Shown piece by piece: positions 1-64,000 of a DNA stretch of 64,000 bases. The notes under the pieces were generated by a model. The model did not search any database, had not been told where the DNA came from, and saw only the letters and a program-made list of their open reading frames with translations. The stretch lies in the sequence record PQ451753.1. The stretch is one strand, 5' to 3'. How positions within the stretch are numbered: the first letter of the stretch is position 1; every line of letters starts with the position of its first letter. Both the position numbers and the translations under genes were made by a program.

Positions 1-561
1 TACGATACCGCGATTAAGTTTAACGGAGAACGTGAAGATAAAATCCCTAAAATACTTGAGATGATTAACTCAGGTGGTTTCTACGACGCTGAAATCAGAC
101 GCATTACAGAAACATTAACCAAAGAACGCCCACAGACGATTCGTGTACTACCTAACGAGTTCATGGTGTCTGGTACTAAGTCACACTACAAACCAAAGCT
201 AGCTGCTTACAAAGAGCTTGATAATGAAGCTATTGCGCCATACTGGCAATACCGTGGAGAGTTCAATCATGAGATACGCCACCTTATCGTGAGTGTGCGT
301 AGTTCAGATAACATTGAAACCAATTACCTGATTGAGAACCCAGAAGACATCCCAACCAATACCATCAATCACCGTATAGGTGTTAATGGACTACGCTGGC
401 TATTCGATAACTTCCGTAATGTTCGTTCACTAACACGTGAAGACTTCTACCCTATCTATGAGAAACCTAAATCGCCCGCACTAATCTTTAAGGTGTCGCG
501 TAGTAAGGGCTTCCCTAATACAGATAAGTTATTCAAACCTTACTTGATCGTGGTCAAGTAA
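1..561 (+). CDS. hypothetical protein, 5'-truncated by window edge
   Basis: Frame is open from base 1 (TAC GAT ACC...) through the ATG at 61 to TAA at 559-561. Confidence 0.75.
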   Translation, partial: YDTAIKFNGEREDKIPKILEMINSGGFYDAEIRRITETLTKERPQTIRVLPNEFMVSGTKSHYKPKLAAYKELDNEAIAPYWQYRGEFNHEIRHLIVSVRSSDNIETNYLIENPEDIPTNTINHRIGVNGLRWLFDNFRNVRSLTREDFYPIYEKPKSPALIFKVSRSKGFPNTDKLFKPYLIVVK

Positions 562-590
562 TTTAAAGATATATATCATTCCAGTGTATT
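562..590 (+). promoter_or_regulatory. putative phage early promoter (GATATATATCAT at 568-579)
   Basis: Motif recurs upstream of gene clusters at 5530, 12260, 20610, 52458 and 60279; analogous to the TATATTAC early motif of phiKZ. Confidence 0.65.
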
Positions 591-591
591 A

Positions 592-619
592 AGGAGAACT
601 TCGGTTCTCCTATTTTTTT
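592..619 (+). terminator. intrinsic terminator-like hairpin
   Basis: AGGAGAAC-TTCG-GTTCTCCT followed by ATTTTTTT. Confidence 0.8.
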
Positions 620-659
620 ATTTGCTTAAATATGGTTTGTTAATAAAGGAATTAATAAG

Positions 660-863
660 ATGAACATAAATACACTAAAGGCTAGTACAACAATACAACA
701 CCTACGTAAGGGTGATAAATACACCGTACTTGCAGTGGGTAAAATGGAAGAGCGTGGTGGTAATTGGATTCCGTCTGTCACGTTTCGTAAAATCAACACC
801 GATGAAGTGTACACACGTGCAGCTTCTCGTGTAGCCGTCAAGTTTAAAGTGGTGGAAGAATGA
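660..863 (+). CDS. DUF1653-like small SH3-fold protein
   Basis: QHLRKGDKYTVLAVG...VTF...VYTR...KFKVV resembles the Y.HYKG..Y.V...V.Y...+.VRP...F pattern; SD AAGGA. Confidence 0.5.
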   Translation: MNINTLKASTTIQHLRKGDKYTVLAVGKMEERGGNWIPSVTFRKINTDEVYTRAASRVAVKFKVVEE

Positions 864-1399
864 AAGACTTAGCATTCTATCAGCGAGTTAATTTCACGCT
901 AGCACAGTGGCAAGAGATTAGCACTATCTGGTATGAGCTCTTTGACAAACATAAAGAACTGATGCATGTTAACTTCAGCCACGTGCAGCCGGAGTACAAG
1001 GACGAGTTCTTCGAAGAATCTCAATTGGTTGATTTAAATGGTGAGGTGCTTACCGATCCAAATAAAGTGTATGGTGCCGAGAAGGTGGACTATCATACCG
1101 AAACTGACATCTCGGTTTACATTCAGATACATGAGTTTAAGCCATATAGAAGTGTACCATTCCGTTTATACCGACACATCACACCGTCGTATGAAGGTGA
1201 TGAAGAACCTGAGTTCCGTGTGTATAAAGTCCGTAGTCAGTTCTACTCAGTTGTTGCACTAGCATTATTAAAGGCTATTGCATGTCGCTGGCCGGGCAGT
1301 ATTGAAATGATGGATGAAGAAGACGAACTAGAGTTAGACTCTCACGTCTTAAACTACATTAATAAATTCGCAAAACAATTCGAAGTACAGGGCGCATAG
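860..1399 (+). CDS. hypothetical protein
   Basis: ORF track; ATGA overlap with upstream stop. Confidence 0.8.
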   Translation: MKDLAFYQRVNFTLAQWQEISTIWYELFDKHKELMHVNFSHVQPEYKDEFFEESQLVDLNGEVLTDPNKVYGAEKVDYHTETDISVYIQIHEFKPYRSVPFRLYRHITPSYEGDEEPEFRVYKVRSQFYSVVALALLKAIACRWPGSIEMMDEEDELELDSHVLNYINKFAKQFEVQGA

Positions 1400-1428
1400 A
1401 CGCCCTCCTATTGGGAGATAGTAGTACC

Positions 1429-1953
1429 ATGAGTAAAGGTTTCACTAAGAAGCAAGTAGAGCAAGCAAAGAAAACTGCATTAAACAACATCATCTTTTAT
1501 GGGTCGTCTGCGGTACGCGGCGTTACCTTTGAAGGTTTTGACGTAATGGAACGTTTATTACGTCCTAAGAAATACGAGCAAGCAGTAGAAGAACTTAAAC
1601 ACGAGTTACGTACTGAGTATCGCCCTTATATGTTCTGGGTAGCAGTGTTCCGTGAGATAGATGATACGATTGAAATTGATACGTATCAGATTATCCATAA
1701 CGAGCTTACGGTACCTGAGATTGATTTGTGGCTAAACGACTACATCACTCAGTGTATCCATGAAAAGAGTCCTGAGACATGTCAGGGTTACGGTTGGGTT
1801 GGTACGCCGTGTATGTACTTCGACTTTGATGCAGAAGAAGAGAACCTCATCAAACGTTTTGAAGGTCAAGGTATCTACGACCAAGAGAAACGCCAATCTA
1901 TCATCCACCAATATACAGCAGAACAAATTGCTAAGATGAAAGGAAACTTGTAA
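1429..1953 (+). CDS. hypothetical protein
   Basis: ORF track; start moved to the ATG after SD GGGAGA. Confidence 0.8.
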   Translation: MSKGFTKKQVEQAKKTALNNIIFYGSSAVRGVTFEGFDVMERLLRPKKYEQAVEELKHELRTEYRPYMFWVAVFREIDDTIEIDTYQIIHNELTVPEIDLWLNDYITQCIHEKSPETCQGYGWVGTPCMYFDFDAEEENLIKRFEGQGIYDQEKRQSIIHQYTAEQIAKMKGNL

Positions 1954-2384
1954 TGGAAATAAAAGTCTGTCTAGGTGTACTGCATGAACCAAATACCTAC
2001 GGTAATGCAATGACGGAAGAGCATGTGGAAGCCATGCAGAAAAAGATTGAAAAGAACGGCGGTATCTACGGGGAATGTGAGTTCCCTAACCTTGAAGGGA
2101 TGTCTGCCGAGGCATCATTCCGCCGTATTCGTCAATTAGACCTCTCCAGAGCCTCTCACTGTATCTCTAAGGTGTTTACGGAAGAGAACCGTGTAATGGC
2201 TATAGTTAAACCTTTCGGTCCATATGGTGGTATTCTGGAACGATATATAGAAGGTGATAAAGGAACTGTGTTCAGTATCGCCAGTCATAACCAACCTAGG
2301 TTTGGTATCCGTGGTATTAAGAAGCCACAAGAAAATGGGAATGACTTAATCGACATTGTGAGTTTTGATTTAGTCACTCCTTAA
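1953..2384 (+). CDS. degenerate (likely inactive) T4 gp21/phiKZ gp175-type prohead protease paralog
   Basis: IYGECEFP ~ LGELNHP, RASHCISKV, VKPFGPYGGIL, PRFGIRG ~ PGVSSRG, IVSFDLV; catalytic His and Ser positions substituted. Confidence 0.65.
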   Translation: MEIKVCLGVLHEPNTYGNAMTEEHVEAMQKKIEKNGGIYGECEFPNLEGMSAEASFRRIRQLDLSRASHCISKVFTEENRVMAIVKPFGPYGGILERYIEGDKGTVFSIASHNQPRFGIRGIKKPQENGNDLIDIVSFDLVTP

Positions 2385-2397
2385 TGGGAGATAAGCT

Positions 2398-2721
2398 ATG
2401 ATCCGTTTTACATGTGGGGTTAATCCCTCACTCATTCAATTGGGCGTGTTAACTGACCCAACGTTACCGCAACGTATCCTTGACGGTAAAATACCCTTGG
2501 TTATTGAGAACCATATGGGTGATGATATTATATTGTTTAGTATCGGGCATGTGATGGACATATGCATCGCAAAAGGTGAGCTGCAAGTATGTGCTGCCTT
2601 TAAAGCGTCTATTGCTTTCTACTTCGATACCATACATGAGGTGGAGCTTTCGCCTGTGTTGATTGGTTATGGTGACGATTGGCGATTATTGCGGTTTGAT
2701 GTTAAAAAGAAGAAGAAATGA
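2398..2721 (+). CDS. hypothetical protein, possibly a second, more eroded protease-fold paralog
   Basis: SD GGGAG; IGHVMDICIAKGELQV, LSPVLIG and LLRFDV echo the upstream gene. Confidence 0.7.
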   Translation: MIRFTCGVNPSLIQLGVLTDPTLPQRILDGKIPLVIENHMGDDIILFSIGHVMDICIAKGELQVCAAFKASIAFYFDTIHEVELSPVLIGYGDDWRLLRFDVKKKKK

Positions 2722-3137
2722 CTGCTCAAGATATAAATCTAGTGCCCGCTAAGGCGAGAAGAGGGGTTAAACGAAAGCGGCGGTATGACTTAGACAGTAC
2801 AGGTGATGAAGTAGTTATCCGATTGCCTTACTGTCATGTCATGCGGGAGTATATCACAGTGGAACGGGCTTTAGAAAGATTCAACTTTGCCAGTGTTCCA
2901 ATCGTACGTTCATTAGAATCGCGAATGACAATTGCGGATGTTATTAAAGCAAGACGCAGTCGTATTGTTGGGCATATCACTGGTGGCACTTTCCACGAGA
3001 CATACTTCACACTAACAATAAAACCGTTACCGTTTAACAAATGGTTATTTGAACGAACAAGTTCAAGATACTATCCGATGCTGACTGACCCGAAATCAAG
3101 AATTAAAAACTTTCGACATTTCGTAATGACAGTGTGA
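2718..3137 (+). CDS. hypothetical basic protein
   Basis: ORF track; ATGA overlap; ends at terminator. Confidence 0.75.
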   Translation: MTAQDINLVPAKARRGVKRKRRYDLDSTGDEVVIRLPYCHVMREYITVERALERFNFASVPIVRSLESRMTIADVIKARRSRIVGHITGGTFHETYFTLTIKPLPFNKWLFERTSSRYYPMLTDPKSRIKNFRHFVMTV

Positions 3138-3182
3138 CAAAATAAATAGAGACGAAGAGGGTGTTTACCCTCTTCTTTTTTT
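3137..3182. repeat. 46-bp exact repeat, copy 1 (bidirectional terminator)
   Basis: ACAAAATAAATAGAGACGAAGAGGGTGTTTACCCTCTTCTTTTTTT is identical to 21401-21446; stem GAAGAGGGT/ACCCTCTTC. Confidence 0.95.
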
Positions 3183-3395
3183 GTCTCGATATAGTAGATA
3201 AAGGATGGCATAAGTAACTGAGTAAGTAGTGGTTACAATGACTATCATGTTTAAGTAGTCACTAGCGATGGTTGGGTAAATGACACTGTGTAGAAAGGTG
3301 CACATTTCATTGTCTGCACAAGTCAGTAAAAAGATGATCCCATATACGAGTAGGGACATGAATACGGACACTCCTTTCATTTGTACGCTTGTCAT
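3165..3395 (-). CDS. small two-TM membrane protein (holin-like candidate)
   Basis: GGAG SD 6 nt before the ATG at 3395; TATG motif upstream (3430-3433); two hydrophobic segments and basic tail RDKKRRG. Confidence 0.5.
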   Translation of the reverse strand: MTSVQMKGVSVFMSLLVYGIIFLLTCADNEMCTFLHSVIYPTIASDYLNMIVIVTTTYSVTYAILYLLYRDKKRRG

Positions 3396-3541
3396 AAGGT
3401 ACTCCGATTGTCTCACAGATAAGGGTTCTCATAGGATTTCTTTTTTTGCTAACATTACACCGTAGATCTAGTGCCTAACGGGGTTCTGAGTATAAAAAAG
3501 GTAAATGCTATGTGTAGATGCCAAATAGAAGAGGAGACAAC

Positions 3542-5146
3542 ATGGCTATTGACATCTCTAAACATCCGGAAGATTTATTGGCAGCACGAATCTCCGAGAT
3601 GAATCCAAATCTGCCAACACTAACACGAAACGAAATTAACATTCGTCGTATTACTCCATTTACTGTAGACCGTTGGAGCTTAGCTGTAGATAAAGGTATC
3701 ACTGAATTTATTGCAGGTTACCCAACATGTCGTTACATCCAACCGCCTAACTGGGACTCACGTGACCATGCGGGTTTTGTTGTTCGTAAGAACCTAACGT
3801 TTTCCGGTAACTCGATTACGTTAAAGGCTCGCTCAGACAACAGTTTTAAAGTTTTCATTGATGGCGTTGAAGTCCTCAGTGGTAGCAATTACTTACAGTC
3901 GTACACTACTACGATCCAACCAACCGCAGGTGTGCATGAAGTGTTGATCTCTTCATACGACGAAACTGGCGGTGCAGGTGTTGCTTTTGTCTTTGACGAT
4001 AACGGTACATTAGTTGTTTCAGATAACACATGGCCTTGTACGGAATACACTGGACAAGACCCACTGTTCTACTCAGGTGAGATCTACGAGACAACTGCTG
4101 AAGTCGATATGAAGATTGCACCATCTGAAGCGTTCGGTGACTTTGTAGAGTTCCGTTACCCACGTATCCCAATCGATAAACTGTTCGGTCAAATCGATGA
4201 AGATACTGGAACCGTTGAAGTAGAAGTGAAATACCCGTTAGATCAAATTCAAATGTTATCAGGCGCTATCGATAACTTTGAACAAATCTACCAAAACTGG
4301 TATCGCTTCTCACACAGCAGTAGTGGCAATTACCCTGCTAAAGAAACAGAATTGAATGGTTGGAGCTACATCGCTGAATACGACTGTATCCAATCTACTC
4401 AGAACTCAGGTACTTACGTAGGTTTTATCTCAGACGACTTTGCCGACGACTACATCTTTAGTACGTTAGTCTCAGCACAGAACGCAGATGATGATGCTAT
4501 CAACATTAACCTTGGCGCATTTAAACAAGGCGATATTGATGCTCGTGAACATACCCTGTCTGTTTGTTGTGCACGTGGTGGTGTAAACGGCGCTTTCATT
4601 ACCGTGTATGATAACTACTTGCAATCTGATTCAACTCGTCTGATTACCATTGACAGCGACACTACCGATCGTCCTAACAATGGTATTGGATGGACACCGT
4701 GGTACGCCCACGTCTATGCAAGACGTACTGGTGATAAGATTCACGTTTGGGTATTGATGGAAGAGATTCCTACGGTGAGTGGTAAAACACGTGATGAGGT
4801 ACTACTTGGATTAGTAGATGATTCAGCAGCATTAACTGAAGCAGACTTCACTGCACGTGGTTACAAAGCAGCTGTTATCGACTTGGCGACTCAAGCACCA
4901 CGCTTCAACCGTTCGGTACGTTACGGCTACGGTCAGTACTCACAGTCCTACGCACGTTTCTGGAACATTCGTCGTCCGAACGATAACCCAGAGGTAACGC
5001 CGGAATTGAAACAATACTTTATTGATACCTTTGGTTTTAACATGGGTGATAATGGTATTGAAGTAGAAAACCTTGGCGCTAACAAGTTCCAGATTTCATT
5101 TGATAACGTCTTGTACAAAGGCGATTTGACAATGTTACCGTACTAA
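3542..5146 (+). CDS. virion structural/adhesin protein with galactose-binding-like and ConA/TSP-C-like lectin domains
   Basis: SD GAGGAG; TATG upstream; ARSDNSFKVFIDG...GGAGVAF...VVSDNTW domain; FEQIYQNWYRFSH...NSGTYVGFIS...DDDAI...EHTL domain shared with the tail-fibre C-termini. Confidence 0.7.
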   Translation: MAIDISKHPEDLLAARISEMNPNLPTLTRNEINIRRITPFTVDRWSLAVDKGITEFIAGYPTCRYIQPPNWDSRDHAGFVVRKNLTFSGNSITLKARSDNSFKVFIDGVEVLSGSNYLQSYTTTIQPTAGVHEVLISSYDETGGAGVAFVFDDNGTLVVSDNTWPCTEYTGQDPLFYSGEIYETTAEVDMKIAPSEAFGDFVEFRYPRIPIDKLFGQIDEDTGTVEVEVKYPLDQIQMLSGAIDNFEQIYQNWYRFSHSSSGNYPAKETELNGWSYIAEYDCIQSTQNSGTYVGFISDDFADDYIFSTLVSAQNADDDAININLGAFKQGDIDAREHTLSVCCARGGVNGAFITVYDNYLQSDSTRLITIDSDTTDRPNNGIGWTPWYAHVYARRTGDKIHVWVLMEEIPTVSGKTRDEVLLGLVDDSAALTEADFTARGYKAAVIDLATQAPRFNRSVRYGYGQYSQSYARFWNIRRPNDNPEVTPELKQYFIDTFGFNMGDNGIEVENLGANKFQISFDNVLYKGDLTMLPY

Positions 5147-5166
5147 GTTTTTATGTTGAGATAATA

Positions 5167-5475
5167 ATGAGACTTCGAGAATTAACCGATGTGGCGTTTA
5201 AGTATCGTCACGTTAAAACAGGTGAGGTGATATACGCACTACCAGTATTAACACATATTACGACCCACATCAAAACAAAGGGAAGTCATGGACGTATCTT
5301 TCTATTAGATATGTCCTACTTCAAGAATACGATTGAAGAGTATGAGAACGGAGCATGGGTGTATGTTCGCGAAAGTGAGATTCGTAGAATTATGATGTTC
5401 ACTTTGAAACACGCTAACATCTATCAAACGACTCGTACTAATTTGATTACTGAATATGATGAAATTGATGCATAA
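5167..5475 (+). CDS. hypothetical protein
   Basis: ORF track; GAGATAATAATG start context. Confidence 0.75.
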   Translation: MRLRELTDVAFKYRHVKTGEVIYALPVLTHITTHIKTKGSHGRIFLLDMSYFKNTIEEYENGAWVYVRESEIRRIMMFTLKHANIYQTTRTNLITEYDEIDA

Positions 5476-5476
5476 A

Positions 5477-5507
5477 GAGTGAGGGCTTCGGCCCTCCTCT
5501 TTTATTT
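5477..5507 (+). terminator. intrinsic terminator
   Basis: GAGGGC-TTCG-GCCCTC followed by CTCTTTTATTTGTC. Confidence 0.85.
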
Positions 5508-5515
5508 GTCGCCAG

Positions 5516-5550
5516 TGAAAAATAATGCGGATATATATCATTTAGAGGAT
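5516..5550 (+). promoter_or_regulatory. putative early promoter
   Basis: AAAAATAATGCGGATATATATCAT (core 5530-5541). Confidence 0.7.
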
Positions 5551-5585
5551 ATTAACCTAATGAATTTTTTACAATGGAGATAATA

Positions 5586-6242
5586 ATGACTAATGTAGTT
5601 AACCTAGACTTTGGCTTCCGTGACCCAAATGGCTACGACGCGGACGAACGCTTTGACCTACGCCAGAACGCATTACTGATGTCAGTGAATTGGCAAGTTG
5701 ATGTACTACGTGAAGTGGCTATCGATTTGTTTATGCGTGAAGGTGAAGTTGAAATGCATACTGCGGTTCCGCTGTTCGATGTCATGGGGTCGATATACCG
5801 CGATATCTTAATGCCCGCTACTGTCACGTCAGACTTAGGCTTACGTCGTGCACGTACAATCAAAAAGAATTTCTCAACTACATGCTTCCATTTCCCGCTT
5901 AGTGCTATTAAGGAGATGAGTAAGTTTGTAGAAAATGGTGAGGTGCCAACACCACCATTACAAGTAGAAGTCGCATACATCGATTACGATGATGACTATA
6001 CTGAAAGCGAAATCTTCCACACAGTTACCATCGATACACTAACGTTACCAGATAACACGACGATTAATAAGAATATCCTGAATGGGTTGGTAAAGAACGT
6101 AAACAGTCTCGTCGAGATGAACGGCGGGTTCAGTAAAGGTACTATTGCCGATGATGGTACGAGTCCTGCACTGATTGGTTTTATTCCATACTCAGAAGTT
6201 CAGTACATTCGAATTTCTCTAGTTATCTCAGAACTTAAATAA
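5586..6242 (+). CDS. hypothetical protein
   Basis: ORF track; start at GGAGATAATAATG. Confidence 0.8.
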   Translation: MTNVVNLDFGFRDPNGYDADERFDLRQNALLMSVNWQVDVLREVAIDLFMREGEVEMHTAVPLFDVMGSIYRDILMPATVTSDLGLRRARTIKKNFSTTCFHFPLSAIKEMSKFVENGEVPTPPLQVEVAYIDYDDDYTESEIFHTVTIDTLTLPDNTTINKNILNGLVKNVNSLVEMNGGFSKGTIADDGTSPALIGFIPYSEVQYIRISLVISELK

Positions 6243-6256
6243 TAGGAGCATTCTAA

Positions 6257-6811
6257 ATGCGCATTAACGATACACAAATCATGAATTCAAAACCTAAGTT
6301 CGCTTCTTTGTTTTCAAATGCAAGCTACTTCATGGGCGTCTACTTTCTAACACTTAAAGACCGCTACGTACGTAATCCAATTCCAATTCAAGAAGTATTG
6401 GCTGAAGTGGAAGAGTCGTATCCGGTACTGAAGAACAAACCATACCACTACATGCGTTCAGATGAACTGTTAGTGATTCACGATCGTGACGATGCTAACT
6501 TAACCGCAGCGGTATTGGCGTGTCAGGAAGACCGTAAGAACAAACAACCGTCATTCGGGTTTGTTTCACCGACGTCTGGTAACCGTGATCCGTTAGAACG
6601 TTTTAACATGCATAATCATCAGGACTTCCGTCCTAATGAATCAGACAAGTACACTACTGTACGTTTGGCTGAACATATGCGTGAGCCACGTTACAACGTA
6701 TGGATGATTGACGTATGTCCTGAGTTTGGCATGAACACAGTTATCATTGACGGTGTAATTGCCATCGACTTTGCAAAACCTGCGGTGCTTAAGTCGGATG
6801 ACGAAGAGTAA
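6257..6811 (+). CDS. hypothetical protein
   Basis: ORF track; SD AGGAG. Confidence 0.8.
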   Translation: MRINDTQIMNSKPKFASLFSNASYFMGVYFLTLKDRYVRNPIPIQEVLAEVEESYPVLKNKPYHYMRSDELLVIHDRDDANLTAAVLACQEDRKNKQPSFGFVSPTSGNRDPLERFNMHNHQDFRPNESDKYTTVRLAEHMREPRYNVWMIDVCPEFGMNTVIIDGVIAIDFAKPAVLKSDDEE

Positions 6812-6819
6812 ACCATAGC

Positions 6820-6854
6820 AAGATGCGGACTAATTCCGCATCTTTTTCTTTTTT
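6820..6854 (+). terminator. intrinsic terminator
   Basis: AGATGCGGA-CTAAT-TCCGCATCT followed by T-tract. Confidence 0.85.
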
Positions 6855-6869
6855 GTAAGGAATATTTAA

Positions 6870-8393
6870 ATGCTAAATCACGTTACTAACATGGTGATTA
6901 GTTCACCAGAGGTTATTGCACAGTTACTGGATGAACAAGACCGTCCCGACCTTACTCAAGTATCTCCATATCCTAACGAGATGGAGTTTGACTTTGACGG
7001 TATCAACGTTATGGTTGAAGAAGCGGTTCGTCATGCATTGCCGAAATTGACTGAGTCAAATGCAGCGCGTAACGACTTCGCTGCAAATAAGAAACACAAT
7101 GAGCGCGACATCAAGCAATTCAACGCTATGGCAGATAATGTCCTAAAGACGGGTTTCCGACACACCATGGATTGGAACCTCAGTATCTGGTCTACAAAAT
7201 GGAATGCCTACGCTCATGACAAAGAACGTTCTGCTGAAGACCGTGTAGTGTTTGATACTGCTTGGGGTATGCCAGAAGGGTTACTGCGTGAGTTATCTGC
7301 TAACAATGTAGAAACGCCAATCGTGGCACTGTTTGCAGATGAAGATGTTGGACGCAACTGCGGTATCTTTGTATTTCTTGGTGGTAATATCATCTATGAC
7401 CAACAGGCAGAAATAGACCAATGGGGCGTGGGGCGTATACAAGACCGTTGGAGTGAGTTTGCCATCACTCTTAAGAACTACGACTACAGTGAAGAAGACA
7501 TGGAAGAATTGCGTCAGATTCATGTCATGCACAAACTCTTCCGTGGGAAGAAACCAATCGGTCGTTTAACGCCACAGGCACGCAAGCTAGCGGGCTTAGA
7601 CAATCAAGATGACCAATCGCCTGTCTTTCTAACTACGCTCTTTAACGCAGTCTGTAAGCGCGATTCTGGCGTATCGTTCAACTACAACTCTAAGGGTGTT
7701 TCTGCACACTCTCGTGATTATGAAACGGAGACTGCCGAAAAAGAATGGATGATGAGCAAGTATCATGACAGTGAGTTCCTTTACATTGCAGATAACGCCG
7801 TCATCGAGTTTGACTTCGATATTATCAATGAGATATTTGCTGACCTTGACGAGCATAACTCATACACAACTGATGTTAAGCTACTGCCGTTACTTCAATA
7901 CTGCGGTGATGAAGGTATGGACCTTGCACGTATCTTAGGTATTCTGGTGAACTTCAATTCATTAGTGGCATCACTCCGTCAGCCTCACACGATACTGCAA
8001 GAAGCAGAAGACCTTGACTGGATTGTTGATTGGATGAACCGTAACCGTGGATGCGACATGACATTAGAGTTTGATCTCTTCCGTCAGTTTGTCATGGGTG
8101 AAGTTCAGTTTACTACATGGGCAGACAAGGCAAACCTACCTAAACCATCACTGGTTCCTGCTACGGTATTGAACGCGTCATTCCAAGGTATGGATGAATC
8201 ACGTCTAGGTTATGAGCAGTGCCGTGTGTTTAAGAGCATGTGTATGCTTTACCAATATCGTAACGTCATTACTCACAACAGTATCTCTACTGAGTACATG
8301 GACAGTGTTAATGGTAAGGTTTATCAAGTATTGCATGGTAAGTTCAGTAACTTAGTACATACGTGTATATCAAATGGACTGCCTGATTTATAA
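6870..8393 (+). CDS. DUF1281/YubB-like ferredoxin-fold N-terminal domain fused to an unknown C-terminal region
   Basis: MLNHVTN..., WNLSIWSTKWNAY, FDTAWGMP, FADEDVGRNCG match the WG-TKWNA/FDTAW.P/ADED.G family pattern. Confidence 0.6.
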   Translation: MLNHVTNMVISSPEVIAQLLDEQDRPDLTQVSPYPNEMEFDFDGINVMVEEAVRHALPKLTESNAARNDFAANKKHNERDIKQFNAMADNVLKTGFRHTMDWNLSIWSTKWNAYAHDKERSAEDRVVFDTAWGMPEGLLRELSANNVETPIVALFADEDVGRNCGIFVFLGGNIIYDQQAEIDQWGVGRIQDRWSEFAITLKNYDYSEEDMEELRQIHVMHKLFRGKKPIGRLTPQARKLAGLDNQDDQSPVFLTTLFNAVCKRDSGVSFNYNSKGVSAHSRDYETETAEKEWMMSKYHDSEFLYIADNAVIEFDFDIINEIFADLDEHNSYTTDVKLLPLLQYCGDEGMDLARILGILVNFNSLVASLRQPHTILQEAEDLDWIVDWMNRNRGCDMTLEFDLFRQFVMGEVQFTTWADKANLPKPSLVPATVLNASFQGMDESRLGYEQCRVFKSMCMLYQYRNVITHNSISTEYMDSVNGKVYQVLHGKFSNLVHTCISNGLPDL

Positions 8394-8405
8394 TGGGAGA
8401 CAATC

Positions 8406-10310
8406 ATGTCTAAGAAAGAAAGACTCGAAGACCAACAAGCTGATCGTGTTGATTTGCTAGTAGGTGTAGGTAGTCGATTAAAGGAAGACGAGCGTGTATG
8501 TTTAGATACGCTAGATGACATACTCACATCTAGACACACCTTCCTCGATGACGTACCAACATTAATCGCTTCGCGTGTAACCGTGGGTAAATACTTACGT
8601 CGTAATGAAGTGTTGATAAATGGTTGCAGTTTTATGCTTGAACCGTACGAGATGTCTTGTTACATCCTCGAATGTATCGGCGAGGGTGTCGTGCCACTAG
8701 GTATTGAAGTTCGTCGTGGGTACCGTAACTTACCTTGGACGGTATTGCATCGTGATATGGAAGAAGACGGGTTTCATATCTCATGCATGTTGGAGAACTT
8801 GTCTATTGGTTTGGAACGTGTGGACATTCGCGACCTGTGTGAATGTAAGCCATCTAGTCAGGAACTACATGGTTTTGCAGAAGCAATCTTTGGTAAAGAC
8901 AGCGATGAGTTTGAGAATGCGTTAGATCGTTATACTCATGCAATCGTAACACGTTTCTCTAATTACAAACCATTGGGTGAGTCTAAATTAGCAGCACAAA
9001 TAGATGCGGCATTACGTAGGACTGACATGCCTACGCTAGCGGAAGACGAGTTTGATGAAATTGTCGAGAACGCTATAGCCGAAGTCAATGCTAAAGAACG
9101 CCACAATCGCAAGATTGATGAGCCGTCGATTGTCCGTAAAGGTGCATTAACTCTGGCAGAAGTAGACCGTATGGCTTACGATGCAGCAGGTTTCTCGTCA
9201 CCAAGCTACGACACTTCGTTATTAGCAAGGGAGATGGCACCACATCCGGTACAACCTGTGTATGAAGATGAGAATGGTACAGTTCGATTCAAACCTAACC
9301 CTATCATTCGTGATCTACAAGAAGCAGGCGTGTTAGACCTGAACAAGATTGCAGCTAAGTACGATAAGAAAGACATCAGTCAGCTTAACCAGTTAATCGG
9401 TTACTCTGTTGATGGTTGGTGGTATCTATCTACTACTTCACAGATGGATAAAATCAAAGCACGGATGCAAGAAGAACGTCGCAAGGCATTCGACAGTATT
9501 GATGGTGAGATTAACTATCTGCGTTCGTTGGATGACATCACACCTATCGAGGCTATCCACGTTACAATGGATGCTGAACAGTACGAACTACCAATCGAGT
9601 TACCTATCCTTTTCCAACGCATGACTAAGTTTGACGGTCATTACTCTCTATCTGTTAACAGTAAAGACAGTTGGGAAGTGGAATGGGTGGACTCATCGTT
9701 CCATGGTCATTGCTCATACAACCTCACTCCAGATTCGCCAGACGGTACTCCAGAGTTCCCTGTGGGTACTATCAATCTGAAGGTGAATGAGAACCACCTA
9801 TGGTTAGAGAAGATTGGTGAGTCTGACTCAGGTCAAGCTATCTTAACCTTTAACTGGCCACAGGTGTCTGAACAGTTATCTCGTGGTAAATGTGAACTAC
9901 CTACTGTAGTGAACTTTGGTATCAGTAAACTGCTGACTAACTACGGCACATTCACTAAAGCAAGTGCTGACTTCCAAGGTATTTACCAGATGTGTCAAGC
10001 GGTATTACGCTTCATGGCATCGCGTAAGTTTATCTTGGATAACCTCACTCCTGAGATATTCGAACCTGAGCTGTATGCTAAGTTGTTTAAGGCGGCGAGT
10101 TACGGCCCAGTAAAAGATAACGCAGCAGTAAATAAATTGTTGAAATCGACACAACGTTCTGGAGTCCGTGGCCAAATCCAAACAGCGTTTAAACATATTG
10201 CTAATAGCGAGATTCTTTTCGAAGACTCTAAAATTCATCTTGAGACAGATCGTGCGGTTTATGATGCACACACGACTGAACTCGAAGAGCTAATCAAACA
10301 ATATCTGTAG
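8406..10310 (+). CDS. large mosaic hypothetical protein
   Basis: ORF track; SD GGGAG; internal module HPVQPVYEDENGTVRFKPNPII...QLIGYS recalled from small phage proteins. Confidence 0.85.
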   Translation: MSKKERLEDQQADRVDLLVGVGSRLKEDERVCLDTLDDILTSRHTFLDDVPTLIASRVTVGKYLRRNEVLINGCSFMLEPYEMSCYILECIGEGVVPLGIEVRRGYRNLPWTVLHRDMEEDGFHISCMLENLSIGLERVDIRDLCECKPSSQELHGFAEAIFGKDSDEFENALDRYTHAIVTRFSNYKPLGESKLAAQIDAALRRTDMPTLAEDEFDEIVENAIAEVNAKERHNRKIDEPSIVRKGALTLAEVDRMAYDAAGFSSPSYDTSLLAREMAPHPVQPVYEDENGTVRFKPNPIIRDLQEAGVLDLNKIAAKYDKKDISQLNQLIGYSVDGWWYLSTTSQMDKIKARMQEERRKAFDSIDGEINYLRSLDDITPIEAIHVTMDAEQYELPIELPILFQRMTKFDGHYSLSVNSKDSWEVEWVDSSFHGHCSYNLTPDSPDGTPEFPVGTINLKVNENHLWLEKIGESDSGQAILTFNWPQVSEQLSRGKCELPTVVNFGISKLLTNYGTFTKASADFQGIYQMCQAVLRFMASRKFILDNLTPEIFEPELYAKLFKAASYGPVKDNAAVNKLLKSTQRSGVRGQIQTAFKHIANSEILFEDSKIHLETDRAVYDAHTTELEELIKQYL

Positions 10311-10349
10311 GGCTTCGTGCCCTACCTATCTATAAGGAATAAAAAGAAC

Positions 10350-12050
10350 ATGTCAATGGTAATCGAATCAGCAGTACCAACTACCTCTACACCTACTAAA
10401 GTACCATACGCACTTATTGAAGGCGTATACCAACAGGTGGCAGATAACCTGTGGCTGAAGTCACGTAACGAAAAAACTCTAATCATGCATGGCACTAAAG
10501 GCATTGAATTAGAAGACTTCCAAAACCTACTGACGGATGAAGACCGTCAAATCATGCAGTGTAACTGTTGTAAAGATTTCTTCCGTAAGTACTCTAACCT
10601 GCTTGCAGTAACCGAAAGCGGTGAAGTAACCTCAGCACTATTCCGCGATGTGAAAACTTCTAACCAACATGCTAAGGCGTTATTCAATAAGTTGGCAGAC
10701 ATTGTTGAATCAGGCAAACCGTCACACTTCGTAGATGAACGTTTACGTGGCGCAGGTCACCAGTCTGTGAAAATCATTCTAGGTGTTAAAGAAGCAGGTG
10801 GCTATGGACACTACCATGGTTACATTGCACGTCAAGACATCTCACGTAAAGCATCTTTCGAAAATTCTGTTCTCGGTGTTAACAACCTGATGTCTAAGTA
10901 CAAAGGTTTGGACAAGCTGGTTGAAGCGATGGAAGCTATCTGCCCTGCGTTCATGCAAGAAGAACGTATCTCACTAACGCAGCGTGAATACTTCGAGTCA
11001 TTCACTCAACTACTGGGTAAGTTCCGTGATGCTAAGAACAACGGTGGCCTTTCTACTGAACATGTTCTTGCACAACTGTGGGCAGGTAACGTTAATGGTC
11101 TGTCAATGATTCTTCACTTCAATGGCAATGTTCTAGGTAACCTTATCGAGAACTTCCTTGACTCAGGCGATTACGAAAAAGCAGTATCTCTGTTCCTAGA
11201 GCGTACTGACCCACTCGTGTACAAAGCGCGTGAAACTGACAAGGTGACTAAGCAACAGCTTGAGCAAGCACACAAGTACATCAAAGAGAACGGTTACGGC
11301 TCTGCCCTAATCCACTCTATTGCAGCCCCTGATGAAATCGAAGCTATCTGGCGTACAACTCCAGTTGAAACTCCAGTAGAAGAAGAGAAGTCAGCAAGCG
11401 ATGCGGCGGATGACTTGTTTGCAGAAAAGATCGCGGAAGTATCTAAGGAACAGGCTAAACCTGAACCTAAAGAAATCTGGCCAGGCGCTAAGAACATTAC
11501 ACGTACTGACTTCATTCATCGTGTACTGGGTGAAGCGGAACGTATCTGGCTTAATCTGTCAGGTTATGAGAAGTTGGGTATCCTAACCACACCTACTGAT
11601 AAAGAAGCGAAGCCTGTGTTCTTCTGGACAGAGCAACGCCCATCGCGTCCATACGTAACGTGTATTCCACATGAACGTGTTCCTGTTGGCATGTACGGTT
11701 TCCGTGCAGGTTATGTTGAACTGGACTCGGTGGCAGAACTACCTTGGTTCCATGAAGACATCAAGATGGAAGGTGCGTTATCTCCGGGTTGGATGATGTG
11801 TTTCGCATTTGAACCAGTTGAGTCAGTACTGTACCACGGTCTGCAATCATTCGGCGGTGCACTGAAAGGTGATCTACAACCATACCGTCTAGGTATTGAC
11901 TCTGTAGTGAATAGCCGTCAGGTGTTCACTCGTGATGGTGAGAAGGGTACCACGTACTTGCAATTATCACGTCAATGGGAATTCCGTAACGTTCGTGTAT
12001 TGAACAAAGACGGCTCTCAGTCTGTTTACAACATCATGGATGTTGACTAA
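10350..12050 (+). CDS. conserved large-phage hypothetical protein with CNCC motif
   Basis: SD AAGGA before the ATG at 10350; RQIMQCNCCKDFFRKYSNL motif. Confidence 0.85.
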   Translation: MSMVIESAVPTTSTPTKVPYALIEGVYQQVADNLWLKSRNEKTLIMHGTKGIELEDFQNLLTDEDRQIMQCNCCKDFFRKYSNLLAVTESGEVTSALFRDVKTSNQHAKALFNKLADIVESGKPSHFVDERLRGAGHQSVKIILGVKEAGGYGHYHGYIARQDISRKASFENSVLGVNNLMSKYKGLDKLVEAMEAICPAFMQEERISLTQREYFESFTQLLGKFRDAKNNGGLSTEHVLAQLWAGNVNGLSMILHFNGNVLGNLIENFLDSGDYEKAVSLFLERTDPLVYKARETDKVTKQQLEQAHKYIKENGYGSALIHSIAAPDEIEAIWRTTPVETPVEEEKSASDAADDLFAEKIAEVSKEQAKPEPKEIWPGAKNITRTDFIHRVLGEAERIWLNLSGYEKLGILTTPTDKEAKPVFFWTEQRPSRPYVTCIPHERVPVGMYGFRAGYVELDSVAELPWFHEDIKMEGALSPGWMMCFAFEPVESVLYHGLQSFGGALKGDLQPYRLGIDSVVNSRQVFTRDGEKGTTYLQLSRQWEFRNVRVLNKDGSQSVYNIMDVD

Positions 12051-12064
12051 CAGTAACTATATCT

Positions 12065-12092
12065 AGGGAGGCATTGCCTCCCTTATTTTTTT
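12065..12092 (+). terminator. intrinsic terminator
   Basis: AGGGAGGCA-T-TGCCTCCCT inverted repeat (a viable loop needs the innermost pairs open) followed by TATTTTTTT. Confidence 0.8.
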
Positions 12093-12104
12093 GTGAGGTG
12101 AAGA

Positions 12105-12260
12105 ATGTCTAAGCGCATATACCGAACTGACCGATGGAAAAGAAACACACCGTTTTACCGTACGGTTAATCGACGATTGGCAAACTTGTTGGGTTTACCA
12201 CGTGACCGTTATGGTGTAGCACTCTCTCCTTTATCGGTACAGGAACGAAAGTCAAAATAG
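12105..12260 (+). CDS. 51-aa basic protein (not in ORF track)
   Basis: SD GAGGTG; MSKRIYRTDRWKRNTPFYRTVNRRLANLLGLPRDRYGVALSPLSVQERKSK*. Confidence 0.6.
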   Translation: MSKRIYRTDRWKRNTPFYRTVNRRLANLLGLPRDRYGVALSPLSVQERKSK

Positions 12261-12280
12261 ATATATTTCATTAAAAGGAC
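12253..12280 (+). promoter_or_regulatory. putative early promoter variant
   Basis: GATATATTTCAT at 12260-12271 (one mismatch to consensus). Confidence 0.55.
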
Positions 12281-12312
12281 ATATGTACAATAAAAATAAA
12301 AGGAGGTGTATT

Positions 12313-12429
12313 ATGTCTAATGGAAATGAATACTTAGGATGGATTATGGATTTACTTGCAGTGACTGGAGGCTTGGCAATTGTCGTGTACTTCATTTACC
12401 TGTGGTGGATTGGTAGAAACCTAAAGTAA
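12313..12429 (+). CDS. 38-aa single-pass membrane peptide (not in ORF track)
   Basis: Perfect SD AAGGAGGT; MSNGNEYLGWIMDLLAVTGGLAIVVYFIYLWWIGRNLK*. Confidence 0.7.
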   Translation: MSNGNEYLGWIMDLLAVTGGLAIVVYFIYLWWIGRNLK

Positions 12430-12497
12430 ATAGTGAAATGGTATAGGTGGGTAATTCCCCTATACCTCTAGAATATATTATCTTGGAGAAAATAACA

Positions 12498-12923
12498 ATG
12501 CAACAATACACACTTACTGCGCTGCAATCTGTAATGGTTCTTATCATGAGCGAAACAAACGAGCCGATGACTGGATACGATACGGCTAAGACAATTACAG
12601 AGCGTGGATATAAGTGGTCACATCAGCAAGTGTACCGTGATTTAAACAGAATGCCTTTAAACCTAACGCATCAACCACAAACTGGAAAACCAGACAAAAA
12701 GCTCTATACATTGATGGACACTGTTGAATATGTACATGACGCTAAAATTATTCCTATTCCGGTTATCGAAGAATACGAACTATTAGACCTAGCCCGTGAG
12801 AAATGGGAACTCTTAAGCAAGCGTCTAGAAACCATCACATTGAAATACGAGCGTGAGTTGATTAAATTTGAAATCAACTACCTTGAACAACTAATTACTA
12901 AACTACAAGCTAAGGCAGCTTAA
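12498..12923 (+). CDS. aphA: PadR-family winged-helix regulator, Vibrio AphA homolog
   Basis: TGYDTAK...SHQQVYRDLNRM...QPQTGKPDKKLYTL vs AphA TGYDITK...SHQQVYRELNKM...EPQEGKPDRKVYSI; C-terminal RLETITLK vs RLERLTLR (reference recalled from memory); SD GGAG. Confidence 0.85.
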   Translation: MQQYTLTALQSVMVLIMSETNEPMTGYDTAKTITERGYKWSHQQVYRDLNRMPLNLTHQPQTGKPDKKLYTLMDTVEYVHDAKIIPIPVIEEYELLDLAREKWELLSKRLETITLKYERELIKFEINYLEQLITKLQAKAA

Positions 12924-12934
12924 CGGAGCTAATA

Positions 12935-13756
12935 ATGAATATCATTAAAATTGACATCAACGATATGGTCGCTACTGAAGAATTGAAAGCGGCAGTGGCA
13001 AAGATTGGGTTTGATGAATACGAATCGCGCTTTAATCAAATCTTTAACGACGATGTACTCGTTGGTGAGTTCCGCGCAATGCTGTCAGAGCAGATGACCG
13101 ATGCGATGGAAGATTGGAAAGTTGTGGTCATTAATGGTGCTAAGTCACATGCTTGGCAAGAAGAGATGGCGTTAGGTAAGTTCCCTGAGCAACCAATCTT
13201 CACTAACTGTGTTAATGGCGAACCGTACATCTACATCGACATGTCAATGATGGATCAGATCCCTAACGACATTCGTGAAGTAACAGTTGACTACATGCTA
13301 GTTAAAGAAGGTGTACACCGTGAACAAATCATCCGTGGCGATATGGTTATCTTCGATGGCACTATTACATGGAAAGGTGTTACTTACACAGCGGAACAAA
13401 TCCATGCGCTAGCCAGTGAGCGCACTATGGAACTGTTGAATGAAGACGGTGAAGAAAACAAGTATGATGAGAAAGACATCATGGTGTTGGTTGACTGTCA
13501 GCATGAGTGGGAACGTGAAGCAACAGTACGTACCTTAGCAGGTCTATCCCATATCTACGAACTTGAACTGTCTGATGTACAACGTAAGCTAGTTGATGAC
13601 TGGGTTAAAGAGTTCTACGAAGATGTTCTTGCACATGCAGATGACGATAACGTAGCACTTACGTCTCCAGTGCTTAACTTTGGTGAAGGTACTAAAGTGG
13701 GCGATATCAAAGACTGGTTAAACACACTGTTCATGTGTGATGTAGAAAATATGTAA
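12935..13756 (+). CDS. zincin-like metallopeptidase family protein with degenerate KExxH motif
   Basis: YIYID...LVKEGVHREQ...G.M...HEWEREA parallels the phage HExxHxxQ...WE.EA family. Confidence 0.55.
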   Translation: MNIIKIDINDMVATEELKAAVAKIGFDEYESRFNQIFNDDVLVGEFRAMLSEQMTDAMEDWKVVVINGAKSHAWQEEMALGKFPEQPIFTNCVNGEPYIYIDMSMMDQIPNDIREVTVDYMLVKEGVHREQIIRGDMVIFDGTITWKGVTYTAEQIHALASERTMELLNEDGEENKYDEKDIMVLVDCQHEWEREATVRTLAGLSHIYELELSDVQRKLVDDWVKEFYEDVLAHADDDNVALTSPVLNFGEGTKVGDIKDWLNTLFMCDVENM

Positions 13757-13761
13757 TTAAG

Positions 13762-13795
13762 ATTGAGAGTGCCTTCGGGTGCTCTCAATTTTTTT
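13762..13795 (+). terminator. intrinsic terminator
   Basis: ATTGAGAGTGCC-TTCG-GGTGCTCTCAAT followed by T-tract. Confidence 0.85.
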
Positions 13796-13862
13796 ATGTC
13801 TCTGTATTGGATTTTAATACAGGTTAGTAGATATTGTGCGAAAACCCGTCAGGAGAATTATA

Positions 13863-14273
13863 ATGCTGCACAATAGTTTTAATGCGGTTGTTCGTATCCG
13901 GTTACGTATGGGGCTAGACATTAACCTTGATGTAACTGAACATTATACGGACGCTATTAAAGCAGCGGTTGGTGTTCGTAATGGCGCACCTCTTTCTAAG
14001 AACGTGCCTAAAGGAACAACCACGTGGACGGCAGATGGACGAAAGGAAGCAATGCAGTTCCTCAAGAAGTTATATGAATTACCTATCATTCATGAACGGA
14101 TTGAAGACATACATTCTAAGTTGCGTAAATTAAATGATCATATGTCCAGTTTAAATATAACGGAAGATATCCATCATATAGAACCTGTGGTTCTTGTGTT
14201 ACGTAACGGATTTCGTTCAAACCACGAGTTATCCAGAAGTGGATATACTAGAAAGTACAACGTCTATAATTAA
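13863..14273 (+). CDS. hypothetical protein
   Basis: ORF track; start at the ATG after AGGAG. Confidence 0.75.
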   Translation: MLHNSFNAVVRIRLRMGLDINLDVTEHYTDAIKAAVGVRNGAPLSKNVPKGTTTWTADGRKEAMQFLKKLYELPIIHERIEDIHSKLRKLNDHMSSLNITEDIHHIEPVVLVLRNGFRSNHELSRSGYTRKYNVYN

Positions 14274-14283
14274 GGAGACATAC

Positions 14284-15219
14284 GTGTCTTACAAAGAAGA
14301 AAAACTACCCGGCTTATTTATCGTCGTAGAGGGCGTCAGTGAGGCGGTCGGGAAATCAACTGTAGTTGACATCCTAAAGGCTAAGTTGGAACAACAGGGC
14401 TATGATGTACTAACGTACCGACAGCCAGGCGGTACACCTGCGGCTGAAGACATGCGTCGCATCGTTAAGAACCCTAACTACGAGGGTGAAGAGTTAAACG
14501 AAGTTGTTGAGTACTTGTTGTTTAGCGCCTCGCGTGAACAGGCAGACCACAACATTGTGCGACCTGCGTTAGAAAATGGCATCATTGTAATCAGTGACCG
14601 TCACTATCTAACCACACACGCATACCAAGGCGAACGTCGTCCAGAGATTGACCGTCTCGTTGCACGTAAGCCAGACATGACTGTGTTCTTAGAAGCTCCG
14701 TTTGAACTTTGTATGGCACGCATGAAAGAACGCGGTGATAGTTGCCGTATTGAAGCACGCGGAGAAGACTGGTTCCGTGAGCAGTACGCTACATTGAAAG
14801 AGCGTATCAATGACGGTATTCATGGTGAGGTGGTAAGAGTTGACACGACCGACTTTAACTCTGACCTATATAAGGAAGGAATCGAAATGGCTGTAAGTAA
14901 AGCGCTTGACCTGCAACAGGCTAAGCAAATGTCACTTGGTCTAGAAGATGAATTCGTCACAATTAAAGAATTCGAACAGCAAGTGTTAGACATCGAAAGT
15001 GTGCGTGTAATTTTACGTGCCGACGTTAACAACAAAGTTAAACCGTATAAACATCGTCGTCTTGATGATGATCATACTTACGGTGACTTAATGGCACGTA
15101 TTGCCAACTTGGTAAATGTTCCGTTTTCAATTGCATCGGTAGTTCGTAACCCGACTAACGATACTATTCTATCGGATGTACGCATCCCTAAGACTGAAGG
15201 AGTCTGTGAGTGTCTGTAA
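14284..15219 (+). CDS. tmk: thymidylate (dTMP) kinase with C-terminal extension
   Basis: FIVVEG...GKST P-loop, RQPGGT, EYLLFSASR, ISDRH, PDMTVFL, RIE; GTG start after AAGGAG. Confidence 0.9.
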   Translation: MSYKEEKLPGLFIVVEGVSEAVGKSTVVDILKAKLEQQGYDVLTYRQPGGTPAAEDMRRIVKNPNYEGEELNEVVEYLLFSASREQADHNIVRPALENGIIVISDRHYLTTHAYQGERRPEIDRLVARKPDMTVFLEAPFELCMARMKERGDSCRIEARGEDWFREQYATLKERINDGIHGEVVRVDTTDFNSDLYKEGIEMAVSKALDLQQAKQMSLGLEDEFVTIKEFEQQVLDIESVRVILRADVNNKVKPYKHRRLDDDHTYGDLMARIANLVNVPFSIASVVRNPTNDTILSDVRIPKTEGVCECL

Positions 15220-15515
15220 CAGTAAAAGTAATTCGTAACTCAGGGATTGATTTCCCAACTTACGTATCAATGGATGATAAAGAAACGTTTCTAGCGTTAG
15301 TGCTTAAGAATCAGTTGCATATCCTTAAGCCTGTGCTAAGTATTAGTCACGAACGTAAGCGTCAAAAGCTAATCGATGCTATCGCAGCAAAAGCAAAACG
15401 TAAATACGGCATCGCCACAGTAGTCGATGAACCTGAAACAACGTTGTCTTTAGATAAGGACGGCGTCTTAATGATTAATAGACCGCAGACTGACAGTTTA
15501 GGTGTCGCGGTCTAA
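15210..15515 (+). CDS. hypothetical protein
   Basis: ORF track; SD AAGGAG, GTG start. Confidence 0.75.
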   Translation: MSVTVKVIRNSGIDFPTYVSMDDKETFLALVLKNQLHILKPVLSISHERKRQKLIDAIAAKAKRKYGIATVVDEPETTLSLDKDGVLMINRPQTDSLGVAV

Positions 15516-15526
15516 CCAATACCACC

Positions 15527-15557
15527 GAGGGGAGCTCGCTCCCCTTATCTTTTATTT
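15527..15557 (+). terminator. intrinsic terminator
   Basis: AGGGGAGC-TC-GCTCCCCT inverted repeat followed by TATCTTTTATTT. Confidence 0.75.
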
Positions 15558-15570
15558 CTAGGAGTTAATA

Positions 15571-15981
15571 ATGAGTAACCTTTACAGTATTGTAATTAAG
15601 GCGAAAGACGGTACCGTTGCAGCAAAGGCATTCGATACAGAACATACTAACATTGCCATAGCGCTGCGTGAAAAGTCTGCGAGTGTCTTTACTGAAAGTC
15701 TGCCTGAAGAGTTAGCGCCATATAAACATGATCGCTTTGAGTTGATTAAGCGAGTGCGCGATATCTTGAACGATAACTCTATTCAAGTCTACATTCGCCC
15801 TATGATGAAAGTGTTCATCAACGATGACGGTAACTACGTATTCCAGTTGGCTGATGACTATACAACGTTAGATGGCGATCATCCTGAATTGGCGAAACGA
15901 TTAGCACCAGTTAAAGTACGTAACTCGTCAATCTCTGGCGGTAAAATGAATAAGAACGCGCGACTATTTGGTAAGAAGTAA
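15571..15981 (+). CDS. hypothetical protein
   Basis: ORF track; SD AGGAG. Confidence 0.8.
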   Translation: MSNLYSIVIKAKDGTVAAKAFDTEHTNIAIALREKSASVFTESLPEELAPYKHDRFELIKRVRDILNDNSIQVYIRPMMKVFINDDGNYVFQLADDYTTLDGDHPELAKRLAPVKVRNSSISGGKMNKNARLFGKK

Positions 15982-16376
15982 TGATTGATAACTTAACTGC
16001 CGTGTATAAGGCACTACACGACCTTCCTGAGAAACTTGAAGCCCCAACTAATCTAATCGAAGGTTTGTCTGAACACGGCCCTAACTTTACTCGTTCGGCT
16101 TCGGTGGACCGATTAACTAAAGCAACGATATACCACTACCGATTCGTTCGTAATGGTTTTGGTGTTAGTTTATACGTTCGTACTATGTACGGTCCGTTTA
16201 CTGTACAGAAGTTTATGCTTCATGTTGGGATGAAGCGATATCCTTGTGTCGTTATTGGTTCAGAAGTTACTTTAAAAGATTACACACATGCCGATAAGGT
16301 AGAGGTCGAAGAGTTGTTATCAAAGATTTCTCGACTAATTACCGATATCACCTTGAACTATAAGGATGAAGTATGA
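15981..16376 (+). CDS. hypothetical protein
   Basis: ORF track; TAATG coupling. Confidence 0.75.
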   Translation: MIDNLTAVYKALHDLPEKLEAPTNLIEGLSEHGPNFTRSASVDRLTKATIYHYRFVRNGFGVSLYVRTMYGPFTVQKFMLHVGMKRYPCVVIGSEVTLKDYTHADKVEVEELLSKISRLITDITLNYKDEV

Positions 16377-16588
16377 GTAGCTTTAAGTGCGGCGAATGTG
16401 GCTGTAAGGAGAGCACGGCCTATTGCAATGCACAGTTAGACATGATAGAGAAAGCAGATAAATTACTCTGCTCTGAATGTGACCCTAGGATTGGTAAATG
16501 GCATAACCGTTTCAAGAAACTGCCATTCGACGGGCCTTATATCCGTGACCACCATGGTCCACTACCAACTAAATATCAACATAAATAA
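16373..16588 (+). CDS. small Cys-rich zinc-binding protein
   Basis: FKCGECGCKESTA...LCSEC...GKWH..F pattern; ATGA overlap. Confidence 0.7.
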   Translation: MSSFKCGECGCKESTAYCNAQLDMIEKADKLLCSECDPRIGKWHNRFKKLPFDGPYIRDHHGPLPTKYQHK

Positions 16589-16600
16589 CGAGTTAATAAA

Positions 16601-17644
16601 ATGGAAAAGCAAGTTCACGTTTCAACCGCAGAAGACCGCAACACCATCCCAGTAGAAATTATCTACATTGACAAACGTTTCCACTCAGACAAACCTGAAC
16701 ATGAAAAGTTTGTTAAACTAACCTACGGCACTGAAGGTGCTGCCGCAGTCGATATGATTGCATGTATCGATAAGCCTATCACTATCCGTCCGGGCGAACG
16801 TATTAAGATGCCAACGGGTATTAAGATGTGGTTAAACAACGTTAACTCTGGTGCGTTTATGCTACCACGTTCAGGCATCGGTTCTGACCACGGTATCGTG
16901 TTAGCTAACCTAATTGGTCTGATTGATTCTGACTACCAAGGTGAGATGAAAATCCCACTGTGGAACTCTAACCCGCAAGTAGTCTGGGATGAAGAAAACA
17001 ACGCAGTTCGCTACAATAGCGAGGGTGAGTTTGTTGTACATCCAGGCGACCGCATCTGTCAAATGACTCTACTATCTGTACTGCATGGTGATTACAATGA
17101 AGTGGTTGAGTTCTCCGGCAAAACACAGCGTGGTGAAGGTGGGTTCGGTAGCACGAAAGGTGTTGTTGCTCAAGAGATGGATTCTCTTTACAAGACCATC
17201 GAAACTGAAGTACATGTACATCACATTCAACCATCACCAATTGAAAACTACATGCGTGTTCATGCTACTCATGGCAATAACCCTGTATGGATGGATATTC
17301 GTGTTGGCGGTAATGCTCCAGATATCAGCAATATTAAACTGCAATGTAAAGCAACGTTTAAACACCGCTTAGATTGGGCAACGTCATTAGTGATTGAACA
17401 AGACGGTGAAGAGTACGAGTGGTTAATCAATCTGCTCGATTTCCAACATCAGTATGTTCAGTATTCAGATCTTACTAAAGATGTACAGTACCGTGTTGGT
17501 GGTACTAACATTCTTTGTGCAGTACATAACACATTGTTGGATGACTTTGCTCCGCCTAGCGCAGATGAGTCAACCATGATTGATGTAATCAAAGGTGAGG
17601 ACGGAAAGGTTCGTTTCGCCTACCCAAAGAAAGAAACTAAATAA
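16601..17644 (+). CDS. dut: trimeric dUTPase with insertion and long C-terminal extension
   Basis: Motifs I-V: AAVDM, PRSGIG, GLIDSDYQGE, GDRICQM, RGEGGFGST. Confidence 0.93.
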   Translation: MEKQVHVSTAEDRNTIPVEIIYIDKRFHSDKPEHEKFVKLTYGTEGAAAVDMIACIDKPITIRPGERIKMPTGIKMWLNNVNSGAFMLPRSGIGSDHGIVLANLIGLIDSDYQGEMKIPLWNSNPQVVWDEENNAVRYNSEGEFVVHPGDRICQMTLLSVLHGDYNEVVEFSGKTQRGEGGFGSTKGVVAQEMDSLYKTIETEVHVHHIQPSPIENYMRVHATHGNNPVWMDIRVGGNAPDISNIKLQCKATFKHRLDWATSLVIEQDGEEYEWLINLLDFQHQYVQYSDLTKDVQYRVGGTNILCAVHNTLLDDFAPPSADESTMIDVIKGEDGKVRFAYPKKETK

Positions 17645-17650
17645 GCATAC

Positions 17651-17688
17651 GGGTGAGGGCTTCGGCTCTCGCTCAGCTTTTTTATTTG
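17651..17688 (+). terminator. intrinsic terminator
   Basis: GGGTGAGGGC-TTCG-GCTCTCGCTC followed by AGCTTTTTTATTTG. Confidence 0.8.
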
Positions 17689-17704
17689 TTAGGAGATAAT
17701 AAGA

Positions 17705-18268
17705 ATGGCTATTTATGATTGTACTACAAAAGGTCCTTACCGTGACTTCTTAGGTAAACGTGTAGTTGTATCGGTAGGTGGTGTGTATCATCAACATTAC
17801 TACAGCTGGAATATGTACGGTGCTAAGGCAGGGCATCTTGCTGAAGCAAAAGAGGCAGAACTATTAGAGTTACAAAAGAAAGCAAAAGACGAGCGTATGG
17901 CTGACTTTTCACCAATGCGACGCAAGTGCTCAGCGTCATTGATGATTGCTCGCAACTTACAATTCGTCTCGTTTAAATCTTACAAGAAATGGGTTCTCGG
18001 TTTCAACATCAATAAGGTTGGCGGAGGTGGCGGTCTTAAAGTTCCTCTTGGTGATAACTTCGAGGCTGCGTGGAAACAGGCAGTCGATAAGTATGTAGAA
18101 ATTAACGGTCTAAGTGATACTGAGAGGGCTGTGTTAGAATCCTATAAACCTACACGGGAAGCTATCAATACTCACGTCATGAATATCATGCCGCAGTATC
18201 GCGAACCGACGTTCCCCACAGCTCGTTTCATTACTCAAATAGAAGCAGCTTTTAAGGAGCAGAAGTGA
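17705..18268 (+). CDS. hypothetical protein, possible AP2-like DNA-binding domain
   Basis: RVVVSVGG..HQHYYSW..YG.KA..LA resembles the AP2-type F/YS...YG...A..LA pattern. Confidence 0.5.
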   Translation: MAIYDCTTKGPYRDFLGKRVVVSVGGVYHQHYYSWNMYGAKAGHLAEAKEAELLELQKKAKDERMADFSPMRRKCSASLMIARNLQFVSFKSYKKWVLGFNINKVGGGGGLKVPLGDNFEAAWKQAVDKYVEINGLSDTERAVLESYKPTREAINTHVMNIMPQYREPTFPTARFITQIEAAFKEQK

Positions 18269-18846
18269 ACGACTGTGATAAGACCTTTCGTGATGCCATT
18301 CGAATCCAGTTGGAGAACAATGGCATTACTCAGGAAACGATAAACAAGATTGATGGGTTAATTGTATCAGACCTTAGTACGGGTGTTGGTGAATTACCTG
18401 AGCCCGTATACAAGCGTGAGCAAATCTATGCGACTAAAGTAGTAGAGCATTGTTACAAGAAAGCAAGTAGTACTTTTGATGGGAAACCTTATCATCAGGT
18501 TATGGTAATCCTCAACTTACCTGTTGATCCGATGAAAGGGAATTGGTACGCCATTGCAATACGCGGACGCGCGTTCGGAAGTAAGCAAAAAGCATGGTTA
18601 TACCACAACCGTCAGAACTTTACTAACAACCAACTTAAGACAATGATCATGAATGGTGATATTGATGCCCTACCAACAATCACTGACCTTGACTTAATTC
18701 GTATAGATGATAAAGGTTATCCTTTGGAGGACATCCAATTGGAACCTTTCTTTGGATACACCCTCACGCAAGGCAGCCGCGTCTCGTCAGTTGGGAGATA
18801 TCGACTACCGAAACATCTAGAAACAAAAATATTAATGAGAAAATAA
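18265..18846 (+). CDS. hypothetical protein
   Basis: ORF track; SD AAGGAG, GTGA overlap. Confidence 0.75.
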   Translation: MNDCDKTFRDAIRIQLENNGITQETINKIDGLIVSDLSTGVGELPEPVYKREQIYATKVVEHCYKKASSTFDGKPYHQVMVILNLPVDPMKGNWYAIAIRGRAFGSKQKAWLYHNRQNFTNNQLKTMIMNGDIDALPTITDLDLIRIDDKGYPLEDIQLEPFFGYTLTQGSRVSSVGRYRLPKHLETKILMRK

Positions 18847-18848
18847 TT

Positions 18849-19109
18849 ATGAGCACTCTATTCTTTTATAACATTGGACAAACACCGTCTGACGCACATC
18901 ACATTACCGTTCCGTCGCCGACGCTGGACGAACTGACTGAGTTAGTTACACAGTCAAGTGAAGAAGACGATTGTGGAAACACTGTGGCTTATGTAGAAGA
19001 CCTAGGTATGGAACTTGAAGAAGTACTCACGTCTATAAATGCATCGCCTGACCGCGTTGCTGAGCTCCTTAATTGCGAATTTGTCACAACCTCTACTTTA
19101 TGTAGTTAA
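18849..19109 (+). CDS. small acidic hypothetical protein
   Basis: ORF track. Confidence 0.7.
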   Translation: MSTLFFYNIGQTPSDAHHITVPSPTLDELTELVTQSSEEDDCGNTVAYVEDLGMELEEVLTSINASPDRVAELLNCEFVTTSTLCS

Positions 19110-19126
19110 CGCTAAAGGAGCTATGG

Positions 19127-19345
19127 ATGGCTAATCATACCGAGCAAGTTTTGCAGCAAACAAAAAACTTCTATCATAAATTCTATCGATTCCCTAACTA
19201 TATATATGTAGGGAAAAAGGAAGTTAAGCGTGACGCTATCATTGAGTTAGTTGAGGGGCTCATTGGTAAACCGTATCAGTGGTACAAGCGCCGTAAGGTG
19301 ATTGCACAATTGGACGACGCGCTTTTGAAGTTGCAGCAAGCATAA
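19127..19345 (+). CDS. hypothetical protein
   Basis: ORF track; SD AAAGGAG. Confidence 0.75.
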   Translation: MANHTEQVLQQTKNFYHKFYRFPNYIYVGKKEVKRDAIIELVEGLIGKPYQWYKRRKVIAQLDDALLKLQQA

Positions 19346-19348
19346 TTT

Positions 19349-19378
19349 GAGGGTCTTCGGACCCTCTTCTTTTTTTTT
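19349..19378 (+). terminator. intrinsic terminator
   Basis: GAGGGTC-TTCG-GACCCTC followed by long T-tract. Confidence 0.9.
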
Positions 19379-19437
19379 GTGTCAATGGTATGTTAGGGCT
19401 TCCTAACACATTTTGGCTAGAAGAAAAGGAGGGACGT

Positions 19438-19749
19438 ATGGCACTCTTAATCGATAGAATTAAAGTGCTGCGCCCATATCTCACACATATGCAGGCTGAG
19501 TTATTATGTCGTGATTTGCGAGCAGACGCCACTAACGAAGAAATCATGGAAATGGTTTTACCTCATGAAGGTCTTCAGTTAGGTATTGGTGCAAGCTTAG
19601 CCGACTACCTGCATCGTCATCGCTTGGACTCTGAATTAACACTTCGGGAGTTCTGGGACCTTACCATTGAGATTGATAGAATGCATAACGATGGTAAGTC
19701 TATAGATGAAATGCGCGATATGGTGAATGAACGCATAGGTATTTCTTAA
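19438..19749 (+). CDS. hypothetical protein
   Basis: Start at the ATG after AAGGAGG. Confidence 0.75.
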   Translation: MALLIDRIKVLRPYLTHMQAELLCRDLRADATNEEIMEMVLPHEGLQLGIGASLADYLHRHRLDSELTLREFWDLTIEIDRMHNDGKSIDEMRDMVNERIGIS

Positions 19750-19753
19750 GCAC

Positions 19754-19781
19754 GGGGAGGCGCTTGCCTCCTCTTTTTTTT
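19754..19781 (+). terminator. intrinsic terminator
   Basis: GGGGAGGC-GCTT-GCCTCCTC followed by T8. Confidence 0.85.
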
Positions 19782-19821
19782 GTGTCGATGTGTACATATA
19801 ACAAGGATTGTAAGACATTGG

Positions 19822-19863
19822 CCGTAGGCTACTAGGTTTTTCATATGTAGCTAACTACGGAGG
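19822..19863 (+). promoter_or_regulatory. SD-overlapping hairpin with a TATG late-promoter motif inside it
   Basis: CCGTAG/CTACGG and GCTAC/GTAGC arms; TATG at 19844-19847; SD GGAGG at 19859-19863. Confidence 0.55.
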
Positions 19864-19870
19864 TATACAC

Positions 19871-20551
19871 ATGGCTAACTTTTCAGGACCATTGGTCTAC
19901 GAACGACTGACTGAGAAGTGGGTTGTGTTACGTGAGGATTTACACTTCTACTTTACGTTAGAAGAAGCTCTTGGTGCACACCCACCTTATCTCAGAAAAC
20001 TACTGGCATTAACTGGACTTAAGAAAGACCAGATCATTCACGTAACAGCCCCTAAAGGCTTTGTGACCGACCTTGCATCCATTCCTAAGTCATTACACTA
20101 CTTCTTTAAACCAGACGGCCCATGGGCTTCTGCGGCGGTTATACACGACATGGTGTATCAGTCATTAAAAGAGAAGATGTTGGATGTTGAAGAACATTCG
20201 CCAATTGAGAAATTGAATCGCCATCACACTCGCTTACTTGCTGACAGACTATTCTTAATGGGGATGCGTGCATTAGGTGTTGGTTGGTTTACTCGTGCAT
20301 CTATGTACAACGCGGTACGTGCATTTGGCGCGCCTAGCTATGGTGGCGATCCTGTACCAAGTGATTACGGTGTGTGGAATGTATTAGAACGTCCGGTAAT
20401 GACGGTTAACTATCCCGTCTACCGTATTACTAAAGAAAAGGGTGTACCGTTAGATGTATCGGTATTTAAGTCAAATCGTTTTGAATATCACACAGTCAAG
20501 TATCCTAACTTGAAACGTGCATTCCTATATGAAGCAACATTAAATGTATAA
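19871..20551 (+). CDS. DUF1353 family protein
   Basis: PKGFVTDLASIP...AAVIHDMVY...ADRLF...M...GV...MYNAVRAFG. Confidence 0.9.
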   Translation: MANFSGPLVYERLTEKWVVLREDLHFYFTLEEALGAHPPYLRKLLALTGLKKDQIIHVTAPKGFVTDLASIPKSLHYFFKPDGPWASAAVIHDMVYQSLKEKMLDVEEHSPIEKLNRHHTRLLADRLFLMGMRALGVGWFTRASMYNAVRAFGAPSYGGDPVPSDYGVWNVLERPVMTVNYPVYRITKEKGVPLDVSVFKSNRFEYHTVKYPNLKRAFLYEATLNV

Positions 20552-20555
20552 GTTA

Positions 20556-20583
20556 CAGGAGAGGGGCTTTCGCCCCTCTCCTG
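20556..20583. terminator. GC-rich hairpin / terminator
   Basis: CAGGAGAGGGGC-TTTC-GCCCCTCTCCTG; weak T-tract. Confidence 0.65.
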
Positions 20584-20595
20584 CTTATGTGTCAA

Positions 20596-20663
20596 TAAAA
20601 ATATTTTCAGATATATATTATTTAAGTGATATCACATACAAAACCTTTTAATGGGAGCTTAAC
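20596..20663 (+). promoter_or_regulatory. early promoter-leader module (paralog at 52444)
   Basis: TAAAAAT..TTTCAGATATATAT.AT.TAAGTGA (30/34 identical to 52444-52477) then AAAACCTTT(T)AATGGG leader. Confidence 0.75.
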
Positions 20664-20939
20664 ATGTTACAACTTAATCAGTCTTCAGTTTCATTTAATG
20701 AAACAACTATGTCTTACTTTCCAATGGAAGACCATCGCGCAGAGGTTCTTCGCTGGACTATTAACATGACCGAACAAGGGTCTAACCTATTCCCACAAGA
20801 ATTAGTGGAAGCCGAATTGGCTAAATGTGAAACATTCCCAATGATACAGCAGTTAGAGCTGAATATGAAAAAGAACCTAAAGCTTGAAAAGCTAGGTTCT
20901 AAAGCTCGTATCTGGAACAACATGATCAACATCAAATAA
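20664..20939 (+). CDS. hypothetical protein
   Basis: ORF track; SD GGGAG. Confidence 0.8.
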   Translation: MLQLNQSSVSFNETTMSYFPMEDHRAEVLRWTINMTEQGSNLFPQELVEAELAKCETFPMIQQLELNMKKNLKLEKLGSKARIWNNMINIK

Positions 20940-20962
20940 CTTTTATTAACGGAGATAACATT

Positions 20963-21409
20963 ATGAAAATTACTCAAACTGTAACAGTAACACGCGAAGA
21001 ATACACAATGATTAAAGGTACATACGCTGACTTGCTAGGCATGTTCCTTTCTAAGATTGGACGTACTGATGATGGCAAATACCAAGAAATGATGAAGAAG
21101 TACTTCGGTACTGAAATCAAAATGGATATCAACGTCAACTCTACTATTGGTAAGTACGCGTTCATGTTCCACTTAACTGATAGCATTGAGCTAGACTTGA
21201 CACTAGAGTTATCTACAGCTGCTCTAGAACGTATTCTTAAACTAGGCTTCTCAGTAGCAGACCTAGCAATGCCAGTAGCAGTGGCAACTTACGAAATGGC
21301 TAACGCAACAGATAAGATTCATGCAATCAAATCTGCAAACTCTGAACTTAATGAACTAGCAGCGACTGGTACATGTGAATTCAAGGTTGAGCGTAAGCCT
21401 ACAAAATAA
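20963..21409 (+). CDS. hypothetical protein
   Basis: ORF track; SD GGAG. Confidence 0.8.
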   Translation: MKITQTVTVTREEYTMIKGTYADLLGMFLSKIGRTDDGKYQEMMKKYFGTEIKMDINVNSTIGKYAFMFHLTDSIELDLTLELSTAALERILKLGFSVADLAMPVAVATYEMANATDKIHAIKSANSELNELAATGTCEFKVERKPTK

Positions 21410-21446
21410 ATAGAGACGAAGAGGGTGTTTACCCTCTTCTTTTTTT
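21401..21446. repeat. 46-bp exact repeat, copy 2 (terminator)
   Basis: Identical to 3137-3182. Confidence 0.95.
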
Positions 21447-21458
21447 AGTGGTGGGAAT

Positions 21459-21620
21459 TTGAGAACATTCATCGATTTGAAAGCAGCATTGGTACGTGAC
21501 AAGATTGACCGTGCTATGGATTCACTATATATAGAAGCGCCTAAGAAACGGGAAGCTAAACGCGTTGTATGTTACGGCGTGCACCAGAAACCTAAATCGC
21601 AATTAGATATTGCGGCGTAG
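21459..21620 (+). CDS. 53-aa hypothetical protein (not in ORF track)
   Basis: TTG start after GTGGGA; LRTFIDLKAALVRDKIDRAMDSLYIEAPKKREAKRVVCYGVHQKPKSQLDIAA*; fills the gap. Confidence 0.45.
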   Translation: MRTFIDLKAALVRDKIDRAMDSLYIEAPKKREAKRVVCYGVHQKPKSQLDIAA

Positions 21621-21649
21621 TACAAATACATTTAATGGGAGATAACATC

Positions 21650-22654
21650 ATGTTCGACAGTATTACTATTTTAAAATCAGCTACTCTATTTGCAACCGAA
21701 GTTACTTACAGCAACGTAGGACACGTAGTGTACACCATCGCTTTAGATATGTTGTCACTGAATGGGAATTCACTGCATAAGAAAAACGTTATGTTGGTAG
21801 TTGGTACGCAAGACAGAGATAATGCTGTGGCGTCTAGACCTACGCTTGTTAAACGTTTATCTGACGCGTTCGGCAAACAGTACGAAGATTATAGCTTTGA
21901 TGTACTTACTAACGATCATAAACGCAAGCTTTTAATCCAGACTATAGTAGACTTACCAAAGAAACCGGACGGTAAGAAACACAGAAGCGGTATTGATATA
22001 ACAGAACTAATGACTTCTGATAATTACGCTAGACTAACCATGTCTGAATATGGATACGACGACAATATATCTAAACTGTCAGATCTACTGATAAATATCG
22101 ACAAGTGGTCTATTGAATACGTTAACCATTCAATCGCATTAACGTATGGTGATAACCTGAACATATTCTTGAGTCATCGCAGCAGTGACCGCTTCGACGT
22201 TCTTACTTACGCCAGTGAGAAATACCACACATTACTAACCTACGGTAGAAGTAACCGTGAACGCTTCATTAAGTTGCTACTCGCGCGCTTAAGTAAACGT
22301 ATTAATGAACGAGTTACCGTTGGTACAATACACACACCTTGTTTAACTAATCCAATCACCGTTGAGGATACCGAAGTATGTGAGGTTCACTTTGAAGCAC
22401 TACCATACCTCGTTACAAACACGCGTAAGAATATCAAACTAAAAGATGTTCGATTAAAACGTACTAACACGCCACATGGTTTAGATATGCTAAATGTATC
22501 TGGACGCACATGCATGGGTGTATTACTGGATTTCGATGAGCCTTTGGAGGCACTAGAAATACTTCAATCAATCAACCAATCAATGGAAGACATTTACATT
22601 CTTGTTAAGAATGACGATGGCTACACCATTAAACCTTACCACACTGTTAACTAA
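21650..22654 (+). CDS. hypothetical protein (C-terminal domain paralogous to next gene)
   Basis: GVLLDFDEPLEALEILQSI...DIYILVKNDDG. Confidence 0.8.
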   Translation: MFDSITILKSATLFATEVTYSNVGHVVYTIALDMLSLNGNSLHKKNVMLVVGTQDRDNAVASRPTLVKRLSDAFGKQYEDYSFDVLTNDHKRKLLIQTIVDLPKKPDGKKHRSGIDITELMTSDNYARLTMSEYGYDDNISKLSDLLINIDKWSIEYVNHSIALTYGDNLNIFLSHRSSDRFDVLTYASEKYHTLLTYGRSNRERFIKLLLARLSKRINERVTVGTIHTPCLTNPITVEDTEVCEVHFEALPYLVTNTRKNIKLKDVRLKRTNTPHGLDMLNVSGRTCMGVLLDFDEPLEALEILQSINQSMEDIYILVKNDDGYTIKPYHTVN

Positions 22655-22674
22655 GTCAATTGGAGAAAATAATA

Positions 22675-23868
22675 ATGCAATTAATTATCGGCAGCACTAA
22701 AGTACTATACGCAGGCATTGATACAATGGCTATCTTCCTATCAGAATCCGGTAAAAAGGAATTGGCAGCTTATTTACCACATCGTTGTAAAACTGTCGGT
22801 GACGTTACAACACCGACATGGAGCCCTGACGGTGTTATTAAAGAACGTCTTGACGCTGCACTCACTAAACTAAGGGTACCGGACTGTAATTGGGTGCAGG
22901 CTAAGAACCATGCACCTGCAAAACATCTACACAAGTTACTCACAATGTTACATACCGAGGGATTGATTCTAATCGTTAAAGACAATGTTGCGGTAATTCA
23001 GATAGAGAATGCTAACCAAGACATAGATAAGTCTAAACTACTTGATGTCATCAAGGCTTTATTCGCAAGTTTCAATCTTGACGAACTCACCCGCGAACTT
23101 CGTGGATTTAATTCAATCAAAACTGTTGAGGTAAGACCAAAGGGACTCTATCCAGTAAAATCAGAACTCAAAGACGATACGTTACAACTTGAGCAAGCAA
23201 CGACAGTTGTCAACGCTACACTTAAGAAGTTTGCTAACTTCGATGATTGTGAAACTACAGTCGATGACAAAGGCCAACTTAATGTGTCTCTTAAAGGCTT
23301 CGGTTCAATTTCAACGATTCTTAAAGAAGATCTTGATAGCGACGAACCGTTCCAACAAATTCAAGTACATACTGAGCACAAAGAGATAGTTAACGCGCTA
23401 TCACCACTCAATCCAGGCGCGCTTTCAGAAGTTCTTAATGCAGTTATTAAGCACGCGGCTAAGAAAGCAAATGTTGAATGGGATGCTTGCATCACTTCAC
23501 ACGTAGACGTCTACCGAATTGGTAACGCTAAAGAAACGCCTAAGGGTACTGGACGTGAAGCATCTATCCGTGAAATGATACATCGCCCTGAAGTGCGTTT
23601 CAAGCTGCCAGTCACTCCGGTCATATTCAATTGTACAACATTACAAATTGATATCGAAAACACACGTGTCGTTAACTACAGCAACCATATTGAACTGCGC
23701 GATACTCAATATGAAGGCGACCCAGTCATCGGCGTTATTGTTGACTTCAATAATCCTATCGCTGGTTTGGACAACATGCGTGCAATCGGTAACAAGAACC
23801 CTAACTTACCTATCTACATTCTGTGGAATAGTGAAGAAGGGCCAGTACTTGAACTGTACGTTGAATAG
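22675..23868 (+). CDS. hypothetical protein (C-terminal domain paralogous to previous gene)
   Basis: GVIVDFNNPIAGLDNMRAI...PIYILWNSEEG. Confidence 0.8.
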   Translation: MQLIIGSTKVLYAGIDTMAIFLSESGKKELAAYLPHRCKTVGDVTTPTWSPDGVIKERLDAALTKLRVPDCNWVQAKNHAPAKHLHKLLTMLHTEGLILIVKDNVAVIQIENANQDIDKSKLLDVIKALFASFNLDELTRELRGFNSIKTVEVRPKGLYPVKSELKDDTLQLEQATTVVNATLKKFANFDDCETTVDDKGQLNVSLKGFGSISTILKEDLDSDEPFQQIQVHTEHKEIVNALSPLNPGALSEVLNAVIKHAAKKANVEWDACITSHVDVYRIGNAKETPKGTGREASIREMIHRPEVRFKLPVTPVIFNCTTLQIDIENTRVVNYSNHIELRDTQYEGDPVIGVIVDFNNPIAGLDNMRAIGNKNPNLPIYILWNSEEGPVLELYVE

Positions 23869-23881
23869 TTAATAACTACAC

Positions 23882-23919
23882 GGGACGCTATGGTATAGCG
23901 TCCCACTCTTCCTTTTTTT
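23882..23919 (+). terminator. intrinsic terminator
   Basis: GGGACGCTAT-GGT-ATAGCGTCCC followed by T-rich tail. Confidence 0.8.
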
Positions 23920-23943
23920 CCTACTATAAATTGAGATACTAAT

Positions 23944-25464
23944 ATGAACTTTACATTCCCACGTGCAACACTTATCAAAGCTATTCCAACCATGCGTTTT
24001 CAATTAGATGACGAGACTGACCAAAGCGAAACTCTTAAAGATTTCTTTATGTCGAACTACGGTGAGGAAATTGAAATTACCAACTCGCTACTTGCTAAAC
24101 TCTGTGAAATCGTTGACCGCGAATATGTCTTTGAGATGATTCAAGGTTCAGATGAAACCGATCAGTCGTTATGTGCAGCATTCCTAATTGTCATGCCATA
24201 TGAGATGTTCACGCACGGTGGGCGTGAAGTATGCCCATTTGGCTCATTACGTTACAGCACCATCGGCGGTGTTGTCGATAACCCTATCTTTAAGTTGATG
24301 TGGGAACATCGTGACCTTGACCAGTACAACATGGAAGAGAAGCTAGCTGATATCTTAGCACAGACCGTCTTCAATAACAGTGAAGGCGTCGAAGAGCTTG
24401 TGTTATCGTTCAAGACACCGCTGCTTCGTAGTGAATTGTGTTTCATGTGCGACCCTAACAAGTATGTTGAATTTCTACCTACGTTAGCGGTAATGAATCG
24501 TTATGACGGCACACTAAGCGTACTGGAAAACCTCACATCCAAAGCGTTGGAGTCAGTATCGCACGAACCGTATCCCATGGCAATGATGGACGCTATCACT
24601 AATAATGCAATGTCTGCATTATACTTCCTAAATGAAGAAGATACACCGCACGCATATCGTCGAATTAAGGACCATTTGGATTCTATCTTTGTGGATAACA
24701 AATACACCGTGGTGGTTGATGGACGTACTGCGATTCGTTGTGGATACCGAAATAAGCTGATTGCTTTCCTTACTCTGAATAAAGGTGAGGTGATTGACAC
24801 CCCGTATTTCGATACCATGTTTGCGCATATTGATCGTAACCTGTATCTCAAAGCTTCGGATAAGTTCCGTCGCAACGCAACTTCTGGAGCTTACGGTACC
24901 GGCGGTCGCGTACGTGATGTACTAGCCGATGCTAAAAAGCGTACGGGCGAACGTATTGAAATTCCGTTTACACTTAACCCACAATTTACTGAATCGGTAC
25001 CTAAGTTGGAAAATGGCATTTATGTCAGTGTCTTAGAGAATTACAGTGAATCTTTACTTAACCAACTTGTTCAGGACGACTTGGTCGAAATTACTCCTGA
25101 TAAGCTGGAATCAACTGACGCCAAACATGTCATCGTTAAATACACTAATGAAGACACACTAGCCGTACTGAAAGATAAACGTGCGTTAGCGGACTACGCC
25201 ATGCGTGAAAACCATCAACGGGTCGTGTTAGTTCCTGCAAAATTCAGCGCGGGTAGCTTAGGTAAATTGGATAACGTTCATACTGTCTACGAAAACCCTC
25301 GCGATAGTGCCGTGACTATATCAGACCGGTTCTCACCAATGTTCGGGCGACGTGACCGTGGTGGGCGTCGTGAAGTTACGGTCTGCTTAAATGCAGTAGC
25401 GTACAAACTACACTTTGATGAAAAGACTACAAGCCTCAGTCATAGTCTACCACATTTCATCTAA
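23944..25464 (+). CDS. hypothetical protein
   Basis: 506-aa ORF. Confidence 0.85.
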   Translation: MNFTFPRATLIKAIPTMRFQLDDETDQSETLKDFFMSNYGEEIEITNSLLAKLCEIVDREYVFEMIQGSDETDQSLCAAFLIVMPYEMFTHGGREVCPFGSLRYSTIGGVVDNPIFKLMWEHRDLDQYNMEEKLADILAQTVFNNSEGVEELVLSFKTPLLRSELCFMCDPNKYVEFLPTLAVMNRYDGTLSVLENLTSKALESVSHEPYPMAMMDAITNNAMSALYFLNEEDTPHAYRRIKDHLDSIFVDNKYTVVVDGRTAIRCGYRNKLIAFLTLNKGEVIDTPYFDTMFAHIDRNLYLKASDKFRRNATSGAYGTGGRVRDVLADAKKRTGERIEIPFTLNPQFTESVPKLENGIYVSVLENYSESLLNQLVQDDLVEITPDKLESTDAKHVIVKYTNEDTLAVLKDKRALADYAMRENHQRVVLVPAKFSAGSLGKLDNVHTVYENPRDSAVTISDRFSPMFGRRDRGGRREVTVCLNAVAYKLHFDEKTTSLSHSLPHFI

Positions 25465-25480
25465 TCTTAACATCATCTAC

Positions 25481-25511
25481 GGGGTAGTTAACACTACCCC
25501 TCTTTCTATTT
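25481..25511 (+). terminator. intrinsic terminator
   Basis: GGGGTAGT-TAAC-ACTACCCC followed by TCTTTCTATTT. Confidence 0.75.
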
Positions 25512-25527
25512 ATATTTGGAGATAATA

Positions 25528-27663
25528 ATGACTTTTCAAACTACATTCAAGCTAGAAGACTTCAACAAAGCTTGTAACGACCTACGTGATTGCGTTTGTG
25601 ACGACGGCGATAAAACACTTGATAAATGGATTGCGTTGGTTGAGAAACATGCTAAAGATGGTGAGATTACATTCACCAAACAAATCGTGACTAACATGTC
25701 GCGTTATGCACGCGCGCTTGCGGACACTACGGTACGTTACGTATTAGGCGAAGATGAGTTCCCGGTTGAAATGCAGTACTGCTTCTGGGCACTGGACGTA
25801 CATTGGGTTCCAGGTCGCGTCCATCAAGTAGAAGGTCGTAAAGAAGGTTTGTTGTGGGTAGAGAAACACATGCCGGAGCGCTTTGATGCAGAATTGGAAG
25901 ATTACATTACAGGTGTTTCGTACGACACTCGTAAAGAGTATCGTAACATCTGGCCAAACCATCCGGTCGTCAAAGAGCATGTACTTACTGTCTCAGAAGT
26001 CATCGAGCGTCATAGTTTCGACCCTACAGAGCATGCATGTCTAGAGGGTTTACTGTTAGAGCTATCGAACTACGGACATTCACGTAAAGATAATGAAACC
26101 ATCACTGTTATTTACCAACATATGGATGCATTGCTTGACAACGATTCGGTATTTGATGCAATACGCCAAAGCGACTTAATCGTGGGCATTTTCACTGAAA
26201 TCTTCAAGGCACCTAAAGCACGCACTGCGTACTGGGAGCGTATTAAGGCACGTGGCATCACCATTGAAGACACAGGTGACCGTAAAGTAGTGACTGGATA
26301 TAATGATTGGTTTATTAATCTGTCTAACCGCACTATTGGTTTCCTAAACACGCTTAATGAACTATGGGATGTCTACCTGCCAACAGAAGCAACTCCTGCA
26401 CGCATTGTGTCACGACACTTTGAGATTGTAGGCACGCTGCCTTTGGAATGTAAGCCACACTACACAGACCTACCTCTGGAAGCAGTTCGTTCACTATATC
26501 CAGACTTCCGTGTAACATCGTTCGAAGACTTTATTAATGGCGAACCTACATCAGACCCTCTGATTATTACGTTCCCAGAACGTCGTACGTTAGCCTCGGT
26601 ATTATTGCGCAAGCATAGTGACCAACTGAAAACGCCTGAGTCTGTGACTAATCCAGTCATCTACGTAGGGTGGCCAGACACGTTCAAGTATGGACAGCTT
26701 AACATCGTTGAGCATGACGGTATGTTGGAAGTAGTTAAGCGCGATAGTCAATTCAGTCGCCGTTACGCAACCATGTTAGGTAGCCACCCTGCACCAACAG
26801 ATCTAAGTAACGTCTATTTGGACAATAACACCAAGTCGTATAATCTGGATAACGTATTGGAGGAGGAGCTTGAATCCAGTGAGTACTTTGGACGTAAGCG
26901 CGGTATCTTACGTGCGGTAGGTGAGTCTGAGGCACGCCATGTCGGACGCGGTTTTGCAACACCACGTATCTTTAATGATATTGAGATGATGTCAGACATC
27001 CATTTAGCAACAATGGCACGTCAGATGGGTAAGACACAAATGGTTGGTCAGTACTTTAAAGACATGTTGGCTGAGCGTAATAAAGACTTCGACGGTGATG
27101 AACTTAATTTCCGTGTGACCAAAGAACCGTTCCCAATCGAGAAGGAAATTAAACAAACACCATTCCCAGTCCAGTACCCTAAGGTACCTAATTACGTTAA
27201 TAAACCAACTACTGAACGTTACCGCTTAACTATGGACAAACCTGTAGCAATCGGCGAAATGGAACATGACTTTAACCCGCTAATGTTTGGTGATAAAACA
27301 CACACGACATTACTCTCTACACCACGCATGTTACATACAACATATGGAAGCAATGCAAGGACGAGACTGATGAATGAACAGCTTTTATCTCGACCACGTA
27401 ACCCACTGATTGATGCTGCCATGGAACATACCGTGCTCCACACTAGCGGTCTATCTAGAGAGCGTCAAGCCATGGTAGGTAGTCATGTTGGACATGCGGA
27501 ACCAACGGTGATGCGTAATCCAACTGAACTAAAGGACGTATTTGAAGAAGGAGGTCCACATTACGTTCAACGTTTATTACCACAAGATGTTGACATCACG
27601 GAAGCTTATCCAAAGACCTACACCGAGGTCAATTTGGCTAGCGATGAAGATAGTGACAAATAA
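25528..27663 (+). CDS. large hypothetical protein, possible distant paralog of 23944-25464
   Basis: ORF track; start at GGAGATAATAATG. Confidence 0.85.
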   Translation: MTFQTTFKLEDFNKACNDLRDCVCDDGDKTLDKWIALVEKHAKDGEITFTKQIVTNMSRYARALADTTVRYVLGEDEFPVEMQYCFWALDVHWVPGRVHQVEGRKEGLLWVEKHMPERFDAELEDYITGVSYDTRKEYRNIWPNHPVVKEHVLTVSEVIERHSFDPTEHACLEGLLLELSNYGHSRKDNETITVIYQHMDALLDNDSVFDAIRQSDLIVGIFTEIFKAPKARTAYWERIKARGITIEDTGDRKVVTGYNDWFINLSNRTIGFLNTLNELWDVYLPTEATPARIVSRHFEIVGTLPLECKPHYTDLPLEAVRSLYPDFRVTSFEDFINGEPTSDPLIITFPERRTLASVLLRKHSDQLKTPESVTNPVIYVGWPDTFKYGQLNIVEHDGMLEVVKRDSQFSRRYATMLGSHPAPTDLSNVYLDNNTKSYNLDNVLEEELESSEYFGRKRGILRAVGESEARHVGRGFATPRIFNDIEMMSDIHLATMARQMGKTQMVGQYFKDMLAERNKDFDGDELNFRVTKEPFPIEKEIKQTPFPVQYPKVPNYVNKPTTERYRLTMDKPVAIGEMEHDFNPLMFGDKTHTTLLSTPRMLHTTYGSNARTRLMNEQLLSRPRNPLIDAAMEHTVLHTSGLSRERQAMVGSHVGHAEPTVMRNPTELKDVFEEGGPHYVQRLLPQDVDITEAYPKTYTEVNLASDEDSDK

Positions 27664-27704
27664 AAACAAATAAAGAGGAGGGCATCAGCCCTCTCTCTTT
27701 TTTT
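27657..27704. terminator. bidirectional terminator between convergent gene blocks
   Basis: A-tract, GAGGGC-ATCA-GCCCTC, T-tract. Confidence 0.85.
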
Positions 27705-27743
27705 GCCTTTACATTATTTTTTTACACGTTTTCACGCTAAAAG

Positions 27744-28376
27744 TTAAACGCGAGGAATCCCGTAGCGGTCAAGGTAACCTGCAATCTCACGGATTACACG
27801 GATGTTCCAACCCCAGAAGTACTTTTCGTTCTTCTCTTGTGGGCGACGTAAGGTGATATGTTTCATGTAGTGCATACAGTCTGCGTTAGTCTGCGCTACT
27901 AAGAAAGCCATCGCATCATCACGACCGCGCTTCTTAATGAAAGCATCAATCGTACCTAGAGTCTTAGGACCCATCCATCCATCTGCGGTAATGTTTGGCC
28001 AGTAGGCTTGACGGTTGTTCAGACAGTTCAGCGTCTCTTGAACAGCCATGACTGGTTCGTCTGAGCCAGACTTCAAACCCCAACGGAACATTGTACGCGC
28101 TAATGAACGAGAACGCTTACACACATCGTCAAGGAACATCGGATGCCAGAACTCCATCTCATATAACCAAAAGGCCATTTCTTGAGTGAGGTCTTTCATC
28201 TGACCATTCCAACCGAATTGTGATTTCAGCTTAGTTGTGTAGCGGGTAGCCAGTCCAATGGTGATACCGTGGTTAGTTTCCTTACCTAAGTCAGTCGGGT
28301 CATTTACATAACCGCCTTCAACATTAGTTTCGCCACGGATGCATTCTTTACGGAATGCTTCTAAAGTAGTTTCCAT
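27744..28376 (-). CDS. glycoside hydrolase family 108 muramidase with PG_binding_3-type domain (endolysin or tail-associated lysin)
   Basis: EGGYVNDPTDLGKETNHGIT catalytic motif; DGWMGPKTL; KYFWGWNIR. Confidence 0.92.
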   Translation of the reverse strand: METTLEAFRKECIRGETNVEGGYVNDPTDLGKETNHGITIGLATRYTTKLKSQFGWNGQMKDLTQEMAFWLYEMEFWHPMFLDDVCKRSRSLARTMFRWGLKSGSDEPVMAVQETLNCLNNRQAYWPNITADGWMGPKTLGTIDAFIKKRGRDDAMAFLVAQTNADCMHYMKHITLRRPQEKNEKYFWGWNIRVIREIAGYLDRYGIPRV

Positions 28377-28390
28377 TGATCATCTCCAAA

Positions 28391-29938
28391 TTAAGATACA
28401 CGTCGCCACATTACAACTTTGTAATGCTTACCACGTACGTCTAACGTACCACCGCTATCACCTGCTTCTTCCGTGTTGTCCATTTTACCCATAAGTGACA
28501 TTGCCACCGTACGAGGTGTTGAACGACCTGTTTCTACAGAACGACCCCAAGTGTTATCAGTCGGTACTGGCACTTCTGCCTGACCTGCTGAAGATTGACC
28601 GTGAGTACGATACTTAGTAACACGTGCGTATTTGTGGTCGTGTTTAACGAGAGGAACTGGTGGTGTGTTAGTACCAGTAGGTGTCGTGGTTGGGTTGCCT
28701 GTAGTTGACAACAGATTGGAATCGTCGTCAAGTTTAGACCATGCGCCCGGATAACCGTAAGTTGACGGGTTAGCTTTGTTCAGAGTGATTAGGACATGCC
28801 CTACAGGGAACATCAAATTCAACACTCTTGCTAAATCATCAATCTTATTATCGACCCGTTCAACTTCACCTTCTAAGTCTTCAATCGCTTCGTCGTGTTC
28901 ATTCGTCTTAGCTTCTAATTGACTGATCTTAGTGTCGTGGGTGTTGTTACGGTCTTTTTCGGTTTTGATATCACGTACGTTCTTATCAATCGCCTGTTGA
29001 AGTTCTTCATCGCGGTCTTCAAGACTTTTAATCGAGTTACGAATTTCATCAAGCTCATCATTAACACCATCCATTGCCGTGTTTAAGTCAGCAATAGTAG
29101 AATGTACACGTGATAACGATTGTGCATTTTGGTTCAACTGAATATTGTTGTTGTTCAAGGCTTGAACTAAACCATCAATACGGTCGTTAATGTCAGAGAC
29201 ACCATTAACCAACGAACGGAAACGCGGTTCCAAATCACCTAGTGCTACATTTAACACTTGGATAATCTGGTCAATACGTTCTTTATCGTAACAGTTGACT
29301 TGTTCCGCATTCACCTGATGTGGGTTATCCAAATCATCGAGATGTTCTTGATGTAGTGCACGTAGAGTAGACTCTAGCGCATCAATACGCGCACGGACTT
29401 GTTCGAACTGAGCATTGTCACCAATCATAAGAGTATCACGAATGTGACCTAGTACGTCGATAAGGAACTCAAGACCGAAGATGTCACCGAAGTCGTGCAT
29501 ATGCGGAGTTGGTTGGAACACATCTGGCTTATCAATGACATTCTGCCAGTAAGTGTTCTTGTTGTTGATTTCAAGTGCATCGATTGCATTCTGGATAGCT
29601 TCTGCCGATTGAGCAAATGGGCCACCTACAATGTTTGCACTCACGGTAACGTCAGTAGACACTTTGGTGTTGTGTACTACAATAACGCCACAGATTTCTT
29701 TACCGGGTGTAAGCGCGGTCAAGTCCTCGTAGAAGAATACGCATTCGTAATCATCCCCACGCTTCAGCAATTTACCAGAGTTACGCTCCCGGATAGCTAA
29801 GTCCTTGGTGTAGAACGGGCCATTCTTTAGCGCAAACGCACGGTATTGCTGAGTGCCGAGTGTGTGGTTTTCTTCTACACGGTTTGATTCACGATCACCT
29901 TTTAAATCCAATGGATAGATGAACTTTTTCAAAGCCAT
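28391..29938 (-). CDS. baseplate/short tail-fibre protein with coiled-coil shaft and T4 gp10/gp12-like C-terminal domain
   Basis: N-terminus YPLDLKG...NHTL...PFY...GDDY shared with the fibres; NPHQVNAEQV motif; heptad-rich shaft; MFPVGHVLIT..ANPS...GAW...HDH. Confidence 0.75.
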   Translation of the reverse strand: MALKKFIYPLDLKGDRESNRVEENHTLGTQQYRAFALKNGPFYTKDLAIRERNSGKLLKRGDDYECVFFYEDLTALTPGKEICGVIVVHNTKVSTDVTVSANIVGGPFAQSAEAIQNAIDALEINNKNTYWQNVIDKPDVFQPTPHMHDFGDIFGLEFLIDVLGHIRDTLMIGDNAQFEQVRARIDALESTLRALHQEHLDDLDNPHQVNAEQVNCYDKERIDQIIQVLNVALGDLEPRFRSLVNGVSDINDRIDGLVQALNNNNIQLNQNAQSLSRVHSTIADLNTAMDGVNDELDEIRNSIKSLEDRDEELQQAIDKNVRDIKTEKDRNNTHDTKISQLEAKTNEHDEAIEDLEGEVERVDNKIDDLARVLNLMFPVGHVLITLNKANPSTYGYPGAWSKLDDDSNLLSTTGNPTTTPTGTNTPPVPLVKHDHKYARVTKYRTHGQSSAGQAEVPVPTDNTWGRSVETGRSTPRTVAMSLMGKMDNTEEAGDSGGTLDVRGKHYKVVMWRRVS

Positions 29939-29982
29939 GCGTGTTCATGCGGGTGTTACCACCCGCATCCCTGTTTTAATGG

Positions 29983-30378
29983 TTAATCTTCACCGACAGG
30001 CGACTTAGGCCAAACGACTTTATCAAGACTTGTGAAGTCCATGTTGTAAAGCTCAGCTCGGTATTTACGCCATGCTGTTAGTTCTGCGTCAGCCTTCTCT
30101 GATGGTGTAAACTCTACGACATCATTCAAAGTATCAATTTGACTTTTGGCAGTTTCCATCTCATGAGCGTGTTTAGCCTTGGCTTGTTCGAGTAATTCTT
30201 CATCTGTATGAACTAAATCAACGATGATATCATTACCCTCTTCATCCTTACTCAACATGATCTTACCAATGTCATAAGACACTGCTGAGTACAGCATGAC
30301 AATACCTTCAGGTACAACAGGTTCAATATCAATAGACCATTGACAACGTCCAGTTTCTTTATTAAAACCGTAATACAT
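29983..30378 (-). CDS. tail fibre assembly chaperone (Tfa-like)
   Basis: QIDTLNDVV...LTAWRKYRAEL...VVWPKSP. Confidence 0.85.
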   Translation of the reverse strand: MYYGFNKETGRCQWSIDIEPVVPEGIVMLYSAVSYDIGKIMLSKDEEGNDIIVDLVHTDEELLEQAKAKHAHEMETAKSQIDTLNDVVEFTPSEKADAELTAWRKYRAELYNMDFTSLDKVVWPKSPVGED

Positions 30379-30379
30379 T

Positions 30380-33300
30380 TTACACCTCTGGTTTCTTACG
30401 GGCGATTAGATAGTAACGAGCAGTACTGCCCGCAGGATTAGTTACAGCCGCGCTGCCTTTAAGCTTAGTTGTAATGTTGACAGTAAGTCCCGATAGCCAA
30501 GCTCTAGCATAAGCCAGTTTAACACTAGACCCACTTGTGTTGAATGCTACCACTGCATGACAATCGGCTTCTGTAAAGCCCGCAGGGATAGGAATCTTGT
30601 TACCCGGAGCAATGACACCAGTAGCGAACTTAACGGACTCTGCTTGCCTCTCAGAGAGGATACGGATGGTATCCGCAGACGCATAGTAGTTACCAACGTT
30701 TTCGTCAGGACGAAGGATGTTGATAAACGTTGAGTTTGGTTGTGACATACAACCATAACCGAATCTGCCACCTGAACGGAACTGCTGTAGTTCAGTGAAC
30801 TCTTGCAAATCAAATTCATGGACTAATTCAATTGCACTCTTACCATGGTCTTCTAGGTTTGTACTCTTGACGAAGTTTGTAGCCGAAACTGTAAACTTGT
30901 CGCCAGAACGAACCGCAGTAATACGTGAGTAGTTACCTGACCAACCACCAACACTTGAAGTACCACCGCCAGTACGAATCAATTTACGAGATGGTAAGTG
31001 GTAATCATACCAAATATCAAATCGTCCATTAATTACCATATGCGCTTCGGTAGAACGTGCGCGTACTGCACAGATGGTGTGTTCAATACCTTGAGCATCT
31101 TCAACAAACGCTAGGATGATTACTAGGCCATCGTTATCACCATCAGGTGAACCTACTAACGTATCGAAGACGTAATCGCCAACCGGAGCCGGGCTTACGA
31201 AACCTACGAACGTTGCAGAGTTGATTGTACACTTAAGCGTATCAGTTGCTTCAGTATACGTCCAACTGTTTAACTCACCTGGATTGTGTGGCTGTTGCGC
31301 ACTATCTTTAAAGTGGGAGATACGATCCCAAGTATCGAATACTTCTTTAAAGGTAGGTAGCGTTAGCGTATGAATCATCCCCATATTCTCAACATTACCC
31401 AAACTAAATGAGTGTTTGTCAAGGTCAGTGATGTCATTATGCGCACGCTGATCATACTCGTGGTCTTCCAACTCATACAACGTACCTAAACGTGTAGCAC
31501 GCGAAACTTTCAATTCTACAATTTGGGTATCGTTAGTAATCGCATAACCGATGTACATCTCTGTATCGGTATCTTCAGTCTTCGTTAGACTAAAACGATA
31601 GCTACCAACACCATTACCGTTCGAATCGTACGATACACTTACGTAGATATAGAACGTTTTGTTTTGGTAACTTGGGAATCCTGACAACTTCGATAAGTCA
31701 AAGTTTTGTACAGGGAGTGTAACCTCTTCCCCACTAACGTAGAATCTTGCCTCCTCGGTAAAGTAAACCACCCAACCAGACGCTACTTGCGTAGCATGAA
31801 TGATTTGAGAACTACGGTAACTGTTACCCTGAATCTCCGCAACTGTACGACCTAGACTCTTAGCCGAAACAACCTGCGCCGAGTATTCATTCACCGTATC
31901 CACCAAACCAAGGTCCGGATGCCAGTACGATGCGTACATCACGTGCGTGTGAGCATTACGATTACGGAAGTGTAGAACACTACCATCATCTTTATCCAGA
32001 ACAAACTGGAAGATATGACCGCCTGAGTGACCTACGTAGTTTACATACAGCGAATGGTTAAGACAGAACACTTTATGCCCATCGTCAGTTACGCCGCATG
32101 TATTCATACCGAACGATTCATACGAACCCCAACTGGTCACAGAGTTGTTCCAGTTAGCATTAGTAATTAAGTCGCCAATATTCACACTCGTTACGGTGTT
32201 ACCCGACATACCGATCGTACACTTATGCAGTGCTGTAAATACACGGCGTGAAGTCTTCTCAGGATTTGCCCAGTGCACGTAGGTGTATTGGATAAAGCAG
32301 TCAAGTGTATTAGCGCCCGCTTCCCAATCACCGAACACTTGTAACATTACACGGTCATCCCAAAGAGAGCGACCATCTGTTGCAGTATGCAGTGCTCTAA
32401 ATCGTGTACGTAGGTCGTTAATCAAGTTATCCGTCCAAGTCACTTCAGTCGTTGCCGTTTCATTGACTATTTTTGACATACTTGATTTGTACGACGATGA
32501 CAATACAAAACCTTCGTTACGGTTTGTTTCCCAGTTCATTGGCACTCGAAGCATTCTTGCATTCTCACCACTAGGTAACAAACGGCGGTCTGGAGTTGGA
32601 CCCCAACCTGTACCGTCTTCTACGTAACTACCGTTCATGTCATAAGTACATATCGTATCACGACCATCAGTTTGATCACTGATAAGTTTGTTCCCCGGTA
32701 GGAAACCCATGAACTTAGTACCTGCACCCACCACAGAACCGTAAGCACCTTCTAAGTCAGCAGCTGCAATAGTTGTCGGTCTTGACTTACCTGCTTCGAT
32801 ATAATCGAAGATTTCTAACCCGTCAGCTGAACCGAACTCATACACTCTTGGAATGTATGTTGTACCGTAGAAACGGAATGCAAACATCCTGTCCTTACTG
32901 ATTAACACCGGAGCGTTGTTGTTCGGGTTGGCACCAACCCACGCCTCAGCAGGAGCAGACTTACCCGCAGGCATCGCCCATCGGTTGTTATACAACTCAA
33001 TTGGGAAACAGTCTGCATTATCCGACACCATCTGCATTGTATCTAAATCCAACACAAACGAATGTGATAACGGATAACCTGTCGAACCATCAGAACGCGA
33101 GTAATACGTTCTACCGTAAACCTGAACGCGTAACTTATTATCCTTAATATAGAACATTGAGTTTTGCGTTGAGTGGCGAACGTTATTTGACCCCGTCCAG
33201 TGACCGTTATCACGACGGTGAATGATTGGCTTACCACCATCCAAAGTTGTTGATTGACCGATGTTAGTAAAGAAGAACGTATCAATATCACTTTGTGACT

Positions 33301-35527
33301 TACCGTTCCAGTCATCACCATTTAGACCCACACGTTCTAACGTGATTGGACGACCTGCTTCGATATCTGAAATCTTAGCTTTCCAGTGTCGGCTATAGCT
33401 ACCACCATTACCAAAATAGTGGTAGTGGAAGTGAACTTCATTCTTATACAAGAAGATAGAACAACCGTTACCTAACGGACAGCCATTTAAGTTAACAATT
33501 TCAGTACCAACGTGCTTAGTCATATCCATGGTACTACGTGTCAGTACTAAGTAGTACTTACCGTTGATTGTAGACAATGGGAATACTGAATCACTACCAC
33601 GATGGACGTGGCTTACACGATCACCGTCTTCAATAAAGCTTGGACGGTATTCAGTCGTCGTTGTTACGGTTTTAGAGAACGAGCCGTCCGTCTTAAATTC
33701 ACCGTACCAATAATACACACCACGAGTTGCATGGTCAGCACCGTTACGTAATAGCACGAGACGACCATCGGCTTCAATACAACCTACTGCAACACCAGAA
33801 CCTGTACCTGCTGCACCGTATGAACCCAACACAGGTAATGGGAGATAACCAAACCCACCATATTGCATAATGTCAAATGGTAGCGATGGCATCTTACCAC
33901 TTAAGTTGTTTTCTGCAACTAACTGCTCTTGGTAAGGGTCGTTTAACATCGACGGCGTTGCCGCAATGTCAGTACGACCTGAACGTGTTGGCGTTATCTT
34001 AGTCAGACCGTAGGTATCATGGTTTGCAAGTGGGATGTTCTTAAAGTCACTTGGATCATGAGTGTGCGATGCATTTGCTTTCTTCGCAGCCTCTGACTTA
34101 AACGCATTACTAGCAGGTTTATCGCCCGGTGCCGTATTGTTGACTTTACCTAGACCTAAATCACTCGCCGTGATTGTAATGTCTTTGTTAAGTCGATGAC
34201 CATTAATAGTAAAGGTATTGTCTAATTTCCCACTCACTAACTGATTAAGACGATACAGAGCACGACCAGAAGCCGCACGTGACTTATCAGACGAATAGAT
34301 AGAGTGGCTTAGACGATAGACACCGTTTGTATCAGTAGCTACCTCAGGGAACGTTGCGTAGCCTGTTAATGGCGAGCCTTTAATACCACGACCTGTTAAG
34401 TAAACCGTTTCAGTCTCACCAGTATGGATGATCGTATCTACATAATCAGGCGGCGGCATGAAGTCAGCAATGTTACCAACGTGGATTAAGAAGAACCCGT
34501 TATAAACTGCTGTGTTGTCATTTCCTGCATCAGAGTGGACAGACAGTAAGTTATCACCTGCACGTAGAGACGATGAGATGTTGTCATTACTGTTAGCAGC
34601 ATCACCATCTAGGATGATGTTACTGTTAGATACGATGTTTAGGTCACCGTTAACCAAACTAATAACTGCTGCACCATTTTCATTTCGAATGACTACGTTT
34701 GAGCCATCAAAACGAACACGCCCTTCTAGTGAATCGCCGATTAGACGGAATAGGTTATCCGTATCTTCCGCATTCTCACCTAGTAGGTTAATAAGTGTTA
34801 CCAAATCAGCAAGAACATAACCGTAGGCTTTTACGGAATCAACCGCAGTGGCATCACGGTGCAATGCACCTAGTTGTTCTGCTGTAATGCGATGTCGGCC
34901 ACGTTTTGATTCGTGGTTATCAACATCGTGAGCATGGATTTTATCAGTCAGTGAAACTAAAGCTTCAATGACATTATCGTAACCTTGCTTTTGTGCTTCG
35001 TTAAGGCGCTCTAATGCTTTTCTAACGCGGTCTAGGGCACCAGTTGGTAAATCGTTAGCAATCGCCTCATCGATGTTCTCAGGCGCATCTACGGACGGGA
35101 TAGCCATCTCGTAGCGCATGACATCTTCCCAGTCTAAGTTACGTGGGTCACGTAAGTCAACTTGGTTAAGATGTACATCGATGATTCGCTTAAGCATGTT
35201 ATAGCGACCACCGAGAGTTCGGTATTTTACGAATTCAATAGTGCCAGATAACGTTTGATCGATTATCATCACACTACCGAAGATAGGCATCTTGTTTTCT
35301 ACAGACGCTGCTTCGTAATAATGACCGAGGTAGTAGTCAATACCTTCGTAAAGGGGACGATCTTCCTCTACATGACGTAGTGTGAGATCTTTGCGATAGA
35401 ACGGCGCAAACAGAGGAATGATACAACCCCATTTATTAGGGTAGTCCTCAAGCTTGTGCTGTTCCCCTTTGACCAAACATGCAGGATTTGTTCCGGCAGG
35501 GTCGTAAGGATAAGCGTAATCTGACAT
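30380..35527 (-). CDS. giant tail fibre / receptor-binding protein (1715 aa)
   Basis: YPYDPAG N-terminal anchor, HTH/LGLGKVNNT fibre motifs, central beta-rich domain, C-terminal lectin-like domain. Confidence 0.8.
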   Translation of the reverse strand: MSDYAYPYDPAGTNPACLVKGEQHKLEDYPNKWGCIIPLFAPFYRKDLTLRHVEEDRPLYEGIDYYLGHYYEAASVENKMPIFGSVMIIDQTLSGTIEFVKYRTLGGRYNMLKRIIDVHLNQVDLRDPRNLDWEDVMRYEMAIPSVDAPENIDEAIANDLPTGALDRVRKALERLNEAQKQGYDNVIEALVSLTDKIHAHDVDNHESKRGRHRITAEQLGALHRDATAVDSVKAYGYVLADLVTLINLLGENAEDTDNLFRLIGDSLEGRVRFDGSNVVIRNENGAAVISLVNGDLNIVSNSNIILDGDAANSNDNISSSLRAGDNLLSVHSDAGNDNTAVYNGFFLIHVGNIADFMPPPDYVDTIIHTGETETVYLTGRGIKGSPLTGYATFPEVATDTNGVYRLSHSIYSSDKSRAASGRALYRLNQLVSGKLDNTFTINGHRLNKDITITASDLGLGKVNNTAPGDKPASNAFKSEAAKKANASHTHDPSDFKNIPLANHDTYGLTKITPTRSGRTDIAATPSMLNDPYQEQLVAENNLSGKMPSLPFDIMQYGGFGYLPLPVLGSYGAAGTGSGVAVGCIEADGRLVLLRNGADHATRGVYYWYGEFKTDGSFSKTVTTTTEYRPSFIEDGDRVSHVHRGSDSVFPLSTINGKYYLVLTRSTMDMTKHVGTEIVNLNGCPLGNGCSIFLYKNEVHFHYHYFGNGGSYSRHWKAKISDIEAGRPITLERVGLNGDDWNGKSQSDIDTFFFTNIGQSTTLDGGKPIIHRRDNGHWTGSNNVRHSTQNSMFYIKDNKLRVQVYGRTYYSRSDGSTGYPLSHSFVLDLDTMQMVSDNADCFPIELYNNRWAMPAGKSAPAEAWVGANPNNNAPVLISKDRMFAFRFYGTTYIPRVYEFGSADGLEIFDYIEAGKSRPTTIAAADLEGAYGSVVGAGTKFMGFLPGNKLISDQTDGRDTICTYDMNGSYVEDGTGWGPTPDRRLLPSGENARMLRVPMNWETNRNEGFVLSSSYKSSMSKIVNETATTEVTWTDNLINDLRTRFRALHTATDGRSLWDDRVMLQVFGDWEAGANTLDCFIQYTYVHWANPEKTSRRVFTALHKCTIGMSGNTVTSVNIGDLITNANWNNSVTSWGSYESFGMNTCGVTDDGHKVFCLNHSLYVNYVGHSGGHIFQFVLDKDDGSVLHFRNRNAHTHVMYASYWHPDLGLVDTVNEYSAQVVSAKSLGRTVAEIQGNSYRSSQIIHATQVASGWVVYFTEEARFYVSGEEVTLPVQNFDLSKLSGFPSYQNKTFYIYVSVSYDSNGNGVGSYRFSLTKTEDTDTEMYIGYAITNDTQIVELKVSRATRLGTLYELEDHEYDQRAHNDITDLDKHSFSLGNVENMGMIHTLTLPTFKEVFDTWDRISHFKDSAQQPHNPGELNSWTYTEATDTLKCTINSATFVGFVSPAPVGDYVFDTLVGSPDGDNDGLVIILAFVEDAQGIEHTICAVRARSTEAHMVINGRFDIWYDYHLPSRKLIRTGGGTSSVGGWSGNYSRITAVRSGDKFTVSATNFVKSTNLEDHGKSAIELVHEFDLQEFTELQQFRSGGRFGYGCMSQPNSTFINILRPDENVGNYYASADTIRILSERQAESVKFATGVIAPGNKIPIPAGFTEADCHAVVAFNTSGSSVKLAYARAWLSGLTVNITTKLKGSAAVTNPAGSTARYYLIARKKPEV

Positions 35528-35610
35528 CAGGTTAAACCTCTTATCTTAGTTATTCGAGAATAGTACAAAGGATGATCAACCGTTTGGCTAATCACCCCTG
35601 TACCAATTAA

Positions 35611-38600
35611 TTAAACGTCTCGCAGTCCAGCAAGTAAGAAGTTGCACTGCCCATTTTTCGTTAACGCTGCTGCGCCACCATCCGATTCCGTTTTGTATCG
35701 ACATTCGACATACATGTAACGGTCAAGCGTTAACATGTCTATACGTGAACCAGTAAGTACACGGTCGTTAATTACTGAACGTAATTGAAAGTTCAAACCA
35801 TCAATAGGGTCATCGACTGTTGAATTACCCAAAGAGTGCCAGCCTAAATACACATTCAGATATCGACAATGCGCCAAGAGTGGAAGTTCAGCATCATGAG
35901 CCACAGTACCTTGGGCAACTAGCAAGTTAACGCCATCACGCAATGATTGGTACACCCCTTTTGCAGTGATGTACTTCTCTTCCATATTACCCTCATCTGC
36001 GGCAATACAGTCAACGTATAGGGTTAATGCTTCAGACGTACCGATAGTTCCAGTATCGCTTGGATTACCCGCAAAACCGATAATGCCTGATTCTGCTGCC
36101 TTCTTAATGTTACCATTAACGTAACCTGCACCCATGACTTCACCATCACCGGAGAAAAGCTTGATGCCTTTACCGTATTGCTTCATATCAACACGCATGT
36201 CGAAGTCATTATCACGGAAAGCAAGGAACACATTTACTATGTCAATCTTAGAACTGATTTCCATAGCATCATGCTGATACTCGATGTCATACACAAAGCC
36301 GTCTGACGTTTCCCAGTAGGAGATAATCAGATAGTTACGTGCATGCTGTGGTGCCATCTTCCAGTTACCGACGTTCACGTGAGCGATAGAGCGTTCAAAA
36401 ACACCGTTCTTGTAAACACGAAGCCAAACCTGTTTCTCATCGTAAAAGCGTAATGAATGCATGATTACTAAGTCGTAGACATTACCCGCCTCATCTGAAT
36501 AAGAACCAATTAGGGTCATCCAGTTAGTAAGACCACGCGTACCCGTCTCACGATTGTCGTCAAGTATGTACGCCACCTTACGCTTACGAACACCATCTTC
36601 TAGTGTGTCTGAAACAAAGTTCGGATCGTTGAACTTGATGCGATGGTTACGCATTGCTAAATACTGAGTACCTGTCTGAACCCACGGCATGGTGATGATT
36701 ACACCATTACTTACTTCAATACCGTTGTTGTTAGACAGGCGTGGTTGTGTAACAACCTCATTAGCATGCTCAGGATTCCACGGTGTGTAGTATTCCCACT
36801 CATCAATACCGTTATGGCTTGCATCTGAGATTTGGCTCACTACCGGATAGTTCTTAATCAAGTCAAGACCTACCGTACTTGCATCACCTACCGCACCATC
36901 GCCGATGTGTGCAGTTGGGTCAGCCTCATGTTCTTCCAATTCACGGAACATACCTACAGAGGTTACACCATCAACCTGTAAGATACCGCCAACGTTATCA
37001 TCGTAGTTATGATGATCATTACCCGTTACAGCAGTCACGTTTTGAATATCACTAGCGCTACATTTAACCGTTGCAATATGCAAACGACCTGCCGCATTAG
37101 TAAGCTTCTCTTTATGTGCCGTGTAAGTAATGTTTGAACCGTCTACATTAATAAAGATGTAGAATGTTTCATTAACAAATGCACCCGGATATGCCGCAGC
37201 AATATCAACCACACCCGCAGGCACTTGGAAGCCAACCATCTCAGAGTAGTTAATACGGTTCATGTATAACTCAGCATTCGCAGGGAATGTGATTTTCAAA
37301 CCTGAACACGTTACATCTGCTGTAGGTTTCCAGTAACGAACATCCAATACGTCAGCAGGCAACTTCCCTTGTGAGGTTGTTGCAACGTCAACAATCTTGT
37401 TTGCGTAGTCTTGCACTAACTTAGGAGTTGCTACACTTGACTCAGACATATCTGCGATGTCTTCTGCGTGTGTAACCACACCTAGTGTAGTTTCAGTAGC
37501 ACGCTTTAGTTCAACACCTGTCAGGTCGTGGGTATGTTCACCATCTGAATACTGATCTAAAAGACGCTGTTGGTCAATCGAGATAGGCTTTTCAACATCA
37601 GACGTGTTATCCACATTACTAAGGTCGATATCATCCTTATCTAGGCTAAAGTTGCCCGTCATCGGATGACCGTTAACGACACGCGCTTTAGGGACTTTAG
37701 TTTCAGCATCTTTACGCATTACATTTAAAACATAAGGCGTTGGTGCTTGAGTGCGATTGTTTGCTGTACGTGAGTTAGTAAGACGAACGGTACCACGTTT
37801 CGTTAATGTGGCAACAGGTAATGTCAATCTTGCTTTTAACGGACTCCCTTCACGACCAGTGCCTTCCCACTTAACCGTTTCGGTATCTTCCGTCATAACA
37901 CGCATGCCAAGGTTACCCTTGTCTTTAAGCTTCTCTTTAACCGTACCGCCATGAATAACTTCATGACCATTATAGAGAATCTTATCCATTCTACGACCGT
38001 TACGTCCATTAGAAATGATTTCTAATACGTTAGCGCCTGCCATGAACTTAAGACTTTCACCAATCGACACCACATCGCTATCTGCCATAAAGGCAAGTAG
38101 GTCATCTGCACTGATTGTGATTTGACCACTGGATAGGTCAATGGATGTTGTACCGCTTTCACTACGGATGACAGCTTGACCATCTTTTAGAGTGAGTCGG
38201 TCATCATAAACCTGATCGCCAAACTTCGCTAAATACTTCGATACATCTGCTTCGGTAATACCGCGAGCATTGATGTAGTCTGCCAACTCAACCAGTGTCT
38301 TGTTATAAGCACGGAATGAATCAACAGCAGCCGCACCCTTTTCTAACGCACGTGCTTGTTTTGCAGTCGTCTCGTGAGGGTTCCCGTAATCAACGATATG
38401 ATTATCTTGGCGGAATTGATTGAGTAGACTATCTACCGAGTTAATTCTCGACATGAGGTCATTGACAGCGTCTGTGCCTGCATTCTCAATCGCTTCATCA
38501 ATAGCATCTGCTAAACCATCCAACTCATCAGCCACACCATCCTTATTCACGAAATCAGCATAGTGCTGCTCGTGCTTAGCAGGTGTAAAGTAAGCAGGTC

Positions 38601-39012
38601 GGTCGATAACCTTTTCAAACGGCGTCTTAACCGGATCGTTTAACGCATTAGCTAGATACGTCAGTACATTACTTCGAATACCAACGAAGTTACCACCAAC
38701 AGTACGATACTCAAGAATGAATTCCCCTTTTAACTGCGGGTTAATAAGTACAATACATCCAAACAAATCACGTTGAGCGATTTTCTTTGCAGAGAGAAGA
38801 CGGTAACCTAAGTTGTAGTCTTTCCCTTCTTTTAATTCTAACCCAGACTCAGCATGGATAATCGATAAGTCTGTGGTGTAGAACGGTGCCATCTCAGGCA
38901 CGATAACACGGTAGGTATTATCGTTAGTCAAGATAATGTGACTTTCATCCTGAATATGGCACTCATCCCTAGTACCTGCCGGGTCGTAGGGATAAGCGAC
39001 CATGATTGTCAT
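35611..39012 (-). CDS. tail fibre paralog (1133 aa) lacking the central beta-rich domain
   Basis: YPYDPAG anchor, NPHETTAKQ, IDLSNVDNTSD..KPIS, HTH, GLDLIKNYP. Confidence 0.8.
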   Translation of the reverse strand: MTIMVAYPYDPAGTRDECHIQDESHIILTNDNTYRVIVPEMAPFYTTDLSIIHAESGLELKEGKDYNLGYRLLSAKKIAQRDLFGCIVLINPQLKGEFILEYRTVGGNFVGIRSNVLTYLANALNDPVKTPFEKVIDRPAYFTPAKHEQHYADFVNKDGVADELDGLADAIDEAIENAGTDAVNDLMSRINSVDSLLNQFRQDNHIVDYGNPHETTAKQARALEKGAAAVDSFRAYNKTLVELADYINARGITEADVSKYLAKFGDQVYDDRLTLKDGQAVIRSESGTTSIDLSSGQITISADDLLAFMADSDVVSIGESLKFMAGANVLEIISNGRNGRRMDKILYNGHEVIHGGTVKEKLKDKGNLGMRVMTEDTETVKWEGTGREGSPLKARLTLPVATLTKRGTVRLTNSRTANNRTQAPTPYVLNVMRKDAETKVPKARVVNGHPMTGNFSLDKDDIDLSNVDNTSDVEKPISIDQQRLLDQYSDGEHTHDLTGVELKRATETTLGVVTHAEDIADMSESSVATPKLVQDYANKIVDVATTSQGKLPADVLDVRYWKPTADVTCSGLKITFPANAELYMNRINYSEMVGFQVPAGVVDIAAAYPGAFVNETFYIFINVDGSNITYTAHKEKLTNAAGRLHIATVKCSASDIQNVTAVTGNDHHNYDDNVGGILQVDGVTSVGMFRELEEHEADPTAHIGDGAVGDASTVGLDLIKNYPVVSQISDASHNGIDEWEYYTPWNPEHANEVVTQPRLSNNNGIEVSNGVIITMPWVQTGTQYLAMRNHRIKFNDPNFVSDTLEDGVRKRKVAYILDDNRETGTRGLTNWMTLIGSYSDEAGNVYDLVIMHSLRFYDEKQVWLRVYKNGVFERSIAHVNVGNWKMAPQHARNYLIISYWETSDGFVYDIEYQHDAMEISSKIDIVNVFLAFRDNDFDMRVDMKQYGKGIKLFSGDGEVMGAGYVNGNIKKAAESGIIGFAGNPSDTGTIGTSEALTLYVDCIAADEGNMEEKYITAKGVYQSLRDGVNLLVAQGTVAHDAELPLLAHCRYLNVYLGWHSLGNSTVDDPIDGLNFQLRSVINDRVLTGSRIDMLTLDRYMYVECRYKTESDGGAAALTKNGQCNFLLAGLRDV

Positions 39013-39027
39013 GTTTCACCTCGTTAA

Positions 39028-42000
39028 TTAAATCATTCGCACGTCATTGAAGAACGTAATGTTGTAACGCAATTTAGCTGTATAGAAACCACCAAGACCG
39101 TTACTACGGGCAGTGAATCGAATCACATCACCTACTCTTGCCGAAGTTATTTCAGCGGTAGATAGACCGCCATGTGAGTCACCAGAGTAATCGTAGTTAC
39201 ACCACGCCTGATAATTCAAGTCACGGTACTCCGCAGGGATAGGTACATCATACACATCGTTATCCGTACCATCACTCGTTGGCACTACTACGCCACTGAT
39301 TGTCTTCAATCGGTTAGACCAACCAAAGTTATCACGATATAGTTGCTGAGATGCGTAGTAGTTCTTACCATCTTCATCCGGTCGCATGATATTACGCCAT
39401 GTAGAGAACGGTTGAGACTGCGCACAGTAACCAAAACGAACCGCACCACGGAAGAGTGTTGCTAGCGCAGGATAGTTCTTAACGTCAAACTTAAACGTAC
39501 GTTCAGTTGCAGCATCCGTCATCATCTTAGTAATGTGTAAATCAAACACATCACCTCGACGTTTAATTGTCAGGATACGCTCTGGGATTTCATCCCAACC
39601 ATGTTTAAGCGACGTTGTGTGTGAATACAACGTTTCCTGACCACGTGTAGCGCCCTGCCCCCAGTTGTAATAGACCGCGAAGTGTACGTCGCGTGTATCT
39701 GTACCAGAACACAGTGCTGTTAGCGTGTGTTCTACGCCATCTTTAACCACCATCGCAAAGATAACACCAACCCAGTCATCATCCGCACTGGTTGACGATA
39801 GACCTGTAATAAAGTCATAGTCACCTACTTCAACATCTTCAGGCGATACCATACCAACAAGCGATGAGCTGTTTGTTGTGTTACGGATTGCGTCAGTTGC
39901 TTCATCGTAAGTCCACGTTGTGGTTTCAGCAGGGATAGCAGGATACGGTTTCTCACCTTGGTGCGATAAACGATACCAACTATTAAATACGTCTTTAAAC
40001 GTAGGGATAACCAATGTGTGACGAATGTCTTTGTTTTCAATCAGACCTAGACCAATGTCATCGGTTGTTACCTGAGACAAATCAAGACCGTGTGGTTTAG
40101 GGTCGTTCAAGTGTTCAGTGAACTCTCGGAAGTCACCTAGACGTGTTGCACGGTTTACTTGTAGGTCGACAATCTTCTCGTCGGTGGTTCTACAGTAACC
40201 GATGTAGATTTCGGTAGAGCTATCTGTTTCGTATTGCTCCTTAATAACGTACTTGGCAGTACCGCCTTCAACAGACGCGTAGATGTAAAACGTATTTGAC
40301 TTATATGTAGACGGGAATAACGTCGATAAGTCTAAGCCCGTTTCAGGGATCAAGAATCGTGTACTATTGATGAAGAATTGTACTTCTTGTGTAAAGTAGA
40401 CAACCCAACCCTCTGCAACCTGAGAGGTGTGCAGTACTACATTATCTTTGTAGTAATCTTTACTCGCGTAATACTTCTCCCAGTCGGCGGATGTTTTACC
40501 GATATGACGAGCCGTTACAGCAGTAAATGAGTTGTGTTGAATCGGCACTACCAGACCATACTCTCTAGTGATCAGCATACCCGTGGCACGGTAACTGTAC
40601 ACAGCAGTGTTGTGTTTCATCGCAGCAGTTGACTCACTACCTGAGTAATCAATTTCTACCAAGTACGAACGAACGTGACTTGAGTAGTAATACGCACAGT
40701 TAGTGTTCAACACCATGATCATCTTCTTAGACTGCTCATCAATAAGCAACCCACTATTAGGGAGATAATCACGCGGTGCTGCGTATGATGCATAACGACC
40801 AACACCATCGCCGTAACCTAACACGTCTTTAACACGGAAGTTACCGATACTACCACTTCTAGGGACATCTTCTAACGTACCAATGCGGTTAATGCTTCGT
40901 GACGCACCATCACTCACTTTCTTGAAGCGACCTACTGCTGTCCACATAGGTGGAACACGTGTATCTGGAAGCACATACACAACGACATCGATACCTTCCA
41001 ACGTATCACCATTAGCATCTTGGGCAAAGACTGATTCAAGTGCTTGGGATAACGCATTCAAATGGTCTGCTGTTGTTGAGATAGTGCCTGACGTGTTATG
41101 TGCTTTATCCATCGTCGTCCAAGACGATAAGTTAGCCAAATGCAGGATACCGCCATATGCACCTTCAACATTACCACCGTCAGTGTAATAAACGTTGTGA
41201 CGATACTTACGCCAGTTTCCATCATACGTACGGTCTACATGTGGGCCAAAGCCTTCCATACCGTTTGCAAACGTATAGCCAGGAACATACTTACACAAGT
41301 TCCACCCACTGTAGGTATGTAGATAGTTGTTAGGTAAGATTGAGATATGTCGTTGCATTACACCAACGATACTACCAAAGTTACCTGTTAGACTACGGCT
41401 ACTACCAATCCCTGCAATAGAACGCGTATCAGCACGCAGCGATTCGAAGTAATCTACAGCATCAAAGGTTTGTGCTCGGATTGACGGCGTTGCTTCGTTA
41501 TAGGTTTGCCACACCGCGACATACTTGCCATCCGTTAACTCGCCCGCACCTATATTACCACTGTTAGCTGAACCCATGCTCTGGGAGTTACCCACTAACA
41601 CATCACCTGCATAACTACCGTGTGTATTAAACGTATATGGCAGAGTACGTCCCGGATCAATAGTTAGTCGGTTAGTGTCTAAGTTGATGACGACACTGTA
41701 TGACCAGTTACAGCGAGATGAGTTAAACGATGATGATTCATACGAGTTCATCTTAGCAAAGATACGTAACTGATTGCCTTTAACAGCAACGGCAAGACCG
41801 ATGTTGTTCCAACGTGGATTCATACTGTAGCGATCATCTTTACGAATACAGATAACTTCAGCATTTGGATCATCACTCCAGTCACCTGAAACCAACTTAA
41901 GTGGCGCACCCGTCTTCTCATTACCGAAGAAGTCACGTCCGGTCATATTCACAACTTGGAAGTTTGCAACACCGAATGAATCAAAGTCTGAAATAGGCGC

Positions 42001-44172
42001 ACGGTACAACGTATGTTTGATACCATGACCAGAACCCACCCAAGTACCAACGACGTAAACGAAGTTGTTGTAAATGAACGGGATAGTTTCAGTAATTTCC
42101 ATTCCAGTTGGCATCAACGCAATCGAGTGGTTCTCACCATTACCTGAGTTGTTGTAAAGAACAATTGCACCACGCTGTTCACCCGCATCATCCTGAACAC
42201 GAACATACATGCCGTCACGTGAACTACGTAAACAGTATAACACACTCCAGTCTTCTGGCAATTTAGCAGGATGATATTTCGTTGCAGTTGCTACGTAATC
42301 AACCATACTACCATCACTTAAGAAAGTAGCATAAGCGTAGAAGATACCTTGAGTTACTAAGTCGTAACCGTTACGATAAATGATACACTTACCATCTTCT
42401 TCTACAAATCCTGCCATTTGACGAGCATTCTGGAAGTGACCAGAACCCTCATATGAACCTTGTACCGGAACAGGCAACCAGTGGTTACCGCCGTACTGAG
42501 TGATATCGATTACATCATCTGGTAAACGTTGACTTGCTGTAAAGTCCAAGTCAAGGACGTCAGCGTACAGTTCTGCCAACTTAGGACCTGAGAACGCACG
42601 GTCAGTTGCTTTCGACGTAGGGTCGTCTTCAATGAATGTGATACCAAACGTACCTTCAGTTGCACGAACAAAGCCCATCTCTTCGAAAGAGTGACTGTGG
42701 TCACCTGATGCTTTATTAGCTAACTGGTTAGTATGGTTCTGGTTAACAGGCATGTTGATGTCTGCTAAGTCATCTACCGCACTTAGACCAAAGTGTGACT
42801 TATCTAAATTGATATCTCTATCAAGACGCACACCGTTGATCTTAACTGTGTTTGGTACTTTCTGCTTAATCTTAGCATCAACTTTAAAAGCACCTTCACT
42901 GAATGCAACTTTATCAGGTTGGTCTTTAGTCTCATCGACCGTACCTTCCTCCATACCCTGAACTGACTCAGTAGCTAGAGGTACAAGCGCATTCGCCTTA
43001 ACAGGATCGTTATCAATACCCTTACCTTGGAAGTCTAACGTATCAGAGTCCTTAGTCTGGATATCAATCACATGAGTCCCAACATTCGGGATATGCTCTT
43101 CTAGGTTGCCATCGTGAACAATCACCTTATCGTTAATACGTAGGTCATTGTCCGTCTGACTACCACCACGTGAAGTCACTGACAATTCCACAGCACCTGA
43201 TTTAAGCACCGCTTTAGCACCCGGACTGTTCTTGTCCTTATCTGCATGAATTAACACATCAGATATCGCATCAAAACTCACGTTACCGTTTGACATGTTA
43301 ATACGAAGATATGCACTATTCCCATGCTGAAACTCAATTGCTAGCAGACCATCTTTAAGAACGACATCACCTACTACAGTGTTGCCGTCACTACGCTTAA
43401 CGTAGTTGTCTAAGTCAGTCTGTGTAATGCCACGTGAGTTTACATAATCGGCCAGTTGATTAATCGTCATGTTTGCTACTTTAGCTGTATCTTTAGCGAT
43501 ACCTGCCTCATGCAAAGCTTCTGACTCAAACCACACCTCACCGTGAGGGTTAGCCTTGTTGGTCTGGTGTGTACGTAACGGCGACTCATCTACAACCTTT
43601 TTCAGTTGGTTAAACCAATCGTCTAACAACATGTACATGTCATTTGTGGTTTGGTCTTTATTACGCACTACATCAGCAATTTCACGAATTGAAGTCTGAA
43701 CGTCTGCTTCATCTACGAAAGCATCGCGGTCAAACTGTAGGTCAACTGGTGGGAACACAGGATCGTCATTAATGACTTCTTCCCATGTTGCGTGTTGTGG
43801 ATCACTTTGACGATTTGCTAGGTAGTCGTCAATGATTGAACGTTGTACAGGGAACTTACCGCCAAGTGTGCGATATTTAACTGTTACGGTTCCTGAAAGT
43901 TTTGGGTTGACAATCCAAATACCGCTATACATCAACTTACCAGTACGCTCAATACCAGTGAAGTATTTATGCGATAGGTAGTAGTCAACACCCATAAGCA
44001 ACAGCTTGTTGTTGCATTTCACTACAAGTTCAGTGTCTTCAAAGAACGGTGCGAAGTTAGGGATAATGACACGATACGGTGACATGGACGCACTCAGCAC
44101 ATGTGCTTCATCACGTACGATGTTGTCATCGTTAGCAGCATGTGGGTCAAACGCATACGCAAACTGTGGCAT
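39028..44172 (-). CDS. giant tail fibre / receptor-binding protein (1714 aa)
   Basis: Colinear paralog of 30380-35527 (DITQYGG..WLPVPVQGSYEG; SQVAEGWVVYFTQE; TFKDVFNSWYRLSH). Confidence 0.8.
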   Translation of the reverse strand: MPQFAYAFDPHAANDDNIVRDEAHVLSASMSPYRVIIPNFAPFFEDTELVVKCNNKLLLMGVDYYLSHKYFTGIERTGKLMYSGIWIVNPKLSGTVTVKYRTLGGKFPVQRSIIDDYLANRQSDPQHATWEEVINDDPVFPPVDLQFDRDAFVDEADVQTSIREIADVVRNKDQTTNDMYMLLDDWFNQLKKVVDESPLRTHQTNKANPHGEVWFESEALHEAGIAKDTAKVANMTINQLADYVNSRGITQTDLDNYVKRSDGNTVVGDVVLKDGLLAIEFQHGNSAYLRINMSNGNVSFDAISDVLIHADKDKNSPGAKAVLKSGAVELSVTSRGGSQTDNDLRINDKVIVHDGNLEEHIPNVGTHVIDIQTKDSDTLDFQGKGIDNDPVKANALVPLATESVQGMEEGTVDETKDQPDKVAFSEGAFKVDAKIKQKVPNTVKINGVRLDRDINLDKSHFGLSAVDDLADINMPVNQNHTNQLANKASGDHSHSFEEMGFVRATEGTFGITFIEDDPTSKATDRAFSGPKLAELYADVLDLDFTASQRLPDDVIDITQYGGNHWLPVPVQGSYEGSGHFQNARQMAGFVEEDGKCIIYRNGYDLVTQGIFYAYATFLSDGSMVDYVATATKYHPAKLPEDWSVLYCLRSSRDGMYVRVQDDAGEQRGAIVLYNNSGNGENHSIALMPTGMEITETIPFIYNNFVYVVGTWVGSGHGIKHTLYRAPISDFDSFGVANFQVVNMTGRDFFGNEKTGAPLKLVSGDWSDDPNAEVICIRKDDRYSMNPRWNNIGLAVAVKGNQLRIFAKMNSYESSSFNSSRCNWSYSVVINLDTNRLTIDPGRTLPYTFNTHGSYAGDVLVGNSQSMGSANSGNIGAGELTDGKYVAVWQTYNEATPSIRAQTFDAVDYFESLRADTRSIAGIGSSRSLTGNFGSIVGVMQRHISILPNNYLHTYSGWNLCKYVPGYTFANGMEGFGPHVDRTYDGNWRKYRHNVYYTDGGNVEGAYGGILHLANLSSWTTMDKAHNTSGTISTTADHLNALSQALESVFAQDANGDTLEGIDVVVYVLPDTRVPPMWTAVGRFKKVSDGASRSINRIGTLEDVPRSGSIGNFRVKDVLGYGDGVGRYASYAAPRDYLPNSGLLIDEQSKKMIMVLNTNCAYYYSSHVRSYLVEIDYSGSESTAAMKHNTAVYSYRATGMLITREYGLVVPIQHNSFTAVTARHIGKTSADWEKYYASKDYYKDNVVLHTSQVAEGWVVYFTQEVQFFINSTRFLIPETGLDLSTLFPSTYKSNTFYIYASVEGGTAKYVIKEQYETDSSTEIYIGYCRTTDEKIVDLQVNRATRLGDFREFTEHLNDPKPHGLDLSQVTTDDIGLGLIENKDIRHTLVIPTFKDVFNSWYRLSHQGEKPYPAIPAETTTWTYDEATDAIRNTTNSSSLVGMVSPEDVEVGDYDFITGLSSTSADDDWVGVIFAMVVKDGVEHTLTALCSGTDTRDVHFAVYYNWGQGATRGQETLYSHTTSLKHGWDEIPERILTIKRRGDVFDLHITKMMTDAATERTFKFDVKNYPALATLFRGAVRFGYCAQSQPFSTWRNIMRPDEDGKNYYASQQLYRDNFGWSNRLKTISGVVVPTSDGTDNDVYDVPIPAEYRDLNYQAWCNYDYSGDSHGGLSTAEITSARVGDVIRFTARSNGLGGFYTAKLRYNITFFNDVRMI

Positions 44173-44236
44173 TGTTTTTACCTCATGTGTTAATAAAATT
44201 CGTTAGAAACCAGTCACGTGTCGGACTGGCTTATAG

Positions 44237-44247
44237 TCATAGTATGA
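44237..44247. promoter_or_regulatory. back-to-back TATG late-promoter motifs (TCATA-G-TATGA)
   Basis: Interrupted palindrome gives TATG on both strands between divergent structural genes; TATG is the phiKZ late-promoter consensus. Confidence 0.5.
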
Positions 44248-44275
44248 ACGACTCAGTATTAATAGGAGCAACCAT

Positions 44276-45514
44276 ATGTCCAGCCATTACACACTGGCAC
44301 CGACTCCAGCATTTGCCAAAACAAAAGATACGAATCGCTGGATTGAAGTTGATATTTCCGATAAGCCGCTTAAGGATTTATTTGCCCTTTACCGTAAGGT
44401 AGAGGTACCAGTCTTCGACTTCTTTGGTAAAGCGCTGACGCTTTACATTCATGATTACGAACACGAACTAATGAATCGTGATTACACGTTGTCAAGTTGG
44501 TTTGAACGAATCGGTGATCGTCGCCTTAACCTAACTGACGGACATCCTAAGTTAACGTTCTCTTACGTTAACTACGTTCCAGTCAACTACCACACCTCAA
44601 CAGTTAAACCTGCTAAGGCAGGCTACCATCCATCACAACAAGTTGCATTAGAAGACTACGACGATTTGATTATCGACATCGAGGGTTACGACCCGAACTA
44701 TGTCGCTAAACATTGTCTATTCAGTGTGAATGGGTTTGTGTTCCCATCTAAGTATCAGAACTACGGTGTTCGTGTTTTACATGCAGCAGATGCTGTACGT
44801 GATAGCACTAACATGGAAGCCGGTTTCTTAAACTTTGAAAAGGTAGGTGCCATCAAACAAGTGCCCATCACTAAGAACATGATTACTAAAGTCGACGACA
44901 GTAAAACATGGTTCGACCGTATCACAATTGATACTACTGAATACATTGGCAATAAAACCGTCGGTATCGTCCTTGGTGGCTATTTACACTTACTTGATGG
45001 ATTGGTTAAGGTTATCGGTCCAAACACGCTCTCGATGTCAATGCGTAACTATAATCTACGCGAACGTGTCATAAACTCAATGAAAGAGTTAGACTTGGAG
45101 TTCATGGGGCTAGACCAAGTAAACAACAGTGTACCTCTCAATGAATTCTTAAACGAGCAGAATGTAATTGATTACCTTACCAGTAAATATAGCTTTCTGG
45201 TTTTAATTGACAACTGCGAGATGAGCGTCGATTATGAAGGTGTATCTAAGTCGGCTATGTTGGGTACGTACATCATTACTAAAGACAACCGCTTAGGTCG
45301 TCTAGTTGACCACATTGGTAAAGGTTTAGATTACTGGCCTAACTACGAATGCGGACAATGGGCATTAAAGACTACACGTTTTAATGTTGCATCAGACTTG
45401 CATGAAACAAACGGATGGGAAAAGCTCACTCGCATTAACGATGCTGCGATTGGACATAAGCCAACCGAAGAGTTACAAGTTAGAATGATTAACTATTTTG
45501 GTCGAGACAAATAA
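44276..45514 (+). CDS. phiKZ-like virion (baseplate) structural protein
   Basis: 412-aa ORF, SD AGGAG, TATG upstream, tail-module context; CLFSVNGF and VLGGYLH motifs recalled from jumbo-phage structural proteins. Confidence 0.6.
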   Translation: MSSHYTLAPTPAFAKTKDTNRWIEVDISDKPLKDLFALYRKVEVPVFDFFGKALTLYIHDYEHELMNRDYTLSSWFERIGDRRLNLTDGHPKLTFSYVNYVPVNYHTSTVKPAKAGYHPSQQVALEDYDDLIIDIEGYDPNYVAKHCLFSVNGFVFPSKYQNYGVRVLHAADAVRDSTNMEAGFLNFEKVGAIKQVPITKNMITKVDDSKTWFDRITIDTTEYIGNKTVGIVLGGYLHLLDGLVKVIGPNTLSMSMRNYNLRERVINSMKELDLEFMGLDQVNNSVPLNEFLNEQNVIDYLTSKYSFLVLIDNCEMSVDYEGVSKSAMLGTYIITKDNRLGRLVDHIGKGLDYWPNYECGQWALKTTRFNVASDLHETNGWEKLTRINDAAIGHKPTEELQVRMINYFGRDK

Positions 45515-45559
45515 AAAAGTTGGAGAGAGGGTTTAGCCCTCTCCCTCTTTTATTTTTTT
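45505..45559. terminator. bidirectional terminator
   Basis: ACAAATAAAAAA, GAGAGGG-TTTAG-CCCTCTC, TTTTATTTTTTT. Confidence 0.85.
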
Positions 45560-45720
45560 GGATCTCCCTTTCCTCTCTTCCTTTCTCCTTTCCTTAACAA
45601 ACCTTACCTCTATCCATCTCTCCTATCCCTCACGCGCGCCTCCAGTCGCGCTCTCCCACACAGGAGAGCCCTCCCAAGGAACCGCTTCAAGGCCGCTATT
45701 AAATAGACGTCTGAGTTAAA
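45505..45720 (-). ncRNA. candidate GGA-repeat small RNA (CsrB/RsmY-like CsrA sponge)
   Basis: 12 GGA motifs on the - strand within 45542-45674, mostly A(N)GGA, one in a hairpin loop; no credible ORF; ends in an intrinsic terminator. Confidence 0.4.
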
Positions 45721-45754
45721 ATTTACTGTATATATTTTATACAGGGATTTTAAC

Positions 45755-45806
45755 GGCTTTAACTCTATGAATAATAAAGACTATTTTCATAGATAAAGTT
45801 AAAGCC
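45755..45806. other. long imperfect inverted repeat
   Basis: GGCTTTAACT/AGTTAAAGCC (10 bp) plus CTATGAA/TTCATAG (7 bp). Confidence 0.8.
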
Positions 45807-45833
45807 TAATTTGATCTGTATTTTAGAGAGTAT

Positions 45834-46904
45834 TTAGTGCGGCCCGTGCGAATCGAAGTTGCCTGATTTCGCTTTGATTGTGTCACACTCAATTGTGTCC
45901 GCTTTCAACCCACCTTTTACGGTTAGTCCTTTCTTAAAGTCCGCAAAGTTGTTGACCACACAAAGACCACCACCGCCGGAGCCACCGCCACCTACTGATA
46001 GACCTGCACATGTCAATAGACCTGTTGCAACTGTCTTAGGTGCGTTAGAGGTTACTTTGTCTGCTTTGAAGAGGATGTCTGAGGCGTCGTAGGAGATGTT
46101 GGTTGCTTTTGCTGTCCAGTCGGTTGTTTTGAAGTTGATGGTATCACTACTATCAACCGTCCACGCACTGGTCTTGAACGAAATAGACTTGCTCGCATTT
46201 AAAATGAAATCCGTACATTCCCATTTAACCGTGTTCTCTGCTTTGAAGTACATACTGTCTGGTGCATAACCGTAGATGTTCTTCTTATCTAAGCGGAACT
46301 CAGTTTCCATGGCATTCTTAAAACCAATAACGGTATCAGCACTATTAAGATACATCACATTGTTATCTGTATCAACAAGCTGGAAGACACCGTCCCCTGT
46401 ATTTAACTGCATGGTGTAGCCAAAGGGCTCACCGTTCGCTTGTGACGTCTGTAGAGTGATGGACTTGTTGTGTGTCGATATCTCTAAGAAGTAAGCGTTA
46501 GATAAATCATCTTTAATTGGATTGTTCGGATCGGCAGACCAAGCATAAACAACTGTCTCTAATCGTTTAACATTAGAAACGTTCATGTCTGTCCAATAAT
46601 AGCGGTCAGTATTACCGAGACGCCAAATAAGGACTTGGTCATTACGACGTACGTCAGGTGGGGTGATTCTGTTAGTATTGAACTTCAACCATTTAGCAGT
46701 CACCGCAGAACCACGGACTACGTTAACAATCTCTTCACCTTCATCGGTTTGATAAGCTTCTTCATCTTCCTCTGGCTGGTCTAACACCGACTCCAATACA
46801 CCGAATCGGTATTCAATGGGCACAACCTTAACCTCACTCTCTCCAAGGTCTTTAACGTTGGCAACCAATCCCCACGAGTGAAAATGGAGTTGTGATAATT
46901 CCAT
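45834..46904 (-). CDS. baseplate central spike (OB-fold plus beta-helix), phiKZ-like
   Basis: N-terminal OB-like region (WLKFNTNRITPPDVRRNDQVLIW), repeated beta-strands, His-containing C-terminus (SHGPH). Confidence 0.7.
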   Translation of the reverse strand: MELSQLHFHSWGLVANVKDLGESEVKVVPIEYRFGVLESVLDQPEEDEEAYQTDEGEEIVNVVRGSAVTAKWLKFNTNRITPPDVRRNDQVLIWRLGNTDRYYWTDMNVSNVKRLETVVYAWSADPNNPIKDDLSNAYFLEISTHNKSITLQTSQANGEPFGYTMQLNTGDGVFQLVDTDNNVMYLNSADTVIGFKNAMETEFRLDKKNIYGYAPDSMYFKAENTVKWECTDFILNASKSISFKTSAWTVDSSDTINFKTTDWTAKATNISYDASDILFKADKVTSNAPKTVATGLLTCAGLSVGGGGSGGGGLCVVNNFADFKKGLTVKGGLKADTIECDTIKAKSGNFDSHGPH

Positions 46905-47003
46905 AATAGCTCCCAGTTTATAAATTCTCTATATGATGACCACTTAATTAATTACAGATGCTGTTAGATGTATGTAGGTCAATCATTTACTCTAGGAGTT
47001 TGC

Positions 47004-47834
47004 ATGGCAAAGCAACGTGCATTCCTCAAGTGGGCAGGTGGTAAATATTCTACAATGGAACACATCCATAAAGTGCTACCCAAAGGCGACTTACTAATTG
47101 AACCGTTTGTCGGTGCGGGTAATGTGTTCCTCAATACGAACTATAAGTCGTATGTTCTAATGGACGCCAATCGCGATTTATCGGACCTTTACACCATACT
47201 TACCATGTATGGCCAAACGTTCATTGATGAATGCAAAGCAATGTTCACTCCAGAGAACAATACGGAAAAACGCTACTACGAAATACGTACAGAGTTTAAT
47301 ACCTCTAACGACCCAAGAGTCCGGGCGCGTATCTTCGTGTATTTGAATCGCCATGGGTTTAATGGACTATGTCGATACAATCGTAGTGGTTGGTTTAATG
47401 TGGCGTATGGTAAATATAAGAAGCCTTACTTTCCTGAAGAGGAGATGCAAGCGTTTCATAAAAAGGCAGTAGAAACAAAGGCTGTGTTCCTGTGGAATAA
47501 GTTTCAAGATTGCTTTAACTCAATTCATGCCTTTACTCATTTAGGTAGAATTGTTGTTTACTGCGACCCGCCGTATGTTCCACTATCACCCACTGCAAAC
47601 TTCACCTCGTATTGTGTAGACGGTTTTCGTCATGAAGACCAAGAGATGCTTGCTGATTACGCACGCAATGCATCTGTCCCTGTGGTTATTTCCAATCACG
47701 ATACTGACGTTAGTCGTCAACTGTATCATGATGCGGATATTACATCTTTTGAAATTCAACGCAGCATTAGTTGCGTTGGTGAAACTCGTACTAAGGCCAA
47801 AGAACTCTTGGCCGTATTCAACAAGGATAAATAA
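47004..47834 (+). CDS. dam: DNA adenine methyltransferase, Dam family
   Basis: FLKWAGGK, LIEPFVGAGNVF, NRHGFNGLCRYN, YCDPPY; SD AGGAG. Confidence 0.95.
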   Translation: MAKQRAFLKWAGGKYSTMEHIHKVLPKGDLLIEPFVGAGNVFLNTNYKSYVLMDANRDLSDLYTILTMYGQTFIDECKAMFTPENNTEKRYYEIRTEFNTSNDPRVRARIFVYLNRHGFNGLCRYNRSGWFNVAYGKYKKPYFPEEEMQAFHKKAVETKAVFLWNKFQDCFNSIHAFTHLGRIVVYCDPPYVPLSPTANFTSYCVDGFRHEDQEMLADYARNASVPVVISNHDTDVSRQLYHDADITSFEIQRSISCVGETRTKAKELLAVFNKDK

Positions 47835-48649
47835 TGAAAGCTATCATTACTCCAGCTACTTTCTCTCCGATTAAACTATCACGCGTACTGCACGCCCTTT
47901 CTCGCGTAGGTCAACTGCATGTGAATGAGCACGGTGAGTTATTCGGTAACTACGAAGAAGCGATTACGTGTCCACAGGACGGTCGTAAAGAAATCTCTGG
48001 TGAGCAATTCTACGGCTACCTAGGTCTTGAGACGCTTGGTCCTGTTAAAGAAATTGGCTGGAAAGACGGTGCATTCACCTACAAAGGCTTCCCTGTAATT
48101 GAAGTGGGTGGCGTTGCACAAGTTGAAGATGAGTTCATCACAGGTACTCCGGTTGCGACATTTGATGCTGACCAAGCTATCTCTCAACTTCTGAACCTTG
48201 AAGGTCAAGAAGAGAAGAACATGGAAAACATCCGTAATGCGGTACAGCGCTCACGTGGCCTTAACCTAATCATGCATTCACTTGCATTCAAACTGTTTAA
48301 CTTGGTTCAGATTCGCGAACTAAACATCCCTGATCCAAACGTCTCTATGGAAGAACGTGCGCGTATTCTTACTGAGCGTAATAACGAAGTAGAAGACCTT
48401 CGTGTGAAGTCTATGGCAGCTATTGCGAATAACATGGCGTCTTATGTACTCGTTGACGGTAGCAATGAATTTGAATTCCGTCAGGCACGTGCCGCATTGC
48501 GTGCAGCGCGTACACTAAACAATCTGTCACTTGCAGAAGCGCCAAATCATATTGATTACAGCTTCTACTACAAAGAAGATGAAGCAGCTCGCGAAGAATC
48601 TTACAAAATGGCTGAGCTACTTGAATTAGGTATGCCTGTCAGCATCTAA
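47834..48649 (+). CDS. hypothetical protein
   Basis: ORF track; TAATG coupling. Confidence 0.8.
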   Translation: MKAIITPATFSPIKLSRVLHALSRVGQLHVNEHGELFGNYEEAITCPQDGRKEISGEQFYGYLGLETLGPVKEIGWKDGAFTYKGFPVIEVGGVAQVEDEFITGTPVATFDADQAISQLLNLEGQEEKNMENIRNAVQRSRGLNLIMHSLAFKLFNLVQIRELNIPDPNVSMEERARILTERNNEVEDLRVKSMAAIANNMASYVLVDGSNEFEFRQARAALRAARTLNNLSLAEAPNHIDYSFYYKEDEAAREESYKMAELLELGMPVSI

Positions 48650-48663
48650 CTGGTAATTAAGAT

Positions 48664-48695
48664 TGAGGGTCACTAGACCCTCTTTTTTATTTGTC
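48664..48695 (+). terminator. intrinsic terminator
   Basis: GAGGGTC-ACTA-GACCCTC followed by TTTTTTATTTGTC. Confidence 0.85.
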
Positions 48696-48763
48696 TTGAC
48701 AATGTGGGTATTTTTTAATGCGTAGTATGATGCTATAGAGAACTGTATACTAAGGATAAAATA

Positions 48764-49042
48764 ATGGAAAAGAAAATCACGGTCAGTCAAAAGCTGTTTG
48801 ACCAGATGTCAACGATTGAGGAACAATCTGCGATACCTGCTGATAAAGCGCTTGAGATGGCAAAAGAAGCCAAGGGCGGGACTTGGTATTCAGATACATA
48901 CACTCCGTACTGCGGTGCACCTAACTGTCGAATAATGCCACGTACTATTAAAGAACCGTACGGCTACCGCTGCCCTACCTGTGGTAACATGACTGGACAC
49001 GATTACCGACGTCTAAAAGAATCACCATTAAACTACCGATAA
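48764..49042 (+). CDS. zinc-ribbon protein
   Basis: YTPYCGAPNC..MPRT...YRCPTCG. Confidence 0.75.
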   Translation: MEKKITVSQKLFDQMSTIEEQSAIPADKALEMAKEAKGGTWYSDTYTPYCGAPNCRIMPRTIKEPYGYRCPTCGNMTGHDYRRLKESPLNYR

Positions 49043-49051
49043 GAAAACGCT

Positions 49052-51538
49052 ATGAACCTTACTATTGAATCCATTAAGCTTGTTGGGTTTACTGGAATGT
49101 GGCTTAATGATGTCAAACACTTCGAGCTGAATATTAAAGAAGCCATTACCCTAATCCTTGGACGTAATGGCTCTGGTAAGTCTCGTTTGATGGCGCAGTT
49201 AAGTCCACTTGCTCCTGCCAAGTCAGACTTCTATGACAAGGGTTATAAGGAGATCGTCTGTGACAATGGTAAAACTTACCGACTTACATGTAGAAAGCAC
49301 GGTAAGGGTCTTAAGTGTACTATTGTTAATGAAACAGATAACGAAGTCATTTGTGAAAACGCCAACCCTAGCGTATATAACCGTTTTGTTAAAGAAATCT
49401 TTAACTACGATAAAGACCTGCATGATTTATTTACAGGTCAAGTACGCTTAACTGAAATGCGTACACCTGAACGACGTAAATGGTTTAGCCTACTGTCTGA
49501 ATCTGACCTGACCTACGCGTTAAGCTTTTATAAGAAAGCGCGTGAGATGAATCGTGATGTATCTGGTACGATTAAAACCCTCAAGCGTTCAATCGGTGAG
49601 TTACGTCCTTTGGTGTTGGAACGTGAAGAAGACTACCAAGCATTGGGTAAACGTATCGGTCTATTGCAGGCTGACATTACGAAGATTGAAACACAACTTC
49701 GTGAACTCAATTACGATATGTCGATTAGTGATAACGACATTGACCTAGTTGAGAAACATCTAGACAACATCAATAAAGAAGTGTCTAAGATGCAATTGTG
49801 GTTACCTGCAAACTACGAAGATTACGATGCGGCTGATATTGAACGTTCTCTTTCTTTCCTAATGGCGAAGAAAGAAGGGTTACTATCTAAGTTAGAAGAT
49901 TTAGAAAACCGTATTGTTAAAGCTAATGCCATTAACAGTGTTGACGTTACTGCATTAGAAACACATCGCGATGACCAAGATATCTTTGTTACGACAGAGA
50001 GCTCTAAACTGGTTATGTTTAAAGGCTTGCTTGAAATCGACCTGACTACTTTGAATCAGGCATATTCTAGCATGGAGAGTTACTGCGACACGCTTGTCGA
50101 TTCAATGACAGTTCTAACAACTGATTTACCGATTGATAACTGCCGTAAACGACTTGACGAAGCCAAAAAGACCGCAGGTGAGTTACAGCAACAGATTAAC
50201 CGTTTGATTAATCATGAAGCTACGCTTACAGCCTCTCTAAAGCACGCTGAGGGTGTTTGTGATGTAACTTGTGTTAAGTGTGAACATACGTTTAAACCGG
50301 GCGTGAGTGACCACGAGCTTGAAACTACAAAGCAGCGTCTATCGACAACTGCGGATATGTTGAAAGCTAAGAAAGAAGAGTTAGTTCATGCAGATGAAAT
50401 GGTAGAGCGTTACTCACGTTTCTGCGTAGCATCTGAGAACATTGCTATGGCTGCCCGTAACTATAAGGTAAACGGTGCAGTTAATTTACTATTTGAATCA
50501 CTGATTGAACGACGTGCGTTTATTGAGAATCCATCTAGTCATTTAGGCTTGATTCATCAATTCCAACGTGAGTTAGAGTCAGCGGTTCATATTGCTAAAG
50601 CGAAAGAAGTGATTGCTAAATACGATCATGACATCAAACTCGCTAAAGCAACACAGGCAGAAGACACAACTGAACTTGAGTCTATGAAGAATGTCGTAGA
50701 ACTTGAGTTAAATGAGTTAGGTACACGTGAGAACTATTTACGTAAGAACTTAGACACAGCTTTAAGTATTGACCGTACACACAGTCGTGCTAAAGAGTTA
50801 GATGTAGAGTTCCAACGTCAGCTAGATGAACACGGACGTATCTCTCAAACGTTGATGGCTAACCTAAAAGCTGAAGTGCTTAATGAGCACAAGGCGCAAT
50901 TGTGGGATCTACTAACCACGGCAAGACAGCGTTATAACGACATGGGACAAGAGCGTCAAAAGCTTAAGTTCCAAGAAGAACAGTTAGAAGATGCAGAGAA
51001 ACGATTTGAAGCATCTAAGCTGTTAGTTAAAACCATGTCTCCTGATGAAGGCATTCTTGCAAAATACTTGTACCAGTGTATTACACGAATCACTAACCTT
51101 ATGTCTGATTACATCAGTCGCATATGGGGATACGAAATGCGTATTCAACCATGTGAAGTAAGTGATGGTGAGATGGATTACAAGTTTCCATTTTGGACTA
51201 AAGACAAGTCGCGTCCAAATGAAGATGTGAGTCAAGGTTCGAAAGCACAAAAAGAAGTTATTGACTTTGTATTTGTACTATCAGCATACCGCGCAATGGG
51301 CTTACTTAGATGTCCCCTCTGGCTCGACGAAATATCTTCGGGCTTCGACGAGGGTCATAAGTCAGAGCTTATTGAGTTTGTTAAAGACCTTGTGGGTAAG
51401 CAACACCATAGTCAAGTGTTCATGGTATCACATGACGCTACCACACACTTCAAACTGACACACGCTGATGTTGTCGTAATTGACCCTGATGGCATTACTG
51501 TGCCTAAATCATATAACAAGAATGCGATTATTAAGTAA
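49052..51538 (+). CDS. sbcC: SbcC/Rad50-like SMC ATPase
   Basis: Walker A GRNGSGKS, coiled coils, zinc hook CVKC, Walker B/D-loop LWLDEISSGFD, H-loop VSH. Confidence 0.92.
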   Translation: MNLTIESIKLVGFTGMWLNDVKHFELNIKEAITLILGRNGSGKSRLMAQLSPLAPAKSDFYDKGYKEIVCDNGKTYRLTCRKHGKGLKCTIVNETDNEVICENANPSVYNRFVKEIFNYDKDLHDLFTGQVRLTEMRTPERRKWFSLLSESDLTYALSFYKKAREMNRDVSGTIKTLKRSIGELRPLVLEREEDYQALGKRIGLLQADITKIETQLRELNYDMSISDNDIDLVEKHLDNINKEVSKMQLWLPANYEDYDAADIERSLSFLMAKKEGLLSKLEDLENRIVKANAINSVDVTALETHRDDQDIFVTTESSKLVMFKGLLEIDLTTLNQAYSSMESYCDTLVDSMTVLTTDLPIDNCRKRLDEAKKTAGELQQQINRLINHEATLTASLKHAEGVCDVTCVKCEHTFKPGVSDHELETTKQRLSTTADMLKAKKEELVHADEMVERYSRFCVASENIAMAARNYKVNGAVNLLFESLIERRAFIENPSSHLGLIHQFQRELESAVHIAKAKEVIAKYDHDIKLAKATQAEDTTELESMKNVVELELNELGTRENYLRKNLDTALSIDRTHSRAKELDVEFQRQLDEHGRISQTLMANLKAEVLNEHKAQLWDLLTTARQRYNDMGQERQKLKFQEEQLEDAEKRFEASKLLVKTMSPDEGILAKYLYQCITRITNLMSDYISRIWGYEMRIQPCEVSDGEMDYKFPFWTKDKSRPNEDVSQGSKAQKEVIDFVFVLSAYRAMGLLRCPLWLDEISSGFDEGHKSELIEFVKDLVGKQHHSQVFMVSHDATTHFKLTHADVVVIDPDGITVPKSYNKNAIIK

Positions 51539-51581
51539 TCGTTTGTTGTAACTTTGAAACTAAAGTTAAGAGAGTTTTAAA

Positions 51582-52004
51582 ATGTATCAAAATCCTAAAG
51601 GAAAACGTCGAATGATAGTAGACCGCCGCAATAGTGACCGTTGCGGAGTCGTTCTCTCGCCTGAAGAGCGAAGAGCAATCTATAAGGAGATGGAAGTGTT
51701 TGACTTCCACTTACCTGAGATTGCAGGGAACTTTCTCCCAATGCACGAACATCATACGGTCTTGCATATTTACAAAGTTGATGGGAAGTTATCGTTAACG
51801 ATCGTAGGTAAGCAAGGGAAGCATAGTTGGGTACGTAATCAGAAAGAATGTTTACATGCCCTCACTAATGAAAACATGAAGTACAGTGTTAAACAGGAAA
51901 TCATGGATACGCTTGCTTATAAAGCGCCAACTATCCATCGTCTCCTTAAACTTAAACTGGTAACTGCCGATGTCGAGTCAACTCAAACTGCGGAAGCGAT
52001 CTGA
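51582..52004 (+). CDS. hypothetical protein
   Basis: ORF track. Confidence 0.75.
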   Translation: MYQNPKGKRRMIVDRRNSDRCGVVLSPEERRAIYKEMEVFDFHLPEIAGNFLPMHEHHTVLHIYKVDGKLSLTIVGKQGKHSWVRNQKECLHALTNENMKYSVKQEIMDTLAYKAPTIHRLLKLKLVTADVESTQTAEAI

Positions 52005-52446
52005 GTTACGTGACGGCTGTATCCTTAACGCTCCGGAAAGCACAATCCTGATCACGACAAACTGTGAGGGTGCGGCTGGCCGGGGCGTTGCTCTTGCTAT
52101 GCGCGAACGATATAAAAAGATATATCAAGGATACCGTCATTTATGTAAGTCTGGTCGATACACTCCTAACTCATTACTGACAGCACAAACAGGTGAGGGT
52201 AGCCAACTCCTTTTATTTCCAACTAAGATTAAATGGAGTGAGCCATCACCACCTCAACTTATCATTGATAACCTAGACAAGTTAGCTGATATCTATCGCG
52301 AGTTAAATATTGAAGAGCTTGCAATCGTCCCTCTTGGGATGAGTAATGGGTGGCTTAAAGGTAAGGATAAGGAAAGGGTGTGGAATCATATGCTTTATAC
52401 TTTTGAATCTATGGACATTCCGTGCACCATTTATGTTGATGAGTAA
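51970..52446 (+). CDS. macrodomain protein (Poa1p/DarG-N-like ADP-ribosylhydrolase)
   Basis: TTNCEGAAGRGVALAMRERY...Y...C, LFPTKIKWS..S, LAIVPLGMSNGWL. Confidence 0.85.
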   Translation: MSSQLKLRKRSELRDGCILNAPESTILITTNCEGAAGRGVALAMRERYKKIYQGYRHLCKSGRYTPNSLLTAQTGEGSQLLLFPTKIKWSEPSPPQLIIDNLDKLADIYRELNIEELAIVPLGMSNGWLKGKDKERVWNHMLYTFESMDIPCTIYVDE

Positions 52447-52511
52447 AAATCATTTCAGATATATATCATCTAAGTGAACAATCAATCAAAAACCTTTAAT
52501 GGGGATTACTT
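52444..52511 (+). promoter_or_regulatory. early promoter-leader module
   Basis: GATATATATCAT at 52458-52469; near-copy of 20596-20663. Confidence 0.75.
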
Positions 52512-52997
52512 ATGAACTTTGATATAGTCGAAACATTACGTATCTTTAATCGCCAAGGCGTTACAAATGACACATTTGTTCTTACGGTACTTAAACGTAG
52601 AGAAAATCGTTATATGGTCATCTATGGGCACTTTGACGGACGTGCTTTAAATGATGACAATACTCTTCCTTCTGATGTAAGAGTGCATATATCACACGCG
52701 CTTAAATATAACTCTGAAGACGCACCTGTACGTTTTCCAAATGGACAGCCTAACTTAAATATATTTGATGTAGTAACAAAACAAACGCCGCTAAATGCAA
52801 TTCAATTTGAACCGCATTACTACATCACCTTAGATGAATTAGCAAACTATATAGGCGTATCTTACGGACGCCTTAATAGAAACACCTGGTGTCATTTAGA
52901 CATTGATAAGGATGAACAAGGCGACGATCTTATTTTAGAGCATCGAATGGCTAACTTTAAAGATGTACCAATTGTGGATAACATTAATAAGTTATAA
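52512..52997 (+). CDS. hypothetical protein with possible HTH
   Basis: ITLDELANYIGVSYGRL resembles a helix-turn-helix. Confidence 0.7.
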   Translation: MNFDIVETLRIFNRQGVTNDTFVLTVLKRRENRYMVIYGHFDGRALNDDNTLPSDVRVHISHALKYNSEDAPVRFPNGQPNLNIFDVVTKQTPLNAIQFEPHYYITLDELANYIGVSYGRLNRNTWCHLDIDKDEQGDDLILEHRMANFKDVPIVDNINKL

Positions 52998-53028
52998 AAT
53001 CAAAAAACCTTTTATATTGGAGATAATC

Positions 53029-53916
53029 ATGAAAACCGTTTTAGTATTAGCAGTGGTATTGCTACTATCATTATCAGGCGAGGCATTTGGCAGCACTGGT
53101 TGGAAATCACACGCTGACCTATTTGCAGAGGTTAGTGTTAAGACAGGTGTAGCGGCTTCTGAACTAGCAGCTGTTGCAGCGATTGAATCATCATTCCGTC
53201 CTTGGGTTAAGGCAAAGACCTCTTCAGCTACAGGACTCTTTCAGTTTACAGACCGCACGTGGCGTGTAACGCTTGAAAGCTATGGCGCTAAGTATGGGCT
53301 GGATAAAACAGCAGACCGACGTGACCCTTTAGCAAATGCATTAATGGGTGCTGAATACATCAAGGAGAACCGTCGTGTCCTAAAGAAGAAGATGGGACGT
53401 TACGCAAGTCTTGCGGATGTGTACATGGCCCACCTAATAGCACCACGTCGTGTTGCAGCACTTGAAGACATTAACCCAAATGCATCTATGGCATATCTGT
53501 ATCCTAATCTGGCTAAGTACAATTACAATATCTTTTATAAGAAAGATGGGTCAGCAAGAACAGTAAAAGAGTTCAAACGTTACATCGGCGGTAAGGTATG
53601 GCGAGCATACAACAAGTATCTAGAGCCTGCAAAACTTGCTGTCGTGGAATGGAAACGTGAACGTAACGCTAAACTGTTTGCAAAAGCGATGCAAGTAAAC
53701 GAAGCGCCTTGGGACTGCTCATCAAAACCAATCATTCGTAAATGGGGTGAGGCTTTCAAAGAGAAGTCTTTAGAATATGTACTGTCTTACTTAAACGTAA
53801 GCAAGTATAAAGTAACTCGATACGCATCGGCGCTCAAAGATAACAACCAACGTCGCGAACCATTTAATGGTGCCGTGGAACGTGTGTTGTATCTAGACCG
53901 TCGTTGGATTGCATAA
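53029..53916 (+). CDS. lytic transglycosylase (phiKZ gp144-like) with N-terminal signal peptide
   Basis: AAIESSF...AKTSSATGLFQF...TW, DP.ANALMGAE.IKEN, YMAH, NIFYKKDGS.RT; MKTVLVLAVVLLLSLSGEAFG leader. Confidence 0.9.
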   Translation: MKTVLVLAVVLLLSLSGEAFGSTGWKSHADLFAEVSVKTGVAASELAAVAAIESSFRPWVKAKTSSATGLFQFTDRTWRVTLESYGAKYGLDKTADRRDPLANALMGAEYIKENRRVLKKKMGRYASLADVYMAHLIAPRRVAALEDINPNASMAYLYPNLAKYNYNIFYKKDGSARTVKEFKRYIGGKVWRAYNKYLEPAKLAVVEWKRERNAKLFAKAMQVNEAPWDCSSKPIIRKWGEAFKEKSLEYVLSYLNVSKYKVTRYASALKDNNQRREPFNGAVERVLYLDRRWIA

Positions 53917-53965
53917 CGACAAATAAAAAGAGAGGGCTTTCGCCCTCCCTTTATTTTTTTTTGTC
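53917..53965. terminator. bidirectional terminator
   Basis: GACAAATAAAAA, GAGGGC-TTTC-GCCCTC, TTTATTTTTTTTTGTC. Confidence 0.9.
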
Positions 53966-54618
53966 TAACCAGCGTCTTCAAACAATTCAGGATGTGCCGA
54001 GATAACTTCAAGCAGTTGTTCATTCTGCTCTTGCAACGCATCTGCACGTTCCGTCTGCTCACGCAGCTGAACCTCAAGTGGCTTATGCAATTGGATTGCG
54101 GCTCGACGTGAGGCTTCTAACTGAATGTGATCTTCATGACTTACCGTACCTGACATTGGAATCGTAGCGAAGTTAATATCCGCCTTATCTTCAGTCACAC
54201 CAACTGCTTTAGTGACTAGGTCTTGCATATCGTCAATCAGATAATCCAATTGGAAGTTCGATGGCAATGGACCTAAGTCTAGCATCATTACTTTACGTTC
54301 ATATCTAAGCCCTGCCATTCCCGGATACGATTCAATGAACGTGTTAGGTACATAGATGTATTCTTGGTCGGCTGAAATCAGAGTTACAATAGAAGCGCCT
54401 TTAGCTGCATCCTCTTTGTAGATTTTCTCTGACAGTTCTTTTGGAGCGTAGTACTCTTCGTAAACATTGATGCCACGTTTTACTAACTCATCAAAGGAGC
54501 GTACCGCATGACAGCGGTAAATCATTTCCAACGACACCGTGAATGGTGCAAAGAGTGAGTAAACACCTGAGGCATGAATTGGTGGCGTGATTAGTGCCCT
54601 TACGCGTTCGTCCGCCAT
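53965..54618 (-). CDS. phiKZ-like virion structural protein
   Basis: TPPIHASGVYSLFAPF...VRSFDEL...IYVPNTFIESYP recalled from jumbo-phage baseplate-region proteins. Confidence 0.6.
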   Translation of the reverse strand: MADERVRALITPPIHASGVYSLFAPFTVSLEMIYRCHAVRSFDELVKRGINVYEEYYAPKELSEKIYKEDAAKGASIVTLISADQEYIYVPNTFIESYPGMAGLRYERKVMMLDLGPLPSNFQLDYLIDDMQDLVTKAVGVTEDKADINFATIPMSGTVSHEDHIQLEASRRAAIQLHKPLEVQLREQTERADALQEQNEQLLEVISAHPELFEDAG

Positions 54619-54631
54619 CCTTTACTCCTTA

Positions 54632-55951
54632 TTAGGCTTGTTCTTGTTCAACTGCTTCTTCCATCGACAAACGTGACAATACCATGTACAATACGTTGTC
54701 GTAAGAGAAACCTACATAGAAAAGACCGTCACGCTCAACACGTGCGTATTCTACATCTAGGTATGAGTACTCATCCATCTCTTCAGCAGCAATGATAGCG
54801 CCTTGTAGCATGATGATCCAATCCGTTGTGTATTTATTCAAACGGTTAAAATCAGCAGAGCGTGAAGCAATCAATGCGTAGTCTGGGAAGTAGTCTTTTA
54901 GCTTGTACTTGTTATCACGGTTTTCGATACCGCCAGATACTACAAAGGCTAATGACTTGTAGTGTACTGTACTGATATCTAAATACTGCAATACGTGACC
55001 GGGTCTAGGGTACTTGATGTATTTTTCTGCTAACTCACCCGCTTCATCATATGGTACAATCGGCGAATAGAGTTGACCGCGTACTGTTTCATCTGGTACA
55101 CTGCGGTTATGCCACATTGGAACAATAACGAACTCTGTGGAAGTAAAGATGTCTGGGAACACAGGTACCCAGTCTTCACGACCGTAAACAGAGTTGGCTA
55201 GGATATACTCTGCAATGGCTTCTTTGATAACTAACGGGTTATTCCCGGCAATGCCGTAGATAATCACCGTCCAGTTTGTCATAAGAGACGTATCAGGATC
55301 TTCACGGTCGTACCAAGGGTACTCGCGAGTGACACGATTAGAATAAGGATTCTCATCAGCAAGCTGTGCAACCTTAACGTCGTGGTCAGGAAGATTGAAT
55401 TGGTCGAGTGCAGGTTTAACGTACTCAACTGTCTTCATGAATGTGTCGACTGGCTCGATAGGTGGAATAACAACGATTTCAAATTCGTCGTATTGCGCCT
55501 TGAACGCCTCGTCGGCAAACCATACACGAAGTTCATTTTCTTCACCACCGTCATCAAGGTTCCACTTGATGTATGTTGGCATCCAGTTATTCTTCGCAGT
55601 CTCCATCAAACCGATTTCAGCATCGCCGATGCGGTCTTGGAATTCAGCTAGGAACAATGTACGGAAATGTTCCGGATCATCGTTCAAAGAACCTGCGACA
55701 GATTTGTTGAATACCCATTGTGCGATTTCTAACACATGGGAATGATACTTAGCTGGCGTTTCAATCTTCTCTTCGTCTTGTTTGCTTGTAAACGTGACTA
55801 ATTCAACGTTTGCAGCGTCCGCCTTTGAGTAGTAACCCTTCTCAGTGGCATAAGACAAAGACATGTTTGAAAGTTCGCCTAGCGGGGAGATGTTATTGGG
55901 AATGTTGTTGGCAAATGCCGTGATCTCAATAAACCCTTTTAGATTGTACAT
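54632..55951 (-). CDS. phiKZ-like virion structural protein
   Basis: MYNLKGF...ISPLGELS..S.SY..EKG.Y, WFADEAFKAQYDEFEI.VIPP, FPDIFTSTEF; TATG upstream. Confidence 0.7.
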   Translation of the reverse strand: MYNLKGFIEITAFANNIPNNISPLGELSNMSLSYATEKGYYSKADAANVELVTFTSKQDEEKIETPAKYHSHVLEIAQWVFNKSVAGSLNDDPEHFRTLFLAEFQDRIGDAEIGLMETAKNNWMPTYIKWNLDDGGEENELRVWFADEAFKAQYDEFEIVVIPPIEPVDTFMKTVEYVKPALDQFNLPDHDVKVAQLADENPYSNRVTREYPWYDREDPDTSLMTNWTVIIYGIAGNNPLVIKEAIAEYILANSVYGREDWVPVFPDIFTSTEFVIVPMWHNRSVPDETVRGQLYSPIVPYDEAGELAEKYIKYPRPGHVLQYLDISTVHYKSLAFVVSGGIENRDNKYKLKDYFPDYALIASRSADFNRLNKYTTDWIIMLQGAIIAAEEMDEYSYLDVEYARVERDGLFYVGFSYDNVLYMVLSRLSMEEAVEQEQA

Positions 55952-56001
55952 AGTGCACTCCGTAGGACTATCTTTAACTTACATAATAAATAGGTGACAA
56001 T

Positions 56002-56421
56002 ATGGGCATATTTGGTTGGTTCAAACTATTCATGCCCCTGATACTGGAATATGCTAAGGAGGTATTATTCCCTGGGGCAGATGCCAAGAAAACCACCCCA
56101 CTTGAACGTGTGAGCATTTTGGTGATTATCATCTTAATTGCTTTGCTTGGTTTCCTTGGTGACAGATTCTTCATTCTATATGAAGAAAAACAAACACTCA
56201 AGTCTGACGTAACGAAGAAAGAGTTGATAATCGAATCTCACAAGAAAGAGATTGCAGCTTTGACTGAGGACATTTCAACACTTGAGAACAAGGTCTGCGT
56301 AATCCCGCCTAAGACTCCACCATACGATGGGCAGAAGGTTCGCCCAAGTACGGCAGCAAGGGATGAGGATTTAACCCTCGAACAAAGATTAAGAATGATA
56401 GATAACATCAACGAAAGTTAG
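56002..56421 (+). CDS. inner-membrane protein, i-spanin-like
   Basis: TM segment VSILVIIILIALLGFLG followed by a coiled coil; adjacent to a lipoprotein gene. Confidence 0.55.
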   Translation: MGIFGWFKLFMPLILEYAKEVLFPGADAKKTTPLERVSILVIIILIALLGFLGDRFFILYEEKQTLKSDVTKKELIIESHKKEIAALTEDISTLENKVCVIPPKTPPYDGQKVRPSTAARDEDLTLEQRLRMIDNINES

Positions 56422-56433
56422 TAAGGAGCTAAT

Positions 56434-57018
56434 ATGAAACGTGTTGTGCTTATAGCTTCCGTACTGATGGGCGGTTGTACCGTTTCGCCAAACTATGTTT
56501 CTGACCGCGCTATGAACACAGCCACGCTTTCTCAAGAAAGTAAAGAAGTTACTGTATCGCTTCCTGACAGCAAGTTAAGGAAGTTGGCACATGAAGTAGC
56601 TCAAGAGGTTGATAAAAAGTTAGCTGTTCGTAACAATGGTATATTGACGAAACAACCACCGCCTCCGTATGCAGATGCGTATCCTAATCTTCGTAGAGAC
56701 AACATTGCTTTCTACGACTATGTGGATGATTTCAACTGGTATATGAACTATCTCTTTTCATACACCATTGTGTTGAATGATTACGCTGAATCGCGCGGAT
56801 GGAAGCATCCAGACACTATCCCTATTTGTCGGGTAGTGAACTGGCAAGTGATGGAAGAACTACCTCGCTTTCAACCTAAGTCAGACCCAAGTAATGACTT
56901 GAGTCGATTTGAGTGGGAGTTGGTAGACTATATCAAAACCATTAAAGACAAATATCAGGATGAGTCCGACGAGTTGGATACCATCCGAGCTACTCAACGC
57001 ATTTTGTGCGTTTATTAG
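56434..57018 (+). CDS. lipoprotein, o-spanin-like
   Basis: MKRVVLIASVLMGG-C lipoprotein-like signal; Pro-rich KQPPPP segment. Confidence 0.55.
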   Translation: MKRVVLIASVLMGGCTVSPNYVSDRAMNTATLSQESKEVTVSLPDSKLRKLAHEVAQEVDKKLAVRNNGILTKQPPPPYADAYPNLRRDNIAFYDYVDDFNWYMNYLFSYTIVLNDYAESRGWKHPDTIPICRVVNWQVMEELPRFQPKSDPSNDLSRFEWELVDYIKTIKDKYQDESDELDTIRATQRILCVY

Positions 57019-57134
57019 TGTTAAAAAATACCGTTACTGTGCAGGGGCTTGTCCTCTGTACGGTAGCTGTATTTTTCTATTGTGTGTTAGATGTTTTGTA
57101 TTACCGTCTATTTACATTTGAGGATTCTGAATCA

Positions 57135-57881
57135 ATGGATACAGAGAATAATTTAGTTAGACAAGCCGTGCGTGTATCCATTCCGCGATATACCTTGGGC
57201 ATCGATATTGAAACTAAGAACGTAACTGCGAACTCGTATATCTTAGCTATCGGTGCTGTATTGTTTGACAACTATACATTAAAGAACATTGCATGTTTGA
57301 ATTTAGAGTTTGATCCAAACGACCCTGAACAATCAAACCGAACCGAAGCACACTTCACTATTGAATGGTGGAACACTCGTGGCGAAGAACCTAAGTATCC
57401 GTCACAAGCTGCTTACGATAGAACATGGAATGGTTCAATTAAGTTCTTACAGGGTATGGAATTGTTTGACAAGTTCATGCGTCAATTACCTCGCGATGGT
57501 GACATTGTTCTACCAATGCGTGGACCTGACTTCGATTACGTTATCTTAAAAGATGCGTTACGCGATGCAGGTATTTCAAGAACACCAATGTACGCTAGAG
57601 CATTAGACTCACACCGAACGGTTGAGCGTGTTTTAGATGCATTAGAAATTCCACCTATTTCAGAAGCTGAACACAAGAGCATGGTTTGGAAAGGCGAACC
57701 TATCCCACATGTGGCAATTTATGACGCCGCTATTGAGGGATATGAAACTGCTCGAATGTACCATCTTCTACATTGCATTAAGTCAATCGGTTATGATGAA
57801 ACGATTGCACGAATTAAGAGTTGGGAAGAGTCTAAGAACTGTGAAACCATCTCACTTACTACGGTAGATAAAAATGAGTAA
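57135..57881 (+). CDS. DEDDh 3'-5' exonuclease (DexA/Rv2179c-like)
   Basis: GIDIET, ILAIGAV, RGPDFD..IL, PHVAIYDA. Confidence 0.88.
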   Translation: MDTENNLVRQAVRVSIPRYTLGIDIETKNVTANSYILAIGAVLFDNYTLKNIACLNLEFDPNDPEQSNRTEAHFTIEWWNTRGEEPKYPSQAAYDRTWNGSIKFLQGMELFDKFMRQLPRDGDIVLPMRGPDFDYVILKDALRDAGISRTPMYARALDSHRTVERVLDALEIPPISEAEHKSMVWKGEPIPHVAIYDAAIEGYETARMYHLLHCIKSIGYDETIARIKSWEESKNCETISLTTVDKNE

Positions 57882-59472
57882 ACTAGAATATAAGTACGGC
57901 GTCTTTTATACAGACGGCGGATACCGTGACAGAAAACCACTCGCAGGCGCAGGCCATGGCATACATGGTTATTTGTTCAATGAACTCCCTTCGGTGCGAT
58001 TTTCTAAAGTTCCGGTGTTACTTACTCCTCACGGTTATGAACCTAAAATGTCGGGTGCGCAACTTAAAGATGAGAAGTACAACCCTACTTACAAACAGTG
58101 GGATTTGGAAATCCAAGCGAAAGATGGTGGCATTGTAAAAGAAGGTGCCGACATTAAAGTGTTGGATTGTTGGGCATGTATGGGTGATGTTACTGCACAA
58201 CGCGGTGAGTTGGAATCGTTCATTCACTTATTTGAAACGGATCAATTCGCCTGTGAATACATTACAATTCATTCAGACAGTAATTACTTGGTGCTCGGCG
58301 TTAGTCGTGATTTGCCTAACTGGAAAGCAAACGACTGGGTTCGCCGTGATGGTACTCCTGTTAAGAACCTAGACCTGTGGCAGAAAATCGATGCTATCTT
58401 TGAAGAACGTGGTGACAAGATTGACCTACGTAAAATCAAAGCGCATGATGGTCACTTCGGTAATGAGGCGGCTGACCGTAATGCAACAATGGGCGTAGCA
58501 GGTTCTTGTAACTCTTGTGAGTTTACTGACTGGATTGTTACCGATGTTCATGACATCGATTACTGGGAGCCTGAGAAGCCTCTACCAATCATGTTACAGC
58601 AGAAATGGAACTACACCATGTCTGAGTCAAAGCGTATGGCTACAGACGTCGATGGTGAAACATTCCATCACTACTTCATGGGTGACCACAATAAGTCTAA
58701 GGACGACATTGAGTTACTTGGTAAGTACTTCTCGGATGCAGGGTTCTCTCTAGTACTGCATAAAGAGAAAGCGCCGATTCTGGACAAGTTGGTTAAGTAC
58801 CATGTGGATAACATGTGGAAACATAGCTGTAACATGTACAAGTCGGAACTGATGATGATGGTTAACTGTGCGAACCTAGTTAAGCCTAAGAACACGTGGG
58901 AAGCGTTACGTGGTCGTCCTGAGTGTATGTTCATTAGTGGTAGTCGTAATGACATTACTGCGGCTAAGACTGAAGACTTAATCACTAAGGTCATTCGTCC
59001 ACCTAAACTATCATTCCGTGTACTGGACATTGAAGAACAGTTCAAAGAAATCATCTACTCTTACTTAGTGATGACTGGACGTAAGTTAGATGAACAGCCT
59101 AACTTCAAACCAATGAACATTGTGTTAAATGAAGTAACAGATCAATTCTATGAAACATCTGTTAATGCAAAAGGTGTTGAGGGTGCTACGAAGTTAACTA
59201 ACTTCTATGACCAAATGGCTAAGTCATTGACCTTTGACGTTAACCATCCTTACAACGATAAGACTGCTAAAGTTATCTTCACTCGTGGTGTTGATATCCC
59301 AAGCCGTACTATCATGAGTAAGGTTGCTCAGAAGAATCCAAAAGTGTATGTTGTGACATGGCAGTTCGATACTATCATGATTAACTTCGGTATGCTGATG
59401 GAGACGGATGATGGCATTGGTTTCTGGTCTGGTTATGCAAGCACTCGAATTCTAAACCCACAGGAACAGTAA
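57874..59472 (+). CDS. rnhA: RNase HI with long C-terminal region (phiKZ-type)
   Basis: YTDGG, RGELESF, HSDSNY, KNLDLW, IKAHDGHFGNEAADRNA. Confidence 0.92.
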   Translation: MSKLEYKYGVFYTDGGYRDRKPLAGAGHGIHGYLFNELPSVRFSKVPVLLTPHGYEPKMSGAQLKDEKYNPTYKQWDLEIQAKDGGIVKEGADIKVLDCWACMGDVTAQRGELESFIHLFETDQFACEYITIHSDSNYLVLGVSRDLPNWKANDWVRRDGTPVKNLDLWQKIDAIFEERGDKIDLRKIKAHDGHFGNEAADRNATMGVAGSCNSCEFTDWIVTDVHDIDYWEPEKPLPIMLQQKWNYTMSESKRMATDVDGETFHHYFMGDHNKSKDDIELLGKYFSDAGFSLVLHKEKAPILDKLVKYHVDNMWKHSCNMYKSELMMMVNCANLVKPKNTWEALRGRPECMFISGSRNDITAAKTEDLITKVIRPPKLSFRVLDIEEQFKEIIYSYLVMTGRKLDEQPNFKPMNIVLNEVTDQFYETSVNAKGVEGATKLTNFYDQMAKSLTFDVNHPYNDKTAKVIFTRGVDIPSRTIMSKVAQKNPKVYVVTWQFDTIMINFGMLMETDDGIGFWSGYASTRILNPQEQ

Positions 59473-59490
59473 TTCGATAGGAGTGATGTA

Positions 59491-59859
59491 ATGCGATATC
59501 AGTATTCATCCCCGTTAGCACTGGCTATGACATGCACGCTCTATGGGCGTGCTGTATATGGTCCAGACAACCATGTCTGGTATTATGAATGTGTTGGTAA
59601 GTCACCTTATATCCGAATAGGTGTAAGTGATGTTGTACCATTCATACTTCGGTTTTATCCAGGCGATTGTAATTTAGGTGAGAGTGGTTTCGTTATCTCT
59701 TTTGATAAAGAACAGTTTCGTGAACCGCTTGACGTTGAATTAAATTCCGCTGTACTAAGGAGTGGTATAGATCATGATGACGAACAGCACTACCGAAATG
59801 TCCGGGAACGTAACTCAGCTCCCAAGGAAAATGTATTACATCTTGTTGAAAGGTCCTAA
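59491..59859 (+). CDS. hypothetical protein
   Basis: ORF track; SD AGGAG. Confidence 0.7.
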   Translation: MRYQYSSPLALAMTCTLYGRAVYGPDNHVWYYECVGKSPYIRIGVSDVVPFILRFYPGDCNLGESGFVISFDKEQFREPLDVELNSAVLRSGIDHDDEQHYRNVRERNSAPKENVLHLVERS

Positions 59860-60226
59860 AGCAGGCTTGCCTGTTGCTGAACCTGAAGGCGAATGTATTG
59901 CAGCGATGGGTGGGAAGATATCGCGTAAAGCTTATCCGGTTGCATGTAGTGTACTAGAAGGTGCGGTCGGACAACAACGTTTTGTAATGAAACAACGTGG
60001 TAAAGTTAGAAGCTGGTTAGTGTCACAATGGAATGGTTTTATATCAGACCATATGGTTAGACACCCGTGGCTATTACGTCTTTATCGTGACCGTATGAAA
60101 CAGAATCCTAAATGGAATCGTGAATACCTTATCGCACCTGATGCAGGTAAGATTGACCAACTGGAACTAATGTTGAAATTAGGAACACGTGGGTATCTTG
60201 AACCTAAAGGCATGGACTTTGATTAA
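59831..60226 (+). CDS. hypothetical protein (alternative start 59774)
   Basis: ORF track; AAGGA before the ATG at 59831. Confidence 0.7.
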   Translation: MYYILLKGPKAGLPVAEPEGECIAAMGGKISRKAYPVACSVLEGAVGQQRFVMKQRGKVRSWLVSQWNGFISDHMVRHPWLLRLYRDRMKQNPKWNREYLIAPDAGKIDQLELMLKLGTRGYLEPKGMDFD

Positions 60227-60229
60227 TTG

Positions 60230-60260
60230 GAGGCTTCGGCCTCCTCTTATTTTTTATTTG
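60230..60260 (+). terminator. intrinsic terminator
   Basis: GGAGGC-TTCG-GCCTCC followed by TCTTATTTTTTATTTG. Confidence 0.85.
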
Positions 60261-60266
60261 CTATTG

Positions 60267-60300
60267 AAAAATTATGGAGTTATATATCATATAAAGGTAA
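60267..60300 (+). promoter_or_regulatory. putative early promoter
   Basis: AAAAATTATGGAGTTATATATCAT. Confidence 0.65.
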
Positions 60301-60344
60301 ACGCGTACGATGTAGCACGCAGTGATATCACTATTAATTAGGAG

Positions 60345-60779
60345 ATGGCAATGTTAGATATTGATAAAGTAATTGCTACGTATGAAAAACAGTACGAAGA
60401 AAATCCGACGGATGACTTAAGAGGTAAGATAGAGTTCGCGACCAACATTAAGAAATGTTGGTTCGATGTGCACGTTGTGGCTGACGATTCGGATGAATAT
60501 CCTGAAGTTATACATACACACGGATTGTTATATCGCTTTGATACTGAACTTGAGGTTATACTTACGGCGTTCCCACCGGAGCAAAGAATGGAAATGGCAA
60601 GAAACACTGTACGTGTTATTAATGAGGCACTACATAATCGTACTGATCCACATCTAGCCATACAGGATAATAGGTTCTATACGGCAGTTAAGATACATGA
60701 CCGTTTGGAAGACGAAGACGGACTCATTATGTATGACGGCTCGCCTTATTATACCACTGTATATAAACCATCTGTTTAA
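60345..60779 (+). CDS. DUF4262-like hypothetical protein
   Basis: VHVV.D....P..IHTHGL......ELE resembles the V..V...P.FAYT.GL...PEL pattern. Confidence 0.55.
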   Translation: MAMLDIDKVIATYEKQYEENPTDDLRGKIEFATNIKKCWFDVHVVADDSDEYPEVIHTHGLLYRFDTELEVILTAFPPEQRMEMARNTVRVINEALHNRTDPHLAIQDNRFYTAVKIHDRLEDEDGLIMYDGSPYYTTVYKPSV

Positions 60780-60820
60780 TCGGTTAAAAAATATATATTA
60801 ATAAATCAGGAGAATAATAA

Positions 60821-61105
60821 ATGCAATCTATGGCCTTTGATGCGACACTGGAAAAACAATTTCAAGCTATCTTCGGAGAGTCAGTAATAGAAGATGGCAT
60901 TCGTGTCAAATTCACCAAGTTTGCCGCAGGTGCGTCTAGAGAGAAATCACGGAAGTTTAGATCACCTGAACTGGCGTTAAAATGGATTCAGTCCAATGTA
61001 GAAGAGTATGGTTCAATTCGGATTGATGAAGTGATTAACTCTGGTAAGGTAGTTGCGGAGTGCCGCAAATCTGCCATTGACTATTTGGAGAAAATAAATG
61101 CTTAA
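60821..61105 (+). CDS. hypothetical protein
   Basis: ORF track; SD AGGAG. Confidence 0.75.
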   Translation: MQSMAFDATLEKQFQAIFGESVIEDGIRVKFTKFAAGASREKSRKFRSPELALKWIQSNVEEYGSIRIDEVINSGKVVAECRKSAIDYLEKINA

Positions 61106-61385
61106 ATCAATTTGGCGTACAATACGTCTAAAGTTGGAGTACAGACGTCTAAACAAACTGGTACGTAAGAAAGCACGTATCGATAGAGAGGTTATTCGTC
61201 TACATACTACAGCGGATTTGTTAAGCGGTATCAGTGTAGGTGGTTGGGGCTACTCACCCGATCAACTTAAGAACGCGTTAGATGTTGGTGGTGTTAAAGC
61301 AGCACTACACGAATTAGCGGAATACAAACAGCGTGAAATCGAAGAACAAATTAAATGGGAGAAAGAGAATGAGCGAGTTATCTAA
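61098..61385 (+). CDS. hypothetical protein
   Basis: ORF track; SD GGAG. Confidence 0.75.
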   Translation: MLKSIWRTIRLKLEYRRLNKLVRKKARIDREVIRLHTTADLLSGISVGGWGYSPDQLKNALDVGGVKAALHELAEYKQREIEEQIKWEKENERVI

Positions 61386-61554
61386 AGCTTTAATGCATAA
61401 CTTGGAGCAGCGGCGTGAGTTTAAACGCAAAGTAGAGGCGGGTGTGGCAACCATGAAGCCTGCCATTCATCCACATCAGGCTTACATCAATGCGGGCAGC
61501 ATGGGGAGTCACGATGGTAAGAACAATTATTTTACCGATACCAATAAGCGTTAG
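61369..61554 (+). CDS. small hypothetical protein
   Basis: ATG after GGGAG; frame of track ORF 61333-61554. Confidence 0.6.
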   Translation: MSELSKALMHNLEQRREFKRKVEAGVATMKPAIHPHQAYINAGSMGSHDGKNNYFTDTNKR

Positions 61555-62035
61555 GGAAGCGATTGACAATCTGCATAGGGCATGTGTAATCGAACATGGT
61601 ATTGCGAGATTAGGACGTCGAGTATCTACCGTTTACAATGAGCTGTTCTTACATAAGTTGGAGCATGCGTTAGAACGAGTGTTGATGTATGGCTACCCTA
61701 CGATTAACTTTACAGATGTATCTGACATTGTACATGAAGCTTATGACCGAGCTGAACATGAGTTAGATGATGATGAGTTAAACGATACGATAGCAAACAT
61801 AATTGATATCGACGACCCAATTGGGCGATACTTAGAAGAGAAAGGCCATGACTGGTTATTCACTAATCAGTTAATGGCGGAGTTCTTAGTTGATTCCCTG
61901 CCCTCTTACAGCGACTTTGGTCATGTACTCAAACCGTTCCACGATGAGTACTATGATCTAAAGTTAATTGAAAACATGGATGATGTCGTGAGTATCTCTC
62001 CGGCGCTCAATACAGTAACGGTGAAAGTGATATGA
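61514..62035 (+). CDS. acidic hypothetical protein (paralog of next gene)
   Basis: ATG after GGGGAG; shares N- and C-terminal patterns with 62032-62604. Confidence 0.75.
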   Translation: MVRTIILPIPISVREAIDNLHRACVIEHGIARLGRRVSTVYNELFLHKLEHALERVLMYGYPTINFTDVSDIVHEAYDRAEHELDDDELNDTIANIIDIDDPIGRYLEEKGHDWLFTNQLMAEFLVDSLPSYSDFGHVLKPFHDEYYDLKLIENMDDVVSISPALNTVTVKVI

Positions 62036-62604
62036 GTAATCACATTGTCGGACTATCTAGAGAGTCTAGACGCGCCGCACAGGAGCTATGGAACAACATG
62101 TATGACAACTACGGGTTCAAGTATTTACCGCGTGATCTCGTAAACCGTTATGATGAGATATACCGTTCTATATTGTCAGAGGTGGTGCACAATTTGGTAC
62201 AGCATGACCTAGGTTACTTTCGAAGTTTCCTATCATGCTTAGATTACGCTACTTGGATTTATTGGTTAGAAAGTGCCAACCCTGCAACATTGCAAGAGTT
62301 GGAATATGCTGCTAAGTTAGGTAGTGAGATTGCAGATACAGTACATAATGAAATACTTGATGCGATTGATAATTCAGACGGCGATTGTGATGTCGAACAA
62401 GAACTAGATTATGCAGTTGGAAATACTGTGCTTCTAGTTATGCCTACTACAAACGAGTTTAATGAATTCGAACGTTGTGTTTGGCATGACATCTATGAGT
62501 CGAATGTAATTGAACCTTACTTTAATGGTGACTTACTCGTGTCTATCCGACCGGGTTTGTCACGTTTACTTCTAACCACTAATTCAGGTATGTATGTTAC
62601 ATGA
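62032..62604 (+). CDS. acidic hypothetical protein (paralog of previous gene)
   Basis: ATGA overlap; DLLVSIRPGL vs DDVVSISPAL. Confidence 0.8.
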   Translation: MSNHIVGLSRESRRAAQELWNNMYDNYGFKYLPRDLVNRYDEIYRSILSEVVHNLVQHDLGYFRSFLSCLDYATWIYWLESANPATLQELEYAAKLGSEIADTVHNEILDAIDNSDGDCDVEQELDYAVGNTVLLVMPTTNEFNEFERCVWHDIYESNVIEPYFNGDLLVSIRPGLSRLLLTTNSGMYVT

Positions 62605-62669
62605 GTAAATTGAATGAGCAGACGCTTAGGCGACTGCGGCGTAAGTTCGCCAAGCCAAATAAAAAGTAG
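62601..62669 (+). CDS. 22-aa arginine/lysine-rich micropeptide (not in ORF track)
   Basis: ATGA coupling to upstream stop; MSKLNEQTLRRLRRKFAKPNKK*. Confidence 0.45.
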   Translation: MSKLNEQTLRRLRRKFAKPNKK

Positions 62670-62706
62670 AGAAGTAGAGGGGTTGCCCTCTACTTCTTTT
62701 TTGTCT
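62657..62706. terminator. bidirectional terminator
   Basis: A-tract, GAAGTAGAGGG-TTG-CCCTCTACTTC, TTTTTTGTC. Confidence 0.9.
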
Positions 62707-63570
62707 TTATTTAGACAGTTTCTTTAATTTTTTCTCTGTATCTGCCATCGCTTCTGACAGTACAGTGATTTGGTATTGGAACACTGAGAAGAACTCAACC
62801 CATTTAGCAGCTTGGTAAAGCACTTCAGACAGTTGTTTAGTAACTCGCTTAGAAACATCGTTGTAACGCACTTCTTCAAATGCTTCATCGTTGTTCATTG
62901 CATCCGATAGTGCTTTTGCGTTATCGAACAGTCCACGTACTCGACGTTCGATAGCGGCATTATCAATGCGATTGATGTTGTCTTGCAGTTGTAGTAGACG
63001 TTGACCAGCATCATTGATTTCACCGTTACGACGGAATGCCTGCTTATACTTAACCGTATCGCTCTTTTCCGTTGGATCAAAACATGCACTGATTGGCTTG
63101 ATGACGTCATCTACATCAGTAGCTGTCAGCTTACCGCTAATCTTAACGCCCGACTTAGACAGTAGAGTCATTGGGTTGTTAAGGTACGCACCTAACGTTT
63201 GTGAAGTTGGGATCAGTAGACCTTCTTCAATATCCAATAGGTAAGGTAGTGCTTTTTCTAACGCAGCGATGTATTCCATATAGGAAACCTTAAGTCCCAC
63301 TGGAGCATACACAGATACGTCACCAATCGAAAGGTAAGACTCACGGTCTGCCCATTCTGAGATACGACGGTCAAAGTTCGACGTCATCTTAAACGCATGG
63401 ACGTTTTTGTTGCTCTTAAATAGAACATCAAAGCGATTATTTAGTCGCGAGAACAGGTCTGCTGAAAACACACCTGCGAAAAGGTTCTTGATTGTAGACT
63501 CGCCTAAATTTTCAACAGCAACGTTACGTTGCGAGTTGCGAATCAGGTAGTCTAAGGTTTGTGTGGTCAT
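62707..63570 (-). CDS. phiKZ-like virion (inner head) protein
   Basis: Helical 287-aa ORF; N-terminal AVE resembles the S/A/G-X-E head-protease cleavage site; TATG upstream; divergent from uvsX. Confidence 0.55.
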   Translation of the reverse strand: MTTQTLDYLIRNSQRNVAVENLGESTIKNLFAGVFSADLFSRLNNRFDVLFKSNKNVHAFKMTSNFDRRISEWADRESYLSIGDVSVYAPVGLKVSYMEYIAALEKALPYLLDIEEGLLIPTSQTLGAYLNNPMTLLSKSGVKISGKLTATDVDDVIKPISACFDPTEKSDTVKYKQAFRRNGEINDAGQRLLQLQDNINRIDNAAIERRVRGLFDNAKALSDAMNNDEAFEEVRYNDVSKRVTKQLSEVLYQAAKWVEFFSVFQYQITVLSEAMADTEKKLKKLSK

Positions 63571-63712
63571 GGTGATTCCTTTTAAACTATTTTTTTAAGT
63601 GGGTAGTCATACTTTGACCTTTTAAAGTGCGAATCTGTTAATCAATAAAAAGTCTCTCAAATGATTAACTGCGCTCCCTTTGTAAATTAACATATTGTCA
63701 GGAGTTTTAACT

Positions 63713-64000
63713 GTGGCAGGACCATCTAATCGCGCACGTTCAAAGACAGTGCGCCCTAAATTCAATACCTTTAGCCTAGCCGATTTAATGATGGGTCGCT
63801 GTGTTAAAGGAAAACATGGTTTGTGGTATACCAATGGTGGTTATCCGCACATCATCGGTTTCGCAGGACGTGGTAACACCTTTAAGTCTGCATTGTCTGG
63901 CACTATGGCTGCTATTATCTCTTTACGTTACAACTTCGAATACACGGAGTTCTACGATACAGAGATGTCGATGCAACCGACACGTATCCAAGACTACATT
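63713..64000 (+). CDS. uvsX: UvsX/RecA-like recombinase, 3'-truncated by window edge (not in ORF track)
   Basis: GTG after AGGAG; RPKFN..SLADLMMG..VKGKHG....NGG...IIGFAGRGNTFKS (Walker A variant)...FYDTEMS, matching the phiKZ-type UvsX N-terminus. Confidence 0.85.
   Translation, partial: MAGPSNRARSKTVRPKFNTFSLADLMMGRCVKGKHGLWYTNGGYPHIIGFAGRGNTFKSALSGTMAAIISLRYNFEYTEFYDTEMSMQPTRIQDYI

What the first reader, a model, noticed from the sequence alone, without database searches (positions are those of the whole stretch)
12498..12923. Phage-encoded homolog of the Vibrio low-cell-density master regulator AphA
Seen: the protein carries TGYD, SHQQVYRDLNRM and QPQTGKPDKKLYTL, near-identical to the AphA winged-helix recognition helix and wing as I recall them (SHQQVYRELNKM; EPQEGKPDRKVYSI). 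It also has a C-terminal RLETITLK (~RLERLTLR), but the central dimerisation region appears shortened. It lies just downstream of an early-promoter motif and has its own AATATATTATCTT variant at 12472. Known: AphA is the low-cell-density quorum-sensing master regulator, represses luxR/hapR/opaR and activates virulence and biofilm programmes; some Vibrio defences are reported to be induced at high cell density. Inference: a lytic jumbo phage may lock the host in a low-cell-density state, or poison host AphA as a dominant-negative. The GGA-rich RNA candidate at 45.6 kb could act on the same circuit via CsrA.
Basis: partly seen in the sequence, partly recalled or inferred. Interest (0 to 1): 0.85.

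Follow-up and report, generated by a model that had tools for sequence, protein, structure and literature searches.

The report
AphA-like PadR regulator in Vibrio jumbo phage
A giant lytic Vibrio phage carries a small DNA-binding regulator whose DNA-reading half closely resembles the Vibrio quorum-sensing regulator AphA, but the rest of the protein is unrelated, its target is unknown, and the quorum-sensing idea has already been published, untested, for the same gene in a sister phage.

Summary
The ORF is real: window 12498..12923, + strand, 141 aa. It is gene pVpJHP1101_099 ("transcriptional regulator") of Vibrio phage pVp-JHP1101, a 230-kb phiKZ-like phage with a nuclear-shell protein.

The best solved-structure match is V. 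cholerae AphA (1yg2, E 2.6e-8). Homology covers only the winged-helix domain (residues about 21-74; hhalign 99.5 %, 48 % identity). The C-terminal half has no Vir_act_alpha_C domain, and its "RLETITLK" resemblance is at chance level.

The protein belongs to phrog_13512, a group of short AphA-like PadR regulators. In the phage collection these occur only in Vibrio phages (106 records). The best tree puts it with those proteins, not with host AphA, although a sister relationship cannot be rejected (AU p 0.36).

It is the middle gene of a conserved three-gene operon behind a recurrent phage promoter motif. The phage genome shows no excess of AphA boxes at any half-site spacing.

It is very probably a dimeric DNA-binding regulator. 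Host AphA-site mimicry is possible but unproven, and heterodimer poisoning is unlikely. The quorum-sensing hypothesis was already published for pVa-22 gp98 and for prophage homologues. Verdict: a new member of a known kind, moderate interest.

The parts
12065..12093 (+). Intrinsic terminator of the upstream DUF8224-family gene (10350-12050). It marks the 5' boundary of the unit.
   Evidence: An 8-bp stem with 6 G-C pairs followed by a T-run. An equivalent terminator occurs in the relative L008.
12243..12271 (+). Promoter-like motif. The core GATATATTTCAT lies at 12260-12271, with an A-rich element upstream.
   Evidence: The motif GATATATATCAT at up to 1 mismatch occurs 16 times on the + strand of the 230-kb genome. 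The 11 sites checked against the annotation each lie 45-130 nt upstream of a + strand CDS. In the window, 18 matches at up to 2 mismatches compare with 7.6 +/- 2.6 expected. The same variant is conserved in pVa-21 and in the 52 %-identical relative L008. The temporal class is not determined.
12313..12429 (+). First gene of the operon: a 38-aa peptide with a single hydrophobic helix.
   Evidence: It is annotated as pVpJHP1101_098. It is conserved in pVa-21, where it is unannotated, and in L008 (shared LTGGL...YLWW...KNLK).
12440..12466 (+). Hairpin or inverted repeat GGTATAGG-N11-CCTATACC between the peptide gene and the regulator gene.
   Evidence: It is identical in pVa-21. A hairpin of different sequence sits at the same place in L008. 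Folding energy is not significantly better than shuffles (z -1.7). It occurs once in the genome. Its role is unknown.
12472..12484 (+).
   Evidence: It is present as described, with no recurrence beyond chance. It is only loosely conserved in L008 (AATTATTTAATCT). It is not shown to be a promoter.
12498..12923 (+). The AphA-like PadR-family regulator, 141 aa (pVpJHP1101_099).
12519..12713 (+). Winged helix-turn-helix domain (residues 8-72): helices 8-20, 26-35 and 42-51 (the recognition helix SHQQVYRDLN), and a beta-hairpin wing at 54-72 (GKPDKKLY).
   Evidence: AlphaFold2 model with pLDDT 96.6. hhalign to AphA covers residues 21-74. Top Foldseek matches are PadR-family structures.
12756..12917 (+). 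C-terminal helical domain (helices 87-92, 96-110 and 116-140), presumed to mediate dimerisation. It is not homologous to the Vir_act_alpha_C domain of AphA.
12935..13756 (+). Third gene of the operon, 273 aa, function unknown.
   Evidence: Its own GGAG lies 11 nt after the regulator's stop codon. It is conserved at 38 % identity and in the same position in L008. It has no significant Pfam, PADLOC or PDB match, and only a marginal PHROG match (phrog_1339, E 0.004).
13759..13802 (+). Strong intrinsic terminator that closes the operon.
   Evidence: A 15-pair stem followed by a T-run.

Best explanation
The gene encodes a PadR-family winged-helix DNA-binding regulator of the AphA-like subfamily.

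Shown:
- The N-terminal 75 residues are a winged helix-turn-helix. Its recognition helix and wing are nearly those of Vibrio AphA.
- The C-terminal 65 residues form a helical domain unrelated in sequence to the AphA dimerisation domain.
- The gene is the middle one of a conserved three-gene transcription unit: promoter-like motif, 38-aa membrane peptide, regulator, 273-aa protein of unknown function, terminator. The host genome is a nucleus-forming phiKZ-like Vibrio phage.
- The protein belongs to a family that moves as a solo gene among unrelated Vibrio phages and prophages (phrog_13512).

Inferred:
- It forms homodimers through its own C-terminal helices, as PadR proteins do, and binds an inverted-repeat operator.
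- Which DNA it binds is not shown. I judge binding to host chromosomal sites of the AphA type (competition or mimicry, not heterodimer formation) slightly more likely than regulation of phage genes. The reading head is invariant across unrelated phage genomes whose only common factor is a Vibrio host, and this phage has no excess of AphA-type sites.

The confidence of 0.85 is for the claim [quoted passage not shown]. For the target I put about 0.3 on host AphA-regulon mimicry, 0.3 on phage or self regulation, and the rest on other targets.
For: Identity and family:
- The ORF and its annotation.
- AphA 1yg2 is the best PDB sequence match, at E 2.6e-8.
- phrog_13512 matches at E 1.4e-16.
- hhalign to an alignment of 17 AphA and AphA-like Vibrionaceae proteins gives 99.5 % probability and 48 % identity over residues 21-74.
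- The AlphaFold2 model has pLDDT 96.6. Its top Foldseek matches are all PadR-family structures: 8ioi at 6.7e-5 and the B. subtilis PadR-DNA complex 5x11 at 1.3e-4.

Conservation: ten orthologues at 48-92 % identity keep 52 invariant columns in both domains.

Operon:
- The promoter motif recurs 16 times on the + strand, and the 11 sites checked against the annotation lie just upstream of CDSs.
- The same architecture is found in pVa-21 and in a relative whose regulator is 52 % identical.
- Terminators flank the unit.

Host link:
- All 106 phage records with a match are Vibrio phages, of at least seven genome types (45 to 289 kb).
- Every named cellular relative that I looked up is from Vibrio or Photobacterium.
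- The four phage types examined share no annotated neighbour; sequence was compared only for BONAISHI's downstream gene, which is unrelated.
- Y27, H42, Q43, Y46 and G63-K64-P65-D66 are invariant across phage proteins and AphA.

No AphA-type operators in the phage:
- 11 boxes at up to 3 mismatches compare with 13.0 +/- 3.4 expected genome-wide.
- There is no enrichment at any half-site spacing from 0 to 20, and none in the gene's own upstream region.

The phage has a nuclear-shell protein and split RNA polymerase subunits.
Against: - There is no experimental or expression data for this gene or any homologue in the searched literature.
- The Pfam PadR hit is below its curated cutoff (20 against 27 bits).
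- Dimerisation was not modelled.
- The signature helix also occurs in M. tuberculosis Rv1176c. The invariant residues may therefore be structural or phosphate contacts rather than determinants of AphA-box specificity.
- Relative to AphA the wHTH has deletions before and after the recognition helix, and the dimer geometry is probably different. Operator spacing may therefore differ from the AphA box.
- From general knowledge of phiKZ-like phages, host transcription collapses early in infection, which limits what a host-directed regulator can achieve.
- PadR proteins commonly autoregulate, which would argue for a phage target.
Confidence: 0.85

Rival explanations
1. It is a regulator of phage genes. 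The protein is a conventional PadR-type repressor that binds an operator in the phage genome, at its own operon or at a class of phage promoters, and helps time phage gene expression. The resemblance to AphA reflects only shared ancestry of the DNA-binding fold.
For: - Autoregulation and control of adjacent genes is the usual PadR behaviour (family knowledge). AphA itself autorepresses (PMC3440409).
- The non-coding DNA around the operon is unusually conserved: about 97 % against pVa-21, compared with 84 % for the 3-kb region around the gene.
- A positionally conserved hairpin or inverted repeat lies just upstream of the gene.
- A second winged-helix gene, pVpJHP1101_006, sits behind the same promoter motif. 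This hints at a phage regulatory layer.
Against: - No repeated operator-like element was found. The 12440-12466 palindrome is unique in the genome and its sequence is not conserved in L008.
- There are no AphA-type half-site pairs above chance at any spacing.
- The gene travels alone among unrelated phages, which would each need matching operators.
- From published work on phiKZ, these phages transcribe with their own RNA polymerases inside a protein shell, and no classical repressor is known to act there.
Confidence: 0.3
2. It is a dominant-negative poison of host AphA. The phage protein forms mixed dimers with host AphA and inactivates it.
Against: The dimerisation domains are not homologous:
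- The phage protein has no PF10400, while an AphA representative has it.
- hhalign stops at residue 74.
- The C-terminal local score is within shuffles.
- The protein is 38 residues shorter than AphA.
Confidence: 0.04
3. It is a generic accessory gene ("moron") with no role in quorum sensing. The regulator binds some other host locus, such as a receptor, defence or metabolic gene, or it has a non-transcriptional role such as DNA occlusion.
For: - The signature recognition helix is shared with proteins from outside the vibrios (8ioi, M. tuberculosis). It therefore does not imply AphA-box specificity.
- Several Vibrio species carry extra chromosomal paralogues of 165-178 aa whose roles are unknown.
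Against: - There is no PADLOC match.
- The tight restriction to Vibrio phages, together with 46 % identity of the wHTH to host AphA, fits an AphA-related target better than an arbitrary one.
Confidence: 0.25

Closest known systems
AphA of Vibrio cholerae / V. parahaemolyticus (PDB 1yg2; PadR subfamily 1; PF03551 + PF10400)
   Same: - The winged helix-turn-helix aligns with 46-48 % identity.
- The recognition helix is SHQQVYRDLNRM against SHQQVYRELNKM: 10 of 12 residues identical and the other two conservative.
- The wing is GKPDKKLY against GKPDRKVY.
   Different: - 141 against 179 aa.
- No Vir_act_alpha_C domain, and no detectable homology after residue 74.
- Three short deletions in the wHTH (1, 2 and 4 residues).
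- It is phage-encoded.
- In the best tree it does not fall inside the Vibrionaceae AphA clade, although sisterhood is not rejected.
- Its DNA target is untested.
phrog_13512: AphA-like regulators of Vibrio phages and prophages (e.g. vB_VpaS_MAR10 gp016, SSP002, prophage.8 of PMC13670528)
   Same: - The window protein matches this PHROG family at E 1.4e-16.
- Both have the same reading head.
- Both are Vibrio-restricted.
- Both are solo genes among early or DNA-metabolism genes.
- The same untested quorum-sensing speculation is attached to both (PMC13670528).
   Different: - Only the N-terminal half matches the profile (positions 2-95 of 178).
- The jumbo-phage clade has its own shorter C-terminal domain.
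- It sits in a strictly lytic, nucleus-forming phage, so a lysis-lysogeny role is excluded.
gp98 of Vibrio phage pVa-22 / pVa21_098 of pVa-21
   Same: - It is the direct orthologue, at 87 % identity and the same locus.
- PMC12685585 already calls it a PadR-type regulator and suggests AphA-like interference with quorum sensing.
   Different: It comes from a different phage isolate and host species (V. parahaemolyticus against V. alginolyticus). That paper offers no analysis beyond annotation.
Phage-encoded quorum-sensing regulators such as VqmA of vibriophage VP882 (from my own knowledge of the literature)
   Same: A phage copy of a host quorum-sensing transcription factor family in a vibriophage.
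   Different: - VqmA-phage binds a host autoinducer and controls lysis in a temperate phage.
- Here no ligand pocket is evident, the phage is lytic, and no function has been shown.

Membership tests
PadR family (PF03551) | [quoted passage not shown] | tested here: met
   The Pfam hit alone is sub-threshold (E 6.8e-4, 20 bits against a cutoff of 27). Other evidence is clear: PDB sequence matches to AphA and Rv1176c PadR, hhalign at 99.5 %, and top Foldseek matches that are all PadR-family structures.
PadR family (PF03551) | C-terminal helical extension that mediates homodimerisation | tested here: inconclusive
   Helices 96-110 and 116-140 are predicted with pLDDT above 90. Dimer formation could not be modelled or measured here.
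AphA orthologue group (Vibrionaceae low-cell-density master regulator) | AphA-type recognition helix and wing | tested here: met
   10 of 12 residues are identical in the helix, and the GKPD[KR]K.Y wing is present. This feature is shared by the wider subfamily, including M. tuberculosis Rv1176c.
AphA orthologue group (Vibrionaceae low-cell-density master regulator) | C-terminal Vir_act_alpha_C (PF10400) antiparallel coiled-coil domain; about 179 aa in total | tested here: not met
   The protein is 141 aa and has no PF10400, whereas the AphA representative P0060 has it at E 4e-13. hhalign ends at residue 74. The C-domain score is within shuffles.
AphA orthologue group (Vibrionaceae low-cell-density master regulator) | Phylogenetic placement within or sister to Vibrionaceae AphA | tested here: inconclusive
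   In the ML tree the jumbo clade sits with short phage and prophage proteins, and AphA sits in a separate starred clade of 50 rows. The AU test does not reject a joint clade (p 0.36, delta lnL 16).
AphA orthologue group (Vibrionaceae low-cell-density master regulator) | Binds the AphA box ATATGCA-N6-TGCATAT and represses opaR/luxR, qrr and aphA | not testable with these tools
   The consensus comes from PMC3440409. Only the phage genome could be scanned, and it shows no excess of boxes.
phrog_13512 (Vibrio phage/prophage AphA-like regulators) | Significant match to the family profile | tested here: met
   E 1.4e-16, 61.8 bits, protein residues 5-91 against profile positions 2-95 of 178. The C-terminal half is not covered.
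phrog_13512 (Vibrio phage/prophage AphA-like regulators) | Encoded by phages or prophages of Vibrio | tested here: met
   The window is Vibrio phage pVp-JHP1101. All 106 matching phage records are Vibrio phages.

The most novel reading that the evidence does not exclude
A nucleus-forming lytic jumbo phage makes, from an early promoter, an AphA mimic. The mimic stays outside the phage nucleus, occupies host AphA operators (opaR/luxR, qrr, aphA) as a homodimer, and holds the infected cell in a low-cell-density transcriptional state. This would blunt defences or physiology induced at high cell density. The same portable module would be used by many unrelated Vibrio phages.
Probability: 0.15. Interest if true: 0.75.

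Novelty: new member of a known kind. Interest (0 to 1): 0.38.

Why it matters
If the protein really occupies host AphA sites, it would be a compact, portable tool by which many unrelated Vibrio phages rewrite the host's quorum-sensing state. It would also be a rare case of a host-directed transcription factor in a nucleus-forming phage. That could relate to the "antivirulence" phenotype reported for the sister phage pVa-22 (PMC12685585), which is relevant to phage use in aquaculture.

As things stand it is a well-annotated homology with an already published, untested hypothesis. This analysis adds five points:
- The homology is limited to the DNA-binding domain.
- Heterodimer poisoning is unlikely.
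- The family is Vibrio-restricted and moves as a solo gene.
- The phage genome itself carries no AphA-type operators.
- The gene sits in a conserved three-gene operon behind a defined promoter motif.

Tried and rejected
- NCBIfam gave no meaningful hit.
- PADLOC gave no hit for the regulator or its operon partners.
- The first structure model, built on a 10-sequence alignment (pLDDT 79.8), gave no significant PDB match in Foldseek. Against BFVD it found only the pVa-21 orthologue. A model built on a 32-sequence alignment resolved this.
- A scan of genome contigs with the jumbo-clade alignment returned 75 pattern matches, but none was confirmed by tblastn. Taxonomic labels therefore came from cluster look-ups instead.
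- The window has zero AphA boxes against 4.3 expected, which looked like avoidance. The whole genome shows counts at chance level, so I rejected that idea.
- I considered the palindrome at 12440-12466 as an operator. It is unique in the genome, its sequence is not conserved in L008 (only a hairpin is), and its folding energy is not significant. It remains unassigned.
- I looked for a conserved partner gene. The protein downstream of the homologue in the jumbo phage BONAISHI is unrelated to the 273-aa protein here.
- The 273-aa and 38-aa operon partners have no significant Pfam or PDB annotation, and only a marginal PHROG hit for the 273-aa protein.
- Rfam has no family anywhere in the window.
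- A search for papers on Rv1176c, to map DNA contacts, found nothing in the library.

Full report
**1. What is there**

The window matches Vibrio phage pVp-JHP1101 at 100 % identity over the 3 kb compared, 11500-14500 (PQ451753.1, 230,423 bp; host V. parahaemolyticus). Window position equals record position minus 62,000. Its closest relative in the phage collection is pVa-21, at 84 % DNA identity in this region. The genome encodes a putative nuclear-shell protein and many split RNA polymerase beta-subunit genes, so it is a phiKZ-like, probably nucleus-forming jumbo phage (PMC6472347).

A GGAG lies nine bases upstream. It is annotated in GenBank as pVpJHP1101_099, "transcriptional regulator". 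All ten orthologues found start with the same MQQ(Y/H) residues.

**2.

Evidence that the N-terminal half is AphA-like:
- AphA of V. cholerae is the best match among all solved structures (E 2.6e-8), but the alignment covers residues 12-73 only.
- Profile-profile comparison of the jumbo-phage alignment with an alignment of 17 AphA and AphA-like Vibrionaceae proteins gives 99.5 % probability and 48 % identity. It is again restricted to residues 21-74.
- The generic Pfam PadR model scores only 20 bits, below its 27-bit cutoff.

Evidence that the C-terminal half is not AphA-like:
- The protein has no PF10400 (Vir_act_alpha_C), whereas an AphA representative has it.
- The HMMER second domain scores -0.5 bits.
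- The local alignment score of residues 77-141 against AphA is 35, compared with 28.5 +/- 5.4 for shuffled sequence.

The "RLETITLK ~ RLERLTLR" resemblance is therefore chance-level. The protein is not AphA with a shortened middle. It is an AphA-type DNA-binding head on a different tail.

**3. Structure**

With a 32-sequence alignment, AlphaFold2 gives a confident model (pLDDT 96.6, pTM 0.85). It shows three helices (8-20, 26-35, 42-51), a beta-hairpin wing (54-72), and then helices 87-92, 96-110 and 116-140. The best structural matches in the PDB are all PadR-family proteins: Rv1176c of M. tuberculosis (8ioi, E 6.7e-5) and B. subtilis PadR bound to its operator (5x11, E 1.3e-4). A first model from ten sequences was too uncertain to give significant matches.

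**4. Where it sits in the family**

An exhaustive profile search of 1.84 billion representative proteins found only 310 matches at E <= 1e-3. Almost all of the listed matches carry HQQ[VI]YR and most also carry GKPD[KR]K.
- The nearest relatives are short proteins of 137-163 aa. Those with names are from Vibrio phage D81 or from V. harveyi, V. mediterranei, V. crassostreae/chagasii and V. coralliilyticus genomes.
- The representative of true AphA (P0060, E 1.7e-72 to 1yg2) ranks about 60th.
- The protein matches phrog_13512 at E 1.4e-16. That is the PHROG family to which PMC13670528 assigns its "prophage-encoded AphA homolog".

In a maximum-likelihood tree of 164 proteins, the six jumbo-phage sequences form a well-supported clade. 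That clade groups, weakly, with the short phage and prophage proteins. Vibrionaceae AphA lies in a separate starred clade of 170-190-aa proteins that also contains Rv1176c. An AU test does not reject a tree that joins the jumbo clade to AphA (p 0.36). Direct capture of host aphA followed by replacement of the tail is therefore neither shown nor excluded.

Because Rv1176c from an actinobacterium shares the signature helix and wing, the signature marks a PadR subfamily, not AphA-box specificity as such.

**5. Distribution**

In 50,697 phage records, tblastn finds the family in 106, and every one is a Vibrio phage. They span at least seven genome types:
- 45 kb (Seahorse);
- about 50-54 kb podoviruses of V. 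crassostreae;
- 57 kb and 68 kb phages;
- 75-81 kb SSP002/MAR10-like siphoviruses;
- 79-85 kb phages;
- the 230-kb phiKZ-like group;
- the 289-kb BONAISHI.

Annotated gene neighbourhoods in four of these types show nothing in common. The gene downstream of the BONAISHI homologue, the only neighbour I compared by sequence, is unrelated to the one here. The regulator therefore moves as a solo gene. Its reading-head residues (Y27, H42, Q43, Y46, G63-D66) stay invariant and identical to those of AphA.

**6. Transcription unit**

A motif with core GATATATATCAT and an A-rich element upstream occurs 16 times on the + strand of the genome at up to one mismatch. The 11 sites I checked against the annotation each lie 45-130 nt upstream of a + strand gene. 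In the window it is enriched (18 against 7.6 +/- 2.6 at up to 2 mismatches). One copy precedes RNA polymerase subunit genes (203288), and none precedes an annotated virion gene. That fits an early class by analogy with phiKZ, but no timing data exist.

The copy at 12260 follows the terminator of the upstream gene. It precedes, in order:
- a 38-aa membrane peptide gene (12313-12429);
- a hairpin (12440-12466);
- the regulator (12498-12923);
- a 273-aa gene (12935-13756);
- a strong terminator (13759-13792).

The same layout, including the same promoter variant GATATATTTCAT, the peptide, a hairpin of different sequence and the downstream gene (38 % identity), occurs in pVa-21 and on a 44-kb metagenomic contig whose regulator is only 52 % identical.

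It is only loosely conserved in the distant relative.

**7. Target**

The published AphA box is ATATGCA-N6-TGCATAT (PMC3440409).
- The window has none at up to 3 mismatches against 4.3 expected. Over the whole genome the count is 11 against 13.0 +/- 3.4, and 110 against 111 at up to 4 mismatches. That is chance level.
- No half-site spacing from 0 to 20, in either orientation, is enriched.
- No such site lies in the gene's own upstream region.

If the reading head keeps AphA-like specificity, its sites are therefore not on this phage. This, the solo mobility of the gene and its restriction to phages of one host genus are the arguments for a host target.

The counter-arguments are:
- the subfamily-wide nature of the signature;
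- the indels in the wHTH and the different tail, which may change operator spacing;
- the early collapse of host transcription in phiKZ-like infections (general knowledge);
- the usual self-regulation of PadR proteins.

I therefore commit with high confidence only to [quoted passage not shown]. I put roughly 0.3 on host AphA-site mimicry, 0.3 on phage or self regulation and 0.04 on heterodimer poisoning. The remainder goes to other host targets.

**8. Prior art**

PMC12685585 (November 2025) describes pVa-22, which is 99.35 % identical to pVa-21. [quoted passage not shown] By its number, gp98 should correspond to pVa21_098, which is 87 % identical to the window protein; pVa-22's own sequence was not examined here.

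PMC13670528 (2026) and PMC11295528 (2024) describe prophage-encoded AphA homologues (phrog_13512) and make the same speculation. No paper in the library reports an experiment on any of these proteins.

The finding is therefore a further member of a known, uncharacterised kind.

**9. Cross-reference to 45.6 kb**

The stretch at 45.56-45.70 kb is CT-rich on the + strand, and so GGA-rich on the - strand. It lies between two convergent genes. Rfam finds no family there or anywhere else in the window. Nothing links it to this gene.

Noticed in passing
window 568-579, 5530-5541, 12260-12271, 20610-20621, 52458-52469, 60279-60290 (and 10 more sites elsewhere in PQ451753.1): A phage promoter-like motif with consensus about (A)AAAAT-N6-8-GATATATATCAT-N3-AGTG. 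It occurs 16 times on the + strand, and the 11 sites checked against the annotation lie 45-130 nt upstream of a CDS. One copy precedes RNA polymerase subunit genes. Its temporal class is unknown.
   Followed up: partly
window 568-620: One copy of the promoter motif sits between the stop codon of gene 083 (window 561) and a canonical terminator hairpin (AGGAGAAC-TTCG-GTTCTCCT plus a T-run) only about 12 nt downstream. It is either a dead promoter or the source of a very short hairpin RNA.
   Followed up: no
window 12313-12429: A 38-aa single-helix membrane peptide gene immediately upstream of the regulator. It is conserved in pVa-21 (unannotated there) and in a relative whose regulator is 52 % identical (LTGGL...YLWW...KNLK). 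Its function is unknown.
   Followed up: partly
window 12094-12242: A segment of about 150 bp that carries a very basic 51-aa ORF (12105-12260). It is present here but absent from pVa-21 and from the metagenomic relative, where the terminator abuts the promoter motif. It is a small insertion of unknown origin.
   Followed up: no
L003 5956-6466 (PQ451753.1, outside the window): A second winged-helix gene, pVpJHP1101_006 (152 aa), sits directly behind a perfect copy of the same promoter motif. Its best Pfam hit is Penicillinase_R/BlaI-like at E 2.4e-6, not PadR. It is probably the "gp6" that PMC12685585 calls PadR-type.
   Followed up: partly
window 45560-45700: A strongly CT-rich (GGA-rich on the - strand) non-coding stretch between convergent genes, after a terminator. 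It has no Rfam match, and nothing links it to the regulator.
   Followed up: partly
whole phage genome (L003-L007 plus the window): Pairs of AphA-type half-sites (ATATGCA / TGCATAT) are slightly fewer than a first-order Markov model predicts at most spacings: 33 of 42 z-scores are negative, with typical counts of about 10-11 against 13-14. This may be general avoidance of ATGCAT-like palindromes. The tests are not independent and I did not pursue it.
   Followed up: no
window 10350-12050: The upstream 566-aa gene belongs to phrog_1735 (E 1.5e-85), and its homologue on L008 carries DUF8224. It is conserved next to the operon in all three relatives. Its function is unknown.
   Followed up: no

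Follow-up and report, generated by a model that had tools for sequence, protein, structure and literature searches.

Bacterial Csr/Rsm sponge RNAs, among them CsrB, CsrC and CsrD of Vibrio and RsmY and RsmZ of Pseudomonas, are dense in GGA and A(N)GGA motifs, present GGA in repeated hairpin loops, end in Rho-independent terminators and occur in several copies per genome. CrcZ/CrcY-type sponges of Hfq titrate a global RNA-binding protein through repeated purine-rich motifs of A-rich character and are likewise host-encoded. In translational riboregulators that sequester the Shine-Dalgarno (SD) sequence in a leader, an anti-SD-like CUCCUU pairs with an SD-like AAGGAG. To our knowledge few jumbo-phage non-coding RNAs (ncRNAs) are known, none of them with a defined function. 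In phiKZ, PHIKZ298 yields a 3'UTR-derived ncRNA of ~100 nt with two stem-loops, which was found by Grad-seq and seen on Northern blots (PMC8545117).

The window analysed here is a stretch of 64,000 nt from record PQ451753.1, belonging to Vibrio phage pVp-JHP1101 (JHP1101), a phiKZ-like, nucleus-forming jumbo phage with a genome of 230 kb. Its Vibrio host has CsrA. The element under study, e1, lies in a gap of 319 nt (45515-45833) between two convergent genes:

44276-45514, plus strand: convergent neighbour, virion structural protein, 412 aa, PHROG 3337.
45515-45559, serving both strands: bidirectional intrinsic terminator with its stem at 45522-45545, common to both convergent units.
45834-46904, minus strand: baseplate spike gene, 356 aa, annotated as virion structural protein.

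The spike protein matches PHROG 3216 (baseplate assembly protein, E 2e-103) and, weakly, Pfam Phage_spike, and has relatives in 290 phiKZ-like phage records. A preliminary description had taken the gap for the longest apparently non-coding one, a place that falls to the annotated gap at 3138-3541 (404 nt); the intrinsic terminator that it placed at the end of the segment is confirmed, and proves to act in both directions. From the spike stop (45834) to the next gene no other terminator occurs, and the spike mRNA is predicted to run into e1, 3' of the spike gene. The layout of PHIKZ298, from stop codon to terminator with none between, is therefore shared by e1, and both RNAs belong to phiKZ-like jumbo phages, hold no small ORF and form stem-loops. 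They differ in that e1, at a predicted ~180-230 nt against ~100 nt, has a three-helix core and a purine tail. A tRNA/tmRNA search of the DNA found none.

Conservation of the element is unusually high. Over 45515-45720, JHP1101 and phage pVa-21 share 98% identity, which places the segment at the 99th percentile of 200-nt windows; the window as a whole averages 82%, and the flanking genes reach 84% and 92%. In deeper lineages the core keeps pace with the spike gene (82% vs 81% and 71% vs 73% identity) and changes more slowly than the other neighbour, a pattern that points to purifying selection. Relatives with a spike protein of 74% identity or more carry the element (L007, L008, L009, L011, L017-L019), while those with spike proteins of 55-64% identity (L012, L013, L016) have just a terminator gap of 40-56 nt. 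BLAST against phage records returned JHP1101 and pVa-21 only, and IMG/VR searches with both flanking proteins and three DNA patterns returned no relatives. In JGI metagenomes and GTDB genomes nothing was found, or four chance matches inside unrelated sequence, so that these collections hold no host-genome homologue of the core motif. A decaying relic of a former leader or gene fragment, devoid of present function, is very improbable at a locus conserved as well as, or better than, its neighbouring genes. The same holds for a small coding gene: mechanical ORFs of 53 aa (plus strand) and 26 aa (minus strand) do exist, but both are broken in relatives by frame-shifting indels and by loss of a TTG start, in line with the original view of the gap as non-coding. 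The compensatory changes described below argue for RNA structure against either account, and the coding reading is disfavoured.

The element has a paralogue, e2, at record positions ~177606-177860, 70 kb away, and a covariance model search of the whole genome recovered exactly these two loci. Adjoining e2 is a third candidate, e3, a purine-rich RNA unrelated in sequence. Both had escaped the preliminary description. The minus-strand tail of the e1 terminator, a T-run followed by ATTTGT, is the usual form at other gene ends of the phage and recurs at e2 and e3 in relatives. In JHP1101, e2 passes without a break into the translation start of gene _209 (ribosome-binding site and ATG); Pfam and PHROGs searches with _209 and its neighbours gave no lead to function. 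In pVa-21 and L030 e2 is a stand-alone unit with its own T-run, and e2 must have its own promoter, because no gene lies upstream on its strand. Together these data point to an undescribed, conserved and folded ncRNA family, of which each genome of the pVa-21-like Vibrio jumbo phages carries two copies.

The two settings bear on whether the element acts in cis, as a UTR that stabilises or localises the late spike mRNA (e1) or as the leader of gene _209 in JHP1101 (e2). That spike gene and element are not separated by a terminator, and that e2 of JHP1101 runs directly to a start site, speak for this. Against it, a single module serves as 3' end, 5' leader and stand-alone unit; e2 is retained in pVa-21 and L031, which lack _209, with 100% identity over 227 nt between JHP1101 and pVa-21; and in more distant relatives the element is missing after the spike gene. 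A cis role is therefore considered unlikely. Action in trans would be the most likely mode, since one module occurs in three settings: downstream of the spike gene, by itself and closed by a terminator of its own, and ahead of an inserted gene.

The RNA read from the minus strand is composed of the following parts, in 5' to 3' order:

45685-45692, minus strand: conserved 5' block CYUURAAG (here CCUUGAAG), in 10 of 10 family members, at both loci.
45674-45681, minus strand: 5' strand of helix P1, UUCCUUGG, anti-SD-like, pairing with 45590-45597.
45650-45669, minus strand: hairpin H2 (GCUCUCC / GGAGAGC).
45634-45651, minus strand: hairpin Hb, a GCGCG stem with an 8-nt loop, ACUGGAGG.
45598-45633, minus strand: purine-rich internal region between Hb and P1, with three GGA.
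45590-45597, minus strand: 3' strand of P1, UUAAGGAA, SD-like, pairing with 45674-45681.
45560-45589, minus strand: homopurine tail with 4-5 GGA, predicted to be single-stranded from its sequence and unpaired probabilities.

Pairing was analysed across 10 family sequences from both loci. Paired cells amount to 86.7%, against 40-58% with the partners slid, and a covariation score of 0.269 compares with 0.20 at most, with double changes in 12 cells; none of 500 shuffles reaches the observed paired fraction, covariation and double-change values. These figures indicate a folded RNA in which three helices, P1, H2 and Hb, carry compensatory changes. The G-U pairs within them fit the purine (minus) strand only and become A-C mismatches on the other, which supports the strand originally proposed. 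A functional folded RNA on the minus strand is rated as probable. In P1, 91% of cells are paired across the 10 sequences, a C-G to U-A double change is seen and the G-U pairs are near-invariant; in e2 CC replaces UU in the 3' strand, so that G-U pairs become G-C. H2 has compensatory changes in three of its five pairs across lineages and is missing from the e2 copy of JHP1101/pVa-21, and an alternative partner for its strand suggested by RNAalifold breaks in lineages B and C. Hb is paired in 78% of cells, with C-G to U-G and G-C to G-U changes, and its loop GACUGGAG is invariant in nine of 10 members. In the tenth, L030, the stem is rebuilt as GCGCC/GGCGC around a different loop that lacks GGA. 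A competing helix, Ha, in which CUCC would pair with GGAG in the Hb loop, was dropped because L030 has neither partner yet retains Hb. The folded core, with two GGA-containing blocks base-paired, is absent from the preliminary description, which had recognised the Hb hairpin with GGA in its loop.

P1 resembles the duplex of SD-sequestering leaders in that a CUCCUU-type strand pairs with an AAGGAG-type strand. The element departs from such leaders in two respects, as no start codon follows the SD-like strand in e1, and in e2 of JHP1101 the real ribosome-binding site of _209 lies ~100 nt further on.

A role at the DNA level, as H-DNA, replication origin, packaging site or operator array, is disfavoured, and is judged highly improbable. 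The mirror repeat at 45578-45595 that had suggested H-DNA is real, palindromes lie upstream of the core, and the cumulative GC skew has a minimum near 46-48 kb. The repeat, however, is found in JHP1101 and pVa-21 and is not conserved in other relatives, being interrupted by CCTT in lineage B and different in lineage C; the skew minimum coincides with a switch in gene orientation; the helices keep G-U pairs, which would be mismatches on the other strand; and the distant second copy, e2, argues against a unique origin.

Upstream of the core, between it and the spike stop, three further features are recognised:

45755-45806, minus strand: long AT-rich hairpin (inverted repeat) directly after the spike stop, with no U-run.
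45726-45744, no strand assigned: palindrome CTGTA-N9-TACAG, upstream of the RNA core.
45694-45710, minus strand: H0, an AT-rich imperfect palindrome, putative 5' hairpin or promoter core of the RNA.

The long hairpin is kept in lineages A and B, with TATG inside in both, and a different hairpin takes its place in lineage C. The palindrome shows a symmetric (compensatory) change between JHP1101 and pVa-21 and recurs upstream of e2 and of the early promoter at record position 5923; it is missing in lineage C. The arms of H0 differ in sequence but keep their complementarity in most members, and an AT-rich block (T-N-T-A-A/T-T) stands at a fixed distance upstream of CYUURAAG in all family members, e1 and e2. 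The early-promoter motif of the phage, GATATATATCAT, is absent from e1 and e2, and a sigma-70 scan of the gap found no site. The GacA/UvrY box is TGTAAG-N6-CTTACA (PMC8450108); the upstream palindrome, TGTA-N9-TACA, departs from the GacA/UvrY/VarA box in inner bases and spacing. By the same misfit LexA-, CRP- and GacA-type readings of the palindrome were rejected. The C-rich, G-free plus strand could also be read as a Rho-utilisation site; this was set aside, as phiKZ-like phages rely on polymerases of their own for transcription (PMC7598289) and the evidence from structure points to the minus strand.

The base composition of the element is exceptional. Positions 45562-45633 form the longest G-free run of the window on the plus strand (72 nt; the runner-up has 37 nt), and the minus strand of 45542-45674 holds 12 GGA in 133 nt, nine of which have A at -1 or -2, much as first described. 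Windows of 133 nt average 1.1 GGA (sd 1.06), this segment being the unique maximum, and at least nine GGA per 133 nt occur at three places only in the whole 230-kb genome, namely e1, e2 and e3. The initial expectation of one or two GGA ignored local composition (A 31%, G 41%). Mono- and dinucleotide shuffles give 7-10 GGA against 11-12 observed (p 0.01-0.3, and 0.2-0.3 in one lineage), or 1.1-1.9 times the composition-based expectation, and GAG and AGG are as common as GGA. The excess is mostly purine richness rather than GGA as such, because shuffles with the segment's own base content already yield 7-8 GGA (p about 0.01-0.1; 0.2-0.3 in one lineage). GGA has a positional conservation of 0.26, next to 0.25 for triplets overall and 0.45 for AAG, so that GGA is not favoured over other purine triplets; selection for GGA as such, in the form of an excess joined to better conservation than that of other triplets, is not seen. 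Relatives nevertheless do not retain the purine skew at the cost of the motif, as each of the nine family members examined has 8-13 GGA, six to nine of them predicted to be unpaired. Tandem repeats were searched for and not found, which rules out a ToxI-like repeat array.

GGA occurs in a hairpin loop in Hb only (nine of 10 members), two GGA blocks are paired in P1 and H2, and the remainder lie in single-stranded purine runs. The tail is purine-rich in all members, while its sequence turns over between lineages; its GGA have unpaired probabilities of 0.33-0.84, at least 0.5 for four of the five.

The likeness to Csr/Rsm sponges lies in dense GGA/A(N)GGA (here 12 in 133 nt), GGA in at least one hairpin loop, a Rho-independent terminator and several copies per genome. 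The differences are that the element has no Rfam sequence or structure match and no GacA/UvrY/VarA box, and that it offers a mostly unstructured homopurine run with a marginal excess over composition where the sponges offer repeated hairpin loops. The window gave no match to Rfam 15 at gathering score, and permissive thresholds gave noise only, with no Csr/Rsm family at E<=10 in 45400-45950 or at E<=5 in the e2/e3 region. The family, defined from sequence alone by a fold with covariation support, paralogous copies, purifying selection and a conserved set of predicted exposed GGA/GGAG, is also phage-encoded and limited to one phage clade, unlike these sponges.

In the proposed mechanism, the minus strand would encode an ncRNA of ~180-230 nt ending at the bidirectional terminator, either transcribed separately or formed by the 3'-terminal part of the late spike mRNA. 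Its folded core would be closed by the long-range P1, pairing anti-SD-like CUCCUUGG with SD-like UUAAGGAG and enclosing H2 and Hb, with the single-stranded homopurine tail as the second part. If this RNA is stable and acts in trans, as we infer, its six to nine exposed GGA/GGAG in the Hb loop, internal purine region and tail may act in the cytoplasm to titrate a host factor that binds GGA, CsrA being the leading candidate. Titration of CsrA would relieve competition at phage ribosome-binding sites of GGAG type, or reset the host Csr regulon; GGA occurs in the ribosome-binding region of 48 of the 68 phage genes in the window. The CsrA sponge first proposed thus stands as regards GGA density, which relatives keep, and falls short as regards CsrA itself, which neither an Rfam match, nor the marginal GGA excess, nor a GacA/VarA box singles out. 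For CsrA in particular, the evidence from sequence is weak. We regard the ncRNA family as real and new, a protein decoy with CsrA as leading candidate as plausible, and put the probability that the RNA is a CsrA decoy at roughly 0.3. A phage would not obviously gain from such a decoy, because in Serratia titration of RsmA raises CRISPR-Cas expression (PMC8450108). More speculative is a phage set of CsrA-titrating RNAs (e1, e2 and perhaps e3), exported late in infection to the cytoplasm, that would free GGAG-type ribosome-binding sites and switch the host Csr/quorum-sensing circuit in parallel to host CsrB/C/D.

A trans-acting regulatory RNA may instead have a different partner, such as Hfq, ProQ or a phage protein (e.g. 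a nucleus-associated RNA-binding one), or may pair through its purine tail with pyrimidine-rich targets. The core (CYUURAAG, UUGGGAG and the Hb loop) is better conserved than any single tail GGA, which is more suggestive of a surface that is specifically recognised than of a generic array of GGA, and the existence of two paralogues together with an unrelated third purine-rich RNA would suit such a role. No candidate partner can be named, however, and the turnover of the tail between lineages makes it a poor seed for base pairing. The proposed titration of a global RNA-binding protein by repeated purine-rich motifs is shared with CrcZ/CrcY, but the motif of the phage RNA is GGA, and the A-R-N periodicity of its tail, counted on the sequence, is no better than composition predicts. 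This alternative is held to be possible but doubtful.

The RNA could also mimic the SD sequence, with AAGGAGG-type runs that bind the 16S anti-SD of free 30S subunits; alternatively, its internal CUCCUU could take the part of the anti-SD. The best-conserved purine block is GGUUUGUUAAGGAGG, GGAG occurs five to seven times per member, P1 is itself an SD/anti-SD-like duplex, and a 5'UTR-derived ncRNA of phiKZ co-sediments with 30S subunits (PMC8545117). Yet the strongest SD-like block is paired in P1 and hence not free, any single RNA would be vastly outnumbered by ribosomes, and e1 has no downstream start codon, so that a ribosome decoy seems unlikely.

Were CsrA or another global RNA-binding protein titrated, phages would seize host post-transcriptional control by decoy RNAs as well as by proteins, and titration would offer direct access to the way in which a nucleus-forming phage manages cytoplasmic translation. 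The set of CsrA sponges, if true, would be the first phage-encoded example of the Csr type, evolved independently of the bacterial ones. Whatever its function, the family fills an annotation gap in pVa-21-like phages, in whose records the element loci appear as blank stretches of 319 nt to 1.5 kb.

The stretch is identical to positions 62001-126000 of PQ451753.1, Vibrio phage pVp-JHP1101 (JHP1101), a 230-kb phiKZ-like genome whose nearest sequenced relative is pVa-21 and which encodes a nuclear shell protein as well as multisubunit RNA polymerases. The GGA-rich element, here e1, lies on the - strand between two convergent genes:

44276-45514, + strand: virion protein of 412 aa, convergent neighbour of e1
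45515-45833: 319-nt gap holding e1
45834-46904, - strand: baseplate spike, convergent neighbour of e1

The gap had been described as the longest in the window; it is present, at 319 nt, but the window's longest is 3138-3541, a 404-nt gap without annotated gene that shares 80% identity with pVa-21. Its apparently non-coding nature is upheld, as the mechanical ORFs lose start codons and frames in relatives; the coding reading was rejected on this ground, and a relic or coding sequence is very improbable.

The other concrete features of the preliminary description were all recovered. The G-free run on the + strand at 45562-45633 spans 72 nt and is the window's longest, 12 GGA are counted on the - strand of 45542-45674, the GCGCG/CGCGC hairpin is present with the loop ACUGGAGG, and the intrinsic terminator lies at 45515-45559 and is bidirectional. 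Compared with the genome background, which averages 1.1-1.4 GGA per 133 nt, the density of e1 is extreme, and at least 9 GGA per 133 nt occur at just three places in a whole-genome scan of 230 kb, performed on separate pieces that were never joined (boundaries at record positions 31000, 62000, 126000, 161000 and 196000 and the circular junction), so that an element split at a boundary could be missed. The chance expectation of one to two GGA proposed earlier ignores local composition: shuffles keeping the base or dinucleotide content of the segment give 7-10 against the 11-12 observed. GAG and AGG are as frequent in the segment as GGA. Purine richness is the exceptional feature of e1, and a GGA-specific signal beyond it is weak.

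Between JHP1101 and pVa-21, 4 of 206 positions differ in 45515-45720 (98% identity); the window is 82% identical overall (200-nt windows have an sd of 8.8%), and the genes flanking e1 are 84% and 92% identical. A graded series of relatives was obtained by a spike-protein search of public assemblies, and their DNA was fetched. Where the spike is 74-90% identical, gene order is kept with a gap of 315-320 nt alignable with e1, while at 55-64% identity gene order is kept with an intergenic distance of merely 40-56 nt; e1 was therefore acquired by one clade. The phages with e1 fall into lineage A (JHP1101, pVa-21), lineage B (L007, L008, L017-L019) and lineage C (L009-L011), across which the e1 core keeps pace with the DNA of the spike gene and diverges less rapidly than the second neighbouring gene; in a non-coding sequence this amounts to purifying selection.

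A second GGA-dense tract, pyrimidine-rich on the + strand and with 11 GGA per 133 nt, is found at record positions about 177606-177860, within the piece of the genome labelled L023:

L023:15463-16605, - strand: gene _209, 380 aa
L023:16606-16860, - strand: e2, paralogue of e1, without annotation in the records
L023:17290-17560, + strand: e3, a purine-rich candidate non-coding RNA next to e2 on the opposite strand, 10 GGA per 133 nt
L025:2218-2503, L031:3575-3855 and L030:1886-2072: homologues of e3

The layout of e1 and e2 is the same: the palindrome CTGTA-N9-TACAG comes first, followed by an AT-rich block, then by CYUURAAG, CUCCUUGGGAG and GCGACUGGAG, and last by a long tail of purines. The e2 copies of JHP1101 and pVa-21 are 100% identical over 227 nt. 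Downstream, the RNA strand of JHP1101 leads into gene _209 by way of its ribosome-binding site, whereas in pVa-21 this gene is missing and the phage's usual terminator tail follows instead. Gene _209, without a match to any Pfam or PHROG family, occurs in JHP1101 and the relative L030 but in neither pVa-21 nor the relative L031, and is an insertion/deletion that falls precisely where e2 meets its terminator. Other variants of the locus are seen in L030 and L031; that of L031 is closer to e1 than to e2, and that of L030 ends in a T-run ahead of its own _209 homologue. Across the entire JHP1101 genome, a covariance model of the core picks out e1 and e2 and nothing else, and it has no match in the distant relatives.

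The alignment to this model comprises ten distinct sequences, drawn from the two loci. In the long-range helix P1, CUCCUUGG pairs with UUAAGGAG across about 85 nt, with 91% of cells paired; one pair is either C-G or U-A, and two are either G-U or G-C. Of the two hairpins enclosed by P1, H2 shows compensatory changes in three of five pairs, while Hb has 78% of cells paired, with changes of the C-G to U-G kind and a closing pair inverted in L030. Taken together, the three helices have 86.7% of cells paired, against 40-58% with slid partners, and a covariation score of 0.269, against at most 0.20, and none of 500 shuffles reaches the observed values; these counts come from an alignment fitted to the model and from few lineages, and two bases are claimed by both H2 and Hb. 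Read from the opposite strand, the near-invariant G-U pairs would become A-C mismatches, and at e1, e2 and e3 alike it is on the purine strand that the terminator tail, a T-run then ATTTGT, is oriented as is usual for the phage. The - strand is therefore taken as the functional one, at the RNA level, and the RNA is predicted to consist of a folded core with a single-stranded purine tail after it, rather than of an unstructured repeat array. The same form of terminator tail is common at many gene ends (e.g. 45515-45530, - strand) and can be used for orienting this phage's transcription units.

A functional RNA on the - strand is assigned a probability of roughly 0.8. The family of folded, purine-rich non-coding RNAs that e1 and e2 represent is real and had not been described before; it is restricted to pVa-21-like Vibrio jumbo phages, each genome having two paralogous loci. 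A DNA element has little to recommend it: the mirror repeat at 45578-45595 exists where first placed but is lineage-specific, contrary to the H-DNA proposal, and, as to the suggested origin, the cumulative GC-skew minimum near 46-48 kb falls where gene orientation changes, and there is a second copy elsewhere.

Among mechanisms, a protein decoy acting through exposed GGA/GGAG motifs is ranked first, with CsrA as its leading, still tentative, candidate. CsrA is present in the host, and could compete at phage ribosome-binding regions because GGA occurs there in 48 of the window's 68 phage genes. In e1, nine of 12 GGA are A(N)GGA and one sits in the loop of a conserved hairpin, and every family member keeps 8-13 GGA, 6-9 of them predicted unpaired. 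Against this, the GGA excess over composition is marginal, the triplets, though retained in number, are no more conserved than other purine triplets, the helices bury two GGA blocks, and the loop GGA is lost in L030. Another RNA-binding partner, or base-pairing, is possible if doubtful, and a decoy of the SD/30S type is unlikely. Likened earlier to Csr/Rsm-type RNAs, e1 resembles no such family in Rfam. No GacA/VarA box was found at e1, its palindrome differing in inner bases and spacing from the box of this type printed in PMC8450108. Literature searches turned up CsrA-like proteins encoded by phages and no CsrA sponge RNA of phage origin; the nearest parallel is phiKZ's 3'UTR-derived ncRNA (PMC8545117).

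As no terminator was found between the spike gene and e1, late spike transcripts should include e1, while e2 must have its own promoter because no gene lies upstream on its strand. A cis-acting UTR element is improbable, given that the same module serves as 3' end, stand-alone unit and leader. Upstream, all members share a single element, an imperfect palindrome rich in A and T that stands 6-7 nt ahead of the conserved 5' block; it matches neither the early-promoter motif GATATATATCAT, derived from about 20 intergenic copies, nor a strict TATG. Two repeated elements were mapped:

Window 568, 5530, 12260, 20610, 52458 and 60279, + strand: examples of GATATATATCAT
Window 45726-45744, L023:16838-16856 and L020:5923-5941: palindrome CTGTA-N9-TACAG

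The early-promoter-like GATATATATCAT has an A/T-rich upstream part and about 20 good copies before + strand operons genome-wide. CTGTA-N9-TACAG has three genome copies, one ahead of e1, one ahead of e2 and a third immediately upstream of an early promoter. Its changes between JHP1101 and pVa-21 are symmetric. It may represent an RNA hairpin or the operator of some phage regulator.

The candidate e3 is unrelated to e1 and e2 and conserved in four relatives. It has a terminator, a CCAGGAUGGAUGG block and conserved hairpins, in one of which a compensatory change is seen; the TATG motif upstream resembles that of phiKZ late promoters (PMC7598289). TATG motifs also occur on both strands in the divergent-promoter gaps 44173-44275 and 55952-56001, which are 99-100% identical to pVa-21 between flanking genes of 74-84%. 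The stretch 12105-12429, 97-98% identical to pVa-21 and unannotated there, is annotated in JHP1101 with two tiny ORFs, of 51 and 38 aa; the shorter has a strong ribosome-binding site, and its product is hydrophobic.
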